Shown here piece after piece: positions 1-64,000 of a stretch of DNA of 64,000 nt. Where the stretch lies: the NCBI GenBank assembly GCA_045863335.1, contig BTVY01000017.1, positions 1 through 64,000 on the forward strand, written 5' to 3'. Every line of letters starts with the position of its first letter. Within the stretch, counting starts at the first letter, position 1. The position numbers and the translations under genes are program-made. A model generated the notes under the pieces. That model had not been told where the DNA came from. It made no database searches and saw only the letters and a list, made by a program, of their open reading frames with translations. Source of the stretch: Candidatus Hydrogenedentota bacterium. GTDB taxonomy: Bacteria > Hydrogenedentota > Hydrogenedentia > Hydrogenedentales > SLHB01.

Positions 1-54
1 TAAGAGGACATTTCTAATGAGTTCAAAAGAGGACATTATCAGCAAGTTTTGACA
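1..54. mobile_element. Probable IS right end (ISNCY/IS1202- or IS481-like); the element lies upstream of the window
   Basis: AAGAGGACATT repeated at 2-12 and 27-37 (25-bp period), ending in ...TTTTGACA at 54; AT-rich compared with the flanking DNA. Confidence 0.6.
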
Positions 55-122
55 TCTCGAAACGCGAAGTTTTCTTGGCAACCCGTCCTGGAGTACGCTG
101 TACAAAACGGAGGGAGTTTCTC

Positions 123-2399
123 ATGCTGATGTTGATCGTTGGAACCATGCTATGCGCCACGCAACTACCCGCGGGCGCCGCCCCCGAGGCGATTGCCATC
201 CCCCACTTTCCCGACAAGGTTCACGCCTTCGTCTGGCGCAACTGGGAACTGGTGCCGGCCGAGGATATGGCACGCGTGATAGGCGCGCCGCCCGAGGAAG
301 TCGTCCGGATGGGACGGGCGATGGGGCTGGCGGGCCCGCCGCCCATTACCGAGGACCAGCGGAAACGTTCGTACATCACCGTCATCCGGCGGAACTGGCA
401 TATCCTGCCCTACGAACAGTTGCTGGACCTATTGGGCATGACCGAAGAAGAACTGGCCTTCACCCTGCGGGAAGACGACTTTCTCTACATCAAACTCGGC
501 AGCCTCAAACCGAAGTGCGAGCCGTTGCGGTACGAAACGCCGGGCGCGATCGCCCTGAGCCAGGAACGACTGATCGCCCATGAGGTCATGCGGGCCTTTC
601 CGGAGGGGACCGGCGAGATTGCGGATCCCTTGTTCGGTTTTGTGGATCGGCTTTCAGCGCCGCTCGACAACGAAGTGAAGCCGGTTGAGAGCGGCTTCAA
701 CCCGCGCTATGGCTATTCCTATTTCGCGTTGTACGGCGACCCCTTGCTGGAAACGGATACGGACCCCTACCCCGATGGCTTGCTGGCGCGAATGGCAGCG
801 GCGGGCGCGAATGGCGTGTGGTTGCAGGCAGTGTTATATAAGCTCGCGCCATTTCCGTGGAACCCGTCGCTGAGCGAGCATTACGAAGAGCGTTTGGAAA
901 ACCTGCGGGCGCTCGTGGCGCGAGCGAAACAGCAAGGCGTGGGCATCTACCTGTATCTCAACGAACCGCGCGCGATGCCGCTGTCGTTCTACGAGGAGCA
1001 TCCCGATCTCAAGGGCGTGGTCGAAGGCGATCACGCGGCCATGTGCACCAGCGCGCCGGAGGTACGGGACTACATTCGCGATTCGATCGCGAGCATCAGC
1101 GCGGCGGTTCCGGATCTGGCGGGCTTCTTCACGATTACGGCGTCCGAGAACCTGACCAACTGCTGGTCGCACCACAACGGTGGCGGATGCCCGCGATGCA
1201 GCGAACGTCCGCCCGCGGAAGTGATCGCGGAAGTCAACGCGACCATCCAGGAAGGAATTGCCAAGGCAGGAACGCAGACGCGGCTGATCGCGTGGGACTG
1301 GGGCTGGCAGGATGCCTGGGCGGTGGACGCGATCAATGCGCTGCCGACCGAAGTAACCCTCCAGAGTGTCAGCGAGTGGAGCATTCCCATCACGCGCGGC
1401 GGAATCGACAGCGTCATCGGCGAGTATTCCATTTCGACCATCGGGCCAGGCCCGCGCGCGACGAAGCACTGGCAGGCCGCCCGCGACCGGGGTATGCGGA
1501 CCGTTGCCAAAATTCAGGCAGGGAACACGTGGGAGCTGTCCGCGGTGCCGTACATCCCCGCGCTGGAGAACGTGGCACAGCACGCGGCGAATTTGCGCGA
1601 GGCCAACGTGGACGGCCTCATGCTGGGTTGGACCTTGGGCGGATACCCGTCGCCGAATCTGGAAGTCGTCGCGGAAATGGGAAAGGCCGGCGCCACGACG
1701 ACTCCCGAGCAGGCCATGGCGACCGTCGCGGCGCGACGCTACGGTGACGACATGGCGGAAGCTGTCGTGACCGCGTGGAAACAGTGCAGCACGGCCTTCA
1801 GCGAGTTTCCGTACAACGGGAGCGTCGTGTATCTCGCGCCGATGCAGGTGGGCCCGTCGAACCCGTTGTACAGCGCCCCGACGGGCTATACCGCGACGAT
1901 GGTGGGGATTCCGTACGACGACCTCACGCGTTGGCGCGGCGGGTATCCGGAAGACGTGTTCATCGGGCAGTTCACCAAGATGGCGGACGGTTTTGATGCG
2001 GCGCTCGACGGGCTTCGCGCCGCGGCGGGTGCGGACGTTTCCGATGCCCTGCAAGGGGAACTCAATGTGATGGAAGCCGCCGCCATTCACTTCCGCAGCG
2101 TGGCGAACCAGGCTCGCTTCGTTCGGGCGCGTGACGCGGTCCTCAACGCACAGTCGTTGGAGGAGGTGGAACCTGCGCTGGCCGAACTGGAAACCGTGAT
2201 TGACAGTGAACTCGATCTGGCGAAACGGCAATATGCGATCCAACGCCGGGATTCGCGCATCGGGTTCGAGGCGTCGAACCACTATTTCTACGTGCCGCTG
2301 GATCTCGTGGAAAAGGTGGTCAATTGCCGCGACTTGCAGGAGCGATGGTTGCCCGCGCAACGGCAACGATTGAAGAACGCGACGCCCGCGGAAGAATGA
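123..2399 (+). CDS. Secreted hypothetical protein with glycoside-hydrolase-like TIM-barrel core
   Basis: Long ORF; GGAGG RBS before ATG 123; signal peptide; GVGIYLYLNEPR and LIAWDWGW motifs; CPRC cluster. Confidence 0.6.
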   Translation: MLMLIVGTMLCATQLPAGAAPEAIAIPHFPDKVHAFVWRNWELVPAEDMARVIGAPPEEVVRMGRAMGLAGPPPITEDQRKRSYITVIRRNWHILPYEQLLDLLGMTEEELAFTLREDDFLYIKLGSLKPKCEPLRYETPGAIALSQERLIAHEVMRAFPEGTGEIADPLFGFVDRLSAPLDNEVKPVESGFNPRYGYSYFALYGDPLLETDTDPYPDGLLARMAAAGANGVWLQAVLYKLAPFPWNPSLSEHYEERLENLRALVARAKQQGVGIYLYLNEPRAMPLSFYEEHPDLKGVVEGDHAAMCTSAPEVRDYIRDSIASISAAVPDLAGFFTITASENLTNCWSHHNGGGCPRCSERPPAEVIAEVNATIQEGIAKAGTQTRLIAWDWGWQDAWAVDAINALPTEVTLQSVSEWSIPITRGGIDSVIGEYSISTIGPGPRATKHWQAARDRGMRTVAKIQAGNTWELSAVPYIPALENVAQHAANLREANVDGLMLGWTLGGYPSPNLEVVAEMGKAGATTTPEQAMATVAARRYGDDMAEAVVTAWKQCSTAFSEFPYNGSVVYLAPMQVGPSNPLYSAPTGYTATMVGIPYDDLTRWRGGYPEDVFIGQFTKMADGFDAALDGLRAAAGADVSDALQGELNVMEAAAIHFRSVANQARFVRARDAVLNAQSLEEVEPALAELETVIDSELDLAKRQYAIQRRDSRIGFEASNHYFYVPLDLVEKVVNCRDLQERWLPAQRQRLKNATPAEE

Positions 2400-2418
2400 C
2401 CGGCGCACGAAACGCCCA

Positions 2419-2525
2419 CTGTAGCGCCCGGCTTCCATGCCGGGCGTCTTCATCGGTGACAGCGATTAATTGTGCGATGTAGAGATGGCTTCGAGTCCGC
2501 CCGGCGTGGAAGCCGGGCGCTACAG
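2419..2525. repeat. GTAG-family REP doublet (REPIN-like) between convergent genes
   Basis: CTGTAGCGCCCGGCTTCCATGCCGGGCG (2419-2446) and an inverted copy at 2498-2525 with 1 mismatch; each copy is a GTAG foot plus an 8-bp hairpin. Confidence 0.85.
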
Positions 2526-2531
2526 CCGAAT

Positions 2532-4037
2532 CTACTCGGCGTTTGCGTTGTCTACGGTTGAACTCCAGAAGGTGGCCGCGGTGTCGTGGTACTTCATGAC
2601 TTCGGCTCGTTGGTCAGGGTATTCAATCGTGATGGCGGCTTTGCGCTCGTTTACCCAATCCAGGAAGAACTTTGCGGAGGTTTTGCTGATCCGTTTCGGC
2701 GAATTGCCGATTTCGACGTAGAACGGCGCGCTCGAGGCGAAGCGGAACGTATGCGGCACGTCGGCGATCGTGCGAACGAGAAACCACCCGCTTTCGTCAA
2801 AGCGTATCGAACCGAGGCCGTTCGACGTTTTCCATTCGTCCATCGTTATCGTGCGCTCGACGCTGCCGTTCTTGATGATCTCGAAGGCAGGGATCGGGTC
2901 TTGCGCGATCAGTTCCGCGGCGATCGCAATCTCGATAGTGTCTTCGGACTTGAAGACGTGGCCGGGGAGTTCGCCGTTCGCGCGAACCAGCAGGAGCGGT
3001 CCGTTCGTCACGAAAGAACGTCCGGCGCGGAGGCCGTCCCACCACTTCTCGTATGTGAACTCGCCGGGAACCTGCACGTAGACCCGGTTGTATCCGACGG
3101 GATTCGGCAGCACGCCCGAGGCGCTCCCGGCGGAGGGCGGCAGCCGGAATCCGCAATTCAGGATGTGGTAGTAGATTTCCTGCGACCAAAAACCGTTTCC
3201 ACGCGGCGGGGGCAGGCGTTCCGCGTCGCGGGGCTTGCCCCAGGCTTCGCTTTCGTACATGGACGAACGGCACATGTGATTGTTGGCGAGGCCAATCGAA
3301 TCGCCGAAGCCATGGGCAAGTGCGACGGGCACGTCCCACCAGAAGGGCTTTTCGATATCGATCCAAGTGCTTGGTCCTTTGACTTCCAGGAATGCCAGGG
3401 GCGAGGGCCATTCCTTTTCCGCAGCGGTTATTTCCAGCGGCGTCGTACGATTGAAAAACAGGAAGGCGCCGCCGTTCCGTTCATCTTCCCCGGCCATGAG
3501 GTGGTAGAACCGGTCGCCGTCGAAGCGTACCAGTGGGTCTTCCGGCAGAGCCCGTTCCGACCAAAGATCCTTCTTGTTCCACCACGTGATGACCGGCGCA
3601 ACGTAGAGGTCTTCCGCGCGCATGAGCCGTTCGATGTCTTCCACCGGCCGATGCACGTGCAGATCACCGGGATACCAGCCGCGTTCGGGGAGGTTGGCGA
3701 TTCGGCGCAACTTGGTTTCGACAGCAACGTGCTGGCCCGCTTTGAGAGACACTTCTCCTTGCACGCGCTCGTACTCGGGACCGCGTTCGATTTCGTACGT
3801 GTACGTGCCCGGCGCGAGATTCAGTCCCACGGCGCCGTCGCACACGAAATGGTCGCGGAAGAAGGGCAGGTCACCGGGGACCTGCGCTTCGCCGGCAGCA
3901 TCGAGCAAATGAACCCTGCAGGGAATTGGCTTTGACGTGGCGGATTCGACAACACGAAGGTCCAGATGCGCCTCGGCGTCAGAAGCGTCGTCGGGTGCGC
4001 CGAGTGCGAGCAGTGACACGAGTAGTATTGCGGCCAT
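2532..4037 (-). CDS. CehA/McbA-family (PHP-like) metallohydrolase, secreted
   Basis: GWYPGDLHVH, VGYNRVYV and GRSFVTNGP motifs; AAGGAG RBS and signal peptide at 4037. Confidence 0.8.
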   Translation of the reverse strand: MAAILLVSLLALGAPDDASDAEAHLDLRVVESATSKPIPCRVHLLDAAGEAQVPGDLPFFRDHFVCDGAVGLNLAPGTYTYEIERGPEYERVQGEVSLKAGQHVAVETKLRRIANLPERGWYPGDLHVHRPVEDIERLMRAEDLYVAPVITWWNKKDLWSERALPEDPLVRFDGDRFYHLMAGEDERNGGAFLFFNRTTPLEITAAEKEWPSPLAFLEVKGPSTWIDIEKPFWWDVPVALAHGFGDSIGLANNHMCRSSMYESEAWGKPRDAERLPPPRGNGFWSQEIYYHILNCGFRLPPSAGSASGVLPNPVGYNRVYVQVPGEFTYEKWWDGLRAGRSFVTNGPLLLVRANGELPGHVFKSEDTIEIAIAAELIAQDPIPAFEIIKNGSVERTITMDEWKTSNGLGSIRFDESGWFLVRTIADVPHTFRFASSAPFYVEIGNSPKRISKTSAKFFLDWVNERKAAITIEYPDQRAEVMKYHDTAATFWSSTVDNANAE

Positions 4038-4296
4038 GATCGGTCTCCTTGCAGGATGGGACCAGTCTAGCCGGAACGTGGAGAAAGATACAGCTCCCGG
4101 CGATTTGTTCGACCCGGAGTTTCCGATAGAATGGGCTGCGCAGCCGGGGAAGCCCGGCGCAGCTTCGTCACAACCAGATCCGGGATCCAGAACGAAATCG
4201 CCGACCGAGATTCGATACGGCCGTTCCACGTGGCTTGGGCGTCCTCGCCCGAGGTTGACAAGCAACGAACCAGCGAGACACTTCGCAACGCCCGCT

Positions 4297-5679
4297 ATGA
4301 CTAACGACGCGAATGCCCCGAGCACCATGCCTGAACTGGCCCGGACGATTGGATTGGGTGGTGCGATTGCATTTGTCGTGGGCGGCGTCGTGGGCGCGGG
4401 AATCTACGCGCTCATCGGCCCCATTGGCGCACAGGCGGGCACTGCTGTCTGGCTCGCGTTCGCGATGGCCATTGTGGTGTCGCTGCTGGGCGCGATTCCC
4501 ATCATCCAATTGGCGAGCGCGCTGCCGCGCGCCGGCGCAGGGTATCTCTACGCCAGCCGGTTGATCTCCCCCGTATTGGGCACCATTACATCGGCATGGG
4601 TCATACTGGGCGGCGCATGTTCGACCTGCGTGGTTTCGCTGGCACTGGTCAGCTATATTCCGTTGCCGGAAGCGCTCGCTGCGCATCCGCATGTCGCGGC
4701 GGTCGCGGTTGTCGCTATCTTCTATTTCATCCTCTTGCTGGGCGTCCGGTTCGCCATGGGACTACAGATCGTGATGGCAGCGCAGATGCTGGCGGCTTTG
4801 ATCGTGTACATCATTGCGGGCGTTACGCAGGTCGATCTCGCGTTTTCCGTAGTGCCTCGGGGCGGTGCGAGCGGATTCTTGCTCGCCGTGATTCTCTGTT
4901 ACAACACCTGCCTGGGATTCCAGGTGCTGGCCGAGATGGGCGAAGAGATTCGCGATGCGCGCCGCACCATTCCGCTGGCTTTGTTTGTGGGCAGCGGACT
5001 TGTTGCGGTGATCTACATTCTCGTCGGCATGGTCTTCGTCAATTCCCTTCCATTCGATCCCGCCGCGTACGAGTCGATCAACGCGCCGCTCAGCGCTTCG
5101 GGCGAACTATTGCTCTCTCCGGCGCTGCTTGCGTTCTTGAATTTCGGGGCGGTCACGGCGGGACTCACGTCGCTGAACGCGGCGGCCATCGCGATCCCGC
5201 GCGAGTTGTACGCGCAGGCACGCGACGGCCTGTTGCCTTCGCGTATCGCGCGAATCGCCCCTCACGCCAAAGCGCCCCTTGTGGCGTTGAGCGTCTTCAT
5301 TGGACTGGTGGTTGTCCTCATGCTGACGCATCGCGACCTGGACTTTTACGGCTACATGGCGGCCGTGGGGATTCAGCTTATGACCTCGGTCATGTGCTTT
5401 GCATGTCTTCGGCTTGGAACGCGAGAGCCGGCCGCCTATGCGTCGGCCTATATCCGGTTCCCGAAGTGGGCACTCATCCTGTGTACGGTTGTTACGGTCA
5501 TTGCTTCGATTGGATTCGTGGTGCTGATCGCCATCGAACGTCCCAGCGTCGCCTTAGCCTATTTGCTGCTCACGATTGCCGCGTGGGCGTATTACCGGCT
5601 CAGCCGCGAAGCACTGGGACGTTCGGGACAGGACGTGGAGATGGTTGCACACACCATTTCCGAGGATCGGCGCCCTTAG
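4297..5679 (+). CDS. APC-family amino acid/polyamine permease
   Basis: About 12 TM segments; GGVVGAGIY, PRAGAGYLY, EEIRDARRTIP and ARDGLLP motifs. Confidence 0.9.
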   Translation: MTNDANAPSTMPELARTIGLGGAIAFVVGGVVGAGIYALIGPIGAQAGTAVWLAFAMAIVVSLLGAIPIIQLASALPRAGAGYLYASRLISPVLGTITSAWVILGGACSTCVVSLALVSYIPLPEALAAHPHVAAVAVVAIFYFILLLGVRFAMGLQIVMAAQMLAALIVYIIAGVTQVDLAFSVVPRGGASGFLLAVILCYNTCLGFQVLAEMGEEIRDARRTIPLALFVGSGLVAVIYILVGMVFVNSLPFDPAAYESINAPLSASGELLLSPALLAFLNFGAVTAGLTSLNAAAIAIPRELYAQARDGLLPSRIARIAPHAKAPLVALSVFIGLVVVLMLTHRDLDFYGYMAAVGIQLMTSVMCFACLRLGTREPAAYASAYIRFPKWALILCTVVTVIASIGFVVLIAIERPSVALAYLLLTIAAWAYYRLSREALGRSGQDVEMVAHTISEDRRP

Positions 5680-5681
5680 CC

Positions 5682-6455
5682 CTAACCCGCAAGCGCACGG
5701 GTCAAGAGCGTGACGCCGAGCACGAGCAACAGGCCGAGTACGAGTTTCCGGAACCGCGCGTGGTCGATTCGGCGGTCAATAATCCGTCCGGCGAGCACCC
5801 CTGCCAGGAGCCCCGGGAAGGCGAAGAGGGCGAACCAGCCGACCGTTCGTGTGATGAGACCGTAGTACGCCTGCCAAAGAAGCAGGAAAACGCCGCTGAA
5901 GATGAATTGGCTCTGAAGGATGGATTTGAATCGCTCCTTGTGCCATCCGCGAATGGCCGCGTAAATCACGACAGGCGGTCCGCCTGCCGCAAAAGCCCCC
6001 ACGAGAAGGCCCGACAGCACGCCGACAATGGTCGCCGTGCCGACTTGCGTCCGCGTGGCCTTCGGTTCGTCCACGCCCTCCTCGATAAGTTCGTCCTGGC
6101 CGCGCCGCCGGGTAGCGATCAGATCGAAGACGGCGTAGCCGAGTACGACAACGGCAAGGCAACCCAGGACGATGGACTCGGGAAAAGACGTGAGCGCGTA
6201 AGTGCCGAAGGGAATTCCGGCAGCGACGCCGGCGATGAGCGGCAACGACTCGAACCAGAGCCAATGTTTGCGGTTTTGATAGAAGATGTAGATGCAGAGC
6301 GACAGACCCGCCATGGCCTGGAGGGGCGTGGCGACCTGGATGTCGATAAAGAGCGTCGTAAGCGTTACGGTGACGAGGGCCGAGCCGAAGCCGGCGACCG
6401 TGTGAACGATTCCGCCGATGATGAAAGCAATGAGGACTATCAGTTCCGGGAGCAT
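5682..6455 (-). CDS. TauE/SafE-family sulfite exporter-like membrane protein
   Basis: AGFGSAL and AAGGPPVVIY motifs; about 8 TM segments. Confidence 0.85.
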   Translation of the reverse strand: MLPELIVLIAFIIGGIVHTVAGFGSALVTVTLTTLFIDIQVATPLQAMAGLSLCIYIFYQNRKHWLWFESLPLIAGVAAGIPFGTYALTSFPESIVLGCLAVVVLGYAVFDLIATRRRGQDELIEEGVDEPKATRTQVGTATIVGVLSGLLVGAFAAGGPPVVIYAAIRGWHKERFKSILQSQFIFSGVFLLLWQAYYGLITRTVGWFALFAFPGLLAGVLAGRIIDRRIDHARFRKLVLGLLLVLGVTLLTRALAG

Positions 6456-6563
6456 GGGACGCGCGTGTTTCCTTAAAACCGCCCTCGTGAGTTCGGCGGT
6501 GCAGTCCGAAGGGCGCGATTCTAGCGATACGGCGCACCCGATACAAGGAACCTTCGTGCCGCG

Positions 6564-7577
6564 CTACGGTTTATGCGTCTTGGCGTAGTCGCAGAGCGCG
6601 CGGAGGTTATCGAGCGGCGTATCGCGCACGACTTCGCAGCCCGCGCCGACGATGTAGCGGGGCCCCGCCTCGGCGTGGCATTGGGCGATCGCCTCGGTCA
6701 CTTGCCCGGGCGTCTTGTTGCGAAGACACGAGACCGGATCGAGATTGCCCAGCAGGACCTGCTCAGGCCCCATCGCTTCACGAGCCATGGCGAGGGGCGA
6801 CGGATAGTCGAGATCGACAATCGCGCAACCCAGCTCGCCCATGCCTTTCAAAATGGCTCGGGTATCGCCGCAGATGTGGAGGCGGACCAGCGCGCCCATG
6901 TCGTGAATCGCATCGACGAGCTGCTTTTCGTAAGGCCACACGAATTCCTCATAGACTTGCGGTCCTACAAGAGATGCCGCGGCGTCGCCGACCCCGATGA
7001 TGTCGGCGCCGGCGTCGATCTGCGCCTGTGCGAAGGCAATCTCCAGTTTGATGACCCAAGCGAACAGATCGCGCACGAAGTCTGGGTTCTCGAAGAAGTC
7101 GCACATGAGCGTGTTGATCCCGCGCAAATCGGCGGCTTCCGCGCAGGGGCCTTCCACCCAACCCTCAACCAGTTTCTCCTTTCCGGCGCGCTCCTTGAGC
7201 AAGGCAACGCCATCGATGCGATCGCGCATGCGGGTTCCCGTTGCCGGGTCAGGCATCGCGAGGTCCGCCAGCGCCGACGGCTCATGGATCAGGGCGCGCA
7301 ATTCGTCAATGGCCGGTGGCTGATTGTCGAACCACTCGATGGCCGCGCCGCAGTCGGCCGCTTCCCGGGCGGGATCGGAAATGGCGGATACGTAATCGAA
7401 TCCGAATTCGTTGGCGACATGGATCTGCGCTTCGGCCAGAACTCGATGATCGGAGGCGTAACTCCGATAGGGTTTGCCGATGCGGTCGGTGGCAAACATC
7501 ATGGTGATGGGCATCAGCGGCAGGCAGTCCACCGGATCACCGGCGATCATCGCGAGTATACGTTCCCGTCCCGTCAT
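6564..7577 (-). CDS. Uroporphyrinogen decarboxylase-family (MtaA/CmuA-like methyltransferase) protein
   Basis: MTGRER start; LHICG, GNLDPV and GAGCEV motifs. Confidence 0.85.
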   Translation of the reverse strand: MTGRERILAMIAGDPVDCLPLMPITMMFATDRIGKPYRSYASDHRVLAEAQIHVANEFGFDYVSAISDPAREAADCGAAIEWFDNQPPAIDELRALIHEPSALADLAMPDPATGTRMRDRIDGVALLKERAGKEKLVEGWVEGPCAEAADLRGINTLMCDFFENPDFVRDLFAWVIKLEIAFAQAQIDAGADIIGVGDAAASLVGPQVYEEFVWPYEKQLVDAIHDMGALVRLHICGDTRAILKGMGELGCAIVDLDYPSPLAMAREAMGPEQVLLGNLDPVSCLRNKTPGQVTEAIAQCHAEAGPRYIVGAGCEVVRDTPLDNLRALCDYAKTHKP

Positions 7578-7745
7578 GGCAAGTCCCCCAGAAGATTGGC
7601 GTTCCCGGCAGTATACTGCAGGCGTCGGTCCCAGCGCACCGACTGCGCCCGGTAGGTCGCGTCGCCCTGTTCCGAATGCGTTTATTCGACGAACGTGGTA
7701 CAGTTGCGACAGACATTGAGCACAATAGACGTTCGTACCAGCGTA

Positions 7746-7908
7746 ACTTTGGAGTGCGGCCCCTTGGGGCTGCTTTGTTTTAGACTTTTTTGATGGCCCT
7801 TAGAATTCTGAGTCATGCGCCGTTCGCCCGACAGATTCATCTGCCTGCCATCAAGCCGCAGGCAAGCCTGCTCGGTCAAAGCAGCCCCAAGGGGCCGAAC
7901 TCCAAAGT
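7746..7908. repeat. REPIN-like 32-bp inverted repeat pair (TGGAGTGCGG type)
   Basis: ACTTTGGAGTGCGGCCCCTTGGGGCTGCTTTG (7746-7777) and an inverted copy at 7877-7908 with 1 mismatch; 99-bp spacer. Confidence 0.85.
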
Positions 7909-7961
7909 ATTGCCTGCCCTCCATTGCGAAGGGCCGTACTGAGGATAGCTGAGCCTACGAC

Positions 7962-8663
7962 ATGAGTGATACGACGATGCGAACCAGCGTGGCGGCCGTG
8001 GTCCCGTGTTACAACGCCGGGGACCGCGTTGCACCCGTCATAACCGGCCTGCGGGAGTTCCTCGACCACGTAATTGTCGTGGACGACGGGAGCACGGACG
8101 GCGCGGCGGAGCCTTTGCGCGAGCTCGGAGCTACCGTCATCGCGCTGCCGCAGAATCAGGGCAAGGGGTTCGCCATGATGCGCGGGTTCCGGGAAGCCTT
8201 GGCTCTACCCGACGTGACCTGCGCAGCGATTGTGGACGCCGACGGCCAGCACGATCCCAGGGAGCTTCCAACCTTGTATCGCACCTTTGTTGACGAGAGG
8301 GCCGATCTTGTCATTGGCGCGCGGGAGTTCGATCAGGCGCACGTCCCCTGGCGCAGCCGGTTTGGGAACAAGCTGACGGCCGGCATCACGCGCGCGTTGC
8401 TGGGACAGCGCATCGGCGACACGCAGTCCGGTTTTCGCCTGCATTCGCGGTCCCTGCTCGAGTTCATCGTCGAGACGATCCCCGGCGGGCGCTACGAGAC
8501 CGAAATGGAGATTCTCGTGAAAGCCGTGCGCAACGATTTCAAGGTGACCACATCGCCCATCCGTACGATCTACGAGGAAGGAAATCCCTCGTCCCACTTC
8601 AACAAGTTTCGCGATTCCTTCCGGATCTACCGGAAACTGCTCAAAGTCTCCCTCTTTCGATAA
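7962..8663 (+). CDS. Glycosyltransferase family 2 (DPM-synthase-like)
   Basis: VVPCYN, VVDDGSTD, NQGKG, DADGQH and DTQSGFR motifs. Confidence 0.9.
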   Translation: MSDTTMRTSVAAVVPCYNAGDRVAPVITGLREFLDHVIVVDDGSTDGAAEPLRELGATVIALPQNQGKGFAMMRGFREALALPDVTCAAIVDADGQHDPRELPTLYRTFVDERADLVIGAREFDQAHVPWRSRFGNKLTAGITRALLGQRIGDTQSGFRLHSRSLLEFIVETIPGGRYETEMEILVKAVRNDFKVTTSPIRTIYEEGNPSSHFNKFRDSFRIYRKLLKVSLFR

Positions 8664-8709
8664 TCATACGCGTTGTATCGCCGATTCCGATTTGCCAGAA
8701 TAGGCGATC

Positions 8710-9948
8710 ATGAGCACGACCCTACTCTCCGATTTTGAATTCCATTGTTACGGTTGCGGCGAATCGGCGGCTGTGGAGCCCCGTGGTGCTGCGTGCGGCC
8801 ATTGCGGCGAACCGCTCAGTTTGCGGTTTTCGGGCAAGGACTCACCAACCTGCTTGGATTCGCCCCCCGAGTCCTTGTGGCACTATCGCGAGTTCCTTCC
8901 TGTCGCGGACGGAGAAAGCATCGTGTCGTTGGGGGAAGGCGCGACGCGCCTGGTGGAGGCGCCGCGGCTCGCGGCCAAGTTCGGGTTCGAGCAACTCCTG
9001 TTGAAGAACGAGACGTCCAACCCCACGGGGTCATTCAAGGACCGCCAGGTATCCGTAGGGATCAGCCACGCGCGCGAACTAGGCATGAATACAGTGGCCG
9101 TCGTGTCGTCGGGCAACGTGGCCTGTGCGGCGGCGGCCTACGCGGCACGGGCGGGGATGCGCGCGGTATTGTTCATGCACGGCATGGCCGCTCCAGGCAA
9201 GATCGCCCAGGCTGCGGCGTATGGCGCCAAGGTGCTTTGCGTGGACAGTCCCTCGGCCGGCGCGGTGTTCGAATTGTGTGTCGCCGCGTGCGAAAAGTTT
9301 GGCTGGTATCACCTGTCCACGTCGGGCATGCACGAACCCTATAACGTCGAAGGGGCGAAGACGATTGCTTACGAGCTTTTTCACCAATGCGGTGGAGATG
9401 TGCCGGATTGGATCGTGGCGCCGGTCGGCGGCGGCGGACTGCTCGGCGGTATCTGGCGAGGGTTTCTGGACCTTCAACGCGCGGGCGTATTGAGTCGGAT
9501 TCCTCGGCTCGCGGGCGTGCAGGCCGCTGGATGCGCGCCGGTGAAGCAGGCGATTGACAAAGGCACGCCTTTCCTCGAAACGCTGAAACATCCCTGGCCC
9601 AATCCTGAAACGATTGCGGGCGGTATTGCTGATGACATTATCTTTGACGGGCATACGGTGTTGCCGGCGATTCGCACTACAGACGGCCTCGCCCCCGTGG
9701 TTACGGATGACGAGATTATCGCGGGCGAACTGTTGCTGGCGTCGGCCGAAGGCATCTTGTGCGAGCCGAGTTGCGCGGTCGTTGTCGCGGCGTTGAACCA
9801 GCTCCCCCGCAACGGACGCGACACGCGGGTGTGCTGCGTGATTACCGGAACCGGCATCAAAGACCTGGACGCGATACGCAATCAGGTCGCGCCTCCCGCG
9901 AGGATCGCGCCCACGCTCGAATCGGTCGACCAACAGGTGAATTCATGA
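8710..9948 (+). CDS. thrC: Threonine synthase family (PLP fold II)
   Basis: NPTGSFKDR, SSGN, VGGGG, ITGTGIKD motifs; N-terminal Zn ribbon. Confidence 0.8.
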   Translation: MSTTLLSDFEFHCYGCGESAAVEPRGAACGHCGEPLSLRFSGKDSPTCLDSPPESLWHYREFLPVADGESIVSLGEGATRLVEAPRLAAKFGFEQLLLKNETSNPTGSFKDRQVSVGISHARELGMNTVAVVSSGNVACAAAAYAARAGMRAVLFMHGMAAPGKIAQAAAYGAKVLCVDSPSAGAVFELCVAACEKFGWYHLSTSGMHEPYNVEGAKTIAYELFHQCGGDVPDWIVAPVGGGGLLGGIWRGFLDLQRAGVLSRIPRLAGVQAAGCAPVKQAIDKGTPFLETLKHPWPNPETIAGGIADDIIFDGHTVLPAIRTTDGLAPVVTDDEIIAGELLLASAEGILCEPSCAVVVAALNQLPRNGRDTRVCCVITGTGIKDLDAIRNQVAPPARIAPTLESVDQQVNS

Positions 9949-10940
9949 GATCGTGGATGATTGGCATTGTCGTGCTAGCCGTCATGAGCGGATGCTCGTC
10001 ACGCGAAGTCGTTGTCGTGTACAGCCCGCACGGGCCGGATATCCTCAAGGACTACGAGGCCCGCTTCGAGGCAGCCTACCCCGAAGTGGACATGCAATGG
10101 GTCGATGCGGGGTCGCAGGAAGTCTACAGCCGGGTGAAGGCGGAGCGCGGAAGGCCCCAAGGGGACGTCTGGTGGGGCGCGCCGTCAACGATGTTCATGC
10201 AGGCCGCGCAGGAAGACTTGCTGGAACCATATCGTCCGGAATGGGCGGACTCGGTTGCCGCGGAATACAAGGACACTGAGGATCGCTGGTACGGCACGTA
10301 CCGTTCGCCACTGGCGATCATGTACAACAGCCGCCACTACACGGCGGAGCAAGTTCCGCAGACCTGGGACGATCTGCTGCTTCCGGAGTGGACCGGTAAG
10401 ATTACCATGAGAAAGCCGCTGCCCTCGGGAACCATGCGGACGTTTATCGGGGCGATGATCTACCGAGCGCCCGGCGACGACGATGGGATTGCGTGGCTGG
10501 ATGCGCTGCACGATCAAGTTGAAGCCTACATGGAAAACCCGCAGCTGCTGTTCGATCACGTGAAGAAGCAAGAGGATCTCGTCAGCGTGTGGCTCATGCC
10601 CGACGTGGCGCTGCAGCGGGAACGCAACGGGTTTCCCTTTGAATGCGTCGTGCCGCCGAACACGCCCGTGCTGACGGAGGGCATCGCCATCATCAAAGGC
10701 GCGCCGCACGCCGACTGGGCCCGAAAGTTTTACGATTTCGTCACCACGCCAGAGGCGCTCGCGCAGCAGGCGGAGGCCTATGCAAAGGTTCCCGCGCGCA
10801 CGGATCTTGACCCCGGGACCCTTCCCGACTGGATCGCGTCGTTGGACATCGAACCGATGGAAATCGACTGGACCACGTTTGCGCGAAACGAGAAACGCTG
10901 GTGCGAACGTTGGGAAGCGGAAGTGTATAACGCGCCATGA
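9945..10940 (+). CDS. ABC transporter substrate-binding lipoprotein (Fe3+/polyamine/sugar-phosphate class)
   Basis: Lipobox MSGC; VVVYSPH, PQGDVWWG and VPQTWDDLL motifs. Confidence 0.85.
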   Translation: MRSWMIGIVVLAVMSGCSSREVVVVYSPHGPDILKDYEARFEAAYPEVDMQWVDAGSQEVYSRVKAERGRPQGDVWWGAPSTMFMQAAQEDLLEPYRPEWADSVAAEYKDTEDRWYGTYRSPLAIMYNSRHYTAEQVPQTWDDLLLPEWTGKITMRKPLPSGTMRTFIGAMIYRAPGDDDGIAWLDALHDQVEAYMENPQLLFDHVKKQEDLVSVWLMPDVALQRERNGFPFECVVPPNTPVLTEGIAIIKGAPHADWARKFYDFVTTPEALAQQAEAYAKVPARTDLDPGTLPDWIASLDIEPMEIDWTTFARNEKRWCERWEAEVYNAP

Positions 10941-11692
10941 GTTCCGTTCGTTGCGAGAGCATTACGCGCGTATATGACGAGGGTGGCGGCGTCCGGGAGT
11001 TCACCTGCACGATTCAGCAGGGCGAGTTCTTTGCCCTGCTTGGTCCCAGCGGATGCGGCAAGACGACGACGTTGCGCGTGATCGCGGGGCTGGAAGTGCC
11101 TGATAGCGGCCGCCTGTTTTTCGACGAACGCGACGTGACCGCGTTGCCGCCGGAGAAGCGCAACGCGGCCATGGTGTTTCAGAGCTACGCGTTGTTCCCG
11201 CACATGAACGTGTTCAACAACGTGGCGTTCGGACTGCGCGCGCGTGGCATGGCAAAAGGCGAGATTGCGGATCGCGTCGCGGAATCTCTCCAGCGGGTGC
11301 AATTGGAAGGCGTGCAAGAGCGCCCGGTGACCGATCTGAGCGGGGGGCAACAACAGCGCGTGGCGTTGGCGCGGTCGCTGGCGGTCCATCCGGCCATCCT
11401 GCTGCTGGACGAGCCGCTGAGCAATCTGGATGCGGAACTGCGGCACGCGACACGGCGGGAACTGGCGGAGTTGCAGCAACGCCTCGGTATCACGGCTATC
11501 TACGTGACGCACGACCAGGAAGAGGCGCTCGACCTGGCGGACCGGATTGCGGTGATGAAGGACGGACGCTGCCACCAGATTGGCACCCCGGAGCAGATAT
11601 TGGATGCTCCAGAAACCGAGTTCGTCCGGTCCTTCCTTGAACGGCAGCGCCGATTGATGACGCGGATGAATGAGTCCGGCCCGACGCTGTAA
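10937..11692 (+). CDS. ABC transporter ATP-binding protein (FbpC/PotA-like, no TOBE tail)
   Basis: GPSGCGKT, LSGGQQQR, LLLDEP and YVTHDQEEA motifs. Confidence 0.92.
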   Translation: MSSVRCESITRVYDEGGGVREFTCTIQQGEFFALLGPSGCGKTTTLRVIAGLEVPDSGRLFFDERDVTALPPEKRNAAMVFQSYALFPHMNVFNNVAFGLRARGMAKGEIADRVAESLQRVQLEGVQERPVTDLSGGQQQRVALARSLAVHPAILLLDEPLSNLDAELRHATRRELAELQQRLGITAIYVTHDQEEALDLADRIAVMKDGRCHQIGTPEQILDAPETEFVRSFLERQRRLMTRMNESGPTL

Positions 11693-11746
11693 CGGCTTCA
11701 CTTCCACACCGTGATATACTGATACGCTGTCAGGAAGGAGGAAGCC

Positions 11747-12139
11747 ATGGCCGACATACACGACAAACGAGAGTTCACCCGCGTCCATACGGACCTCGAT
11801 GCGAAACTGCTCCAACCCGGCCGCCCTCCTGTTTCCTGTCATCTGGAAGACCTCAGCATGAATGGCGCGCTTGTAGCGGCCCAAGGCGAAGTGGCGGATG
11901 GAACGACCTGCACCATGGAGCTTCTCTTGCCGGGCGCGGATCCTCCGGTTCGGATTGTGGCGAAGGGCACGGTCACTCGCCTGGAAGCGAACATGGTCGC
12001 TGTTGCCTTTGAGGAGATCGACGAAGAGAGCTTCGTTCATTTGCGAAAGCTGGTGTTGGTCAACGCGGACGATCCCGCGCGAGTCGAAGACGAACTCGAC
12101 AGCAGCGTCGGCATTCGGCGTCAGCAAACGGATTTCTAA
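11747..12139 (+). CDS. PilZ domain protein (c-di-GMP receptor)
   Basis: KREFTR (RxxxR) and DLSMNG (DxSxxG) motifs. Confidence 0.85.
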   Translation: MADIHDKREFTRVHTDLDAKLLQPGRPPVSCHLEDLSMNGALVAAQGEVADGTTCTMELLLPGADPPVRIVAKGTVTRLEANMVAVAFEEIDEESFVHLRKLVLVNADDPARVEDELDSSVGIRRQQTDF

Positions 12140-12163
12140 TTTGCTGCGGAGGAAACGTTGCCA

Positions 12164-12697
12164 ATGAAGATGCGCGTTGGAAACGGGAACATCGAAGTCG
12201 TCCAGGGGGACATCACGAAAGAGTCTGTGGACGCCATCGTAAACGCAGCAAACTCCGGTCTGCGCGGCGGTGGCGGCGTGGACGGGGCGATCCATCGTGC
12301 CGGCGGTCCGGCCATCATGGACGAGTGCCGGAAGTTGGGTGGTTGCGATACGGGCGGCGCGAAGATCACGACGGGCGGCAAGCTTTCCGCGAAGTACGTG
12401 ATCCATGCCGTGGGTCCCGTGTACCGCGACGGCAAGCACGGTGAACCAGAGCTGTTGGCGAGTTGTTACCGACGCAGCCTGGAGGTCGCGGCGGAGAACG
12501 GCGCGCGTACGGTTGCGTTTCCCGCCATCAGTTGCGGCGTGTATGGCTATCCAATTCCCGAAGCGGCGCGCATTGCGGTGGATACTGTGTCTGCGTTTCT
12601 GAATGGTCACGATTCCATTGATACGGTCCGGTTCGTGCTGTTTACGAACGACGTACTCGAAGCGTTTCAGAACGCCCTGGAATCGAGCGCATCGTGA
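12164..12697 (+). CDS. ymdB: Macro-domain O-acetyl-ADP-ribose deacetylase (YmdB-like)
   Basis: GDIT, IVNAAN, GGGGVDGAIH, HAVGP and FPAISCGVYG motifs. Confidence 0.9.
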   Translation: MKMRVGNGNIEVVQGDITKESVDAIVNAANSGLRGGGGVDGAIHRAGGPAIMDECRKLGGCDTGGAKITTGGKLSAKYVIHAVGPVYRDGKHGEPELLASCYRRSLEVAAENGARTVAFPAISCGVYGYPIPEAARIAVDTVSAFLNGHDSIDTVRFVLFTNDVLEAFQNALESSAS

Positions 12698-13821
12698 ACA
12701 GCGTTAGATGTCGCCGAGCACTACCGATCTTGCGCATTCTTTTTTTCGAGGTGTGTTGTTGGATCGTAGCATTCGCGGCGTCTGCGGATGATCCGGCAGC
12801 CTTGCCCTCACTTCCCCAATCCGACGGCCAGGTGACGATAGCGGCGCAGGAGTGGCCGCGCCAGCCGGGGCCGCGTACGGTCGAAGTGTATCTGCGCTAT
12901 CCGGGAGGCGACATTTCCCAGGTCAACGAACGCACCGGCCTCATGTTGAGCCTGCACAATTGGGGCGGCACGGGGGCAACCGGCGCGCCGGACCCGGCGA
13001 CGCTTGCGAACCGCTACAACGTGGTCGCCATCAGCGTCGACTACGTGCAGAGCGGCAAGTACGAAGCGGAACTGGGGGTGCCTTACGACCACGGGTACTA
13101 CCAGGCGTTGGACGCGTTGCGGGCCTTGTATTTCGTGTGGGACGGTTTGAGCCAGGCGAAGATCCCGTTCGCGAAAGGCCGCGTGTTTGCCACGGGCGGA
13201 TCAGGCGGCGGGAATGTGTCGCTCATGGTGAACAAGCTCGCGCCGCGCACCTTCGCGTGCATCATCGATATTTGCGGGATGCCAAAGTTGAGCGACGATG
13301 TTGCCTTCAACCTGGACGGAGGGAGCCGGCTCAACGCGGGGTACAGCCCCGACCCGGATGACCCGCGGTATTTGAACGCCGACGCGCAGGCAATCCGATT
13401 CGTAGGCAATCCAGAGCATCTGCAGACGATGAAGGCATTGGGGAATGCGTGCAAGATCGTCATCGTGCATGGAACCACGGACGACGCGTGCCTGGTGTCC
13501 GACGCGCGCGAGATGGCGGTGAATATGGCTGACGCAGGACTGGATGTGGAGCCGCACTTCATTGAGGAAGCGGATCTCGATGGGGAGATTTTAAAGACGA
13601 CGGGGCACAGTCTAGGCGATCGGACTGAGATTGTGGAGAAGTTCGCGGGGGAGTATCTGGCGCCAAATGGGCCGAATGCGCTGGAGCGCGGGACGCCATC
13701 GGATCTTGAGTCTCGGGAAGAGAACGTGCGATACGAGACGGCTAACGGAACGTTTGTCATTTCGTACGCGCCAGGATACCCGGTGGGCCGGTTTGAGCGA
13801 AGGGTATTGAATGAAGAGTAG
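12694..13821 (+). CDS. Secreted alpha/beta hydrolase (DUF2920-like)
   Basis: LHNWGG, GGSGGG nucleophile elbow, HGTTDD and GHS motifs. Confidence 0.7.
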   Translation: MNSVRCRRALPILRILFFEVCCWIVAFAASADDPAALPSLPQSDGQVTIAAQEWPRQPGPRTVEVYLRYPGGDISQVNERTGLMLSLHNWGGTGATGAPDPATLANRYNVVAISVDYVQSGKYEAELGVPYDHGYYQALDALRALYFVWDGLSQAKIPFAKGRVFATGGSGGGNVSLMVNKLAPRTFACIIDICGMPKLSDDVAFNLDGGSRLNAGYSPDPDDPRYLNADAQAIRFVGNPEHLQTMKALGNACKIVIVHGTTDDACLVSDAREMAVNMADAGLDVEPHFIEEADLDGEILKTTGHSLGDRTEIVEKFAGEYLAPNGPNALERGTPSDLESREENVRYETANGTFVISYAPGYPVGRFERRVLNEE

Positions 13822-14292
13822 TACTTATTCGGAATGGAGATGCCTTGGGACGCGCTGCCCCAGAGGATCGCAGCACCGTCAGTGAGCCGGAGGCCGATTG
13901 CAGAGATCTGAAGACCGGGGGTGCGCTAGCGTACAACGTGCAGATGGTGGCGGACTTGGCGCAACGGCTGGAGGCTCCAATAGGCCATCGAGTGGAGATG
14001 GCTCGCGGGACTTAGGTCGAAGGAATGTTCGCGACAAAGGCCTGCACGGCTGGACCCGATGTCGAACCCTGAAACTCAGAGCCGTCCAAGCCGAACTGAA
14101 TTGGCATCAACTTGCTCGTGACCTGTGCTTGCTTATCGGAATCGGGCAGCCCATGGCGCCGCCGGAAGACCAGAATTGCCGTGACCAAATCCAATGGCAA
14201 AGACGAGACGCGAACCGCGTGTATGAGTATTGGGAAATCCCCTGCACGGAGATGACGGATAGCACACGATGATTCGCATGTTCGTCATAACC

Positions 14293-14318
14293 ATCCTTCC
14301 CGCGAAAGCGAGAACCCA
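14293..14318. repeat. Degenerate REP-like palindrome (TTCCCGCGAAAGCGGGAA type)
   Basis: TTCCCGC-GAAA-GCGAGAA hairpin just after the stop of the downstream minus-strand gene. Confidence 0.5.
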
Positions 14319-14325
14319 ACCAGAT

Positions 14326-17300
14326 TCAGTCTCCACGGAGCGGCGCCAATGGAGTGTTCAACGGTACTCGACGCCACGCGGGAAACTGAAACTCGCTCGC
14401 ACCAGCCGGCACGGGAAACCGCGCAACTGCGATCTCGTCAACGTCTGACGATTTGACGGGAAATCCCGTCCACAAGTCGCCAATCCGCATACGAACATAT
14501 ACCGAGCTTGCGGTCGATTCCTCCGGCCATCCTTCCGGACGCGGCGTAGACGTCGCGACCGTCTGACCCGTTACGTCGCTGATTTCGCCGGTCCAGTGCG
14601 CGGGCGCGTCCTCGAATCCTCGCCCGGCAATCGTTAGTTCAGACGCGCCCAAGGCGCATGACCATACCGTTTCGCTTCCGCGGTAAACGATACCAAGATC
14701 GCCATGGAACGTCGTGTCCTCAACGGCTTGCGCCGATTCGAACTCGTTCAGAATTGTATACGTGCCCCACGCAGTTTCCACGCGGAGTACCACGGCGTCA
14801 GGTCCTGCGTCGGCAGGCGCGTCCAGTCTCGTTGCATTGAGGACGCGCGGCGTGCCGGCTTCGTCCATCGGTTCGTGAACCGCGACGAAGGTGCTCTCCA
14901 TATTCACGCCTTCGCGCACCGCATCCACGTAGCGGACCCGGCGGCCCGCGTCGTCCCGGGTTTGCTGTCCGGGTCCGTTCGAGGTCTCGACGCGGTGCGC
15001 CGGCGACAGCATCCACAACCGGTACGCGTGCTTCGTATCGCTCCACGTGGCTTGCCAGGAATCCGACGGCGCATTCGCCATGCGCACATCGCGAAAGCCG
15101 AAGATATCTTCGGACGCGAGGCTTGATCCCACCTGCGGCAGCGGCGGTTCGGCAGGCATGTCGAGGCCCGCGAACTCGATCTCACCATCCTGCGAGTCGC
15201 TCGCGGCGACTTCGCTGAAGATGCGGTATGCATGCTTCTCCCCGCCGGCAACACGAAAGATATCGACGAGGACGTTCTTGCCTTCGGGTCCTTTCAGCAA
15301 CAGCACCGTGCGCCGATGCCCCGAACACTGCGGGTAAGCCGTGGAAGATGCCTCCACGGCGGATATCTCCGGGCTCGTCACCATCCAGTGGAAGCTGGGT
15401 ACGCGTTCGCCAAATTCTTGATCCTTGCCGTCAACGACCACGAGGTTGTGACTTTGCGTGCTCTTGATCCACTTGTTAACTGGCATGTCGCCGACGTACC
15501 CGTGGTCCCCGAGAAACGTGGAGTCTTCGTTCCCATAAAAGAGCGCCAGGTTGTCGGAGTGACGATGCCCGCCGGAAGGCGAAAAGGCTAACGACACGAC
15601 CGTGTCTCCGTCATCGGAATCCTGACGCAAGATTGCGTTCATCCAGGCGGGGAAATAGATCTCGGGCAGATCGAGCGGCTTCTCATTTTGCAGCGCCTCT
15701 TCAGACAGATGAATGAGACCATAGTCCGTCGGCCGCGCGTCGCCACGCAATGCGTGCAGCACCCCCGCATACTTTCCGGGATACCGTTTCGTGCCGATTT
15801 CCAAAATGCCCGCGCTCGGTTTCGTGGCGACGTTCGTGTCGCTGAGCGGCAAGTACCGTCCTGTGGGATGGAGCTGATCGACGACGGCCTCCAGCATGAG
15901 CGCGAGGCGCTTGTCGGTTTCGAAGTAGTTCACGGTGCCGCTGCGTCCGGGGAATCCCTCCGGCCACTGAAAGCCGTGCAAGGTTTCCGGCACCGCGATG
16001 AGTTGCGAAAGGTACATGTTCGTATACGCGGGGCTCTCCTTGCTGAACCCATCGTAGAGAAACGACTCGTCGCGCACGATCTCGTATCCACGCAGGGCTA
16101 CATCGGCGTACTCCGGCAGTCCCAGGCATTTCCCAATCGCGGCGAAAGCGTTGTAAACGCGCGGCGCTTTGTTGTTTGCGTTCGTGGCTGCGCCCGCGCC
16201 GCCCGCGTAGGGTTCCGCGCCCATCACGTACTCGAGAAACAAGTCGCGTTCGACCAGCGCGCGAGAGTCGGGAGTCCAGAGCGGGTTGCCTTGCGCGTCC
16301 GTTGCGTCGTGAAGTAAATCGTAGGCGAACAGGAGATCGGGAAGACCCGTGATCGCGTCGGTGCTGGGATGAACGCGTCCCGCGCCCCAGTAGGTTTGCT
16401 CCATACGCGCCGCATCGACGGTATCCTTCGCATACACATCCGCGCAGAGATGCCGCTTCCACTCCAAGGGCAACGCCATGTCGTGCCACGCTGCGTACAG
16501 GGGATCGCAATCCGCGAAGGTGTCCCAGTAATCGTGGTAGAGCCAATTGCGGTAGCACGTGGCCTGGCGCTCCAGAATTGCCACGCCCATCTCCGCGTAT
16601 TCGGGATTCCCCGTGAGCCAGTAAGCGAAGGCGAGCGTATTGGCCGCGCCCCGCATGTACAGCACCTTCTCCGCCCGGATAATTCCGGTGAAGCTCACGT
16701 GAATGGGATGCCCCACCCAATGCCACGCGAGTTTCCCGCTGCGGTCTTCAGCGTTTGCGCGCTCCGCCTCATTGAGATAAAAGGTGAAAGTCTGGCCCGC
16801 GCGCGGCGCCTGCAATACGGCCGTCTCAGGGAAGCGGGGATCCGGATAAACTTGCCCGCAGGCCCTGCATTGAATTTGATCGGGCGCTGCGTTGGACCAG
16901 CGGTAAAGAGAACTCCCCACCGCTTCCTGTGACTGCTCGCCCACGCAGTTCGGGCAGGTGAACCCGTAGGGATTGGCTGGTGTCAATTCCGGGATCATGG
17001 CTTCCACATAGCCGTCGGGCTGCGCGACCAGGATATCCGCCTGGGCGATGATTCCGCGATACCAATCCGCGCCCCATTCCGTAGATTCGGCGCGTTTCAG
17101 GATCGTCTCCCGAGCACTTGCGTCGACCATGACCGGATGGTCGAGTTGTACCCGGCCCGCAAGCAGGGCGTCCTTGCGGGCTTCCATCTCGGCGCGAAAC
17201 GCGGTCTCCTCCCGGGAGACGCCCGGCAACTGCCAGGGCATAAGACCTTCTCCGCGCGTGACCGCGTCAACGTACTCCGTCTTGCGATCGGCCGCACCCG

Positions 17301-17370
17301 GCTCCTGTGCCACTGTGGTCATCGCAGCCGCACTCAAAACCGCCACGATCCCAAGTATCGAAACTCGCAC
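14326..17370 (-). CDS. Heparinase II/III-family polysaccharide lyase-like protein, secreted
   Basis: Signal peptide; ESPAY, GGHRHSDNL, DHGY and SHNLVVVDG motifs; CPNC...CRAC Zn finger. Confidence 0.8.
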   Translation of the reverse strand: MRVSILGIVAVLSAAAMTTVAQEPGAADRKTEYVDAVTRGEGLMPWQLPGVSREETAFRAEMEARKDALLAGRVQLDHPVMVDASARETILKRAESTEWGADWYRGIIAQADILVAQPDGYVEAMIPELTPANPYGFTCPNCVGEQSQEAVGSSLYRWSNAAPDQIQCRACGQVYPDPRFPETAVLQAPRAGQTFTFYLNEAERANAEDRSGKLAWHWVGHPIHVSFTGIIRAEKVLYMRGAANTLAFAYWLTGNPEYAEMGVAILERQATCYRNWLYHDYWDTFADCDPLYAAWHDMALPLEWKRHLCADVYAKDTVDAARMEQTYWGAGRVHPSTDAITGLPDLLFAYDLLHDATDAQGNPLWTPDSRALVERDLFLEYVMGAEPYAGGAGAATNANNKAPRVYNAFAAIGKCLGLPEYADVALRGYEIVRDESFLYDGFSKESPAYTNMYLSQLIAVPETLHGFQWPEGFPGRSGTVNYFETDKRLALMLEAVVDQLHPTGRYLPLSDTNVATKPSAGILEIGTKRYPGKYAGVLHALRGDARPTDYGLIHLSEEALQNEKPLDLPEIYFPAWMNAILRQDSDDGDTVVSLAFSPSGGHRHSDNLALFYGNEDSTFLGDHGYVGDMPVNKWIKSTQSHNLVVVDGKDQEFGERVPSFHWMVTSPEISAVEASSTAYPQCSGHRRTVLLLKGPEGKNVLVDIFRVAGGEKHAYRIFSEVAASDSQDGEIEFAGLDMPAEPPLPQVGSSLASEDIFGFRDVRMANAPSDSWQATWSDTKHAYRLWMLSPAHRVETSNGPGQQTRDDAGRRVRYVDAVREGVNMESTFVAVHEPMDEAGTPRVLNATRLDAPADAGPDAVVLRVETAWGTYTILNEFESAQAVEDTTFHGDLGIVYRGSETVWSCALGASELTIAGRGFEDAPAHWTGEISDVTGQTVATSTPRPEGWPEESTASSVYVRMRIGDLWTGFPVKSSDVDEIAVARFPVPAGASEFQFPAWRRVPLNTPLAPLRGD

Positions 17371-17441
17371 CCTTTGCCCCTTTCTTGCTACTCTCGTCAG
17401 ATACCGGTTGAACCTTGGCTCCTACCTGTGAGGAATGCCCC

Positions 17442-18578
17442 GTGTATCACGCGATAGCCTTTATTGTTGCCACGACGGTGATCGCGGCAACGGATACACC
17501 CAAGCCCGCCAGCCCGCAGACCGCGACCATCATCGTCGCCACGCACGACTCCTCGGTTCGATCCAAGTCGACGGCGGACTTTGTCGGCGACGGCAATGGC
17601 GATCAAGAAGAGATCAACGCCGCGATTCGCGCGCTTCCCGAGCCGGGCGGCACCGTCATGCTCATGGAAGGAACCTACGACATCCGCCGTGTCGAGGGCA
17701 AACTGGGCGGGGTGCTGATTGAGCGGAGCAACGTAACTCTCGCAGGGCAAGGCGCCGCAACAAAGCTAGTTCAGGCGCCGGAGCAGGAAACCAACGTGAT
17801 CCGCGTTATCGGGTCCGGCGTCGGTCATATCACCATTCGCGATCTCTACGTCGACGCTAACCGCGACCAGAACCCCCTCGGCGAAGGCGACCCAGACGTG
17901 TCCCACGCGCGGTTCGAATTCTGCGGGATCAAGGCCTATTACCAGGAACCCGGCGGACCCGGCGGCGAACCGAATCACAACATTACCATCGAGAACTGTT
18001 ACGTGCTCAACGCGCGGCGCTTGGGCATCATGCTGGAAGGTTTCAACATGCGCGTGCGCAACAACGTGCTCGGCAACGCCATGTCGGATTCAGTGGAAAT
18101 TCTCACCGGCCCCGGCGAGATTCGGGGGAACTACGTCGAGATTACGGGCCGGACGCATGTAGCCATTGGATCGGATCGCGGCGACAACATCATCATGGCC
18201 AACAACATCGTCCACGTGAAGGAAGGCGGCGATATCGACATCGGCTTCCGATCCTGGGCCGATTCGCACCGGCATGTGATTGCGGATAACGTGTTGACTG
18301 TCGACCCGGGCGGGAAGTGCGGCAAGGCCGTCGACGCCCGCGGCTTCGGCGCCGTCATCTCCGGGAATAACTTCTATTCCGCCACGGAAAAGCTCGTACT
18401 GTCCGTCGGCGCTGGAAACAGCATCGTCTCCGGTAATATTCTGGATAACGTGGTCGTCGAAGTGGACGACACCACAGGCGCTAACAAACCAATTCTGATC
18501 AACAACAATATACTGGAGAATTCCGAAATCGTCGTGAAGAATGGAAACGTGAATCCGGCGGAAGGGAGTGATTCGTAA
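17442..18578 (+). CDS. Right-handed parallel beta-helix protein (pectate lyase-like)
   Basis: DQEEINAAI...GGTVMLMEGTY; many Asn-ladder repeats (NNVL, GNY, ANNI, SGNN). Confidence 0.8.
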   Translation: MYHAIAFIVATTVIAATDTPKPASPQTATIIVATHDSSVRSKSTADFVGDGNGDQEEINAAIRALPEPGGTVMLMEGTYDIRRVEGKLGGVLIERSNVTLAGQGAATKLVQAPEQETNVIRVIGSGVGHITIRDLYVDANRDQNPLGEGDPDVSHARFEFCGIKAYYQEPGGPGGEPNHNITIENCYVLNARRLGIMLEGFNMRVRNNVLGNAMSDSVEILTGPGEIRGNYVEITGRTHVAIGSDRGDNIIMANNIVHVKEGGDIDIGFRSWADSHRHVIADNVLTVDPGGKCGKAVDARGFGAVISGNNFYSATEKLVLSVGAGNSIVSGNILDNVVVEVDDTTGANKPILINNNILENSEIVVKNGNVNPAEGSDS

Positions 18579-21404
18579 ATGACCAGGTATCGAAGTGCAA
18601 GCCAATTTCTCGTGTGTTTGACGTTGATCGGCATCCTGGGCGTCGCTCAAGCGGATGTGTTTGAGCGAGTCTTCGGGGTGTCGCGGACGCTAGACCCTGC
18701 GAAAGTCGCGGAGGCGAAAGCTTTGAAGCCCGGCGAAACCCTGTCTGTGGATGCCGATGGCGACGGGACCATTGACGAACTCTGGTATATGGACCGGGGC
18801 AAGCGTCACACGAAGGAGCAACTGTTGGTCCGGGTCATTGACGAGGACGGGGACCTCTCGGAAACCGGGCGTGGCGATCGCGACAGCGATCTCTACCTGT
18901 GGGACTGGGGTGCGGACGGCACCATCGACGTGGCTACGGACTACCAGGACAACGACGGCGACAACGACCTCGACGAGATGGGCATCTTCTACAAGAAGAA
19001 CTGGAGCGACGATCTCGAAGATATCACGGTCTGGTGGGGCGTTGACGTGGGCGACGACAATCTGCTCTGGTACGACGTGGACGGCACGTATTACCAGGAC
19101 CTCTGCCAGTACCGGACCCACTTCAGCGGCGACGAAATGTTTTACCAGTACCGCCTCGCCGAGGGTTGGGATGAATGGCTCAATGTCTTTGAAGACCCCT
19201 TCGCGTTCTACGATCCCGATGGCGATCAGTGCAGCGAGGTGGTCGTGCGGGTCTGCGCCAAGGGTCACGAAGTCGAAAACCTTCGCTATAGCATCGATGC
19301 CGACGGCGACGCCTACGGTAGCCGCACGCATAACTACGATTTCTCTGTGACGGCTATTCCCGGGGACTCGCCCGTGAGCACGGAAGGAATCGCGACGCAA
19401 CCGGCAACGGTTCGCGGAATTCCGACTCATCCGGTCCTGTCCTGGGAAGATACACGCGGTTTCGCACAGAAGGCGTCGTGGTCCAAGGCCATGCTCTCCT
19501 GGAACGAACTGAACGCCAACACGGACGGCGACATCGCGAAGGATTCCCACGAACGGTGGGAAGGCGTGCTCAACCACAAGTCCAAGCACGACGATTTTCC
19601 GCAGGTGGGCGGTCCGCCGACGAGCGCGTACAACACGCGTGTCGAAGTGAGCCACAAGCCGGTTTCCCCACTTCGCCTGTACTTCGACGAAACTGATCAG
19701 CGATTGCACCTCCTGGGCGCGGCCTATGGGTACATCGACGTGGATTACAACCTGGACGGGACGGTCGATGCCGCGTACGAGTATGAAGACCAGAATGGCG
19801 ACGGCGTCCTGGATCGCCGGCGCATCGATACGGACGGTGACGGCACGTTTGAACTCGAGTTTGCGATGAGCGGCAACGCCGGAGAGATCGCGCTCGAGTA
19901 TGAGCCCGTGCTCGAACGCTATAAGCCGACGCTCGACAAAGTGCTGCGCGACACGCAGGAGTTCATCGACGCGGCCGAGGCCATTCTCGAATCCAACGAC
20001 GAGCGAGCCGACGCTATCAAAGCGTACTTCTTGAACGAACTTCCGAATTGGCACCGGGAGCGCGAAGTGGGTCTCTACGTGCGCACCAGTCCAGCTGGGG
20101 CGCGCTTTTATCTGGACCTGGTACGCGATCGTCTTTTTGCCGTCATGAAGGAACGGTACGGCGCCATGCAGGAGTGGCCGGAGTTTGAGCAGTCCTATGC
20201 GTCTGGCGACATCGGAGCCGCAACGGCGATCATCCGGCGTCACGCGGACGAACTCAGCTACGCGTCAGCGGCTCGGCGTTTCGGTGGATTTACAAAGCGG
20301 ATTCCGATTGCTATCGACAACAGCGGCCAGCCGGAGCGCGAACGGTCTCCCATCGTGTTGTCAATTGCGGCCATCGAGGAAGCCGCGCCCGATTTCAACG
20401 CGAATAATTGCGCCATCGTCGCGCCTCAGCGTTGGTTGGACTGGTTCGAACTTCCGCACCAGGTAGATGAACTGAATTCCGATACGGGCCAGGAGCTTTC
20501 ATTCGTTTCTGATTTGCCGGCGGATTCAAAATCAACCTTCTACCTCTACTATTCGCCCGAAGGACAGCGCGAAGTCACGTATCCGCAGTACACGCGGGCC
20601 GTCCTCGAAACCCCTGCCTACGTGGCGTGGGAATCGGACGCGGGCGCGTACCGCTTTTATACCGGCCAATTCGATTTCTTCGGCAAGGAGCCCGATCGTG
20701 GTCTGCCGCGGGAAGAACGCTTGCTGTATCCGATCGTCGAAGTGGCCTATCACGATCAGCAGGAGTGGGGGATGGACGCGCTGCACGTGGACTACTCGTC
20801 CGGACTTGGTGGCGTGACCATGCGTCTGGACGGACAAGACTACCTGGTGCAGAGTCCCGCCGGTGAAGGCCATGTCGCGTTCAGCCATCGCGTGCTGGCC
20901 GATGGGCCGGTGCGCGCCGCAATTGCCATCAGAGCGGAGAATGTCGTACCAGGTAACCCGGACATTTCCGCGGAGTTTGTCTGCCTTATTTATACGGGCC
21001 ATGCCGAGAGCGAGATCCGCTGCAAGATTTTGGGCGTTGATGGACCCATCGAACTTGCGCCGGGACTGGTGAAACTCGGCGACGAATCCTGGTTCAAAGA
21101 CGAGGATGCCGGGATACTTGCGAACTACGGCTACCAGGAGTACCGGATCGGCGACATTGCGTTGGCGCTGATCGTGCCGCCCGATTTGTTGAACGACACG
21201 GTGGACTTGGAAGACGAGCGGCGCTTGCTGTGTGACGCGCCGGAGCATTCGTTGCGCTACTGGGTCATCGGCGACTGGCGGCGGGGCCGGCAGTATCCCG
21301 TGTCGCCGACCATCGACAACTGGCGCTTTGAAGTAGAGGCGCTCGCGAAGACGGTTACGCAAGAACCGGCGATTGCACTGGGCAAGGTGGAAACGACGAA
21401 CTAG
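18579..21404 (+). CDS. Secreted protein with Dx[DN]xDG Ca-binding repeats and a C-terminal DUF4861-like domain
   Basis: About 10 DxDxDG motifs; AWESDAGAYRFY, DFFGK, WGMDALHV...SGLGG and ADGPVRA motifs. Confidence 0.7.
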   Translation: MTRYRSASQFLVCLTLIGILGVAQADVFERVFGVSRTLDPAKVAEAKALKPGETLSVDADGDGTIDELWYMDRGKRHTKEQLLVRVIDEDGDLSETGRGDRDSDLYLWDWGADGTIDVATDYQDNDGDNDLDEMGIFYKKNWSDDLEDITVWWGVDVGDDNLLWYDVDGTYYQDLCQYRTHFSGDEMFYQYRLAEGWDEWLNVFEDPFAFYDPDGDQCSEVVVRVCAKGHEVENLRYSIDADGDAYGSRTHNYDFSVTAIPGDSPVSTEGIATQPATVRGIPTHPVLSWEDTRGFAQKASWSKAMLSWNELNANTDGDIAKDSHERWEGVLNHKSKHDDFPQVGGPPTSAYNTRVEVSHKPVSPLRLYFDETDQRLHLLGAAYGYIDVDYNLDGTVDAAYEYEDQNGDGVLDRRRIDTDGDGTFELEFAMSGNAGEIALEYEPVLERYKPTLDKVLRDTQEFIDAAEAILESNDERADAIKAYFLNELPNWHREREVGLYVRTSPAGARFYLDLVRDRLFAVMKERYGAMQEWPEFEQSYASGDIGAATAIIRRHADELSYASAARRFGGFTKRIPIAIDNSGQPERERSPIVLSIAAIEEAAPDFNANNCAIVAPQRWLDWFELPHQVDELNSDTGQELSFVSDLPADSKSTFYLYYSPEGQREVTYPQYTRAVLETPAYVAWESDAGAYRFYTGQFDFFGKEPDRGLPREERLLYPIVEVAYHDQQEWGMDALHVDYSSGLGGVTMRLDGQDYLVQSPAGEGHVAFSHRVLADGPVRAAIAIRAENVVPGNPDISAEFVCLIYTGHAESEIRCKILGVDGPIELAPGLVKLGDESWFKDEDAGILANYGYQEYRIGDIALALIVPPDLLNDTVDLEDERRLLCDAPEHSLRYWVIGDWRRGRQYPVSPTIDNWRFEVEALAKTVTQEPAIALGKVETTN

Positions 21405-22720
21405 CGCTTCGTCCCGCGCAGTTCATTCAGCGCGGCTTCGGCGGCTTTGAGTGTTTTCTTGATGTCCTCGTCCGTGTGGGCGGTGGACACGAACCAGATG
21501 CCCATCGAGGTGATCTGGACGCCGCGGTTCTGGAGGGCGATCCAGAGTTTGCGGCCAAGCTCGTAGTTGGTCCGCCGCGCGGTGCGATAGTCCGTCACCG
21601 GCTCCGCGTCCGGCGGCAGAAATGTGGCGCTGAAGACCGTTCCGACACCGCGCAGCGTGATGGGCAGTTCGAAGTCGTCTGCGATTTCCGAAAGCTTGAT
21701 TGAGAGCTGATCGCCCTTGGCGTTGGCCTTTTTGAGCATGGCACCGTCGTCCGCGCTCATCGCCTCCAACGCGGCAACCGTACCGGCCATGGCAAGTGGA
21801 TTCGAATTGTACGTGCCGGCATGCACCGTTTTCAGGGTGCCGAACCGTTCCATATACTTGGCCTTGCCCGCGACAGCGCTCACGGGCATGCCCGCGCCCA
21901 AGGCTTTGGCAAAGGTGGCGAGGTCCGGCGTGACGCCGAAATAGGCTTGGGCGCCGCCGAGTCCCACGCGGAACCCCGTGATGACCTCGTCGAAAATCAA
22001 GAGTACGCCGTGCTCGTTGCACAACTTGCGCATGGTCTTCAGGAAGTTCGGCTGACCGGGGATCAATCCGGCCGCCGACGCGAAGGGATCGCAGATCACC
22101 GCGGCCAGCTCTTCGCCGCGCCGCGCAAAGAGGTCTTCCAACAACGCCGCATCGTTCCACGGCAGCACCACGACATTCGCGCCGTCCTCTGGTTGCTGCC
22201 CTTCCGAAGCGGGTCGTAGTGGAGGGTCCTCGCGCGGTCCCAGTTCCGCCGTGGGCGAGGCCTGGTTCCACGCAATGTTATCGAACCAGCCGTGATAGTG
22301 CCCCTCGAACCGCAATACCATCTTGCGTCCACTGCAGGCGCGCGCGAGTCGCAACGCCGCATGTACCGCTTCGGACCCCGTTGTGCTGAAACGGACCATC
22401 TCTGCGCAGGGCACATGAGTACAAACCAGTTCCGCGGCGCGAACCTCCAGCTCGGATTGCAGGCCGTACACGATGCCCCGTTCGACCTGCCGCTGCACCG
22501 CCTGAACGACGGGAGCGGGCGTATGCCCCAGAATCATCGGGCCGTGGCCGAGCAGATAGTCGATGTACTCGTTGCCGTCGATGTCCCAGATGCGCGATCC
22601 TTTGGCGCGTTCGATATGCAACGGGACCGGATCCGATATGGCGCGCACGTTGCTGTTGATGCCGCCGGGAATGATCTTCTTCGCCCGCTCGTGAGCGGCG
22701 ATGGACTTCTTGTATCCCAT
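21401..22720 (-). CDS. Class III aminotransferase, glutamate-1-semialdehyde aminomutase-like paralog
   Basis: PGGINSNVR, DIDGNEYID, FDEVITGFR, DLATFAKALG and HAGTYNSNP motifs; the context argues against a true hemL. Confidence 0.85.
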   Translation of the reverse strand: MGYKKSIAAHERAKKIIPGGINSNVRAISDPVPLHIERAKGSRIWDIDGNEYIDYLLGHGPMILGHTPAPVVQAVQRQVERGIVYGLQSELEVRAAELVCTHVPCAEMVRFSTTGSEAVHAALRLARACSGRKMVLRFEGHYHGWFDNIAWNQASPTAELGPREDPPLRPASEGQQPEDGANVVVLPWNDAALLEDLFARRGEELAAVICDPFASAAGLIPGQPNFLKTMRKLCNEHGVLLIFDEVITGFRVGLGGAQAYFGVTPDLATFAKALGAGMPVSAVAGKAKYMERFGTLKTVHAGTYNSNPLAMAGTVAALEAMSADDGAMLKKANAKGDQLSIKLSEIADDFELPITLRGVGTVFSATFLPPDAEPVTDYRTARRTNYELGRKLWIALQNRGVQITSMGIWFVSTAHTDEDIKKTLKAAEAALNELRGTKR

Positions 22721-22722
22721 GA

Positions 22723-23769
22723 CTAAGACCTCAGGAAGACTTCTTTACCGGTCCGGCTCGATTCGTACGCGGCGGCGGCAGCCGCCACAGCTTGCCGGCC
22801 ATCCCAGCCCGATGCGGCCAGCGGCGCGTCGTCTTGCACCGCTGCAATGACATTGTTGATGTTCGCGGCGTAGGTCTTGAGGCGGACGGGATCGAGAAAC
22901 CCCTTTCCGGCCCAATCGATGGGTTCCTGCTCGGCGGCCACTTCCCAATCGCCGCCGTCGAAGGACACGCGCATTTCACCATACCAGTCCACGTCGATCA
23001 ATCCGAGTTCGCAAACAATCCGTGTCGCGCCGCCGCTTCGTTCGAAGCCCGGCTTCACCAGTTCGAAGGAACAGAAGATGGACACCACAGAACCGTCTTC
23101 CATCGTGAGCAGCACGTCGGAGGTCCCATCCACCGGATACTGTCCGCTGATGCAGCGTACCTTCGCGAATACCGAACGGATCTCCTGGTTTGTGAACCAC
23201 CGCGCCTGGTCGATGTTGTGAATGCCGTGCCCCATCAAGATACCGACATTTGCCGGGACCAACTGCCAGCGCGGCACCGCGCCTTCCATCCCGTTGGGGA
23301 CAAGTTGCGTCGAACGCATGTGCATGACGCGGCCCATCTTGTCAGAGTCCAAGAGTTTCTTCGTCTCCATGGGACAGGTGCGGAATCGTTGCGTGAACAT
23401 GACCGCGCACTGCGTGCCGGCTTCCTCGCCAGCGTTCAATATCGCGTCGCATTCCTCAACCGTACACGCCATGGGCTTTTCGATAATGAGGTGCTTTCCC
23501 GCGCGCGCGGCCGCGAGGCCTTGCTCCCCGTGGCACACGTGGGGAGTGGCGATGCACACGAGATCGATGTCGTCGCTGGAGACCAGCGCTTCCACGCTTT
23601 CGAAGTGGGGCACGTCATACTCGCGCGCCAGCTTCTCCGAACGAGTGCCGCCGGCCACACCCATCAATTCCCCGCCGGGTACGAGCGACTGCACTGCGCG
23701 CGCGTAGGTTTGCCCCATGAATCCGGCGCCGATTACGCCGATACCCAGTTTCTTGCTCGATTCGGCCAT
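22723..23769 (-). CDS. Gfo/Idh/MocA-family oxidoreductase
   Basis: GAGFMG, IATPH, EKPMA and HGIHNID motifs. Confidence 0.9.
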   Translation of the reverse strand: MAESSKKLGIGVIGAGFMGQTYARAVQSLVPGGELMGVAGGTRSEKLAREYDVPHFESVEALVSSDDIDLVCIATPHVCHGEQGLAAARAGKHLIIEKPMACTVEECDAILNAGEEAGTQCAVMFTQRFRTCPMETKKLLDSDKMGRVMHMRSTQLVPNGMEGAVPRWQLVPANVGILMGHGIHNIDQARWFTNQEIRSVFAKVRCISGQYPVDGTSDVLLTMEDGSVVSIFCSFELVKPGFERSGGATRIVCELGLIDVDWYGEMRVSFDGGDWEVAAEQEPIDWAGKGFLDPVRLKTYAANINNVIAAVQDDAPLAASGWDGRQAVAAAAAAYESSRTGKEVFLRS

Positions 23770-23773
23770 TAGG

Positions 23774-25510
23774 CTATTCACTTTCCGTGGTCGTTGTACG
23801 TTTCATGTGGATAATCTGCCGGGAAAACGCGGCGGTCAATCCGCCCAGCGCCAGCAGGAAGATTCCGACAGCGATGGATATCCAGCCGTCTCGCGCCGAC
23901 GCCGTCAACAGCACCGCGGCGATCATAATCGCACCCAGCGCCGCGCTTGCCAGGCCGATCACCCGCACCGCGAGCGATGCGTCGCCGCCTTCATCCAAAT
24001 CCGCTTTGGCCGAAAGGTCGCGGGCCGTGAGACCGGAAAGGAATTGTGCGATCCGTTCGCGTCGTTCCGGCGAATTGGGCGCCAATGTACTCACGACAAC
24101 GAGCACAATCGTAGTCGGAACCGCCGTAATCCACGTCAAGTACGTGACGCTCCGCAGATAGCTCAGGTCTTCGTTGCCGCCGGCGACATAGGCGGCCACG
24201 CCAAACGCAGTGCCGGTAATAAACGCGGCCATGGCGCCCGCATTGGATGCTTTTCTCGTGAGCAACCCCGCCATCATGGGGATCGCTACCGGTGGCATCA
24301 ATACGCCGAAGAGCTGCGCCATGTAGTTGACCAGGTCTTCCTTGTCCTGTGCGCTCGCCAAGATCAATGCGATGCCCAGCGCGAGACCGCCGATCAGGAA
24401 GGTCGATACCCGGCCCGTTAACACGAGCGCCCGATCCGAAAATGACTTTCCGAAGAAGCGCTTCACGATATCGTTCGTGATTACCGACGCGCCGGCATTG
24501 TAATCGCTGGAAAGCATGGACATGGTGGCTGAGAACATGGCGGCGATGATGACCCCCAACATCCCGACCGGCAGCAGTTCCCGGCAGAGCAGGGGGTAGA
24601 CGTCGTTGTAGTTGGTAATGTCCGGCATGAAAATGCGCGCGGCCATGGCCGGCAAAAACAACAGCGGAGGGCCGAAGAACATAAGCGCGGCCACGAGATA
24701 TCCAACCTTCCGCGCATCGCGGTCGCTAGCCACCGAATAGTAGCGCTGCACGTACGGCCACTTCGTCGCGTACGTGAGCAGCAGCACCACGCCGAAGGCA
24801 ATGAGCCATGGCCAGGTGTAACTGCCCCCGGTCGGCGTGGAAAATCCCTCGGGAAGCCCTTCAAAGAATCCCGATAGACCGCCGACGCGCCCCAATGCGA
24901 GCGGGACAAGTACGATGACGGCAACGGCAACGATTACGAACTGAATGACGTCCGTGATCATGACCGCCCAGAGGCCACCCAGAAAGGTGTATACAAGAAT
25001 GATCGCGCCGCAGGCAGCAATGGCCAGATGTAGACTGTAGTCGTATTGAAGACCCAGACTCACCGTTACCATTTTGCCAATGACAAACAACTTCAGCCCG
25101 TCATCGATAACGATGAGGGGGAGGCCAATCCAGCTGAATCCCTGTCGCAGCGCCGGGCCGAACCGCGTTTCGATGTATTCCAACGGACTGGTCGTCGCTG
25201 CCCTTCGCCAGCGAGCCGCCAGAAAGTACGCGCTGAACAAACAACTTGGAACCGAGAACCACCAGATGGTTATCGCAACGAATCCGTGTTGATAGGCCAG
25301 TGCGGAATACGCCACGAAGGTAAACGCGCTGAAGGTTGTCATGTAGAGCGAAATGCCGGACACCCACCACGGCACCTGCCGGCCCCCGCTGAAGAAGTCC
25401 TTGAGGTCTTTCATACGGTTCGCGTAGTACAAACCGATGGCCAGCATGACGACGAAGAACCCCGTCAAGATGGCGTAGTCCGCCGCGGCAAAACTGTTCT
25501 CGAAACTCAT
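23774..25510 (-). CDS. Sodium:solute symporter (SSS; SiaT-like)
   Basis: FFSGGRQVPWW, GGLWAVMITDVIQ, YVQRY and AAMFSATMS motifs. Confidence 0.9.
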   Translation of the reverse strand: MSFENSFAAADYAILTGFFVVMLAIGLYYANRMKDLKDFFSGGRQVPWWVSGISLYMTTFSAFTFVAYSALAYQHGFVAITIWWFSVPSCLFSAYFLAARWRRAATTSPLEYIETRFGPALRQGFSWIGLPLIVIDDGLKLFVIGKMVTVSLGLQYDYSLHLAIAACGAIILVYTFLGGLWAVMITDVIQFVIVAVAVIVLVPLALGRVGGLSGFFEGLPEGFSTPTGGSYTWPWLIAFGVVLLLTYATKWPYVQRYYSVASDRDARKVGYLVAALMFFGPPLLFLPAMAARIFMPDITNYNDVYPLLCRELLPVGMLGVIIAAMFSATMSMLSSDYNAGASVITNDIVKRFFGKSFSDRALVLTGRVSTFLIGGLALGIALILASAQDKEDLVNYMAQLFGVLMPPVAIPMMAGLLTRKASNAGAMAAFITGTAFGVAAYVAGGNEDLSYLRSVTYLTWITAVPTTIVLVVVSTLAPNSPERRERIAQFLSGLTARDLSAKADLDEGGDASLAVRVIGLASAALGAIMIAAVLLTASARDGWISIAVGIFLLALGGLTAAFSRQIIHMKRTTTTESE

Positions 25511-25633
25511 GGCGTGGCGATGACCTTTGAATTGAATCCCCGTCTCGCATCCGAATCCGGTTTCCGGTATTCTGGCACCGACAACCCCGCAGGAATCCGG
25601 ATGCGTGCAGGTGCAACCATAGGACAATCGACC

Positions 25634-26836
25634 GTGACGAAACAAATTCACGACTGGGTTTCCCGTTTGAGAGTTGCAGCGGCAATCGCGCTGCTGTGCG
25701 CCGTCGGTGGGGGAGCCGTCTTGGCATGGGATGGATTCAACTGGGATACCTGGCGCGAGATCACCGGAGTTGAAGCGCCTCAGGTGTCGAATCCTCAGTC
25801 GGGCCAGGCCGATCTGGTGCCGTTACTGGCAAAAGAGGAACCGGATTCGGCGCGGATTGATACTCCGGAAGCATGGGAAGCAAAGCGCGCGCGAATTGTG
25901 GATGTGCTCGAAGCCTTTCTGGGCACTCCGGGTCCAATCGAGAAACCCGAACCCTATGCGGAAGTGCTCGGTGAGGAGGACATGGGCGCCTATGTGCGAC
26001 GTCACCTTCGGATCGTCAGCGGGTCCGACGATTCGATCCCCGCGTACTTACTTGTGCCGAAGAAGCTACAGCAGAACCCGAGCCCCGCGATGATCGTGCT
26101 GCACCAGACCCAGGCGCCGGGCAAACAGGAAGCCTGCGGCATGATCGGCGATCCCAACATGGCCTTCGCATTGGAATTGGTCGAGCGCGGCTATATTTGC
26201 ATCGCGCCGGACGCCATCGGCTTCGGCGAGCGTATCCCGGAAGGTGAGCAGCCCTACTACGGCGCCCACGACTTCTACCGCAAACACCCGGACTGGTCCT
26301 TCTTCGGCAAGATGAATTGGGACGTGCAGCGGGTCATCGACTATTTGGAGACGATCCCCGAGGTTGACGCGTCGCGCATCGGATGCATGGGCCATTCCCA
26401 CGGAGCGTACGGAACGATCATGGCGGCGGCGTTCGATACGCGTATCAAAGCGGCTATCGCAAGTTGTGGGTTTACGACGCTCCGCACCGATCCCCGCCCG
26501 GATCGCTGGAGTCATCTAACCGCGTTGCTTCCGCGGTTGGGTTTCTATATCGACGACATTGACCAAGCGCCCTTCGATTGGCACGAAATCGCGGCCTGCA
26601 TCGCGCCGCGCGCGTACTTCAATCATGCGACCTTGAACGACGACATCTTCCCCAACACCGAGAACCTCTCGACCGTCTACGTGCAGCTTGGCGAAGTGTA
26701 CGGACTGTATGATGCGCGGGACCGGTTCTACGGCTCGTTGGTCACAGGCGCCCACTCCATTCCCCCCGCGTCGCGGCAGACAGCGTACGAATGGTTGGAT
26801 CAACAGTTCGGCTTTGATCCAAAGACCGGTAATTGA
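25634..26836 (+). CDS. Secreted alpha/beta hydrolase (dienelactone hydrolase/acetylxylan esterase-like)
   Basis: IPAYLLVP, VDASRIGCMGHSHG and IAPRA motifs. Confidence 0.8.
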   Translation: MTKQIHDWVSRLRVAAAIALLCAVGGGAVLAWDGFNWDTWREITGVEAPQVSNPQSGQADLVPLLAKEEPDSARIDTPEAWEAKRARIVDVLEAFLGTPGPIEKPEPYAEVLGEEDMGAYVRRHLRIVSGSDDSIPAYLLVPKKLQQNPSPAMIVLHQTQAPGKQEACGMIGDPNMAFALELVERGYICIAPDAIGFGERIPEGEQPYYGAHDFYRKHPDWSFFGKMNWDVQRVIDYLETIPEVDASRIGCMGHSHGAYGTIMAAAFDTRIKAAIASCGFTTLRTDPRPDRWSHLTALLPRLGFYIDDIDQAPFDWHEIAACIAPRAYFNHATLNDDIFPNTENLSTVYVQLGEVYGLYDARDRFYGSLVTGAHSIPPASRQTAYEWLDQQFGFDPKTGN

Positions 26837-26845
26837 GGAGGAACC

Positions 26846-28426
26846 ATGGCGGAGATTTCCCGGAGGCAGTTCGTAGCGGGATCGGCAACGATTGCACTCG
26901 CCGCGTCGGGGGTGCCCGCACTATCGGAGGAAACCGTGAAGACGAGCGAGCCTGCATCGGATCGTCCCAACGTGCTTTTTGTGCTGGCCGATCAGCATCG
27001 ACTTGACTGCCTCGGCGCATACGGCAACGCGCAGGTCCGGACACCCAACATCGATGCCCTTGCTGCGGAAGGGGTCCGGTTCAATAACAGCTTCTGTCCG
27101 TACCCCGTCTGCACCCCCTCGCGGTATTCCCTGTTCTCGGGCCGCTACGTGCACGAACACCGTGGTTGGACCAACCATTGCACGCTGCCGCCGGAGGTGG
27201 AAACCTGGCCGAGCCTATTGAAAGCGGCCGGATATCAGACCGATTGCGCCGGAAAAATGCACTTCACGCCGACCTATCTCGACGTGGGCTTTGCGGAAAT
27301 GTACCTGTCCGAGCAGAACGGACCCGGCCGCTGGGATGACGATTATCACCGCATGCTCCGGGATCGCGGCGTTATCGATGCCAACGATCTCGAGGACCAG
27401 GAACGGGAATTCCGCGAGCACGCGCGGGAAGAGTATTGGGAAAACTTTGGCGCACTGCCGTCGAACCTGCCGGACGAGTTGCACTCGACCACGTGGACGG
27501 GAGACCGCGCGGTCGAAACGTTGGAGGGCTGGTCGGGTGGCGGAAATCTTTTCCTCGCGAGTTTCATCAAACCGCACCACCCCTTCGATCCGCCGAAGGC
27601 CTGGGCAGACCGGTACAACGCGGCTGATTTGGATTTGCTGCCTGGCTGGATTGATGAGTGTTTCGAGCATGACCTGAAGCTAAACCCCGGCTACTTCCCC
27701 CACGAGAAGCTGTCGAAGGATGTCCTGCGCCGCGTAATGGTCCATTACTACGCAACCATCGAGCACATCGACCATCAGGTCGGCCGCATGGTGGAGGTAC
27801 TCAAGCGGAAGGGACTTTACGACAACACGCTGATCATCTACACCAGCGATCATGGCGAGTATATGGGGTACCACCATTTGCTGCTGAAGGGCGGCTACAT
27901 GTACGACGCACTGGTCAAGGTGCCCCTCATCATTCGGTATCCCGGCGGCGGGAAGGCAGAGGCTTCCGACGCACAGGTGACGAATCTCGATCTGGCACCA
28001 ACCATTCTGCGGCAGTGCGGTATCGAGCCGGCGGAAGGGATGCACGGGAACAATCTCGCCGAAAGCGCCGGACGCGAAATCGTCTTCGCGGAGAGCCACG
28101 GCGGCGCCCAAGTCATGGCGCGCACGAAAAGCCGCAAACTGCTGCGGCACGAGGGCCTTAAACAGAACTTCCTGTACGACCTGGAAAAAGACCCCGGCGA
28201 AACAGTCAATTGCTACGAGGACCCCGCCTACGCCGACGACGTGCGCGCGCTGGAAAAGGCGCTTCAGGACTGGCGTCCCGGTCCGCTACCAGAAACCTAT
28301 TTGAACCAGGACGCGCCGCAGATCGATCAACCCAACGTCCCACCCGACCTTAGCCACCGCGATGCCATGATGGCGTACACCCGCGAAAAGATGGCGGAAT
28401 TCTTCGACGCCCAGGACGGAAGATAG
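26846..28426 (+). CDS. Formylglycine-dependent sulfatase, Tat-exported
   Basis: SRRQFV twin-arginine leader; CTPSR, GKMH, PHHPF and SDHG motifs. Confidence 0.92.
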   Translation: MAEISRRQFVAGSATIALAASGVPALSEETVKTSEPASDRPNVLFVLADQHRLDCLGAYGNAQVRTPNIDALAAEGVRFNNSFCPYPVCTPSRYSLFSGRYVHEHRGWTNHCTLPPEVETWPSLLKAAGYQTDCAGKMHFTPTYLDVGFAEMYLSEQNGPGRWDDDYHRMLRDRGVIDANDLEDQEREFREHAREEYWENFGALPSNLPDELHSTTWTGDRAVETLEGWSGGGNLFLASFIKPHHPFDPPKAWADRYNAADLDLLPGWIDECFEHDLKLNPGYFPHEKLSKDVLRRVMVHYYATIEHIDHQVGRMVEVLKRKGLYDNTLIIYTSDHGEYMGYHHLLLKGGYMYDALVKVPLIIRYPGGGKAEASDAQVTNLDLAPTILRQCGIEPAEGMHGNNLAESAGREIVFAESHGGAQVMARTKSRKLLRHEGLKQNFLYDLEKDPGETVNCYEDPAYADDVRALEKALQDWRPGPLPETYLNQDAPQIDQPNVPPDLSHRDAMMAYTREKMAEFFDAQDGR

Positions 28427-28515
28427 GGACTATTACCATTTAACTTCTGCGAGCCTTCTAACTTCTCGATCACCGCGTAGTTGAATGGTGACTGATAGCC
28501 ATCTTGGTGGCTTCC

Positions 28516-29076
28516 CTATTTACCGCTTCCGAATTCTTCGGCACATATGGCCCAGCGGTCGTGATCTTTCCACTCGCCGCCGATTCTGAGAAACCGGGGA
28601 GACTGGCCTTCGAGCCGAAATCCGAGGCGCTTGAGCAATCCTATTGACGCGATGTTATCCGGTTGGACGTTTGCTTCAACACGATGGAGATTTAGTTCGT
28701 TGAACGCATGATACAGTGCAAGAGTAATGCCTTCCGTCATCAAGCCGCTCCGCCGATCACTCTTGCCAATCCAATATCCCATACACGCATTGCAGAAGTT
28801 GCCGTAGCAAATATTGCTCAAGTTGATGGCGCCCGCGATGCGGTTGTCCGGCAGGGCGCATAAGAGTAGCGCGACGAACGCAGGGTCTGCCGCGCGTTCC
28901 ACATACTCCACGAATCGTTCGGGCGTGGACGGCGGCGAGACCCACGGGGCATGAAAGTCCTGGCTTTCGTGGACGACTCGAAGAAACTCCGTCATGTCGG
29001 TTCTTCGAGGAGAGCGTATACACACCCGGCTACCCGCACCAAAGAACATGGGGTCCAAGTCGCGCTGACTCGTCAT
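28516..29076 (-). CDS. RimJ/RimL-type GNAT acetyltransferase
   Basis: MGYWIG, LHRVEANVQPDNIAS and GEWKDH motifs. Confidence 0.88.
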   Translation of the reverse strand: MTSQRDLDPMFFGAGSRVCIRSPRRTDMTEFLRVVHESQDFHAPWVSPPSTPERFVEYVERAADPAFVALLLCALPDNRIAGAINLSNICYGNFCNACMGYWIGKSDRRSGLMTEGITLALYHAFNELNLHRVEANVQPDNIASIGLLKRLGFRLEGQSPRFLRIGGEWKDHDRWAICAEEFGSGK

Positions 29077-29107
29077 GTCCGTCTACTCGACCAACCGCCA
29101 GGTTGGG

Positions 29108-30217
29108 TCACTCTGTCGAAAACCGATAGATCGTGATGTGACTGTACTTGTCTCCGGGTCGCAAGATGCACGACGGGAAGTTGGGATGATTGGGCGTGTC
29201 GGGGAAACGCTGGGTCTCCAAACAGAAGCCGCTGTTCTTGGGGTATTCCGCGCCGCCTTTGCCACCGGTGGCGTTGAGGAAGTTGCCCGTGTAAAGCTGG
29301 ATCCCCGGTTCCGTGGTGAGTACTTCCATGACGCGTCCGCTGGACGGCTCCGTCGCGCGCGCGGCGAGTTCCAACCAGCCGGTGGTCTTGTCGAGCACAT
29401 AGTTCAGGTCGTAGCCGCCCTCCACCTGATCGAACTTGGCGTTGATTGGGTGCGCTTCCGTGAAGTCGAAGGGCGTCCCTAACACGGGCGCCAATTCGCC
29501 CGTCGGAATCAACGTGTCGTCGACCGGCGTATACCGGCTGGCATCGATCATTAAGACGGTGTCGAGCACGCTGCCCGTGTCGTGGCCGGCCAGATTAAAA
29601 TAACTGTGATGGGTCAGATTCACCGGCGTGGCCTTGTCCGTCTCCGCTTCATACGCGATCTTCAGTTCGTCTTTGTTCGTCAGCGTATACGTCACCGCGC
29701 AGGCCAAATTGCCGGGGTAGCCTTCTTCGCCGTCTTTGCTGAGATACGTGAAGCGGACGCTGGGGCCTTCTTCCGTCGCGAAGGGAACGCCTTTCCAGAC
29801 CACCTTGTCGAAGCCAACGTTGCCGCCGTGCAGGTGGTTCGGCTCGTTGTTCGTGGCGAGGGTGTACTCGGTGCCATCGAGCGTGAACTTCCCCTTCGCG
29901 ATGCGGTTGGCGTAACGTCCCGCGATGCATCCGAAGAAGGAGCCATGATCCAGATAGTCCTCGACCGTGTCCCAGCCCAGAACCACGTCCGCCATATTCC
30001 CGTCGCGATCCGGCACTTCCAGGGAGACCAGCGTGGCGCCGAGTTCGATGAGCGTCGCTTTCACACCGTTGGCGTTCGTGAGCGTGAATGCCGTTACGAC
30101 GCCGCCGTCCGGCATCTGGCCGAATGGCCGCTCACTGATCTGCACCTTGGCCTGGGCGGTCGCCAGCCCGGCCACCGCAATCACCACCACCATCCATGTC
30201 GAGCACCGTCGCGCCAT
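29108..30217 (-). CDS. galM: Aldose 1-epimerase (galactose mutarotase) with signal peptide
   Basis: GRYANRI, HLHGG, GEEGYPG, NLTHHSYFNL and CLETQ motifs. Confidence 0.9.
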   Translation of the reverse strand: MARRCSTWMVVVIAVAGLATAQAKVQISERPFGQMPDGGVVTAFTLTNANGVKATLIELGATLVSLEVPDRDGNMADVVLGWDTVEDYLDHGSFFGCIAGRYANRIAKGKFTLDGTEYTLATNNEPNHLHGGNVGFDKVVWKGVPFATEEGPSVRFTYLSKDGEEGYPGNLACAVTYTLTNKDELKIAYEAETDKATPVNLTHHSYFNLAGHDTGSVLDTVLMIDASRYTPVDDTLIPTGELAPVLGTPFDFTEAHPINAKFDQVEGGYDLNYVLDKTTGWLELAARATEPSSGRVMEVLTTEPGIQLYTGNFLNATGGKGGAEYPKNSGFCLETQRFPDTPNHPNFPSCILRPGDKYSHITIYRFSTE

Positions 30218-30381
30218 GGTCCCTCTCCTCCGTTTTGCATCACCCGAAAAACGTGGGTAGACTGTCCGTTCGTTCGTGCGCAGGTGCATCAATCTAGTCC
30301 ACATCCGTTGGCAGATCAAACCGGGCACCCGCGCGTCGAAAGCTGCACGAGGCCGAACCCACAGGTGGAGAGGGAGTCGAG

Positions 30382-31416
30382 ATGCGTAAAGCGGGCATTG
30401 CATGCATCCTCATGGGCGTAGTGATGGCGGGCTGCACGAAGGCCCCCGAAACGGCGTCGGACACCGGCGCGCCGGCGCAATCGGACGCCGTTCAACTGGC
30501 CTTCGTCACAAACGGCGTCGATCCCTTCTGGAATATCGCGGCCGCGGGCGTCCGCACTGCCGAGCAAGAGTTCGGCGCTACCTGCGAAGTGCTCATGCCA
30601 CCCAAAGGTATCGTCGATCAGAAACGAATGATCGAGTCGGCTTTGTCCAATGGTATCGATGGCCTCGCCATCAGCCCCATCGACGCGGCGAACCAGGTCG
30701 CTTTCATCAACGACGCGTGCAAGGTCGCGAAAGTGATCACGCAGGACTCCGACGCGCCGGATTCGGATCGGCTCTGTTTTGTAGGCATGGACAATTACAA
30801 AGCGGGCCGGGAAGCGGGCAAGCTCGTGAAGGAAGCTCTCCCCGACGGCGGCAAGATCATGATTTACGTAGGCCGCCTGGAGCAGCTCAACTCCCAGCAG
30901 CGGCGGCAGGGCGTTATTGACGAGTTGCTCGACCGCCCAATCCCCGCGCCGGACGCAATCCAGTACGACCCGCCCGGCGGCGAGATCGTGGGGGAGAAGT
31001 ACAGCATTCTCGGCACCCGCACCGACAGTTTCGATTACGCCAAGGCCAAGTCAAACGCGGAAGACACCATTGCCAGCGTGCCGGACATCGGCTGCATGGT
31101 GGGATTGTGGGCGTACAACGTGCCTGCTTGCCTTGCCGCCGTGAAGGAGGCCAACAAGGTGGGGCAAATTCAGCTCGTGAGTTTTGACGAAGACAACGCA
31201 ACGCTCCAGGGGATCGCCGACCGCGCGGTGCACGGAACGATCAGTCAGCAACCCTATGAGTACGGGTATCACTCCGTTCGCATCCTCGCCGGTCTGGCGC
31301 GCGGCGACGAAAGTGTTTTGCCCGAGAACGACTTCTACGAAGTGCCCATCGTCGTCGTGAAGAAGGACAACGTGGAAGCGTTCCGCACCAAACTCGCGGA
31401 GCTGCGCGGTGAATAG
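30382..31416 (+). CDS. Sugar ABC transporter substrate-binding lipoprotein (RbsB-like)
   Basis: Lipobox MAGC; DPFW, GMDNYKAG and QQPYEYGY motifs. Confidence 0.9.
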   Translation: MRKAGIACILMGVVMAGCTKAPETASDTGAPAQSDAVQLAFVTNGVDPFWNIAAAGVRTAEQEFGATCEVLMPPKGIVDQKRMIESALSNGIDGLAISPIDAANQVAFINDACKVAKVITQDSDAPDSDRLCFVGMDNYKAGREAGKLVKEALPDGGKIMIYVGRLEQLNSQQRRQGVIDELLDRPIPAPDAIQYDPPGGEIVGEKYSILGTRTDSFDYAKAKSNAEDTIASVPDIGCMVGLWAYNVPACLAAVKEANKVGQIQLVSFDEDNATLQGIADRAVHGTISQQPYEYGYHSVRILAGLARGDESVLPENDFYEVPIVVVKKDNVEAFRTKLAELRGE

Positions 31417-31446
31417 CGCCGTCTCGTTCAACGACAGGGCGCGGCA

Positions 31447-32421
31447 GTGAAGAAGACACTCGGGATCTTCGGGCTACTGGTGTTCGTCTGCGCGTTCACC
31501 GCAATCGCGAACCCGAATTTCGTCAACGCCTACAACATCCAGAATACCATCCGCTGGACCGCGCTCTACGGCATCATCAGCATAGGAGTGGCCTACGTCA
31601 TCATCTCCGGCGGGATCGACCTCTCCATCGGTTCCGTGGTGGGGCTCGTCGGTTCCATGCTCGCCTGGCTGCTCGCGGTAAAAGACGTCAGCGTACCTAT
31701 GGCCCTCGCGACGGTGGTCACTATGTCGATCTGCATCGGCCTGGCGCACGGACTCCTGATCACAAAGCTTCGCCTGCAACCCTTTGTCGTCACCCTGTGC
31801 GGGTTGCTCCTGTACCGCGGACTCGCGCGCTATGTCACGGACGATCAGAGTCTCGGGTTTGGGTCTTCGTTTGAAGGGCTGCGTTCCCTCGCCACCGGCG
31901 CGCTGCCCATCGGCGGCTTCTCACTGCCGGTCCCTTTCCTGATCATGATCGCGCTTGCCATCGTCGCGAGCATCCTGCTCAATTTCACACGATTTGGCCG
32001 TCACCTCGTCGCCTTGGGACAGAACGAAACCGCCGCGAAGTACAGCGGCATCCGAACCGATGGAGTCATCATCGTCTCCTACGTGTTCTGTTCGCTGCTC
32101 GCGGGACTGGGCGGAATTCTGTTCGCGCTCGACGTGAACTCCATTCAACCGTCCGGTCTTGGCGAATTCTACGAGCTTTACGCCATCGCGGCGGCGGTGT
32201 TGGGTGGGTGCAGCTTGCGCGGCGGCGAAGGATCAATCGTGGGAGTCGTCATCGGTGCGGCCGTCATGCGCGTGCTGTACAACGCCATCAACATCCTCCA
32301 CATTCCGACCCACCTGGAGTTCGCCATCATCGGCGCGGTGATTTTGACCGGTGTGATTGTCGACGAAGTGGTAAAACGCGTCGTTGCGAAGCGGCGCGCG
32401 CGGATGGAAGCCGCAGCCTGA
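31447..32421 (+). CDS. Sugar ABC transporter permease (RbsC-like)
   Basis: GGIDLSIGS, PFVVTL and YELYAIAAAVLGGCSL motifs. Confidence 0.92.
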   Translation: MKKTLGIFGLLVFVCAFTAIANPNFVNAYNIQNTIRWTALYGIISIGVAYVIISGGIDLSIGSVVGLVGSMLAWLLAVKDVSVPMALATVVTMSICIGLAHGLLITKLRLQPFVVTLCGLLLYRGLARYVTDDQSLGFGSSFEGLRSLATGALPIGGFSLPVPFLIMIALAIVASILLNFTRFGRHLVALGQNETAAKYSGIRTDGVIIVSYVFCSLLAGLGGILFALDVNSIQPSGLGEFYELYAIAAAVLGGCSLRGGEGSIVGVVIGAAVMRVLYNAINILHIPTHLEFAIIGAVILTGVIVDEVVKRVVAKRRARMEAAA

Positions 32422-32423
32422 CG

Positions 32424-33872
32424 CTACACAAGCAACTTGTGCAACACGTTGCCCGCGACATCGGTCAAACGAAAATCGCGGCCCTTGAACCGGTAGGTCA
32501 GTTTCAGGTGATCGATTCCAAGCAGGTGCAGCACCGTCGCCTGAATGTCGTGAACGTGAACCGGATCTTCCGTGGGGGAGAATCCAAGCTCGTCGGTCTC
32601 TCCCAAGGTGAATCCTGCTTTCACACCACCGCCCGCCATCCACATGGTCGAGCATTCGATGTGATGGTTCCGCCCTACCGTATCGCGCACTTCGCCCATG
32701 GGCGTGCGTCCGAACTCGCCGCCCCAGATGACCAGCGTGTCGTCGAGCAGCCCCCGCGCCTTCAAATCCTTGACGAGCGCCGCGCCGCCTTGATCCACGT
32801 CAAGACAGACCTCATCCAACGAGTTGGTCAAGTTCTCCGTGTTGCCGCCGTGGTGGTCCCAATTTGTGTGGTAAAGCTGCACGAACCGCACGCCCCGCTC
32901 GACCAGACGCCGCGCGAGCAAACAGTTGTACGCAAACGAGGGCTTGCCCGGTTCGATACCATACAAGTCCAGTGTCGCTTGCGTTTCCTGGGAAAGATCC
33001 ATCAGTTCCGGCGCGCTGCTCTGCATGCGATAGGCCATCTCGTACGACGAAATACGCGTGGCAATCTCTGAATCGCCGGTTACGTCCAGATGCTCCCGGT
33101 TGAGCTGATTGACCGCGTCGATGATGCGGCGCTGATCCGCGTCGTCCACGCCTTCGGGCCGGCTGAGATTGAGGATCGGATCGCCCGTGGAGCGGAACGG
33201 CACGCCCTGATGGGCGGAGGGCAGAAAGCCGCTGCCCCAGAGCGGCGCGCCACCTCGGGGTCCGCGGGGTCCGCTCTGCAAGACCACGAACCCCGGCAGG
33301 TCGTTCGACTCGCTGCCGATCCCGTAAGTGACCCAGGAACCCATGCTCGGACGCCCGAATTGCGCCGAGCCGGTGTTCATGAAGATCTTGGCCGGCGCGT
33401 GGTTCGGCACGTCGGTGGCCACGGTCTTGATAAAGGACACATCGTCGACAATACCGGCCGTGTGAGGAAAACACTCCGACACCCACGCGCCGCATTGTCC
33501 GTGTTGCGCGAACTTGCGCACCGTACCGAGCAGTTTCGGCTTCTCTTTGGTAAACGTGTCCATGAAGGCGAAGCGCTTGCCTTCGAGGTACGATTCCGGG
33601 ATGGGTTGATCGTTGTACTTCTGCAATTGCGGTTTGTAGTCGAACAACTCCAACTGGCTCGGTCCGCCCGCCATGAAGAGAAAGATCACGTTCTTCGCGC
33701 GCGCGGGGAGATGCCCCGTCTTCACGGCCAGCGGGTTGACCTCCGCAGCGGAAGCGAGCCCCGGCCCCATCAACGACCCCAGGGCGATCGACGCCAGTCC
33801 CACGCCGCATTGCTGGAAGAAGTGACGCCGGGTGACCTCATGCAACAGTTTTTCGGGTGCCTTCCTTTGCAT
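32424..33872 (-). CDS. DUF1501 family protein (Tat-exported, sulfatase-like)
   Basis: TRRHFF; FLFMAGGPSQLE, LLARRLVERGVRFVQ, WDHH and GEFGRTP motifs. Confidence 0.92.
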   Translation of the reverse strand: MQRKAPEKLLHEVTRRHFFQQCGVGLASIALGSLMGPGLASAAEVNPLAVKTGHLPARAKNVIFLFMAGGPSQLELFDYKPQLQKYNDQPIPESYLEGKRFAFMDTFTKEKPKLLGTVRKFAQHGQCGAWVSECFPHTAGIVDDVSFIKTVATDVPNHAPAKIFMNTGSAQFGRPSMGSWVTYGIGSESNDLPGFVVLQSGPRGPRGGAPLWGSGFLPSAHQGVPFRSTGDPILNLSRPEGVDDADQRRIIDAVNQLNREHLDVTGDSEIATRISSYEMAYRMQSSAPELMDLSQETQATLDLYGIEPGKPSFAYNCLLARRLVERGVRFVQLYHTNWDHHGGNTENLTNSLDEVCLDVDQGGAALVKDLKARGLLDDTLVIWGGEFGRTPMGEVRDTVGRNHHIECSTMWMAGGGVKAGFTLGETDELGFSPTEDPVHVHDIQATVLHLLGIDHLKLTYRFKGRDFRLTDVAGNVLHKLLV

Positions 33873-33889
33873 ACTGGAGTTCGTCTCCC

Positions 33890-36493
33890 TTACTCGCGCG
33901 TGATGAATTCGTCCAGGTTCAACAGCGTCCGCGCTACTGCCAACCAGGGGTCGCGGCCCTCGTCGGTTTGCCGGTCCATCAACTGCGCCACGATCTGCTG
34001 TTCGCGGGTGCTGGGCTCTCTGCCAAGGCTCACTTCGAAGGCGTAGTCGATGGACGCTTCGCGAGCGTCAGCGTTCTGTTCGGCAATGCGTTTTGCCAGC
34101 GCCTTGGCCACCTCGAAGAAGGCTTGATCGTTCAGCAGGGTCAACGCCTGCAACGGCGTATTCGAACGCGTGCGGCGCGTGCACGCCATCATCGCGTTCG
34201 GCGCGTCGAAGACCATCAACGACGGATACGGCGTCGCGCGCCAGAAGTAGGTGTACATGCCGCGGCGGTAGCGGTCCCCACCCTCGCTCACGTCCCAGGG
34301 CCGATTGCGCTGTCCCAGCGACATGACCCCATCCGGTTGGGGCGGATGCACGCCCGGGCCGCCAATCCTCGGATCGAGCAGCGCGGATACCTGGAGTCCA
34401 GCGTCGCGGATAATCTCCGCGTCCAACCGTACGCGGGACTGACGGGCCAGCCAGCGGTTCGTGGGGTCGATTTCATCCAAATCATCCCGCGCGGTCGAAG
34501 CTTGGCGGTACGTTGCGGAGGTGACCATTGTGCGGAGAATGCTCTTCACGCCCCAGCCTTGTTCCACGAACTCCGTCGCGAGCCAGTCCAGCAACTCCGG
34601 ATGCGTCGGCGGCGTGCCCTGCGTGCCGAAGTCATTCTCGGTTTCGACAATGCCACGGCCGAAGAGGCGCTGCCAGAACCGGTTTACTGTAACCCGGGCG
34701 GTCAGCGGATTCTCCGGCGCCATCAACCACGCCGCCAGATCGAGCCGGGTCGCAGGTTTGGAGCCCTCGTAGGGATGAAGTACTGCAAGCGTCCCCGGCG
34801 TAACCGGATCGCCGTGCCGCGTGAAGTCGCCTTGGACGTGGACCGTCGTTTCGCGCGGCTCCGTGCGCTGCCGTAGCACCATCGTTTTCGTGATGGTCGG
34901 CGCCTCTTTCTTTGCTGCGTCGAGCTCCCCCGCCAGACGCAGATACTCTGCGTCGGTCTTCTTGAACGCTTCCTGAACGAGCTTGATATGCTCTTCGGAT
35001 CGCTCCGGCGCCGCAACACCCAAGGCGGCGCGTTCCTCGTCGCTGAGCTTCGCGCGCTGCGCTTCGGTCAACGTAGCTTCCCACGTCGTATCGCCCCGCT
35101 CCAGCGTTTCCGCGAGATAGGCGTCCAACTCCTGCTGCAAACCCGCGACGGCGGCGTTCACTTCCGCGCGTTTTTCGGTCTGTTCGGGCGTTGGCAGTTC
35201 CAGATCGACTTCGTCGTCGTTATTGAAGAACGCGAAAAACCGGTAGTACTCCGTTTGCGTAATCGGGTCGTATTTGTGCGTGTGGCACTCCGCGCAACCC
35301 ATGGTCAGTCCCAGCAGCACGGAACCTGTCGTATTCACGCGATCGACGACCGCCTCGACGCGGAACTCTTCCACGTCGATTCCGCCTTCCTGATTGATCA
35401 TGGTGTTGCGGTGAAAGCCCGTCGCCACCTTCTGGTCCCGCGTGGAGTCGGGCAGCAAATCGCCCGCGAGTTGCTCCGTGACGAACCGATCGAAAGGCAT
35501 ATCCTGGTTGAACGCGTTGATGACCCAATCGCGATAGGGCCAGATCGTGCGAGGTCCGTCGATGCTGTACCCATTGGAATCCGCATACCGCGCCGCATCC
35601 AGCCAGTGGCGTCCCCAGCGCTCGCCGAAGTGGGGGGAGGCCAGCAACTCGTCCACGAAGCGCTCGTAGGCATCGGGACGATTGTCGCGCAGAAACGCAT
35701 CCACCTGTTCAACGGTTGGTGGGAGCCCAATCAAATCCAGGTAAGCGCGCCGAATCAGCGTGCGCCGATCCGCTTCCGCAGACGGCCGCACCTCCAAATC
35801 ATCCAGCTTTGCGAGAATGAAGTAGTCGATAGCATTGCGCGGCCACGCAGGATTGGACACCTCCGGAAGCTCAGGAGGCACCGGCGGCACGAAAGCCCAG
35901 TGCTTCTCATAGTGCGCGCCCTCGTCGATCCACGTGCCCAATGTTTCGATCGCTTCCGGCGTCAAGGAATGGTTGGATTCGGGAGGCGGCATGATATCGT
36001 TGGGGTCTTCCGCCGTGATGCGCGCGAACAATACGCTTGCCGTGCGGTCTCCGGGGACTACTGCCGCATTGCCCGATTTCAGCGTTGCCACCGCGCCTTC
36101 CGGCAGGTCCAGTCGCAGTCCCGCTTTGCGCTGTCCTTCGTCAGGGCCGTGACACGCGAAGCAGTTCTCCGACAGGATGGGTTTGACGTCCCGGTCGAAG
36201 CGCACGGTAAGATCCGCCGCGTCCGTCGATTGACGCGTTGCAGCTTCTTGCGATCGCAGCTCATTGATCTGCCGCTCGATGGCGCCGCGCAGTTCATTCC
36301 GCAGCGCGGAATCCTGCTGCGCCCGTTCGAGGGTGCCAATTAACGAGTCCGCGGCTTGCTCCGGATCGATCGGGTCGGCGCTTACCAACGGCACCGATAG
36401 CAACGAAAAGAACACGGTGGCCGTCATGCCGAAGAAGGATCGCCCAATTCGACGGGACAGAGCAGTAACGCTATGGATACGATGTCGTCGCAT
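33890..36493 (-). CDS. PSD1/planctomycete cytochrome c protein (DUF1549/DUF1553)
   Basis: CFACHG and CAECHTHKYDP haem motifs; GERWGRHWLDAARY, PTHPELLDWLA and NTPLQAL motifs. Confidence 0.92.
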   Translation of the reverse strand: MRRHRIHSVTALSRRIGRSFFGMTATVFFSLLSVPLVSADPIDPEQAADSLIGTLERAQQDSALRNELRGAIERQINELRSQEAATRQSTDAADLTVRFDRDVKPILSENCFACHGPDEGQRKAGLRLDLPEGAVATLKSGNAAVVPGDRTASVLFARITAEDPNDIMPPPESNHSLTPEAIETLGTWIDEGAHYEKHWAFVPPVPPELPEVSNPAWPRNAIDYFILAKLDDLEVRPSAEADRRTLIRRAYLDLIGLPPTVEQVDAFLRDNRPDAYERFVDELLASPHFGERWGRHWLDAARYADSNGYSIDGPRTIWPYRDWVINAFNQDMPFDRFVTEQLAGDLLPDSTRDQKVATGFHRNTMINQEGGIDVEEFRVEAVVDRVNTTGSVLLGLTMGCAECHTHKYDPITQTEYYRFFAFFNNDDEVDLELPTPEQTEKRAEVNAAVAGLQQELDAYLAETLERGDTTWEATLTEAQRAKLSDEERAALGVAAPERSEEHIKLVQEAFKKTDAEYLRLAGELDAAKKEAPTITKTMVLRQRTEPRETTVHVQGDFTRHGDPVTPGTLAVLHPYEGSKPATRLDLAAWLMAPENPLTARVTVNRFWQRLFGRGIVETENDFGTQGTPPTHPELLDWLATEFVEQGWGVKSILRTMVTSATYRQASTARDDLDEIDPTNRWLARQSRVRLDAEIIRDAGLQVSALLDPRIGGPGVHPPQPDGVMSLGQRNRPWDVSEGGDRYRRGMYTYFWRATPYPSLMVFDAPNAMMACTRRTRSNTPLQALTLLNDQAFFEVAKALAKRIAEQNADAREASIDYAFEVSLGREPSTREQQIVAQLMDRQTDEGRDPWLAVARTLLNLDEFITRE

Positions 36494-36594
36494 GCAGCTT
36501 GCTTCGCGCCCATTGGGGGCGGGTTCACCAAAAGCCTTCGCTGCATCCTACCATGAAACGGGCGAAGCGCCCAAGCGGCCATAGCGCGGAGCGG

Positions 36595-36873
36595 TTACTC
36601 GGAAGTGTCCGATTCGAGAATTCGCGCCAGGTACTCCGGCGTAAATTCCCTGTAGCGCGGGTGTGTCATGAAAATTCGCTGCATCTCGACGAGCCCGCTG
36701 GTGGTCCGCGGCGGGCCATCGTAAGATTCCGCAAGTTGTAGCAAGGCATCGACATGCCGCCAGTCGTAGAGCATCCCGCGCAACTTTTCGCGGCGAAGGC
36801 GTTCCAGTTCCTCGCCGGTCTCCTTCCAGCGCCGCACCAGTTCCCGCTGTTCTTCATGGCTGGGATGCTTCAC
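36595..36873 (-). CDS. Small hypothetical protein, antitoxin-like
   Basis: GAGGA RBS; W..TGEELE..R and PPRTTSGLVEMQRIF pattern, recalled from small genes preceding nucleotidyltransferase-type toxins. Confidence 0.5.
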   Translation of the reverse strand: MKHPSHEEQRELVRRWKETGEELERLRREKLRGMLYDWRHVDALLQLAESYDGPPRTTSGLVEMQRIFMTHPRYREFTPEYLARILESDTSE

Positions 36874-37037
36874 GGATTTTCCTCGAGTAACTCATGCCAG
36901 AACGTCGAATACTCTTCCATTCTACACCGCCAGCGCCCCGAGGGGAGTTAATCGAATTCCCGCGCGTTCCTGCGGATGATTTCTTCAGGGCGGCGCCACT
37001 ACAATAAAATCGACATCTTGATACGCGAGGCCAAGTC

Positions 37038-37439
37038 ATGGATGAGCACGAAAAAGCGGCATTGAACTCCGGTCTACCTGGAGAGCCTCCACGAATCGAC
37101 GCGGGTTCCATGATGGCCTGCGGCGCCTGCGGACGCGTGATCCATGCGGGCGACAGCTTCTGCCGGTATTGCGGGAAACCGCAGGTACAGAAGAAAGCCA
37201 GGACCAGATGGTACTACGAACCCGTCTGGATTCTGATCCTGGGTTTCGCAGTGATTGGTCCCTTGGTGCTGCCGCTCGTGTTCAAGTCGCCGAAGCTCAG
37301 CCGAGGGGCGAAGTGGGGGATTTCCGTCGCGGTGATACTGTATACCCTGGTGACCGTATACTTTGGCTACGTCCTGATCGCGATAATCTGGAGTTACATC
37401 AGCGAATTCAACTCGCAGGTTGATTCAATCTATCGGTAA
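37038..37439 (+). CDS. Zinc-ribbon membrane protein
   Basis: CGACG...FCRYCG followed by two TM helices. Confidence 0.7.
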   Translation: MDEHEKAALNSGLPGEPPRIDAGSMMACGACGRVIHAGDSFCRYCGKPQVQKKARTRWYYEPVWILILGFAVIGPLVLPLVFKSPKLSRGAKWGISVAVILYTLVTVYFGYVLIAIIWSYISEFNSQVDSIYR

Positions 37440-37457
37440 GGTCGTCTTGCATTGCGC

Positions 37458-39170
<1,713 letters not shown>

Positions 39171-39920
39171 TTACTTGGACGCGGCCGCTTGCTTCGCAAC
39201 GGCCTCGGCGGCCTTCGCCGCGGCTTCAGGATCGCCGAGATACGTGTGGCAAATCGGTTTCAAATCCTTGTCCAGTTCGTACAGCAGCGGAATGCCAGTC
39301 GGAATGTTGAGTTCAAGAATCTCGGCTTCGGACATGTTGTCAAGATGCTTGACCAGCGCGCGCAGGCTGTTGCCATGCGCCACAATGATCACACGCTTCC
39401 CCGCCTTTACCTGCGGCGCGATGGTCTCCTGCCAGTAGGGCACGAAGCGCGCAACGGTGTCCTTCAGGCTCTCCGTCAGCGGCAATTCGTCCTTCGTGAG
39501 ATCCGCATAACGCCGATCCTTGCCTGGATACCGGTCGTCCGTCTCTTCCAGCGGAGGGGGCGGCGTGTCGTAGGAGCGACGCCAAATCTTGACCTGCTCC
39601 GCGCCGTGTTTCTCGGCGGTCTCGGCCTTATTCAACCCCTGAAGTCCGCCATAATGCCGCTCGTTCAAGCGCCAATGGCGAATGACCGGCAACCACATCT
39701 GGTCCAGTTCGTCGAGCGTAAGCCACATGGTACGAATGGCGCGCTTCAGCACGGACGTGTAAACAAGGTCGAATTCATAGCCTTCTTCACGCAACAGCTT
39801 GCCTGCCGCGCGCGCTTCCTCGATACCTTGCTCGCTCAAATCGACGTCCGTCCAGCCGGTGAAACGGTTCTCGAGGTTCCACGTGCTCTGGCCGTGCCGC
39901 AACAGAATGATCTTGTACAT
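39171..39920 (-). CDS. gpmA: 2,3-bisphosphoglycerate-dependent phosphoglycerate mutase
   Basis: LRHGQS, LNERHYG, AHGNSLR and NIPTG motifs. Confidence 0.97.
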
Positions 39921-40129
39921 AATTCGCTCCTAATCGTGGGCTTGGTGTTTCGCGAGTCCGGCGGGCGAAGCAGCGCCCGTTGTGCAAGCAACGCCTTGCG
40001 GCGGCCGACAACGCCGGATTTGCGCCCCTGAGTTGCTCACCGTCGTGTTTCAGGTCTCAGCCGACCTGCACAGACTATAGAATATCACAATCGCGAATCC
40101 CGCTTCCTCAATGAATCTCGCCCGGGAAA

Positions 40130-41137
40130 CTACGGGCCACCGATCGACAGACGCACCAGCCGCATCTGATTGAGCGGGCCGATGCCTGGCGTTTGCCCAA
40201 ATGCGGATTGGGCAAAGAAGACCATGAGATCCCCATTCTCCGCTTCGACCAGGGACGTGTAGTGGCACCCGGGCCCCCTGTAAAGCGTAATCGGCGCACT
40301 CCAGCCATGGCCGGTGCCATCGGCGGATAGCATCAAATCCACGTTGGGCCGGCCGTAGCTGAGCGCGAGCATGCCGTTGCTTAACAGGAGCAAATCCGGA
40401 TCCACGCCGTGATCGGCCACGGCCACCGGGTCTGACCAGGTCCGGCCGTCGTCGGTCGAACGCGTCAGATGCAACGGCCCGCCCACGCGCATGGCGCATA
40501 GCAAGTCCCCGTTTGCAAGACGCGCCAAAGCCGGTTCGCAAAATCCCTCCGTACCCGCGTCCTCCGAATGGCCGATGAGCGAGCGGAATTGCCACGAACG
40601 CCCGCCGTCCGGGGTCTCAATCAGGACCGACGAGTATTTCTCATGACCTTCCTGATGACCGTAAATCGTGGCGAGCAGGGTTCCGTCCGGCAGTTCAACG
40701 ATACTCCGGTGAAAATGCGGCGGCATAACAAAAGGAAGCGTCAGGCTACCGGCGACCTTTGCGTCAAGCGTTTGGCCGCCGTCCGTGTAAAAGAGCGTGG
40801 TAATAGGGTACGTCCCGTCCGCGGATCGTTCCGGTCCCCAGCAGGACAGATCGACGGCCCTCCCATCGTTCAGGCGCGTTCCCATGCCGCCTACGGCGTC
40901 CTCCCGGGGCGATTCCCAGGTTTCACCGTCATCATTGGAGATGAGCGCCATGCCACGTTCCGTAACGGTGTGGTGCCCTATGGAACAACTCATGGACAGG
41001 AACCCGTCTGGACCGCGGAACACCCAGGGGAAGTTCAAGTGGTCTTCGGATTCAAATACGGTCACGGTCCGAAGTGCCGTGACCTCGGGTTCATCCGCGC
41101 CTGCGGCGCACAGCATCACTACGAGTATTGCTATCAT
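40130..41137 (-). CDS. Sialidase-family (BNR/Asp-box) secreted protein
   Basis: Asp boxes SNDDGETW, TPDGGRSW, STDDGRTW and SADGTGHGW; signal peptide. Confidence 0.8.
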   Translation of the reverse strand: MIAILVVMLCAAGADEPEVTALRTVTVFESEDHLNFPWVFRGPDGFLSMSCSIGHHTVTERGMALISNDDGETWESPREDAVGGMGTRLNDGRAVDLSCWGPERSADGTYPITTLFYTDGGQTLDAKVAGSLTLPFVMPPHFHRSIVELPDGTLLATIYGHQEGHEKYSSVLIETPDGGRSWQFRSLIGHSEDAGTEGFCEPALARLANGDLLCAMRVGGPLHLTRSTDDGRTWSDPVAVADHGVDPDLLLLSNGMLALSYGRPNVDLMLSADGTGHGWSAPITLYRGPGCHYTSLVEAENGDLMVFFAQSAFGQTPGIGPLNQMRLVRLSIGGP

Positions 41138-41318
41138 CGTTGGTTCCCCCGATCGGCGTTGTGATTCTGGCGCACATGGTACCACGTTCAGCCGGATCCG
41201 CGGAGCGGTCGGAGGTGCCTGCATATTGAACGCGTTGCGGCAAACGGGCTACGACAAGCTCTTCGTGGATAGGTTTCAGGATTGAACTTCATGGGTAATC
41301 CATAGGGAGGACAGGGCG

Positions 41319-42149
41319 ATGAGTCCAACACGACGCGAGGCGTTTCGAATCACTGCGGCATCCTTGTGCGGGATGGCCTTCGCCGGGGTGGGCGTTCGCG
41401 CGGACGATCGCGCGGAGCCCGAGATGATTCCCCTCGACTATGGACGGTCCTTCATCTGCAACACGGCAGAGTTCAACTCCGTACGATTCTGGGTGGAGAG
41501 CCGCACGCGGATTATCGACGATGCGGCGGGCACGTGGACGGATTACTACCAGTGCGGTTCCTGCAAGAGCGAGCATACCTTCGCCGAGCGCGATTTGTTC
41601 CAGCAGGACAACTACGATTTCCTGCCCATCCTGGGGAAAGGCGAATGGCTGGTCTTTCGCCGGCCGGTGGGGGAGTTCGACCGGTATCGCACCGTAGCCA
41701 AGACGACGGAGATGTGGGGCGAACCAGTCCTGAAACTGGTGGAAGCCTCGAAGATTTCCGAGTTGGACACGTGGGAAAAAATCCGCGATGCAACGGCCGT
41801 AGCGGCGCCCATCGTCACGCAAACAGAAATCGCGAATGAAGAAACGGGACTGCGCGCCATCATCGAATGCCCGACCAAAACCATGAACGTCAGTCTGGAC
41901 AAGCAGATGTATCAGGTGGACACCGGCCCTGTCGCGTACCCCGATTTGACGAAGCGGCATGAACCGGAGATCGATTGCCTGAGTCTCGCCTTTATTGCGT
42001 TCAATGCGCCGGACTTCGCCGACTTCGTCGTGGAGCAGCTTACGCCGGTCGGCTCCGGCGCGGCGGAGACGTGTAAGGTCTACCATTACTCCGGTCCCTT
42101 CAGTGTCCCGGCGAAGAACCGCGTGTACGCGCTGGAGGGGTTGTCGTGA
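41319..42149 (+). CDS. Hypothetical Tat-exported protein with a CxxC motif
   Basis: TRREAF leader; QCGSCKSEH. Confidence 0.65.
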   Translation: MSPTRREAFRITAASLCGMAFAGVGVRADDRAEPEMIPLDYGRSFICNTAEFNSVRFWVESRTRIIDDAAGTWTDYYQCGSCKSEHTFAERDLFQQDNYDFLPILGKGEWLVFRRPVGEFDRYRTVAKTTEMWGEPVLKLVEASKISELDTWEKIRDATAVAAPIVTQTEIANEETGLRAIIECPTKTMNVSLDKQMYQVDTGPVAYPDLTKRHEPEIDCLSLAFIAFNAPDFADFVVEQLTPVGSGAAETCKVYHYSGPFSVPAKNRVYALEGLS

Positions 42150-43384
42150 TTCGCGGTCTCCTTCTGGCCACGCTGCTTGCGAGCGCGCCCCTCGCCGGTC
42201 ATGCGCAGGAGGAAGGCGCGGTCTCCTTGCCGGGAACGCGTCGCGCGCTGGAAGAGGGGACGGGTCCGGTGCGGATTGTCTGTTTCGGCGATAGCGTGAC
42301 GGGCGTCTATTACCACACCGGCGGGCGTCGTGCGTATGCGGACATGTTGGAAATAGCGCTGCAGCGGCTTTACCCCGACGCAGAAATTGAAGTGGTCAAC
42401 GCGGGCATCAGCGGCCACGCCACGCCAGACGCACTGGCGCGTATCGATACCGACGTGCTCAGCCATCGTCCGCATCTCGTGACGGTCATGTTCGGGCTGA
42501 ACGACATGACGCGCGTGCCCATCGACGAGTATGCCGCGAACCTGAGCGCCATCGCGTCCAGATGCCGCGATGTGGGAGCCGAAGTGCTGTTCTGTACGCC
42601 CAACGCCGTATTCGACACGGAAGGACGCCCGGAATCGGTACTCGAAGAGTACGTGGCGGCAATACATCGCGTGGGCGCGGAAATGCACGTTCCAGTCGCG
42701 GACTGCTTCGCCGCTTTCAAGGCCGTACGAATCGCGGATCGCTTCGCTTTCGCATTGCTTATGAGCGACGAGATTCATCCCAACATGGATGGCCACAAGC
42801 TGTTCGCGGAACTCCTCGCGCAGGCAATCGGTGGACGTGAGGTTTCGCTGGGCGACGTAGGCTATCCGGAGCCCGCCATGCCCAAGACGCGCGCCTTGTT
42901 GCACTCAGGGGAACCGGTCCGGATCTATGCAATGCCGCCCTATGACACACTTGTGCCCGACGCGATCCGTGCCTGCGTTTCTAACGCGCAACTCGAGGTC
43001 ACAGTGTGGCTCGTGGAAGGCAAGAGCCTCTCCGAAATCGAAGCGGATGCGAAGGCGGTTCGCGGGATGGGCGTTGATTTGGTCGTCGTCGCAGTTCCCC
43101 CCGGTGCAAGCGCCGATTCACCCGAACAATTCGTGCGCTCCTATTCCTGGATCATGAACTACGCCCTGAGCTTCGGCCATCAGGAATGGGACGTAATCGC
43201 GTTGCCGCCTTCCCTCGCCACGAGTGAATTGACAGGCGAAGCCGCGGAACATGACCGCCTGGCACAGGGTCTCATCCATTCCCAGGACCTGGGGACGGTC
43301 GTTCGTGCGGCGGCAGACCAAAGGCCAGCGGGCGAGTTGCTGGCGGAGTGGCTGCGCACGCAGATCGCGGATACGGCTAGATAG
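42146..43384 (+). CDS. SGNH/GDSL-family hydrolase, secreted
   Basis: FGDSVT, NAGISG, FGLND and DEIHPN motifs. Confidence 0.88.
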   Translation: MIRGLLLATLLASAPLAGHAQEEGAVSLPGTRRALEEGTGPVRIVCFGDSVTGVYYHTGGRRAYADMLEIALQRLYPDAEIEVVNAGISGHATPDALARIDTDVLSHRPHLVTVMFGLNDMTRVPIDEYAANLSAIASRCRDVGAEVLFCTPNAVFDTEGRPESVLEEYVAAIHRVGAEMHVPVADCFAAFKAVRIADRFAFALLMSDEIHPNMDGHKLFAELLAQAIGGREVSLGDVGYPEPAMPKTRALLHSGEPVRIYAMPPYDTLVPDAIRACVSNAQLEVTVWLVEGKSLSEIEADAKAVRGMGVDLVVVAVPPGASADSPEQFVRSYSWIMNYALSFGHQEWDVIALPPSLATSELTGEAAEHDRLAQGLIHSQDLGTVVRAAADQRPAGELLAEWLRTQIADTAR

Positions 43385-44531
43385 CGTCTTCCATGCCGGC
43401 GTTTTCGCCTTCGAGATCCATCTTCAGCGAAAGAAATTTCAAGAGGTCCTTCAGTGTCACCACGCCCAGTAATTGACCGTTATCTGTCACTAGAAAGCGG
43501 CTGTTGCCGGTTTGATTCATCCGCATCAACGCCTTCATCGCGTCTTCCCGCGGCGAAACCGTGTTGTCCTTGTCGCAGGGTTTGAACACGTCCGCAACGC
43601 GCGTGGCGGCCCATTCTTCCCGTGGAATGTCTTTCACTTCCCGCGTGGTAATGCAGCCCACCAGCTTGCCGTCTTCAACTACCGGAAGCATCTTGTAATG
43701 GTGCCGGTAAATGTAATCTTCGACGAGTTCGGCAACGGAGGTTTGCGTGTCGACATACACGGGCGCGCTGTGCATGAACTTCGCCAGCGGCTCGCCTTCC
43801 AGCGCGCGCCGCACGAGCAATTGGCGGTACGACATCTGGGACGCGCTCCGCATAAACATGCCGATCATGAACCACCACAGTCCACCGATGGGATTTCCTC
43901 CGATGAAGGCGAACACGCCAAGCACGATCAGGCCGGTGCCGAAAAAAGTGCCGATGCCCGACGAGATGCGCGTCGCCCAGCGCAAGTTGTCGCGCGCCGC
44001 CCACAGGGCCGCGCGCAATACCCGGCCGCCGTCGAGAGGAAACGCGGGCACCATGTTGAAGACGGCCAGTATGCCGTTCAGCCAGGCGAGGTACCCCATC
44101 ACGCCGCCAATCGCCGCCATGGCGGGCTGTTGGCGCATGACGACAAATGCGGCCCCGAAAAGCCCGGCGAGCAACACACTCACGATGGGCCCCGCGATGG
44201 CCATGAGAAATTCGGATTTCGCGCTGCGCGGCTCTTCCTCCATCTCCGCCACACCGCCGAAGAGGAAGAGCGTGATGCCGCGGATGGGAATGCCGTACTT
44301 GCGCGCGACTACGGCATGGCCCAGTTCGTGGAGCACGATGGAAACGAAAAGCCCTGCTGCTCCCGCGGCCCCCATAAACCAGTACGCCTGGACGGGCAAG
44401 TCCGGGTACCACTGCGGAAACCAACCCTGGGCCAATGACCACGTGATCAAAATGGCCAGGATAATCCACGTGGCATCGCAATATATTGGAAATCCGAGCA
44501 GGTTAAACAGCTTTGCTCGCTTCGTGAACAT
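43377..44531 (-). CDS. Site-2 protease (M50) with CBS domains
   Basis: HELGH and FNMVPAFPLDGGR motifs; C-terminal CBS pair. Confidence 0.92.
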   Translation of the reverse strand: MFTKRAKLFNLLGFPIYCDATWIILAILITWSLAQGWFPQWYPDLPVQAYWFMGAAGAAGLFVSIVLHELGHAVVARKYGIPIRGITLFLFGGVAEMEEEPRSAKSEFLMAIAGPIVSVLLAGLFGAAFVVMRQQPAMAAIGGVMGYLAWLNGILAVFNMVPAFPLDGGRVLRAALWAARDNLRWATRISSGIGTFFGTGLIVLGVFAFIGGNPIGGLWWFMIGMFMRSASQMSYRQLLVRRALEGEPLAKFMHSAPVYVDTQTSVAELVEDYIYRHHYKMLPVVEDGKLVGCITTREVKDIPREEWAATRVADVFKPCDKDNTVSPREDAMKALMRMNQTGNSRFLVTDNGQLLGVVTLKDLLKFLSLKMDLEGENAGMEDAI

Positions 44532-44642
44532 GTGTATCCATCCTCCGTGCATGCTCGCCCTGGGCAATCCCGGACCAGGCCGTTACCCAGTTAACACAAC
44601 ACGAAGCCCGTTGATTCGCGGTTTTCTATGAGCGCCGTATCG

Positions 44643-46100
44643 TCAGACCGTTTCCACGTCCGAGTTCCGGCCGGCTTCATCGACCAGCGTGACCGACTTG
44701 TACCGGCAGAAGCGCTCCAAATCCTGCCGGACGTCGCCGTAACACGTGACACGGTGCAGACCGCTCGACCAATTGCGCCACAGCGTTCGGATGTCGCCAT
44801 CCACCGCAACTTCGATCTTCGTGCGGCATCCGCGCTCCGTTTCCGGCGTGTCGATGATCGTGCCCGTGAAATACTGGATGCGGTCGGCCCCCACGAGGAT
44901 CGCCTGCGTGACCGGCTGGTTCTTGTCCATGTACACCTGCGTCACCGCGCCTTCCTGCCGCTCCATGATCGTGCGGATGCGGTATGGGCACGCCTTGCCG
45001 TCGGGCCCGTCCATGCGGGTGGATCCGAGGCAATGGGCGAGGATGATGCTGTCCCGCGACTCGTCCACGGTCGGATCGCTGATGAATCCTGGTTTTCCGG
45101 TCAGCCCTTGCAGCATGACAAAGGTCATGGCGCTGGCCAGATCCGATTCGCAGATCCCGGCGAGGCCCATATCGTTGAGCCGCGTGAATCCGATGCACGG
45201 GAAAGCGGGCAACTGCCGGTACATGGAGCCATAGCAGTCGACCGTCATCACCGTCGCGTTTGCCTCGTTCAACAGGTTCTCGAAGGCCAGCGCCAGGCGG
45301 CACGATCGGACGATCTCGTCCTTCGGCGGTTCCACCACCTCACGCGCATTGCCGATCCAACGGCCGGCTTCATTCGCCGCGTCAGACTCGGTCACGGCTT
45401 CGTACGCCGCGAGCATGCGATCGCGATCGACAACTTCGATGGTCGTTCCGAATCGGTCGGCAATAGATTGGAGGTAGTCGGCCTTCAACTCGCGGCTGGT
45501 GACGTTGAGGATCTTCGCTTCGCGCAGGTGATGAATGGCGCGGAACGGGCGCACTGCCGTCGCGAGTTCGTCAAAGTCGCTGGTGAGCGAGCATTCGAAC
45601 AAAGCGCCTTCGGGTTGTTCGCGGAGCTGGCCCATGCGCGTCCACTCGTGCCCCGAGTATGGAGCCGCGAACAAGAAGGTCGGCCGTCCCGCCGTCAGGA
45701 TGTCCCGAACCCACTCATGGACGCCCATCGACAGATGGATACACAACACGCCATCGGCCTCGGCAAGCTGCGGAACGATGGCCTGCACTTCCTCGCGCGA
45801 CGTGATGATCGTATCCGGCACGAATTCCACATCCGCGAATGCGTCGGCCCGCTTGTCGAACTCGGCCTGGTACCGCAGCGCCTCCGCGTTCAGGTCCATG
45901 GATGGCGTCGGCCAATGGGCCTGTGGCACCCCCAAATACAACCGGGCCACCTTCACCTTCGACCCGCGACACCCGGGACTCACCAGCCCCGGATAGAGAT
46001 TCGATTCGTTGCCCAAGGACGGCATGGCCGGCGCCAGATACAGCACCGCCCCCGCGCCCGCCAGTTGAAGGAATTGCCTGCGTTGAATCCCGCGACCCAT
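44643..46100 (-). CDS. L-fucose/L-arabinose isomerase-like protein, Tat-exported
   Basis: QRRQFL leader; ICESDL, GFISDP, LAHC, CRTK and HRVTCYGD motifs. Confidence 0.7.
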   Translation of the reverse strand: MGRGIQRRQFLQLAGAGAVLYLAPAMPSLGNESNLYPGLVSPGCRGSKVKVARLYLGVPQAHWPTPSMDLNAEALRYQAEFDKRADAFADVEFVPDTIITSREEVQAIVPQLAEADGVLCIHLSMGVHEWVRDILTAGRPTFLFAAPYSGHEWTRMGQLREQPEGALFECSLTSDFDELATAVRPFRAIHHLREAKILNVTSRELKADYLQSIADRFGTTIEVVDRDRMLAAYEAVTESDAANEAGRWIGNAREVVEPPKDEIVRSCRLALAFENLLNEANATVMTVDCYGSMYRQLPAFPCIGFTRLNDMGLAGICESDLASAMTFVMLQGLTGKPGFISDPTVDESRDSIILAHCLGSTRMDGPDGKACPYRIRTIMERQEGAVTQVYMDKNQPVTQAILVGADRIQYFTGTIIDTPETERGCRTKIEVAVDGDIRTLWRNWSSGLHRVTCYGDVRQDLERFCRYKSVTLVDEAGRNSDVETV

Positions 46101-46297
46101 AGTCCACCCCCTTGACGCGGCATACACCGCCCCTCGAACGAGGTGCAATCACCGCGCCGCTACGAGTACGTGCCCCCACCCATCAGCATACGGCGAAACG
46201 GCGGGTGTGTAAAGCGCCGCATTTGTGTCCACGGGCACCAGGGGCGTAGCATACCCCGTGGCGGTCCCGACCACGGGCAGACCACAAGGGGGAAACC

Positions 46298-47602
46298 ATG
46301 AATACATCTACACGACGGGATTTCCTGCGCGACACGGCCCGCGCGGGCGCGGCATCAGTGGCATTCGGCATGGCGGCGGGTTCGGCGCGGGCCTTCGGCG
46401 CGAACGAACGCGTGCGCGTCGGGATCGTCGGTTGCGGCGGAATGGGCATCGGCGACCTCGCGACCTTCCTGCGCAATCCGGAAGTCGATTGTCCTGTCGT
46501 ATGCGACGTGGACGATGCGCGAATCGCGAAGGCAGTCGAGTTGGTCGAAGGCCAACGCAACAAAAAGCCCGACACGGTGAAGGATTTCAGGCGCGTCATC
46601 GATCGCGACGATGTGGACGTGGTCCTCGTGGTGACGCCAGACCATTGGCACGCCTTGCCCACCATCTACGCCTGCCAGGCCGGCAAGGATGTCTATTGCG
46701 AGAAGCCTCTCGCCACGACCATCCAGGAAGGCCGCGCCATGGTCGAAGCCGTCAAGCAGAACAACCGCGTGTTGCAGATGGGCACCCAATGGCGCAGCGG
46801 CGAACACTACCGCGCGGCCATCGAGTTCGTGCAGTCCGGTAAGCTCGGCGGTATCCGCATGGTGCGCGTGTGGGCCTACCTCGACTGGGTGGGCGGCATC
46901 GGCAATCCGCCCGACGGCGATCCGCCGCCCGGAGTCGACTACGACATGTGGCTCGGTCCCACGCCGAAACGGCCCTTCAATCCCAACCGGTTCCACTTCA
47001 ATTTTCGCTGGTTCTGGGACTACGCAGGCGGTCTCATGACCGACTGGGGCGTGCACCTCATCAACATTGCCTTCTGGGGCATGGGCACCGAATGGCCGCG
47101 ATCCGTTTACTCCTCCGGCGGCAAACGCGTCATCGACGACAATGCCGAGACGCCGGACACGCAGATCACCGTCTTTGACTTTCCCAGCTACACCATGATC
47201 TTCGAACACCAGATGGTCGGCGGCGTCGGCATCGGCGGGCGGCCCCACGGCATCCTCTTCAGCGGCACCGAAGGGACCCTCGTCATCGACGAACAGGGCT
47301 GGGAAGTGATCCCCGAGCCGAAGAAGAACTCGCTGGAACCCTTGAAGACCGGACCCGGCCCCGACGCGCGGCCCGCGCACGTGCGCAACTTTCTCGATTG
47401 CGTCAAAAGCCGCGAACTGCCGGTCGAACACGTCGAACTCGGGCACTTCGTGTCCACCGTCGCCCACCTCGGTAACCTGGCCCTTCGCACCCAAAGCCAG
47501 ATCGACTGGGACCCCGAAACCGAATCCGCCAAAGGCAACCGCGCCGCAGACGAATTGATCCAAGCCCATTACCGGAAACCGTGGAAACTGCCGTACACGT
47601 GA
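46298..47602 (+). CDS. Gfo/Idh/MocA oxidoreductase, Tat-exported
   Basis: TRRDFL leader; GCGGMG, TPDHWH, YCEKP and DWGVH motifs. Confidence 0.92.
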   Translation: MNTSTRRDFLRDTARAGAASVAFGMAAGSARAFGANERVRVGIVGCGGMGIGDLATFLRNPEVDCPVVCDVDDARIAKAVELVEGQRNKKPDTVKDFRRVIDRDDVDVVLVVTPDHWHALPTIYACQAGKDVYCEKPLATTIQEGRAMVEAVKQNNRVLQMGTQWRSGEHYRAAIEFVQSGKLGGIRMVRVWAYLDWVGGIGNPPDGDPPPGVDYDMWLGPTPKRPFNPNRFHFNFRWFWDYAGGLMTDWGVHLINIAFWGMGTEWPRSVYSSGGKRVIDDNAETPDTQITVFDFPSYTMIFEHQMVGGVGIGGRPHGILFSGTEGTLVIDEQGWEVIPEPKKNSLEPLKTGPGPDARPAHVRNFLDCVKSRELPVEHVELGHFVSTVAHLGNLALRTQSQIDWDPETESAKGNRAADELIQAHYRKPWKLPYT

Positions 47603-47643
47603 TAGCAGCCGAAGCCCAATTGAAAGGCCGAACACGTTGAAAT

Positions 47644-47666
47644 GTAGCGCAGGCGTCCTCGCCTGC
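47644..47666. repeat. Single GTAG-family REP
   Basis: GTAG-C-GCAGGCG-TCCT-CGCCTGC hairpin downstream of a stop codon. Confidence 0.65.
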
Positions 47667-47845
47667 AACTAAAGGGGAGAAGCGAAGTCGAGCGTAGACT
47701 TTTCCGTACAATTTGCTGTGAATCCGGCAAGATCGAACGAGGCACTCCGGACGGGGTATCCGTTATTTGAAATAGAGACACAAGGACTTACGTGACCTGG
47801 CAAAAGAGGCGAAGCCAACGCGCAACACAAAGTCGCGTGCGCAAT

Positions 47846-47874
47846 TTGACTTCGCATCATCCAAGTCGTAAAAT
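47846..47874 (+). promoter_or_regulatory. Sigma70 promoter for tRNA-fMet
   Basis: TTGACT (47846-47851), 17-bp spacer, TAAAAT (47869-47874). Confidence 0.8.
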
Positions 47875-47891
47875 ACCTCTTCGATAGTTGA

Positions 47892-47968
<77 letters not shown>

Positions 47969-47978
47969 TTGAATTCCA

Positions 47979-48010
47979 AGGACTTACGCAGCAGCGTAAG
48001 TCCTCTTTTT
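47979..48010 (+). terminator. Intrinsic terminator-like hairpin after the tRNA
   Basis: AGGACTTACGC-AGCA-GCGTAAGTCCT followed by CTTTTT. Confidence 0.7.
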
Positions 48011-48206
48011 GTGTCCGGACCCCCGAGATGTGGCACTTTGTGTGCCACTTTTTTCGGTAAACATGTTCCCCATGTGGACTTGTAATGCCTCCCGGATCGC
48101 AAAAGGAGCGCTGCCCCGCGGTCGTGCCCGTGCGCATTGCCGCGTCCGCGCCGGTCTATCCGATTGGGACTTACCGCCAACCACGCCACCGAAAAGGAGC
48201 ATGGGT

Positions 48207-48390
48207 ATGGCCAGCCTCAATTCGTATCTGAAGAAACGCGGACGCACGTACTACCTCCACTACTTCGAGAACGGCGTGCGCCAGCGCCTCAGTCTCGGCA
48301 CGGAGGACGTACAGGTCGCCAAGGAGAAGCAGCGCGTCTTTGACTCGACCCGAGTCCGGGGCGAGGACAATCCGCTGCCCACCCAGACGC
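48207..48390 (+). pseudogene. Truncated tyrosine integrase (N-terminal arm-binding region only)
   Basis: AAGGAG RBS; MASLNSYLKKRGRTYYLHYFENGVRQRLSLGT...GEDNPLPTQT next to a tRNA; no catalytic domain follows. Confidence 0.75.
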
Positions 48391-48760
48391 TCATCGGTAT
48401 AGATGGCCTGGTAGACGGCCTCGTGGCTGATGCGCATGCTCGGGTCGTCCGGGTATTCCAGGGGCAGGCTGTTGGCCACCTGCTCGGGCGTCCACCGGCT
48501 GGTGATTCGCTCAATGACGTGGTTCCAAAGGTGCCGATTCTGGAGTTTCTTTCTGGGCCGGCACGCTTTACGGCGTTGTTCATACCGCTGCTGGCCGGAT
48601 TGCGCCGTGTAGCCATTGCGGTTGCTATTGCGCCGAAGTTCCCGGGAAACCGTGCTGTGGGACCGGTTCAGAATCCGAGCAATGGCCCGGGTCCCAAATC
48701 CTGCTTCCAAAGGGCTTCTATCTGGCCACGTTCCATTGGTGTAAGATGATGAGAAGGTAT
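48390..48760 (-). pseudogene. IS30-family transposase 5' fragment (ATA start, frameshift near 48700, no DDE domain)
   Basis: SHHLTPMERGQIEAL / RAIARILNRSHSTVSRELRRN...WTPEQVAN...ISHEAVYQAIY; AGGAG RBS precedes ATA. Confidence 0.9.
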
Positions 48761-49001
48761 CGAGACTCCTTTCGGCTGTTGTTTGGCAAAACCACTGTAC
48801 CGAATTGACGCCTCGATGCCTTCCTCTTTCTCTTCTCGCCTCTTCTCGCTCCAAACTCTCCAACAGGAAAAGGGCCGCCCTTACCCTCTGTCACTCGTTC
48901 GTCGCCAATTCAGGTGAGCGACGAACGGCTCCGACGGGAAAGGGCTCAGGCCACTCCCTTCTCCAAAACTCTCCTCTGGTGCGTTTAGAATATGAATGCG
49001 C
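48390..49001 (-). mobile_element. IS30-family remnant including a probable left terminal inverted repeat
   Basis: GGTGCGTTTAGAATATGAATGCGC (48978-49001) resembles IS30-family ends; transposase fragment downstream. Confidence 0.6.
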
Positions 49002-49202
49002 GTACGAGTTAGCGTATTGACAAAACTGAGCAACTTGCTCTATTCTCTGAACGGGGTCAATCAGTGAATTCTGCAAGAAGCGCGTCTTGGGTGAAACCGG
49101 TTTCTTTCTTGGCTGCTTAGTTACCGGATCAAACGAAGTGTGGCTGGCCGTGGTGCGCTGCGCGTACCTCGCGTCGCCGTATCATGTGTGGGAGGGACCA
49201 GC

Positions 49203-50963
49203 GTGCTTTGCAAGGCTCTAAATCGTTTTGTTTCAGTTTTGTTGTGCATATCCATGGTGGTCATCTCACCTGGTTGTGCCGGAATCCAGCAGGTCGCGCC
49301 ACCCACGTCAAAACAAGCCGTTCTTGAAATGGAACTCCAGGAAGCGGAGGAGATCCGGGCGGACAAGAAGCGGGCGCAGGATATCATCGATCAGCAGTTG
49401 CGAATCGCATCGATGGCGCTGGATGCGGGCGACCCGGTTCTGGCGCGAGAGACCTTGGTTGACGCTACGGGTTGGATGGCGGCAAACAATGCCACGCCCG
49501 AAGACTTTGATGAACGAGCAGACCGCGCCACACGGATGATTGGCGGCGAAGAGCGCGACAAATACTTCCTCGGCGATCCCTACGAACAATTCGCTGCCTA
49601 CTTTCTCTTAGGTGTCCTGGACTTTCAAGCCGGCGACTACGAGAACGCCGCATCGTCATTCCGAAGTGCTTCGCTATCCGATACCTTGTCCCGTCAACCC
49701 GGATACCAATCCGACAGCTATCTCGCGTTCCTCCTGGAAGGCGTCAGCCAGCGCATGGCGGGAAACAGTGCGGCCGCGGAAGAAGCATTCCGGCTCGCGG
49801 CCAATGCCCACGGATTCCGGCAACGCATGCCCTTGGTGGCTCAGGCGATGTATCTTGGCGGCTACCACTATCTGGAAGCGCGCAAAGCCGAAGGTGGGGA
49901 CGAAAAAGAAACTGATGCCCGCTTTGACGTGGTGTTTCCGCTGGTCTTCAACCACTTGCCTCTTGCCACAGCATTGGGTAAAGACGATCTCGCGACCGTC
50001 ATTCAGCAAGCGGCCGATAGCGCGAGCGGCGCGCTTGATGCCGAGGAATTTGAGAAAGACTCGATCGAGGAAAGCGTCGCGAAAGAGTACAAGAAGGAAC
50101 TGCCTGCGGCCAAGGCGGACATTCAGGCAATTTGCGATCAGGCAGTTACCGCGTTGACGCCCGAGATGCTTGCTGCACTGGACGCAGCTGAAACCTACTT
50201 CTCCAAACTGGTCGACGAGTGCCGGAACCCGCTTACCAATACCTTTGTCATTCAGCAAACCGGAAATGCGCCGTACAAGATCCGTATGGGCGCATATGGC
50301 GAAGCGCTGCAGTTTCGTTCAGTGCCCAATCCCGTGGATCGTGCGCTGATCGCGCTCCGGCCCAGTGACGGGGCGGCATCCCAGGGGGAACGAGTCCTGC
50401 TCGCCGCGAACGGAGATTCCCTCGATTACCAGGCGCGCACGCGCGGGGGCCGCGAGATGGATCACATCTTGAAGGGAAAGGCGCAGTTCAAAGATGCCAT
50501 GTCCGTGTCGAATAACTTGGCGGCATGGGGCGGCACCGTAGCAACCACGATCGCACTAGCGCAAGCGATGACCGTTGTGACGACGGTGACGACAACAACC
50601 ACCTACACCGTCTCCTCGACGGGGGCGGTCACCGCGACGACCACGACCACGACCAGTTCTGGCATGGCCGGTTTTGGCGCCGCCGGTACGGCACTGGGAG
50701 TTGCGGCAGCCATGTACGGCATCTATGTCGTGACGATGGTGATTATGGACAGTCTGCATCCGGAAGGCGATGTCCGCGGATGGCACGAATTGCCGGACCG
50801 CTATTACTTTGCCTGCGACTCACTCGCGCCCGGCAGCTATGAGATCGAGTCCAATTACTTCGATAAGCTCGGCCAGCCGCTCGACGAAAAGACGGAGCGA
50901 TACCGCTTCACCGTAGACGGCGAGCGTCCGGCTTTGCTGTATTTGGGGACCCCATGGAGTTGA
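49203..50963 (+). CDS. COG3014-like TPR lipoprotein
   Basis: GGAGG RBS; leader ending SPGC; FLGDPYEQ...GDYENAASSFRSA and GDVRGWHELP motifs. Confidence 0.65.
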   Translation: MLCKALNRFVSVLLCISMVVISPGCAGIQQVAPPTSKQAVLEMELQEAEEIRADKKRAQDIIDQQLRIASMALDAGDPVLARETLVDATGWMAANNATPEDFDERADRATRMIGGEERDKYFLGDPYEQFAAYFLLGVLDFQAGDYENAASSFRSASLSDTLSRQPGYQSDSYLAFLLEGVSQRMAGNSAAAEEAFRLAANAHGFRQRMPLVAQAMYLGGYHYLEARKAEGGDEKETDARFDVVFPLVFNHLPLATALGKDDLATVIQQAADSASGALDAEEFEKDSIEESVAKEYKKELPAAKADIQAICDQAVTALTPEMLAALDAAETYFSKLVDECRNPLTNTFVIQQTGNAPYKIRMGAYGEALQFRSVPNPVDRALIALRPSDGAASQGERVLLAANGDSLDYQARTRGGREMDHILKGKAQFKDAMSVSNNLAAWGGTVATTIALAQAMTVVTTVTTTTTYTVSSTGAVTATTTTTTSSGMAGFGAAGTALGVAAAMYGIYVVTMVIMDSLHPEGDVRGWHELPDRYYFACDSLAPGSYEIESNYFDKLGQPLDEKTERYRFTVDGERPALLYLGTPWS

Positions 50964-51007
50964 GTGGCTCGAACGCGCGACTGGAAATGGAGGCTGAGGA
51001 GATCGCA

Positions 51008-52060
51008 ATGAAACATGAGATTTGGCTATGGTGCGGCGCGCGCGCCTTTCGTCGGATGCATTTTGTATTGGCAGGAGTACTCGTCCTTACGGCGGCAAGC
51101 GGTTGCGCGACGACACGGCAGATTAGCAAGGCAGAAAAAGCATACGAGGCCGGCAACCACCAAGCGGTCCTGGAAAACTTCGAAGAGGTCATTGACACGA
51201 AACCGGAGGTGCTGAACCGGGGCCACCGGCAAGATGAGGTCGCCCACTACCGGGACAGCCAAATCGCGTATGGATTCGACCAGGCAAAACAGGCGGAGGC
51301 CCAGGGCGAACTTGTCCATGCCTGGATTTGGTACATCCAGACGTCGGCGGTGGACGGGGAGCGCGAGGAATGCAAGCAGGCGTTGGACGAAGCAAAACGC
51401 GTGAAGCAGGCCATCGCAGATCGCTACATGGAAGAGGCGTCGAACGCCCTCGCTCGTGGGGCCAGAGTGGAAGCCGCGACCGCCGCCAGCCAAAGTGTAT
51501 GGTACGGCAACGATGCCGCCCGCGATCTGTTCCGAGAAGCCTCCCAAAGCCAGGAATTGCCGCCTTGGTTTGAGGGAGATATCACGAATGCCGACGTCCA
51601 GGGTGTCGTGCGGACCGACAGCATCGAGCGATTCCAGATTCGCGAAGTATTTGCGCCGTACGGTATCCCGGTGTATTTCGGCGAACCGCCCCGCTACTAC
51701 GTATCCATGGGTGAAATGAAGGTTGAAGGCACGCACTACACGAGAGAGGCCCCCGCGGAGTTTGCCCAATACGATGCTCTTTTCAAGATGAGCCGCAAGG
51801 CCAAGAAGAAAGGCGCTGACGCGATTATCAACGTGCAGTTCTGGACGAAGCGCAAAAAGCCATTCACACGGGGCGAGTTTGTCAAGTTTGCCGTGCTTCC
51901 GGAAGACAACGGCGATACAAAAGAAGCGATCACGCGTATCGGCGACGGCGGCCTGCCCGTGGAATCGATTGTCGCTGCCTTCGCCGGTTCGGCCGGCGCC
52001 GAATCGGCCGCTGAAGCGGATGCTTCATCTGGAATTACCGTGTCGGAGGCATCGCAATGA
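51008..52060 (+). CDS. Lipoprotein with TPR-like helices and a C-terminal YbjQ/UPF0145-like domain
   Basis: Lipobox ASGC; KAKKKGADAIINVQF motif. Confidence 0.55.
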   Translation: MKHEIWLWCGARAFRRMHFVLAGVLVLTAASGCATTRQISKAEKAYEAGNHQAVLENFEEVIDTKPEVLNRGHRQDEVAHYRDSQIAYGFDQAKQAEAQGELVHAWIWYIQTSAVDGEREECKQALDEAKRVKQAIADRYMEEASNALARGARVEAATAASQSVWYGNDAARDLFREASQSQELPPWFEGDITNADVQGVVRTDSIERFQIREVFAPYGIPVYFGEPPRYYVSMGEMKVEGTHYTREAPAEFAQYDALFKMSRKAKKKGADAIINVQFWTKRKKPFTRGEFVKFAVLPEDNGDTKEAITRIGDGGLPVESIVAAFAGSAGAESAAEADASSGITVSEASQ

Positions 52061-52716
52061 TTCGCATAGCTTTGTTCAGTCCCGGAAGCTGTCGTTCGGT
52101 TTTGATGCTGTCCGGGCTACTGGTCCTGGCGCTGGGTTGTGCGTCGGGCGGCGGGACGGCGACTCCGGCTGCTCCGCAATCCTCGAAGTACCAAGACGTG
52201 GATCGGGATTCGGGCCTTCGCGTTACCGAGATCGAAGCCCAAGACATTTCCGCCGCGGCACAACACTTCGTACGAAGCATGCTGGCAGATGACGATGTCA
52301 TGGGGTACGGCAGCGCTCCACACGTGGTGATGGAAGCGGAAGATTTTGTTGTGAATGTATCCGGGCGGCTCAACAAGGAAATGCTCATTTCTCGCCTTCG
52401 AGGTGTCATGGATCAGGAAGCAAAAGGACAGATGATTCTAGTGACACGGGAACAAATGGACCGAATTCTCAAAGAGGCCGAACTCGAACGGCAAGGGCTT
52501 GTCGGCAGTGGAACGCTGCCACGCGCAACGCGAATGTTGGGTTCGGACTTCCTGCTGCGCGGACGTATCGAGGACCACGATACGACGGACGGAACGGCCG
52601 TCGAGAAATTTACCCAGATTTCTATCGAACTCTACGACAAATCAAGTGCGCAAATCGTTTTCAGCGATTTCTACGATTTCAAGAAAAGAGCCGCGATACA
52701 TCCCGCGAATCGATAG
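52057..52716 (+). CDS. LpoB/CsgG-like lipoprotein
   Basis: Lipobox ALGC; VTREQMDRILKEAELERQG and LGSDFLLRGRI motifs. Confidence 0.7.
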   Translation: MIRIALFSPGSCRSVLMLSGLLVLALGCASGGGTATPAAPQSSKYQDVDRDSGLRVTEIEAQDISAAAQHFVRSMLADDDVMGYGSAPHVVMEAEDFVVNVSGRLNKEMLISRLRGVMDQEAKGQMILVTREQMDRILKEAELERQGLVGSGTLPRATRMLGSDFLLRGRIEDHDTTDGTAVEKFTQISIELYDKSSAQIVFSDFYDFKKRAAIHPANR

Positions 52717-52742
52717 CGCCGCACGATGACCTGGAGTTAGCC

Positions 52743-53198
52743 ATGCGAAATTGTCAGTCGGTAGTAAGGTTTCTGATCGTCCCCGTCCTCGTTGTCGGCG
52801 GCCTGTTCGGCTGCCGTTCGACGCCGGACGACGCGAAGGTGCGACAGGAAGCGACCGGTGCGCCGCTTTACGTCGAGCACCCGGCTGTCCAAATTCGCCT
52901 TAACAGCGTTGGCTTCCTGCAACCGTACCTGAACAAGGTCGTGGCCGTGGAACAAACCGGCGCGGACCGCACGGACACAAACTCGTTGCAAGCCTATGCC
53001 GTATTGCGCAATCGAACGGGACAGAACGTCGCCCTGCAAGCGCGAACCCAGTTCTTCTCGACCGAGCGAATACCGTCCGAGGGGCCGGGTGAATGGCGGT
53101 CTGTATTTCTGTCGCCACGATCGGTCGAAACCGTTCGGATGAACTCCATTGGAAAAGACCATGCATACTACTACATCGAAATCCAGGAACATCCATGA
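52743..53198 (+). CDS. YcfL/DUF1425-like lipoprotein
   Basis: Lipobox LFGC; LRNRT...LQARTQFF...W..VFL.P pattern; adjacent to the LpoB-like gene. Confidence 0.65.
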   Translation: MRNCQSVVRFLIVPVLVVGGLFGCRSTPDDAKVRQEATGAPLYVEHPAVQIRLNSVGFLQPYLNKVVAVEQTGADRTDTNSLQAYAVLRNRTGQNVALQARTQFFSTERIPSEGPGEWRSVFLSPRSVETVRMNSIGKDHAYYYIEIQEHP

Positions 53199-54499
53199 GG
53201 TGCCGCGCCATGACCATAGGTAAGATCAGCCGGATTGCGGGTGTCGTCTTGCTGGCCCTGGGATGTGCGACGATTGACCCGACTTCGGCGGCGGCCGCAT
53301 CAAACGAAACTAACGCGCTGGAGCCCTACGAGACAGAGACCCCTCCGGGGACCGTTGCGCCTCCAAAAACAACGATTCCCCGAAGGCCATACCGGCCGGA
53401 CGGCGTGGTTGAACTGCCCGAAGACCGCCCCGGCATCATGGAGTACCTGGAAGCTCAGGAGAAGGCGCGACAGGAGCAGGAGCGCCAGCAGTACGAACTG
53501 GATCGGATGCGGGTAGAGACTGAGTTGCTTAAGGAACTCAATATCTACAATGCGAACGAAAAAGGGGTCTCGAGTTCCAGTCAGTCATCCAATCCTTCCG
53601 GTGCCGCCCTCTCCACGGTTTCCCCGTCTCCGGGGCAAAGGCCTAGCGCGAGCCCGTCGGGTCCACCAGTTTCGGGGCAAGAAGGCTGGGCGGTCATAGT
53701 CGGTGTTTCCAAGTACCAGAAATCCGCATTGGACCTGACGTACGCCGCATCTGACGCGCAACAGCTTTATCGCTGGCTGATCTCGCCGGCGGGCGGAAAC
53801 TACGACGCCGAACGGGTCACATTACTTCTCGACGAGCATGCGACGAAGGCTGAGATCTCCCAGGCAATCCGGGGGCTCGAAAAGGCCCTTCCGGAAGATA
53901 TCGTCGTGTTCTTCTTCTCCGGCCACGGAGCCCCTCTCGATGACACGAGCGACATCCTATACTTTCTCCCATATGAGGCGGACAACGAGAACCTCGCCGA
54001 AACTGGATACAAGATGCGAACTCTGCTGGGCGACCTTCAAGACAATGTCAAAGCGGAGAAGCTCATTGTCGTGGCCGATGCGTGCCATTCCGGAGGCATT
54101 GGTAAGTTGCGCGGCGATCCCCGCGCTATCGTCGTTGAGAAAGTGCAAAAGGAGATGACCAAGAAAGTCAACGACGGTATGCACGAGTTGCTTCGCGGAG
54201 AGGATCGCGCGGAGACGCCGTCACTTGATGGAACCGTTATGTTTACCGCGTCGAACGCGGAAGAGGTGTCTCGCGAAGCGGCCGATTGGGGTGGCGGGGT
54301 GTTTACCCACGCGATGCTGCGGGGTTTGACGGGAAAAGCGGATCAAGATGCGAACGGGCATGTGACAGTTGGAGAACTCTCCGCTTACGTATCCCGCGAA
54401 GTACGGGAAGCAACGAACGATGCGCAGGTGCCGCGCCTTTCCGGGGACGCCGATGCGGAGTTCATTGACCGCGTAACCGTCCGCCTGATTGATGAATAG
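53195..54499 (+). CDS. Caspase-family (peptidase C14) protein with a lipoprotein-like leader
   Basis: LLALGC; WAVIVGVSKY; FFFSGHG (His) and VADACHSG (Cys); GGVFT and ADQDANGHVT motifs. Confidence 0.9.
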   Translation: MRCRAMTIGKISRIAGVVLLALGCATIDPTSAAAASNETNALEPYETETPPGTVAPPKTTIPRRPYRPDGVVELPEDRPGIMEYLEAQEKARQEQERQQYELDRMRVETELLKELNIYNANEKGVSSSSQSSNPSGAALSTVSPSPGQRPSASPSGPPVSGQEGWAVIVGVSKYQKSALDLTYAASDAQQLYRWLISPAGGNYDAERVTLLLDEHATKAEISQAIRGLEKALPEDIVVFFFSGHGAPLDDTSDILYFLPYEADNENLAETGYKMRTLLGDLQDNVKAEKLIVVADACHSGGIGKLRGDPRAIVVEKVQKEMTKKVNDGMHELLRGEDRAETPSLDGTVMFTASNAEEVSREAADWGGGVFTHAMLRGLTGKADQDANGHVTVGELSAYVSREVREATNDAQVPRLSGDADAEFIDRVTVRLIDE

Positions 54500-54508
54500 C
54501 GGAATCCG

Positions 54509-54640
54509 TCAGGGAATCGGGAGCGACACCGGCAGGGCGAGATGCTGGAAATACATGAACGTCATGTCGTTCGCGAGCGCAATCATGATCATGATGCCGA
54601 TCGCAAATAGGGCAGTGATCAATACGTATTCTAGCGCCAT
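54509..54640 (-). CDS. Small Flp/Tad pilin-like protein (43 aa; not in the ORF track)
   Basis: Hand translation MALEYVLITALFAIGIMIMIALANDMTFMYFQHLALPVSLPIP; EY motif plus hydrophobic helix; GAAGGA RBS. Confidence 0.65.
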   Translation of the reverse strand: MALEYVLITALFAIGIMIMIALANDMTFMYFQHLALPVSLPIP

Positions 54641-54677
54641 GATGAGGTTCCTTCATACCGTAACCGGGAGGCCGTTT

Positions 54678-55595
54678 GTGCATCGCATTATTGCTGGATA
54701 CCCGCGGAAACGCAAGCGGAATAGGGTCGCTGCCGAGTTCCTAATCCTATTGTGGTTTGTGTTTGGCGTTTGTTCCGCTGGCGCAGTTGCCCCGGCGGGG
54801 CACCAATCGCTCCGGGTGGCGTTGAATGGCGTGGCGGCGCCACCCGTTGCGCCAACTGCGTCAACGGCACTTCCAACCACGCCGCAAGACGTGGTGGCAC
54901 GTGTCGTCGCCGAGAAGAGCGACTGGTTCGAGTGGGTCGGGACGAGCGACGCCCCGGACGTGGTGGTGGACATCGCAGACCACCTAGATTCCGAGACCGG
55001 AGCATCGACTTGGGCCATGCGCGTGACGTCTCGCCTCGAAACGACCCAAGAAAAGAATGTGCCAGAACATTTTCCCGCGATTATTGCTATTGAACCGTTC
55101 CTTCGAATTGAGTTGCGGCGGCTGTACACCATCAAGAATCTAGCGGTCCTTGATCGTTCGGACGTACCGATCCGCTTCGGTCTGGTCGAATCGAATTCGA
55201 AAGTGCTCCAAGAAGGCAGCGAAGTCCGGTTTCGGTTCTTGTCCCCTGTTGCCGGATATATCAGCCTCGTCAATGTGGACGCGGCCGGGAACATGCATGT
55301 CATATTTCCAATCGGAGACGAGTCGAACAAAGTTAGGGCTAACGAGGAACTTGTCATCCCGCCGAGCGACCCATCGGAAGCAACCTACAAATACACAGTA
55401 GGCGGCGATCAGTTCGGTCGCGAGTACGTCAAGGTAGTCTTTTCCACGGTCCCATTGCAGATCAAAGGTGAGTTTACGGAACCGAGCGCCTACGTCAGCC
55501 GGGTGAAGTCGGACTTGGAAGGGTATCGCGACCCGCTCATTCGAATCGCGACCCAGAGCGTCTCCTACACCACGGAACCGAAGAACGGACGTTAG
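54678..55595 (+). CDS. Secreted DUF4384-domain protein
   Basis: GGGAGG RBS before GTG; signal peptide; GSEVRFRF...GYISLVNVDAAGNMHVIFP...GREYVKVVFS. Confidence 0.75.
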   Translation: MHRIIAGYPRKRKRNRVAAEFLILLWFVFGVCSAGAVAPAGHQSLRVALNGVAAPPVAPTASTALPTTPQDVVARVVAEKSDWFEWVGTSDAPDVVVDIADHLDSETGASTWAMRVTSRLETTQEKNVPEHFPAIIAIEPFLRIELRRLYTIKNLAVLDRSDVPIRFGLVESNSKVLQEGSEVRFRFLSPVAGYISLVNVDAAGNMHVIFPIGDESNKVRANEELVIPPSDPSEATYKYTVGGDQFGREYVKVVFSTVPLQIKGEFTEPSAYVSRVKSDLEGYRDPLIRIATQSVSYTTEPKNGR

Positions 55596-55643
55596 TGGCG
55601 AAGAACCGAATCCGTGGAACAGGGGCAGTAAAGGAGAAGGTCA

Positions 55644-56696
55644 TTGAAGGTGGAACAGCCTGCCGGCTTTCGGCTAATCCGTATCTGCGCGTTGTATCTG
55701 CTCGCAATCACGTGTCTATGCGGTTTCGCGTTCTCGCAAGACAATTCCGAGGACAACGAAGTGGACCAACAACTCACTCCACATCAAAAGAGGCTATTGG
55801 AAATCCTGGCCTTTGGAAACGAGTTTCGAGTCCTGGCTGCGGGAGATAGCTTTGGGACGATCGAGGCGTTTGCATCCCCGGACTTTCGGGGCCAATGGGC
55901 AACAGAAATCAAGCCCCAATTTGATGGGGATTCCGTGCTGCTTGAAGACTTCTTCTCGTCTGCGGTTCTGTTTGCGGGACGAATTGGACCCACCCGTTGC
56001 ATCCTGGTTTTCTACAATCCGTGGAGCGATGCTGCATTCTGTATGGGCGCGGATTTCGGCGAACACACCATCCTCGATGGCGCAATCCTGGCGGGCGAAC
56101 GGCTCCGTGGCGAACCGATCAACGAGAAGGCAGTCATGCCGTCATGGCAGCGCGTGGACGCCACGATCGCGGAAGGGATGGCAAAGGTGTACGTCGAGAC
56201 CGAAAAGGCGATTTCGCGCCTCTACCCGCCCACGGACAGTTACCAGCTTCTCCCCCTCTCCTTAAAGGCCTCACTTGAGCCACTCGACGTGGAGGTCTTG
56301 CCAGTGATCTTTCGCATGCGCGCCCGCATGACGATGTTCCAGGACTTTCTGTCGCCCGAGCCGGGCAGTTTCGGCGCAGAGGCGCTGGCGAATGTCGGTA
56401 GTGTGCTGGAAGCCGTGCAGGAAGGGGATAAGGAGACCTTTTTGGCGCTTACACAAGTGGATGAAACAGAAACCGCTACAGAGAACCTATTCGAGTTACC
56501 GGAATTAGTCCGGTCCCGCATGGCGCCGAATTTCTTCCTGACACGGCCTGGAGAGGGCGCGATTGCGGGCCTAGTGAATCCGGAAACACCGCAGTGGTTC
56601 GTGGTGCTTACGTTGGAGACAGGTGCATCCGGACCCGTGACCACCCGCGCCGATGTATACAAATTCGATCTGTTGCATATTTTGCTGAATGGGTGA
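55644..56696 (+). CDS. Secreted hypothetical protein
   Basis: AAGGAG RBS; signal peptide ending GFAFSQ; no recognised domain. Confidence 0.7.
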   Translation: MKVEQPAGFRLIRICALYLLAITCLCGFAFSQDNSEDNEVDQQLTPHQKRLLEILAFGNEFRVLAAGDSFGTIEAFASPDFRGQWATEIKPQFDGDSVLLEDFFSSAVLFAGRIGPTRCILVFYNPWSDAAFCMGADFGEHTILDGAILAGERLRGEPINEKAVMPSWQRVDATIAEGMAKVYVETEKAISRLYPPTDSYQLLPLSLKASLEPLDVEVLPVIFRMRARMTMFQDFLSPEPGSFGAEALANVGSVLEAVQEGDKETFLALTQVDETETATENLFELPELVRSRMAPNFFLTRPGEGAIAGLVNPETPQWFVVLTLETGASGPVTTRADVYKFDLLHILLNG

Positions 56697-56718
56697 AAAG
56701 ACAGGGGGCGGTATTACG

Positions 56719-57699
56719 ATGTTTAACGGCACGCGCTTCCCGGTGTACCTAGTGGTCGTGCTCGCACTGGGGCTTCTTCCCTATGTGCAGCCCGCATTCC
56801 TTCCGGCCGCTTCCGCTCAGGGCGTACAGAACGGCTCCCTAACGCAAGGTAGTACGCTGCAGGAAGCCCGAATCCACCCCGACAGCTCTCCGTCGCGAAT
56901 TCGAACCGCCCTCCCCCGCACGACGAGCAACAAGACGTTCCTGGACCACCTTGCTACGGCCACGAAAGCCGGGAAAATCATTACCAAGGTTGGTGAATTT
57001 GAAACGAAGAAGACCGAGCTCCTGGTCAACACGGTCGAGACGCTGGACAAGCTCTCAGATGCGGCGCTCGATGCAGATCAGGTACAAGAGTTAATCAAGA
57101 AGATTGAGAAGCGCGGCGCCTTTGGCAAGTGGGTGGGTGCCATCGCCAAGGTCGTTGATCTGGCGGACATCGCAACGCGCATCGCAAAGAAGCACCAAGA
57201 TGAAGGCCGGGTTGAGGCGCTAAACCTCGCCGTGAAGGAAGCAATAAAGTTCGGCGCAAAGAAATTGGCAGGCATGGGCGGCAAGTACGCCGGCCACACT
57301 GTCGGTGGGGCGGGCGCGACCGCGCTTACCGGTGGGGTGCCCGGCCCTCACACGGTGGCCGGAGCCGTGGCAGCGGGGTACCTCGGAGAAGAAATCAGCA
57401 AATTGGCCGCGGGAAAACTTGTAGACGAATTCTACGAGCCGTTGCTCGGCAAAATCGTACGGAAATACATACGCGAGTGGCTGGGAGACGATGGAAGGCC
57501 GCCGTCTCGCCGCGACCCCATACAACCCGTGCCGACGCCTGGGATTCAGGCAACGAGACCGCCGCCGGAGTCGGAGTTCGAAACTAACGCCAACCATGCG
57601 GACGGTGGCGAATACGATGGACCGAGTCTAGGAGACACGGCCCAAGGCGACGACTGGTACAACCAGTACCTCCGCGATCGGTTCTCAAGCTCAAAATGA
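56719..57699 (+). CDS. Secreted hypothetical protein with a glycine zipper
   Basis: Signal peptide (ASAQ); helical body; GGKYAGHTVGGAGATALTGG...AGAVAAGYLG. Confidence 0.65.
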   Translation: MFNGTRFPVYLVVVLALGLLPYVQPAFLPAASAQGVQNGSLTQGSTLQEARIHPDSSPSRIRTALPRTTSNKTFLDHLATATKAGKIITKVGEFETKKTELLVNTVETLDKLSDAALDADQVQELIKKIEKRGAFGKWVGAIAKVVDLADIATRIAKKHQDEGRVEALNLAVKEAIKFGAKKLAGMGGKYAGHTVGGAGATALTGGVPGPHTVAGAVAAGYLGEEISKLAAGKLVDEFYEPLLGKIVRKYIREWLGDDGRPPSRRDPIQPVPTPGIQATRPPPESEFETNANHADGGEYDGPSLGDTAQGDDWYNQYLRDRFSSSK

Positions 57700-57739
57700 T
57701 GCGGTTTGGGCGTAGCATACGGAGGCGACAAGAGCGATC

Positions 57740-58729
57740 ATGAAGACGGCAAGACTAACATGCGCAGTTATTCTGGGTTTCGTGGTTTCCGCGACGTCGC
57801 TCATTGCGCAGGCAGACGAGAAGTCGGCCCAACGAAGTGAGGCCGAGGCATTGGTGTCGAAGGGTATTGCCCTGAGCGACGGGTCACAGCAAGAGGAAGA
57901 GCTTTATCTTCAGGCCTACTCGCTCGACCCTACCTATACGAAGCCCCTGTTCAACCTGGGGCTCGTCTACACTGATCGGCGTCTCTATAATCTTGCGATT
58001 ACCTATTTCAAGCAATACGAAATGCTTGAGGTAGACTCGCTGGGCGTCTTGTACCAATTGGGCGCCTGCTACGATAATCTGGATGGCACGGAGAAAGCCG
58101 TCGACTACTACACCCAGTATCTGGACGCGGCTAAAGGCTCCAACGATCCCGAAGAAACCATGTACATGGAAGCTGCCGCGACCGCGCTGCGCCGCCTCGA
58201 TCCTTCGGCCGGTACATCGTATCGGGAATATATCGAGCACATCGTGAAAGTTCATAACGCCGCGACAGGCAAGGAGATTGACGCGATCCTGAGTCGCCCC
58301 CGAGTACGTGGAATGTACAAGTACGATGGGCCGCGACTCATGAAGAATATCCAGTTTGAACAGGATTCGGCAGAGTTGCTCCCGGAAGCGCGCGCGATGC
58401 TGGATCAAGTTGGCGAAAGGCTCGTCGCCGAGACACTGGCAGACAACAAGATCGGAATCGAGGGCCATACGAGCACGGAGGGCGACGAACCTTACAACAT
58501 GGGCCTGTCAGAGGCTCGCGCAAACGCGGTAAAAGAATACTTGCGCGAAAGGTTCAATATTCCCGCCGAACGACTCGACGTGTCCGCATATGGTGAATCA
58601 GTACCGCTGATTGCCGAAGATACTACTGAAGATACGCGGCGAATGAACCGCCGGGTTGAGTTCGACAACAAGGGGAGTCTTGAGCTATCGCCGGATTCCT
58701 CCGATCGTAAGAAGGTTGCGCCCCAATAA
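57740..58729 (+). CDS. TPR plus OmpA-like C-terminal domain protein
   Basis: Signal peptide; FNLG and YQLG TPRs; IEGHTS...YNMGLSEARANAV...NRRVEF. Confidence 0.9.
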   Translation: MKTARLTCAVILGFVVSATSLIAQADEKSAQRSEAEALVSKGIALSDGSQQEEELYLQAYSLDPTYTKPLFNLGLVYTDRRLYNLAITYFKQYEMLEVDSLGVLYQLGACYDNLDGTEKAVDYYTQYLDAAKGSNDPEETMYMEAAATALRRLDPSAGTSYREYIEHIVKVHNAATGKEIDAILSRPRVRGMYKYDGPRLMKNIQFEQDSAELLPEARAMLDQVGERLVAETLADNKIGIEGHTSTEGDEPYNMGLSEARANAVKEYLRERFNIPAERLDVSAYGESVPLIAEDTTEDTRRMNRRVEFDNKGSLELSPDSSDRKKVAPQ

Positions 58730-59886
58730 TGACTGAATCGAACGGCGATAACGGGCAACTGCAGGACGTCGCCGCGGCAGTCACCCAGCGCGAGATTTAC
58801 GAACACACTCTCCGGTACTTCTTCCGTTTTGTGGAGGAGCATCTCGACGACGCAACGGTATCGGAAATCATGATCAACGGACCGCGAGAGGTGTATATCG
58901 AGCGGCAAGGCCGCGTGGAAAAATCGCCTCTGAGCTTCCCCGGCCACGAAGCATTGTACGCGTCGGTGAAGAACCTGGCGCAATATGTCGGGCGTGTTCT
59001 GACGCCGGATGTCGCGCGGTTTGACGCCCGATTGCCCGATGGATCTCGAGTCCATGTGACCCTGCCTCCCTGTTCCCGCAATGGCATATGCATCGCCATC
59101 CGGAAGTTCTCAAACGTGAACTTCACGGTCGCCGACTTGGTTTCCCGGGATTCCATCAGCGAAGAAGGCGCCGAGTTTCTTCGGATATGCGTGCTGATGG
59201 AAAAGAACATGCTCGTTTCAGGCGGGACCGGCAGCGGCAAGACCTCATTGTTAAACGCCCTGTCCGGATTCATCCCCAGCACGGATCGAATCCTCGTTCT
59301 CGAGGATTCCAGCGAGTTGCGAATGCAGCAGGAGCACGTTCTATATTACGAGGCAGTTTCGGGCGATAAGCACGGGAAAGGGAGAGTCACAATCCGGGAT
59401 TTGTTTCATTCCGCCCTGCGCATGCGGCCCACGCGCGTCGTCATTGGTGAGATTCGGGGTGGGGAAGCGCTGGACTTGCTCCAGGCCATGACCTCGGGGC
59501 ACAGCGGTTCCATGTCAACGATTCACGCGAACACACCAAAAGACGCGTTGAACCGTTTGGAAACGCTTGCGCTCATGGGCGGCCTCGATCTACCCCTTCG
59601 CGCGATACGGACGCAGGTCGCGTCCGCGATTGACGTCATTGTCCAGATCAGCCGTTTTCGCGATGGTTCCCGTCGTCTCGTAGAGATCGCCGAAGTTCTG
59701 GACCTGGACCCGCAGGGCAACTACCAAACCCGGCCGATGTACGTTTTTGAATTGGAAGGGCGCCCTACCAAGTCGAAAGTCGAAGGCGTCATGCGTTGGA
59801 CGGGCAACTTGCCGACGTTTGCCGAAGAGTTACGCGCTCTCGGCTATTCGGACGAGGTGAATCTGACACGTCAGTTGTTCGACTGA
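58729..59886 (+). CDS. cpaF: CpaF/TadA-family pilus assembly ATPase
   Basis: SEIMING, DARLPDGSRV, GGTGSGKT, LRMRP..VVIGEIRG and GHSGSMSTIHAN motifs. Confidence 0.93.
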   Translation: MTESNGDNGQLQDVAAAVTQREIYEHTLRYFFRFVEEHLDDATVSEIMINGPREVYIERQGRVEKSPLSFPGHEALYASVKNLAQYVGRVLTPDVARFDARLPDGSRVHVTLPPCSRNGICIAIRKFSNVNFTVADLVSRDSISEEGAEFLRICVLMEKNMLVSGGTGSGKTSLLNALSGFIPSTDRILVLEDSSELRMQQEHVLYYEAVSGDKHGKGRVTIRDLFHSALRMRPTRVVIGEIRGGEALDLLQAMTSGHSGSMSTIHANTPKDALNRLETLALMGGLDLPLRAIRTQVASAIDVIVQISRFRDGSRRLVEIAEVLDLDPQGNYQTRPMYVFELEGRPTKSKVEGVMRWTGNLPTFAEELRALGYSDEVNLTRQLFD

Positions 59887-59889
59887 TCG

Positions 59890-62664
59890 TCAGGAAGCTT
59901 CGGCAGAAACAACTTTTCCGGGCGCCCCTTCGGCGCTGGACTGTATCTTTTGGTACACGCTGAAGTTATTCTCTTCATCCAGGAACGCATAGCGTCGGTT
60001 CGCATAGGATTCCTCGAATTTCGAAAGGTAGTAGTCGAATTTCTCCGGGTCTTCCTCCTGGTACGTCATTGCTAGGGTGAAATACGCGCACGGAAAATCG
60101 TCCCAGAACAGGAGCGCCATTTCACACGCTTGGCGGGCTCCCACGGAATCGCCCAGATTCAGCAGCGCAAATGCCCGCTCTTCAGCAGCGCGAGCACCCC
60201 ACCACCGAAACCGCTCGTTCTCAGGCATGCCGTCGACCGCCAGCGAGAATTGTTGAAGCGCAGTTTCGTAGTCGTCGATCAACCGGTAAATGTGGGCGAG
60301 TCGGTAATGACACTCCGCCCAATGCGGGTAGTCCTCCAACAACGTTTCATAGGTCTGCGCCACCTGGCTCAACACTGTGTCGCGAACCTCCGGATTCGCG
60401 CTCGCGCTGACCTCGGCCTGGCGAGCCGACCAATAGGCCCGATCTCCTTCCGTAAGCCAATCCTGGATGCCGTCCAGACCGGACGCGGCATCGGTCACGT
60501 CCCCGGATTCCAGCGCCATGCGGAAAGAGAGGATTTCGAGATCCACAAGAAGCTGTTGGTAGTACTTTCTGGAATCTTCGATTGGAAACTGAATGGCATC
60601 GAGTAGTGCATGATCCAGTTCGCCGTATAGATCCTCTGCGCGAATCAGTCCGGCCAGTTCGTTCCGGAGAGATTCCAGCGCAGGGAAGAAGCCCTGAACT
60701 TCGTTGTCAAGCCCAGGGTGATCCAGGTCGTATTTGCGTACAAACAGCCCCGTCAGTTCATATTCGATACGAAGTAGTCGAGTCTCGACGGAATCCGGCC
60801 AAGCCTTTAAGGCATTCGCGAACTCCGAGATTCCTGGGTCCATGGAGCACCGCGCCCACAACCGAATCTTTTCGAGATAATAGAGCGCCTCCAGCGATCT
60901 CCCGCCGGACCGTTCGAAGGCATCCGCGAAGTTCAACTCCGCTTCATTGAACCGCTTCTCCCGGTAGGCGGTCCGGCCCGCATTCAGGTAATCCACGACT
61001 GGTTGTACTCCCGCCACAAGTTCATCGCGCCGGGACTTGTCCAAGTCCGACACCAGAGCAAAGTGGAGGGCCTGTCGGTACTTACCAGCCACTATGAAGG
61101 GCTCCAGATCTCCGGCCACAGCTTCCATGGTCGCATCCTTGGCATTTTCCTCCGCAACCCAGGACTTCAGATCCTGGGCACGTGCCTGCACCGACTCGAT
61201 CTTCGAACCAGTCCGTTGATCGATGTTGTCGCTGCGATGCTCCCGGTCGTACTTGACAGCCAACAATTCGTCCGCGATTAATGAACTCTGCGTACGATCT
61301 CCCGCTTCCTTGGCTTCAAGCGCTTCCGCAAGACGTTGCTCCAACCCCTCCACCCAATCTGAGTCGCTTTGCAAATACTCAAACGATTGCACGAATCCCG
61401 CGAACTTCGCTTCTTTGTTGACGGACTCGATATACGCAATACCCTCTCCCGCATACGATCGCGTCGCATCGTAGGCCGATGAGTCGTAGGCTCCTAGCGT
61501 TTCCTTATACAGGTTCTGGACCTTCGCCGATATCGCTACATTAACGCGATGCAAATAGGCGATATATCCTCCTCCAGCAATCAGCAATACGATAGCGCCG
61601 CACACAACCGCAATTGTGGCAATCTTTTTCTTTGTCTTGCGGTCGGTCGTTGACAAGACCCCGGCGTCAGTCGCCTTATCTTCGTCAGGCGCATGGTCGG
61701 ATGCCGTCGTCGAATCTTCTGAGATCCGATATGAGCCGGGGTCGCGCCAGTATTCAGGAGATATGTACTGGGTGACGATGATACTCAGCACGTCTCTATC
61801 TTCGCGGGCGTCCGCGGCAAGATCCCCGAGAACATCGTCAATCGACTGGTACCGATCCGTCAGCCGCTTGGCCGTCATCTTGCTCACAATACTCGAGAGG
61901 TACTCAGGGATCTCGGGGCGGACATCGTTCAAGGGCCGTAGGATAGCATTCTCATCGCAATGCCAGTTGATCCAGCGCATCGTGTTCTGCCGGGCATCAT
62001 CGGTGAGCAGACCAGAGAACTCCGCTTCAAAACGGTCCCGGCCGCACAGGAGCTGGTAGGCCATAAATCCGATCGAGTAGATATCCGTAGCGAAATTGGC
62101 GCCCTTACTCCCTTGGTAAAGTTCCGGAGCAGCATACTGCGTCGAGATATCGTCCATGCTCAGCGTAATGTCCATACCAATCTGGACGGCAATACTGAGG
62201 TCGATAATCTTGGGAACGCCCTTGCTGTCCAGCATTACATTCGACGGCTTAATGTCGCGATGGTTAATTCCGTGTTGATGAAACGCGTTGGCCCCATTCA
62301 GCACTTGCACGGTCCACCCCGCGACGTCCTGCGGGTCGAGCACTTCTTCCCGTTGATAGAGCTGATTCAACGATACATCCAAATGCTCCATCACGAGCAC
62401 CGGGGTTTCCCGTTCAGGTCCGGGCTTGATAACCTCCAGGGCCTTGATAATGTTTGGGTGGTTAATGTGCGTCAGCCAATCGCACTCGCTCAGGTATCGC
62501 GCAACGTACTTCGGACGAAACTCTGGTAGCGTGTCCGCCGGGATGACGAACTCCTTGAGAATCACGCGCAATCCGTCATGCTTTCTCGTCCCGATGTACA
62601 ATGTAGCGCGCGGACTTCTCCCAAGTTCACGTTCCACCTCGTACTGTCCGATGATTTGCGTCAT
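59890..62664 (-). CDS. Membrane-anchored Hanks-type Ser/Thr kinase with extracytoplasmic TPRs
   Basis: VILKE, HPNII, HRDIKPSN, YAAPE and DIYSIG motifs; TM segment IAVVCGAIVLLIAGGGYI; C-terminal TPRs. Confidence 0.88.
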   Translation of the reverse strand: MTQIIGQYEVERELGRSPRATLYIGTRKHDGLRVILKEFVIPADTLPEFRPKYVARYLSECDWLTHINHPNIIKALEVIKPGPERETPVLVMEHLDVSLNQLYQREEVLDPQDVAGWTVQVLNGANAFHQHGINHRDIKPSNVMLDSKGVPKIIDLSIAVQIGMDITLSMDDISTQYAAPELYQGSKGANFATDIYSIGFMAYQLLCGRDRFEAEFSGLLTDDARQNTMRWINWHCDENAILRPLNDVRPEIPEYLSSIVSKMTAKRLTDRYQSIDDVLGDLAADAREDRDVLSIIVTQYISPEYWRDPGSYRISEDSTTASDHAPDEDKATDAGVLSTTDRKTKKKIATIAVVCGAIVLLIAGGGYIAYLHRVNVAISAKVQNLYKETLGAYDSSAYDATRSYAGEGIAYIESVNKEAKFAGFVQSFEYLQSDSDWVEGLEQRLAEALEAKEAGDRTQSSLIADELLAVKYDREHRSDNIDQRTGSKIESVQARAQDLKSWVAEENAKDATMEAVAGDLEPFIVAGKYRQALHFALVSDLDKSRRDELVAGVQPVVDYLNAGRTAYREKRFNEAELNFADAFERSGGRSLEALYYLEKIRLWARCSMDPGISEFANALKAWPDSVETRLLRIEYELTGLFVRKYDLDHPGLDNEVQGFFPALESLRNELAGLIRAEDLYGELDHALLDAIQFPIEDSRKYYQQLLVDLEILSFRMALESGDVTDAASGLDGIQDWLTEGDRAYWSARQAEVSASANPEVRDTVLSQVAQTYETLLEDYPHWAECHYRLAHIYRLIDDYETALQQFSLAVDGMPENERFRWWGARAAEERAFALLNLGDSVGARQACEMALLFWDDFPCAYFTLAMTYQEEDPEKFDYYLSKFEESYANRRYAFLDEENNFSVYQKIQSSAEGAPGKVVSAEAS

Positions 62665-62731
62665 GATCTCTCCATCTCTTTGGTACGCCAACTATCGATT
62701 CCAAAGAAAGCCATGTGGACGCGGCGAAGGA

Positions 62732-63478
62732 CTAACTTTTCGAATCCTCCGATTGACGCATCTCCTGGCGCCGTAATTCCTCGACGATAAACTGGTACAA
62801 CTTGTCGTTTACCAAACCGTCACGGGTCGTATCGTTGTGCTCATACGTCAATTGAAGGACCGCGCGAAGCTGCTCAATGGTAACCTTCCGATCGACGAGT
62901 CGGGTGTCGTGAACGAGTATCTCCCGAAGCGAGTTGCGCAATTCATCCTTGTGCGGCAATGAACTTCTGGCGTGGGCGGAATCCAGCATCTGAATGCGTT
63001 CCTTAACCGGGACCTCCCACCACTCTTGACCGGGATTCATGAGAAAGTATCCCATGACGCCGAATGCGAAAACGAGGTAGATTGCAACGAGTGTAAAACG
63101 CACACTCGCGTTCTTGGACCGAACGCGGACCTCGTCGCCCGGCGCGGCGACTTCCGGTTTTGCTTCCGTTCCCGCCCGGGCCGCACCGTGCAAAAACGTC
63201 AGAACGGATTCACCAATACGCAACTCGTCACCGTGCGACAACACCGCCTGGACCGTCTGGCGTTCATTAACATAGAACGGCGCCTTGCCCTTGCGAATGG
63301 CGACAAACTGTTCACCAGACCGTTGAAGCATGACCTGTATCGGCGAGACGTCTGCGCCTTCAAGGTGCACGTCGCATTTGGGACTGCTCCCCAGGAGGAT
63401 CGTGTCCTTGTTTAATGCGTAGTCAGTCTGGCGAAGGCGCCCCTTCTTGGCCTTCAAAACTGGTTGATGCGAAGCCAT
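62732..63478 (-). CDS. FHA-domain membrane protein (degenerate phospho-binding residues)
   Basis: ILLGSSPKCDVHL...VSPIQ...FYVNE...LSHGDELRIG; one TM helix. Confidence 0.8.
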   Translation of the reverse strand: MASHQPVLKAKKGRLRQTDYALNKDTILLGSSPKCDVHLEGADVSPIQVMLQRSGEQFVAIRKGKAPFYVNERQTVQAVLSHGDELRIGESVLTFLHGAARAGTEAKPEVAAPGDEVRVRSKNASVRFTLVAIYLVFAFGVMGYFLMNPGQEWWEVPVKERIQMLDSAHARSSLPHKDELRNSLREILVHDTRLVDRKVTIEQLRAVLQLTYEHNDTTRDGLVNDKLYQFIVEELRRQEMRQSEDSKS

Positions 63479-63503
63479 AATCGTATGCTCTGTCTCCTGA
63501 TGG

Positions 63504-64000
63504 CTATTGGAACGACGATGAATTGAACTGAATAACGGCAGGGCCCAGTACGAGAATGAAGGTTGCCACCATGATTAGCACAACGGGAAACGTCATTTTG
63601 GATGCGGCTTCTTTCGCAAGCTTTTCCGCCCGCTGGGTTCGCTTCAGACGTAGCAAATCCGATTGCTCTTGAAGAACACGGGCCAGCGGCGTACCCATTC
63701 TGATCCCTTGACCGATTGCTTGTACGATGACCACGATGTCATCTGATGGAATCCGACGAGCGAGATTGCCAAGTGCATCGACCAACACGGCGCCATGCGC
63801 TACCTCCTGGTTGACCAGCGCGAATTCTTCGCGCAATGCTCCGTAGCTGGACTCCCGCGCCACCACCTCAAGCCCTTCCTGCACGCTCCCGCCGCCTTCA
63901 ATAATCAATAGGAGCATATCGAGCGCGTAGGGAAGATCTTTATTGATGCTTCGTACACGTTCGCTCGCGTCAGACGAAAGGTAAAACCATGGTAGGCCGA
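63504..64000 (-). CDS. tadC: TadC-like type II secretion system F-family protein (5' end outside window)
   Basis: Frame open to the window end: LPYALDMLLLIIEGG...GTPLARVL...AEKLAKEAASKMTFP. Confidence 0.88.
   Translation of the reverse strand, partial: GLPWFYLSSDASERVRSINKDLPYALDMLLLIIEGGGSVQEGLEVVARESSYGALREEFALVNQEVAHGAVLVDALGNLARRIPSDDIVVIVQAIGQGIRMGTPLARVLQEQSDLLRLKRTQRAEKLAKEAASKMTFPVVLIMVATFILVLGPAVIQFNSSSFQ

Follow-up and report, generated by a model that had tools for sequence, protein, structure and literature searches.

On an island at a tRNA-Met gene, a Candidatus Hydrogenedentota bacterium carries a Tad machine with two intact motor ATPases, no secretin gene among those of the island, and an exported protein, g07, followed by a variable exported partner. 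Our favored explanation, held tentatively at somewhat under an even chance, is an antagonistic pilus or pseudopilus, related to Kil, on which cargo bound to g07 is presented. Toxins associated with the tips of Kil/Tad pili have been put forward as a hypothesis only (PMC12075869). Here, g07 adjoins secreted proteins that are variable and often membrane active and that it probably binds, and these are probably the first concrete candidates for what a Kil-like pilus might deliver. The slot supplies named, small, testable effector candidates along with a possible loading factor, and Kil-like machines are extended to island-borne copies in wastewater bacteria, Planctomycetota, and Verrucomicrobiota-type hosts.

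The window, the 64,000 nucleotides of contig BTVY01000017.1 that were analyzed, holds one half of the gene set of a 25.6-kb island, and the other half lies beyond it. The integration site is a tRNA-Met gene (47892..47968, + strand) whose 3' 49 bp form a direct repeat, 48/49 identical, at 47921-47969 and contig positions 73519-73567. Island GC content is 0.568, against 0.600 ± 0.012, a value matched by only 3 of 222 genome windows; with the repeat, it bears out the earlier note's description of the genes as island-borne. A broken IS30-like transposase fragment (HTH_38; 48171..48863, − strand) lies in a decayed mobility region that shows indels between strains. No intact integrase was found within the 25.6 kb, and all 24 ORFs are intact. 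The ORFs named in that note all exist where it placed them: nine + strand genes (49203-58729) precede a CpaF gene (58729-59886) whose ATG overlaps the stop of the OmpA gene by one base, the junction that the note took to be translationally coupled, and the + strand genes end 3 nt from a convergent kinase-TPR gene, followed by FHA-TM and TadC genes. Pfam matches above the cutoff were obtained for LpoB, Peptidase_C14, DUF4384, OmpA, T2SSE, Pkinase, FHA, and T2SSF. Among 135 genomes of the phylum, one other has the same Tad system; gene order in G004, where the junctions of the island copy fall at contig ends, equals that of the island, and it is also matched in a Halioglobus-titled record. Promoter and terminator scans were at chance level (5 versus 6.0 and 15 versus 16.3), and the RNA-labelled run X5 covers island and flank equally and so provides no evidence of expression.

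The island encodes a type IVc (Tad) set of Flp, A24 peptidase, CpaB/RcpC, TadA ATPase, TadB, TadC, and TadE/G, with Flp and TadE called from motifs and local profiles rather than Pfam. TadC (63504..64000, − strand) continues to contig position 64415; from there to 72855 lie genes for TadB, a 624-residue FHA-CpaF, CpaB, g17 (which matched only unnamed clusters in an atlas search), TadE, TadG, and TadE, as well as an A24 prepilin peptidase and two Flp pilins. The earlier note had covered only the tail of this operon, the remainder being contig 64000-72855, and had missed the second ATPase, which is FHA-fused, the lack of a secretin, and the pairing of g07 with a variable protein as the conserved Tad-linked accessory. 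At the end of the + strand genes, g09 (57740..58729) encodes an exported, peptidoglycan-binding TPR-OmpA protein and g10 (58729..59886) a short, 385-residue CpaF of the CpaF2 clade. Both ATPases retain the Walker A and B motifs and the Asp and His boxes. Beside two major Flp pilins and a TadE/TadG/TadE tip set, there is a small adapter Flp, a hidden, leaderless 43-residue pilin of the LPxP-tail adapter-pilin family (54509..54640, − strand). This pilin, already suspected in the earlier note, is real: it is 72% identical in G004, where the + frame is interrupted by a stop; substitutions fall 6/6/26 by codon position; and it is the second-best match (E = 0.003) of an 18-sequence adapter-pilin profile against the whole genome in six frames.

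The motor does not fall with ordinary Tad systems, a grouping that the earlier note would have taken as a sign of chance juxtaposition: placement of FHA-CpaF within canonical TadA was rejected (AU test, p = 0.002). FHA-CpaF falls in a broad FHA-ATPase group, and direct sisterhood with L101, a KilF proxy picked by its kilA-C-F-D gene order and by an eye match to the published KilF row, was also rejected (p = 0.015). Two quick trees placed the two motor clades as sisters and the careful tree did not, so we make no such claim. Caspase, LpoB, or COG3014 genes are linked to Tad genes in G004, G139, G553, and G1144, and together with the motor placement this makes a chance association of these genes with Tad unlikely.

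No secretin was found in the island, no ORF for TadZ/CpaE occurs among its genes, and PF13629 is absent from G000 (99% complete) and G004. The genome has seven secretins above the cutoff, all in other gene neighborhoods by ORF reading, and a borrowed host secretin is possible. The kinase and FHA proteins look partly degenerate. The transmembrane Ser/Thr kinase g11 (59890..62664, − strand), with periplasmic TPRs, keeps HRD, has DLS in place of DFG, and has lost its glycine loop; the catalytic Asp is missing in 7 of 23 aligned kinases, that of G004 among them. The FHA domain of the FHA-TM protein g12 (62732..63478, − strand) lacks the phosphothreonine-binding Arg, and that of FHA-CpaF keeps Arg and Ser and lacks Asn.

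Kil is marked by a motor fused to FHA (the CpaF homologue KilF) and by FHA genes that follow TadC (PMC8460266). The island shares both, along with CpaB, TadB/C, an A24 peptidase, a tip set of three pilins with a small adapter Flp next to it, and the lack of TadZ. The hidden pilin is likened to KilK/KilO by position and size. Unlike Kil, which has one ATPase and an essential short secretin, KilC (PMC8460266, PMC12075869), the island has two intact ATPases and no secretin, and it adds a transmembrane kinase in the operon, the g07-cargo pair, and lipoprotein and caspase accessories; it is a single island in a nonmyxobacterial host, whereas Kil comprises kil clusters I and II. Canonical Tad/Cpa systems of Caulobacter and Aggregatibacter share Flp, prepilin peptidase, CpaB/RcpC, TadA, TadB/C, and TadE/G but also have the RcpA secretin, TadD, and TadZ, which the island lacks. 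Canonical Tad reportedly uses one bifunctional ATPase (PMC6920026). Two mechanical questions follow: why two intact motors are kept here when one bifunctional ATPase is enough in Caulobacter, and how a diderm Tad works without a secretin of its own. The Tad system of Bdellovibrio bacteriovorus resembles the island in its several TadA paralogues and its TPR and FHA neighbors, and it serves predation, a function that the island would share by inference; it differs in having RcpA, a TadZA fusion, and dispersed loci and in lacking TadV (10.64898/2026.07.08.737194).

A stronger lead comes from the two secreted unknowns of the earlier note: g07 (55644..56696, + strand), an exported protein of a family absent from Pfam, and g08 (56719..57699, + strand), an exported helical glycine-zipper protein and candidate effector, in the slot behind it. 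Of the phylum's 135 genomes, 2 carry g07, and these are also the two with both motors. Of 16 matches in the phylum of G950, 12 (several of them close kin) lie in Tad loci, 11 directly after TadG; the remaining four do not lie in Tad loci, and for two of them the genome has no CpaF match. All 16 are followed by a co-oriented, variable exported protein of 178 to 1,013 residues, at −4 to +26 nt in the 15 measured. Slot contents include glycine-zipper proteins, helical repeats, a GHSxG lipase, and a PLA2-like motif, the last two only in other genomes; most slot proteins, such as the helical-repeat and 180- to 194-residue ones, have no toxin domain. G553 carries an ankyrin and Lipase_3 pair within its Tad locus. 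Since g07 was not found in G553, G137, G139, G136, or G950, it is not universal in the lineage.

The C-terminal half of g07 is NTF2-like (Z = 9.0; rmsd, 3.3; 104 residues aligned); Foldseek gave no significant match for g07, whose N-terminal half was not queried separately. Modeling suggests that g07 probably binds g08: the complex scored 0.64, against 0.09 for the best control, on a scale whose mark is reached by 116 of 157 solved pairs and by 2 of the 215 that were mismatched. Between runs, at least 22% of contacts are shared, and the pLDDT of the partner is at least 40; the g08 fold itself is uncertain. The modeled interface includes a TFLD helix conserved in G004; conservation of the interface on g07 does not exceed the average (p = 0.53), and no amphipathic-helix signal shared among cargos stood out. 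For g08, a word-indexed search found no relative, and no family matched. Its likeness to other cargos is weak and composition prone (independent profile, E = 0.005, with an unrelated genome ORF scoring better), and atlas leads were sub-threshold glycine-zipper/colicin ones (0.83 to 0.84). The pair shows the toxin-immunity arrangement of an adjacent exported variable protein and a binding partner, the adjacency by synteny and the binding by the model alone. Ankyrin repeats occur in 10 of 13 long g07 homologues, an association described for Imm-NTF2 in the cited portion of PMC3482391. As presented in that portion, Sec/T2SS-exported polymorphic toxins likewise pair a signal-peptide-bearing variable payload with an NTF2-fold, often ankyrin-fused protein, and systems with Imm-NTF2/Imm-Ank share caspase domains, which in G004 are C-terminal on variable N termini. 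In contrast to those systems, g07 lies upstream of its cargo, is ~340 residues long, and is tied to Tad tip genes; Tad is not among the export routes described there.

In the reading we favor, a horizontally acquired, Kil-related Tad machine would act against neighboring cells. Sec would carry g07 and g08 into the periplasm, where g07 may grip an N-terminal helix of g08, serving to load it, to confer immunity, or to do both, and the pilus would push or present the cargo at a contact site. It counts against this reading that the island brings no secretin to serve as an exit; cargo might leave through a borrowed secretin, or a short periplasmic pseudopilus might be anchored by the TPR-OmpA protein. 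The kinase/FHA pair, perhaps partly noncatalytic, may time assembly. A broader version, possible though on balance improbable, is a so far undescribed polymorphic effector system, built on Tad and distributed among several uncultured phyla. Here, the conserved, TadG-adjacent periplasmic protein g07, with its NTF2 fold, would take hold of the N-terminal helix in membrane-active effectors that are exported by Sec and interchangeable with one another (lipases, PLA2, and pore formers of the glycine-zipper type) and load them onto a two-motor pilus; the secretin would have been lost in this sublineage, perhaps replaced by a borrowed pore or the CsgG/LpoB-clan block.

Envelope sensing, which we regard as unlikely, would have a secretin-less pseudopilus probe the periplasm or outer membrane and signal through the transmembrane kinase and FHA proteins, with lipoproteins, OmpA, and caspase as envelope-remodeling outputs and g07-g08 as a complex with a structural role at the tip or in the envelope. 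In its favor, a secretin lies in the fetched piece for only 1 of the 19 loci in this motor clade, versus 10 of 10 Myxococcota-type loci, and 12 of the 19 have a kinase; G093 carries the g01-g04 block among kinases, FGE, and FHA genes without Tad; and NTF2-like folds are also structural T4SS parts (TraM and TcpC-like matches). Against it, the contents of the cargo slot are hypervariable, with lipase and PLA2-like proteins among them, a secretin is present in six g07-bearing loci of the Verrucomicrobiota type, and many kinases and FHA domains look degenerate. A pilus for adhesion or aggregation in sludge granules and biofilm, borrowing a host secretin and bearing slot proteins as adhesins or a surface coat, seems to us quite unlikely. 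Seven secretins are available in the genome, near-identical DNA does occur in sludge, bioreactor, and biofilm metagenomes, and adhesion is the usual role of Tad pili (PMC12075869), but placing the motor with canonical TadA is rejected, TadZ and RcpA-type genes are lacking, and no adhesin domains were detected in the slot. We consider it very unlikely that the + strand operon is unrelated cargo that gathered on an island beside a Tad locus, itself ordinary or in decay. In favor of this, the LpoB trio often occurs alone, most related loci lack a caspase, and the mobility genes are broken; yet the 24 ORFs are all intact, the order pilin-DUF4384-g07-g08-OmpA-CpaF2 is kept in G004 at 24 to 75% identity, DUF4384-OmpA, pilin, and CpaF2 are adjacent in G137, and g07 is a Tad-operon gene in another phylum. 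This alternative is largely refuted for g06-g10 and is left only for g01-g05.

The earlier note had seen an attack/defense or sensing system in which a periplasmic protease matures an exported effector. A Kil-like attack or sensing machine is plausible; maturation by the caspase is unsupported, with no substrate identified and a local caspase profile matching nothing in the Tad loci fetched for Planctomycetota, Myxococcota, and the Verrucomicrobiota type. The lipoprotein caspase g05 (53195..54499, + strand; Peptidase_C14) is the only C14 match in its genome and has a p20-like domain with an intact His244/Cys297 dyad. It also has a lipobox, unlike the cytoplasmic caspases that sit beside pore-forming substrates in caspase-effector defense systems. 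PADLOC returned only generic caspase, kinase, and OmpA domain matches, leaving g07 and g08 without any. In G004, the same Tad system is flanked by caspases, and in G139 there are caspases near it. Among 195 fetched pieces with TadG, TadB, or CpaB matches (each ≤21 kb; the set contains duplicates and canonical Tad), a caspase match on the same piece occurred in L188 alone, and a core role was rejected; in G000, G004, and L027, the link runs through adjacent pieces. The caspase is a recurrent accessory in three lineages, not core. Next to it, g06 encodes an exported DUF4384 protein (54639..55595, + strand) whose start is uncertain but lies no earlier than 54639; the longer ORF, which begins at 54489, is a shadow of the hidden pilin. 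The caspase-DUF4384 pair and the LpoB/COG3014/YcfL block may be interchangeable envelope accessories, and caspases could be extra cargo rather than maturases.

The block itself consists of four + strand genes. The 586-residue TPR protein g01 (49203..50963), which we take to be COG3014-like, has a low-confidence Gly/Thr-rich insertion. It matched a profile of nine LpoB/YcfL-linked proteins at E = 5e-45, and g01's own profile found eight of the nine; a fold search gave generic TPR matches, none at E ≤ 0.001, and pairwise hhalign was weak (L235, 18% probability; L183, 4%); the link comes from the broader profile only. The lipoprotein g02 (51008..52060) has a weakly YbjQ-like C terminus, its Pfam match to YbjQ being below the cutoff (E = 5e-4). 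It is followed by an LpoB/CsgG-clan lipoprotein, g03 (52057..52716), and by g04 (52743..53198), for which the YcfL/DUF1425 label drew no Pfam match but is partly upheld by matches to two DUF1425-positive proteins (E = 8e-5 and 8e-4). As a core part of the machine, the LpoB trio was rejected: that of G004 adjoins gap/pgk, and Planctomycetota lists for CpaF2 (41/351) and the g01 profile (34/351), a comparison that missed the G553 copy, share only G381, on different contigs. The G093 copy, which includes a g02 orthologue, keeps the order g01-g04 in a genome that has no CpaF. LpoB/COG3014 genes adjoin the short CpaF in G553 and G1144, and the LpoB/COG3014 block is a recurrent accessory in three lineages.

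The window opens contig BTVY01000017.1 of a genome of 6.75 Mb and 99% completeness. Every gene listed in the earlier note is present in the sequence, and together these genes form the left-hand portion of an island of 25.6 kb. The final 49 bp of a tRNA-Met recur at contig positions 73519 to 73567 (48/49 identical), and a direct repeat of 41 bp that contains a hairpin, possibly an arm-type integrase site, lies just inside both island ends (window 48025 to 48065 and contig 73377 to 73417). The GC content of the island is 0.568 versus 0.600 ± 0.012 for the genome, and its mobility genes are broken remnants only. The assembly of the region is sound because all four other runs cover all of its 30 bins and one 12.7-kb contig (∼97% identity) spans window positions 49011 to 61575. 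Holders of matching DNA are labeled sludge, bioreactor, or biofilm metagenomes.

Past the window, the minus strand encodes two Flp pilins, an A24 peptidase, TadE, TadG, TadE, g17, CpaB, a 624-aa FHA-CpaF, TadB, and TadC, and the FHA-TM and kinase genes seen in the earlier note come after TadC of this operon. The g17 gene (contig 68070 to 68978; L001:10070-10978), between TadE and CpaB, encodes an unnamed exported protein without a Pfam family that is conserved in two-motor loci of the Myxococcota and Planctomycetota types. No secretin and no TadZ were found among the island genes; the genome has seven secretins above the cutoff, all in other gene neighborhoods. The Tad-type secretin N-domain PF13629 is absent from this genome and from G004, a member of another family in the phylum, an absence that is not decisive because the related secretins of planctomycetes belong to a longer type. 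Both ATPases, FHA-CpaF and the short CpaF2, retain Walker A, Asp box, Walker B, and His box. The kinase keeps Lys and HRD, has DLS in place of DFG, and lacks the glycine loop; among 23 kinases of related loci that were aligned, 7 lack the catalytic Asp, and the G004 kinase is one of these. The FHA domain of FHA-TM lacks Arg and that of FHA-CpaF lacks Asn.

On a careful 42-row tree, FHA-CpaF belongs to a clade of 9 rows (support 99/97) and CpaF2 to a distinct one of 15 rows (100/100). Grouping of the island motor with six canonical TadA proteins (P = 0.002) or with a KilF-like proxy, L101 (P = 0.015), is rejected by the AU test; thus, the grouping with ordinary Tad systems that the earlier note named as contrary evidence was not found. 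CpaB lies directly before the motor in 18 of 19 loci of the wider motor clade, and a secretin is within the fetched piece in only one of the 19, some pieces being incomplete. Every locus checked of the Myxococcota type (10) and of the Verrucomicrobiota type (6) has a secretin at the corresponding position, again with some incomplete pieces. Thus, from these clades, AU rejections, and secretin counts, we conclude that the island motor lineage is, on sequence evidence, Kil-related and two-motor, with a secretin-less sub-branch. The anatomy resembles that of the Kil system, but the island lacks the secretin KilC and has two ATPases instead of one. An FHA domain persists in some basal CpaF2-clade members (L231, L239, L240-L242, L037:7975-9441), suggesting that the short motor arose through FHA loss after duplication.

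CpaF matches at E ≤ 1e-80 occur in 14 of 135 genomes of the phylum, among which full-length FHA-CpaF (62%) and short CpaF2 (75%) are both found only in G004; five congeners (72 to 93% complete) gave zero CpaF matches. G004 has the same Tad order, beside tRNAs and an integrase remnant, and a second contig carries pilin-DUF4384-g07-g08-TPR-OmpA-CpaF2 with four exported caspases flanking and a fifth after the kinase; the dyad is intact in all five and their extra domains differ. A record titled Halioglobus contains DUF4384-OmpA, a leaderless pilin, and CpaF2, followed by Tad genes in the same order and by FHA and kinase genes. CpaF2 queries match 90 of 161 genomes in the Myxococcota-titled phylum of G135, a count that takes in other CpaFs, and, at stricter cutoffs, 41 of 351 Planctomycetota and 17 of 301 Acidobacteriota; 60 regions around the best matches were fetched.

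The hidden pilin-like gene was borne out: purifying selection acts on the antisense pilin of 43 aa, one of a family of short Flp proteins with an LPxP tail that are found alongside the major Flp in related loci. This adapter pilin lacks a leader peptide here and in G004 and G137. Its start codon lies over an in-frame ATG of the DUF4384 ORF in both this genome and G004 (CATG, window 54638 to 54641 and L025:9757-9760), an overlap that may be incidental.

The lipoprotein caspase is the sole C14 match in the genome, and caspases lie near this Tad system only here, in G004, and in G139. DUF4384 accompanies proteases, according to 10.1101/2022.08.17.504292 and PMC7475262. The LpoB/COG3014/YcfL block is common on its own: g01 to g04 are intact in G093 (L261, G093:C7:318000-337999), without CpaF and without Tad. 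There they sit within a series of genes for Ser/Thr kinase-FGE, FHA, and zinc-ribbon proteins. The block stands directly beside CpaF2 in three unrelated lineages, namely, this genome, G553 (COG3014-like gene, E 5e-29; DUF1425 above the cutoff), and G1144 (E 3e-21 and 2e-9). In G553 it occupies the place where two relatives carry a secretin and a TPR lipoprotein, a hint that the block may replace them. Most, not all, homologs of the COG3014-like g01 have an optional insertion (residues ∼415 to 525; window 50420 to 50760), modeled with low confidence as a glycine-rich helix, Thr-rich beta-hairpin, and helix, which could enter the membrane.

The main gain is a new Tad-linked protein family, that of g07, with a variable cargo slot. 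The g07 protein has 105 relatives at 50% clustering and no Pfam family; its fold is predicted confidently (pLDDT 93), and the C-terminal half is NTF2-like (Z 9.0). Of 13 long homologs, 10 are ankyrin fusions. Found in 2 of 135 genomes of its own phylum (this one and G004), g07 also gives 16 matches in the phylum of G950, spread over 14 of its 201 genomes; that in L299 was recovered by hand. Twelve of the matches, several of them near kin, belong to Tad loci, where 11 directly follow TadG; four lie outside, two of those genomes having no CpaF. In all 16, the next gene is head-to-tail and encodes a 178- to 1,013-aa product with a signal-like N terminus, and metagenome locus L171 agrees with this context. 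The slot holds glycine-zipper helical proteins like g08 (within a set of 20 sequences, pairwise E values are 3e-6 and 8e-6; an independent profile gives only 0.005) and, in other genomes, helical repeats, a GHSxG lipase, and a PLA2-like motif.

The g07-g08 complex model scores 0.64 (best of three controls, 0.09). The mark for such models is one that 116 of 157 solved pairs reach, as do 2 of 215 mismatched ones; contact agreement between runs is at least 22%, and partner pLDDT is at least 40, with the partner fold uncertain. The model supports binding of g08 by g07. The predicted g08 contact, residues 72 to 87, holds a TFLD motif common to G004; conservation on the g07 side is not unusual, which fits either covariation with cargo or a wrong pose. 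A C-terminal GDDWYxxYLxD motif of g08 (window 57640 to 57699; L025:12900-12953), kept in G004 after an unconserved linker, is a possible second recognition signal.

We tentatively propose, at a little under even chances, that the island confers contact-dependent antagonism. Cargo would be exported by Sec and bound by g07, and a two-motor Tad filament would then present it or push it out; the kinase/FHA pair would gate filament assembly. The anatomy and the gene linkage are observed and the g07-g08 binding comes from a model; toxicity, the export route, and the motors' division of labor are what we infer. Envelope sensing is a possible but unlikely alternative role, and adhesion, the role the earlier note tied to ordinary Tad systems, is rather improbable; the system is real, conserved, and other than ordinary Tad. 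That the genes met by chance is very improbable: the system recurs in G004, a related order is found in the Halioglobus-titled record, and, where the earlier note had anticipated that caspase, LpoB, or COG3014 genes might be linked to Tad in no other genome, G004, G139, G553, and G1144 link them. A full-text literature search, with most subscription journals outside its scope, found no description of a secretin-less two-ATPase Tad, of a link between Tad and a caspase or LpoB, or of an adaptor-cargo pair tied to Tad; a list of kil homologs in 47 phyla (PMC12075869, Supplementary Data 1) may include such loci.

In G553, a two-motor Tad locus contains an ankyrin protein paired with Lipase_3 (L235:17011-19489), which resembles an immunity-effector pair; the genome has a second two-motor Tad locus, L217. 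In G139, an Acidobacteria record, genes for ThiF E1, UBC E2, JAB, vWA-RING, and FHA form a ubiquitin-like set (L027:3563-11161) that immediately precedes, in the same orientation, CpaF2, the adapter pilin, and a pseudokinase; another E1 is close to CpaF2 in L232.
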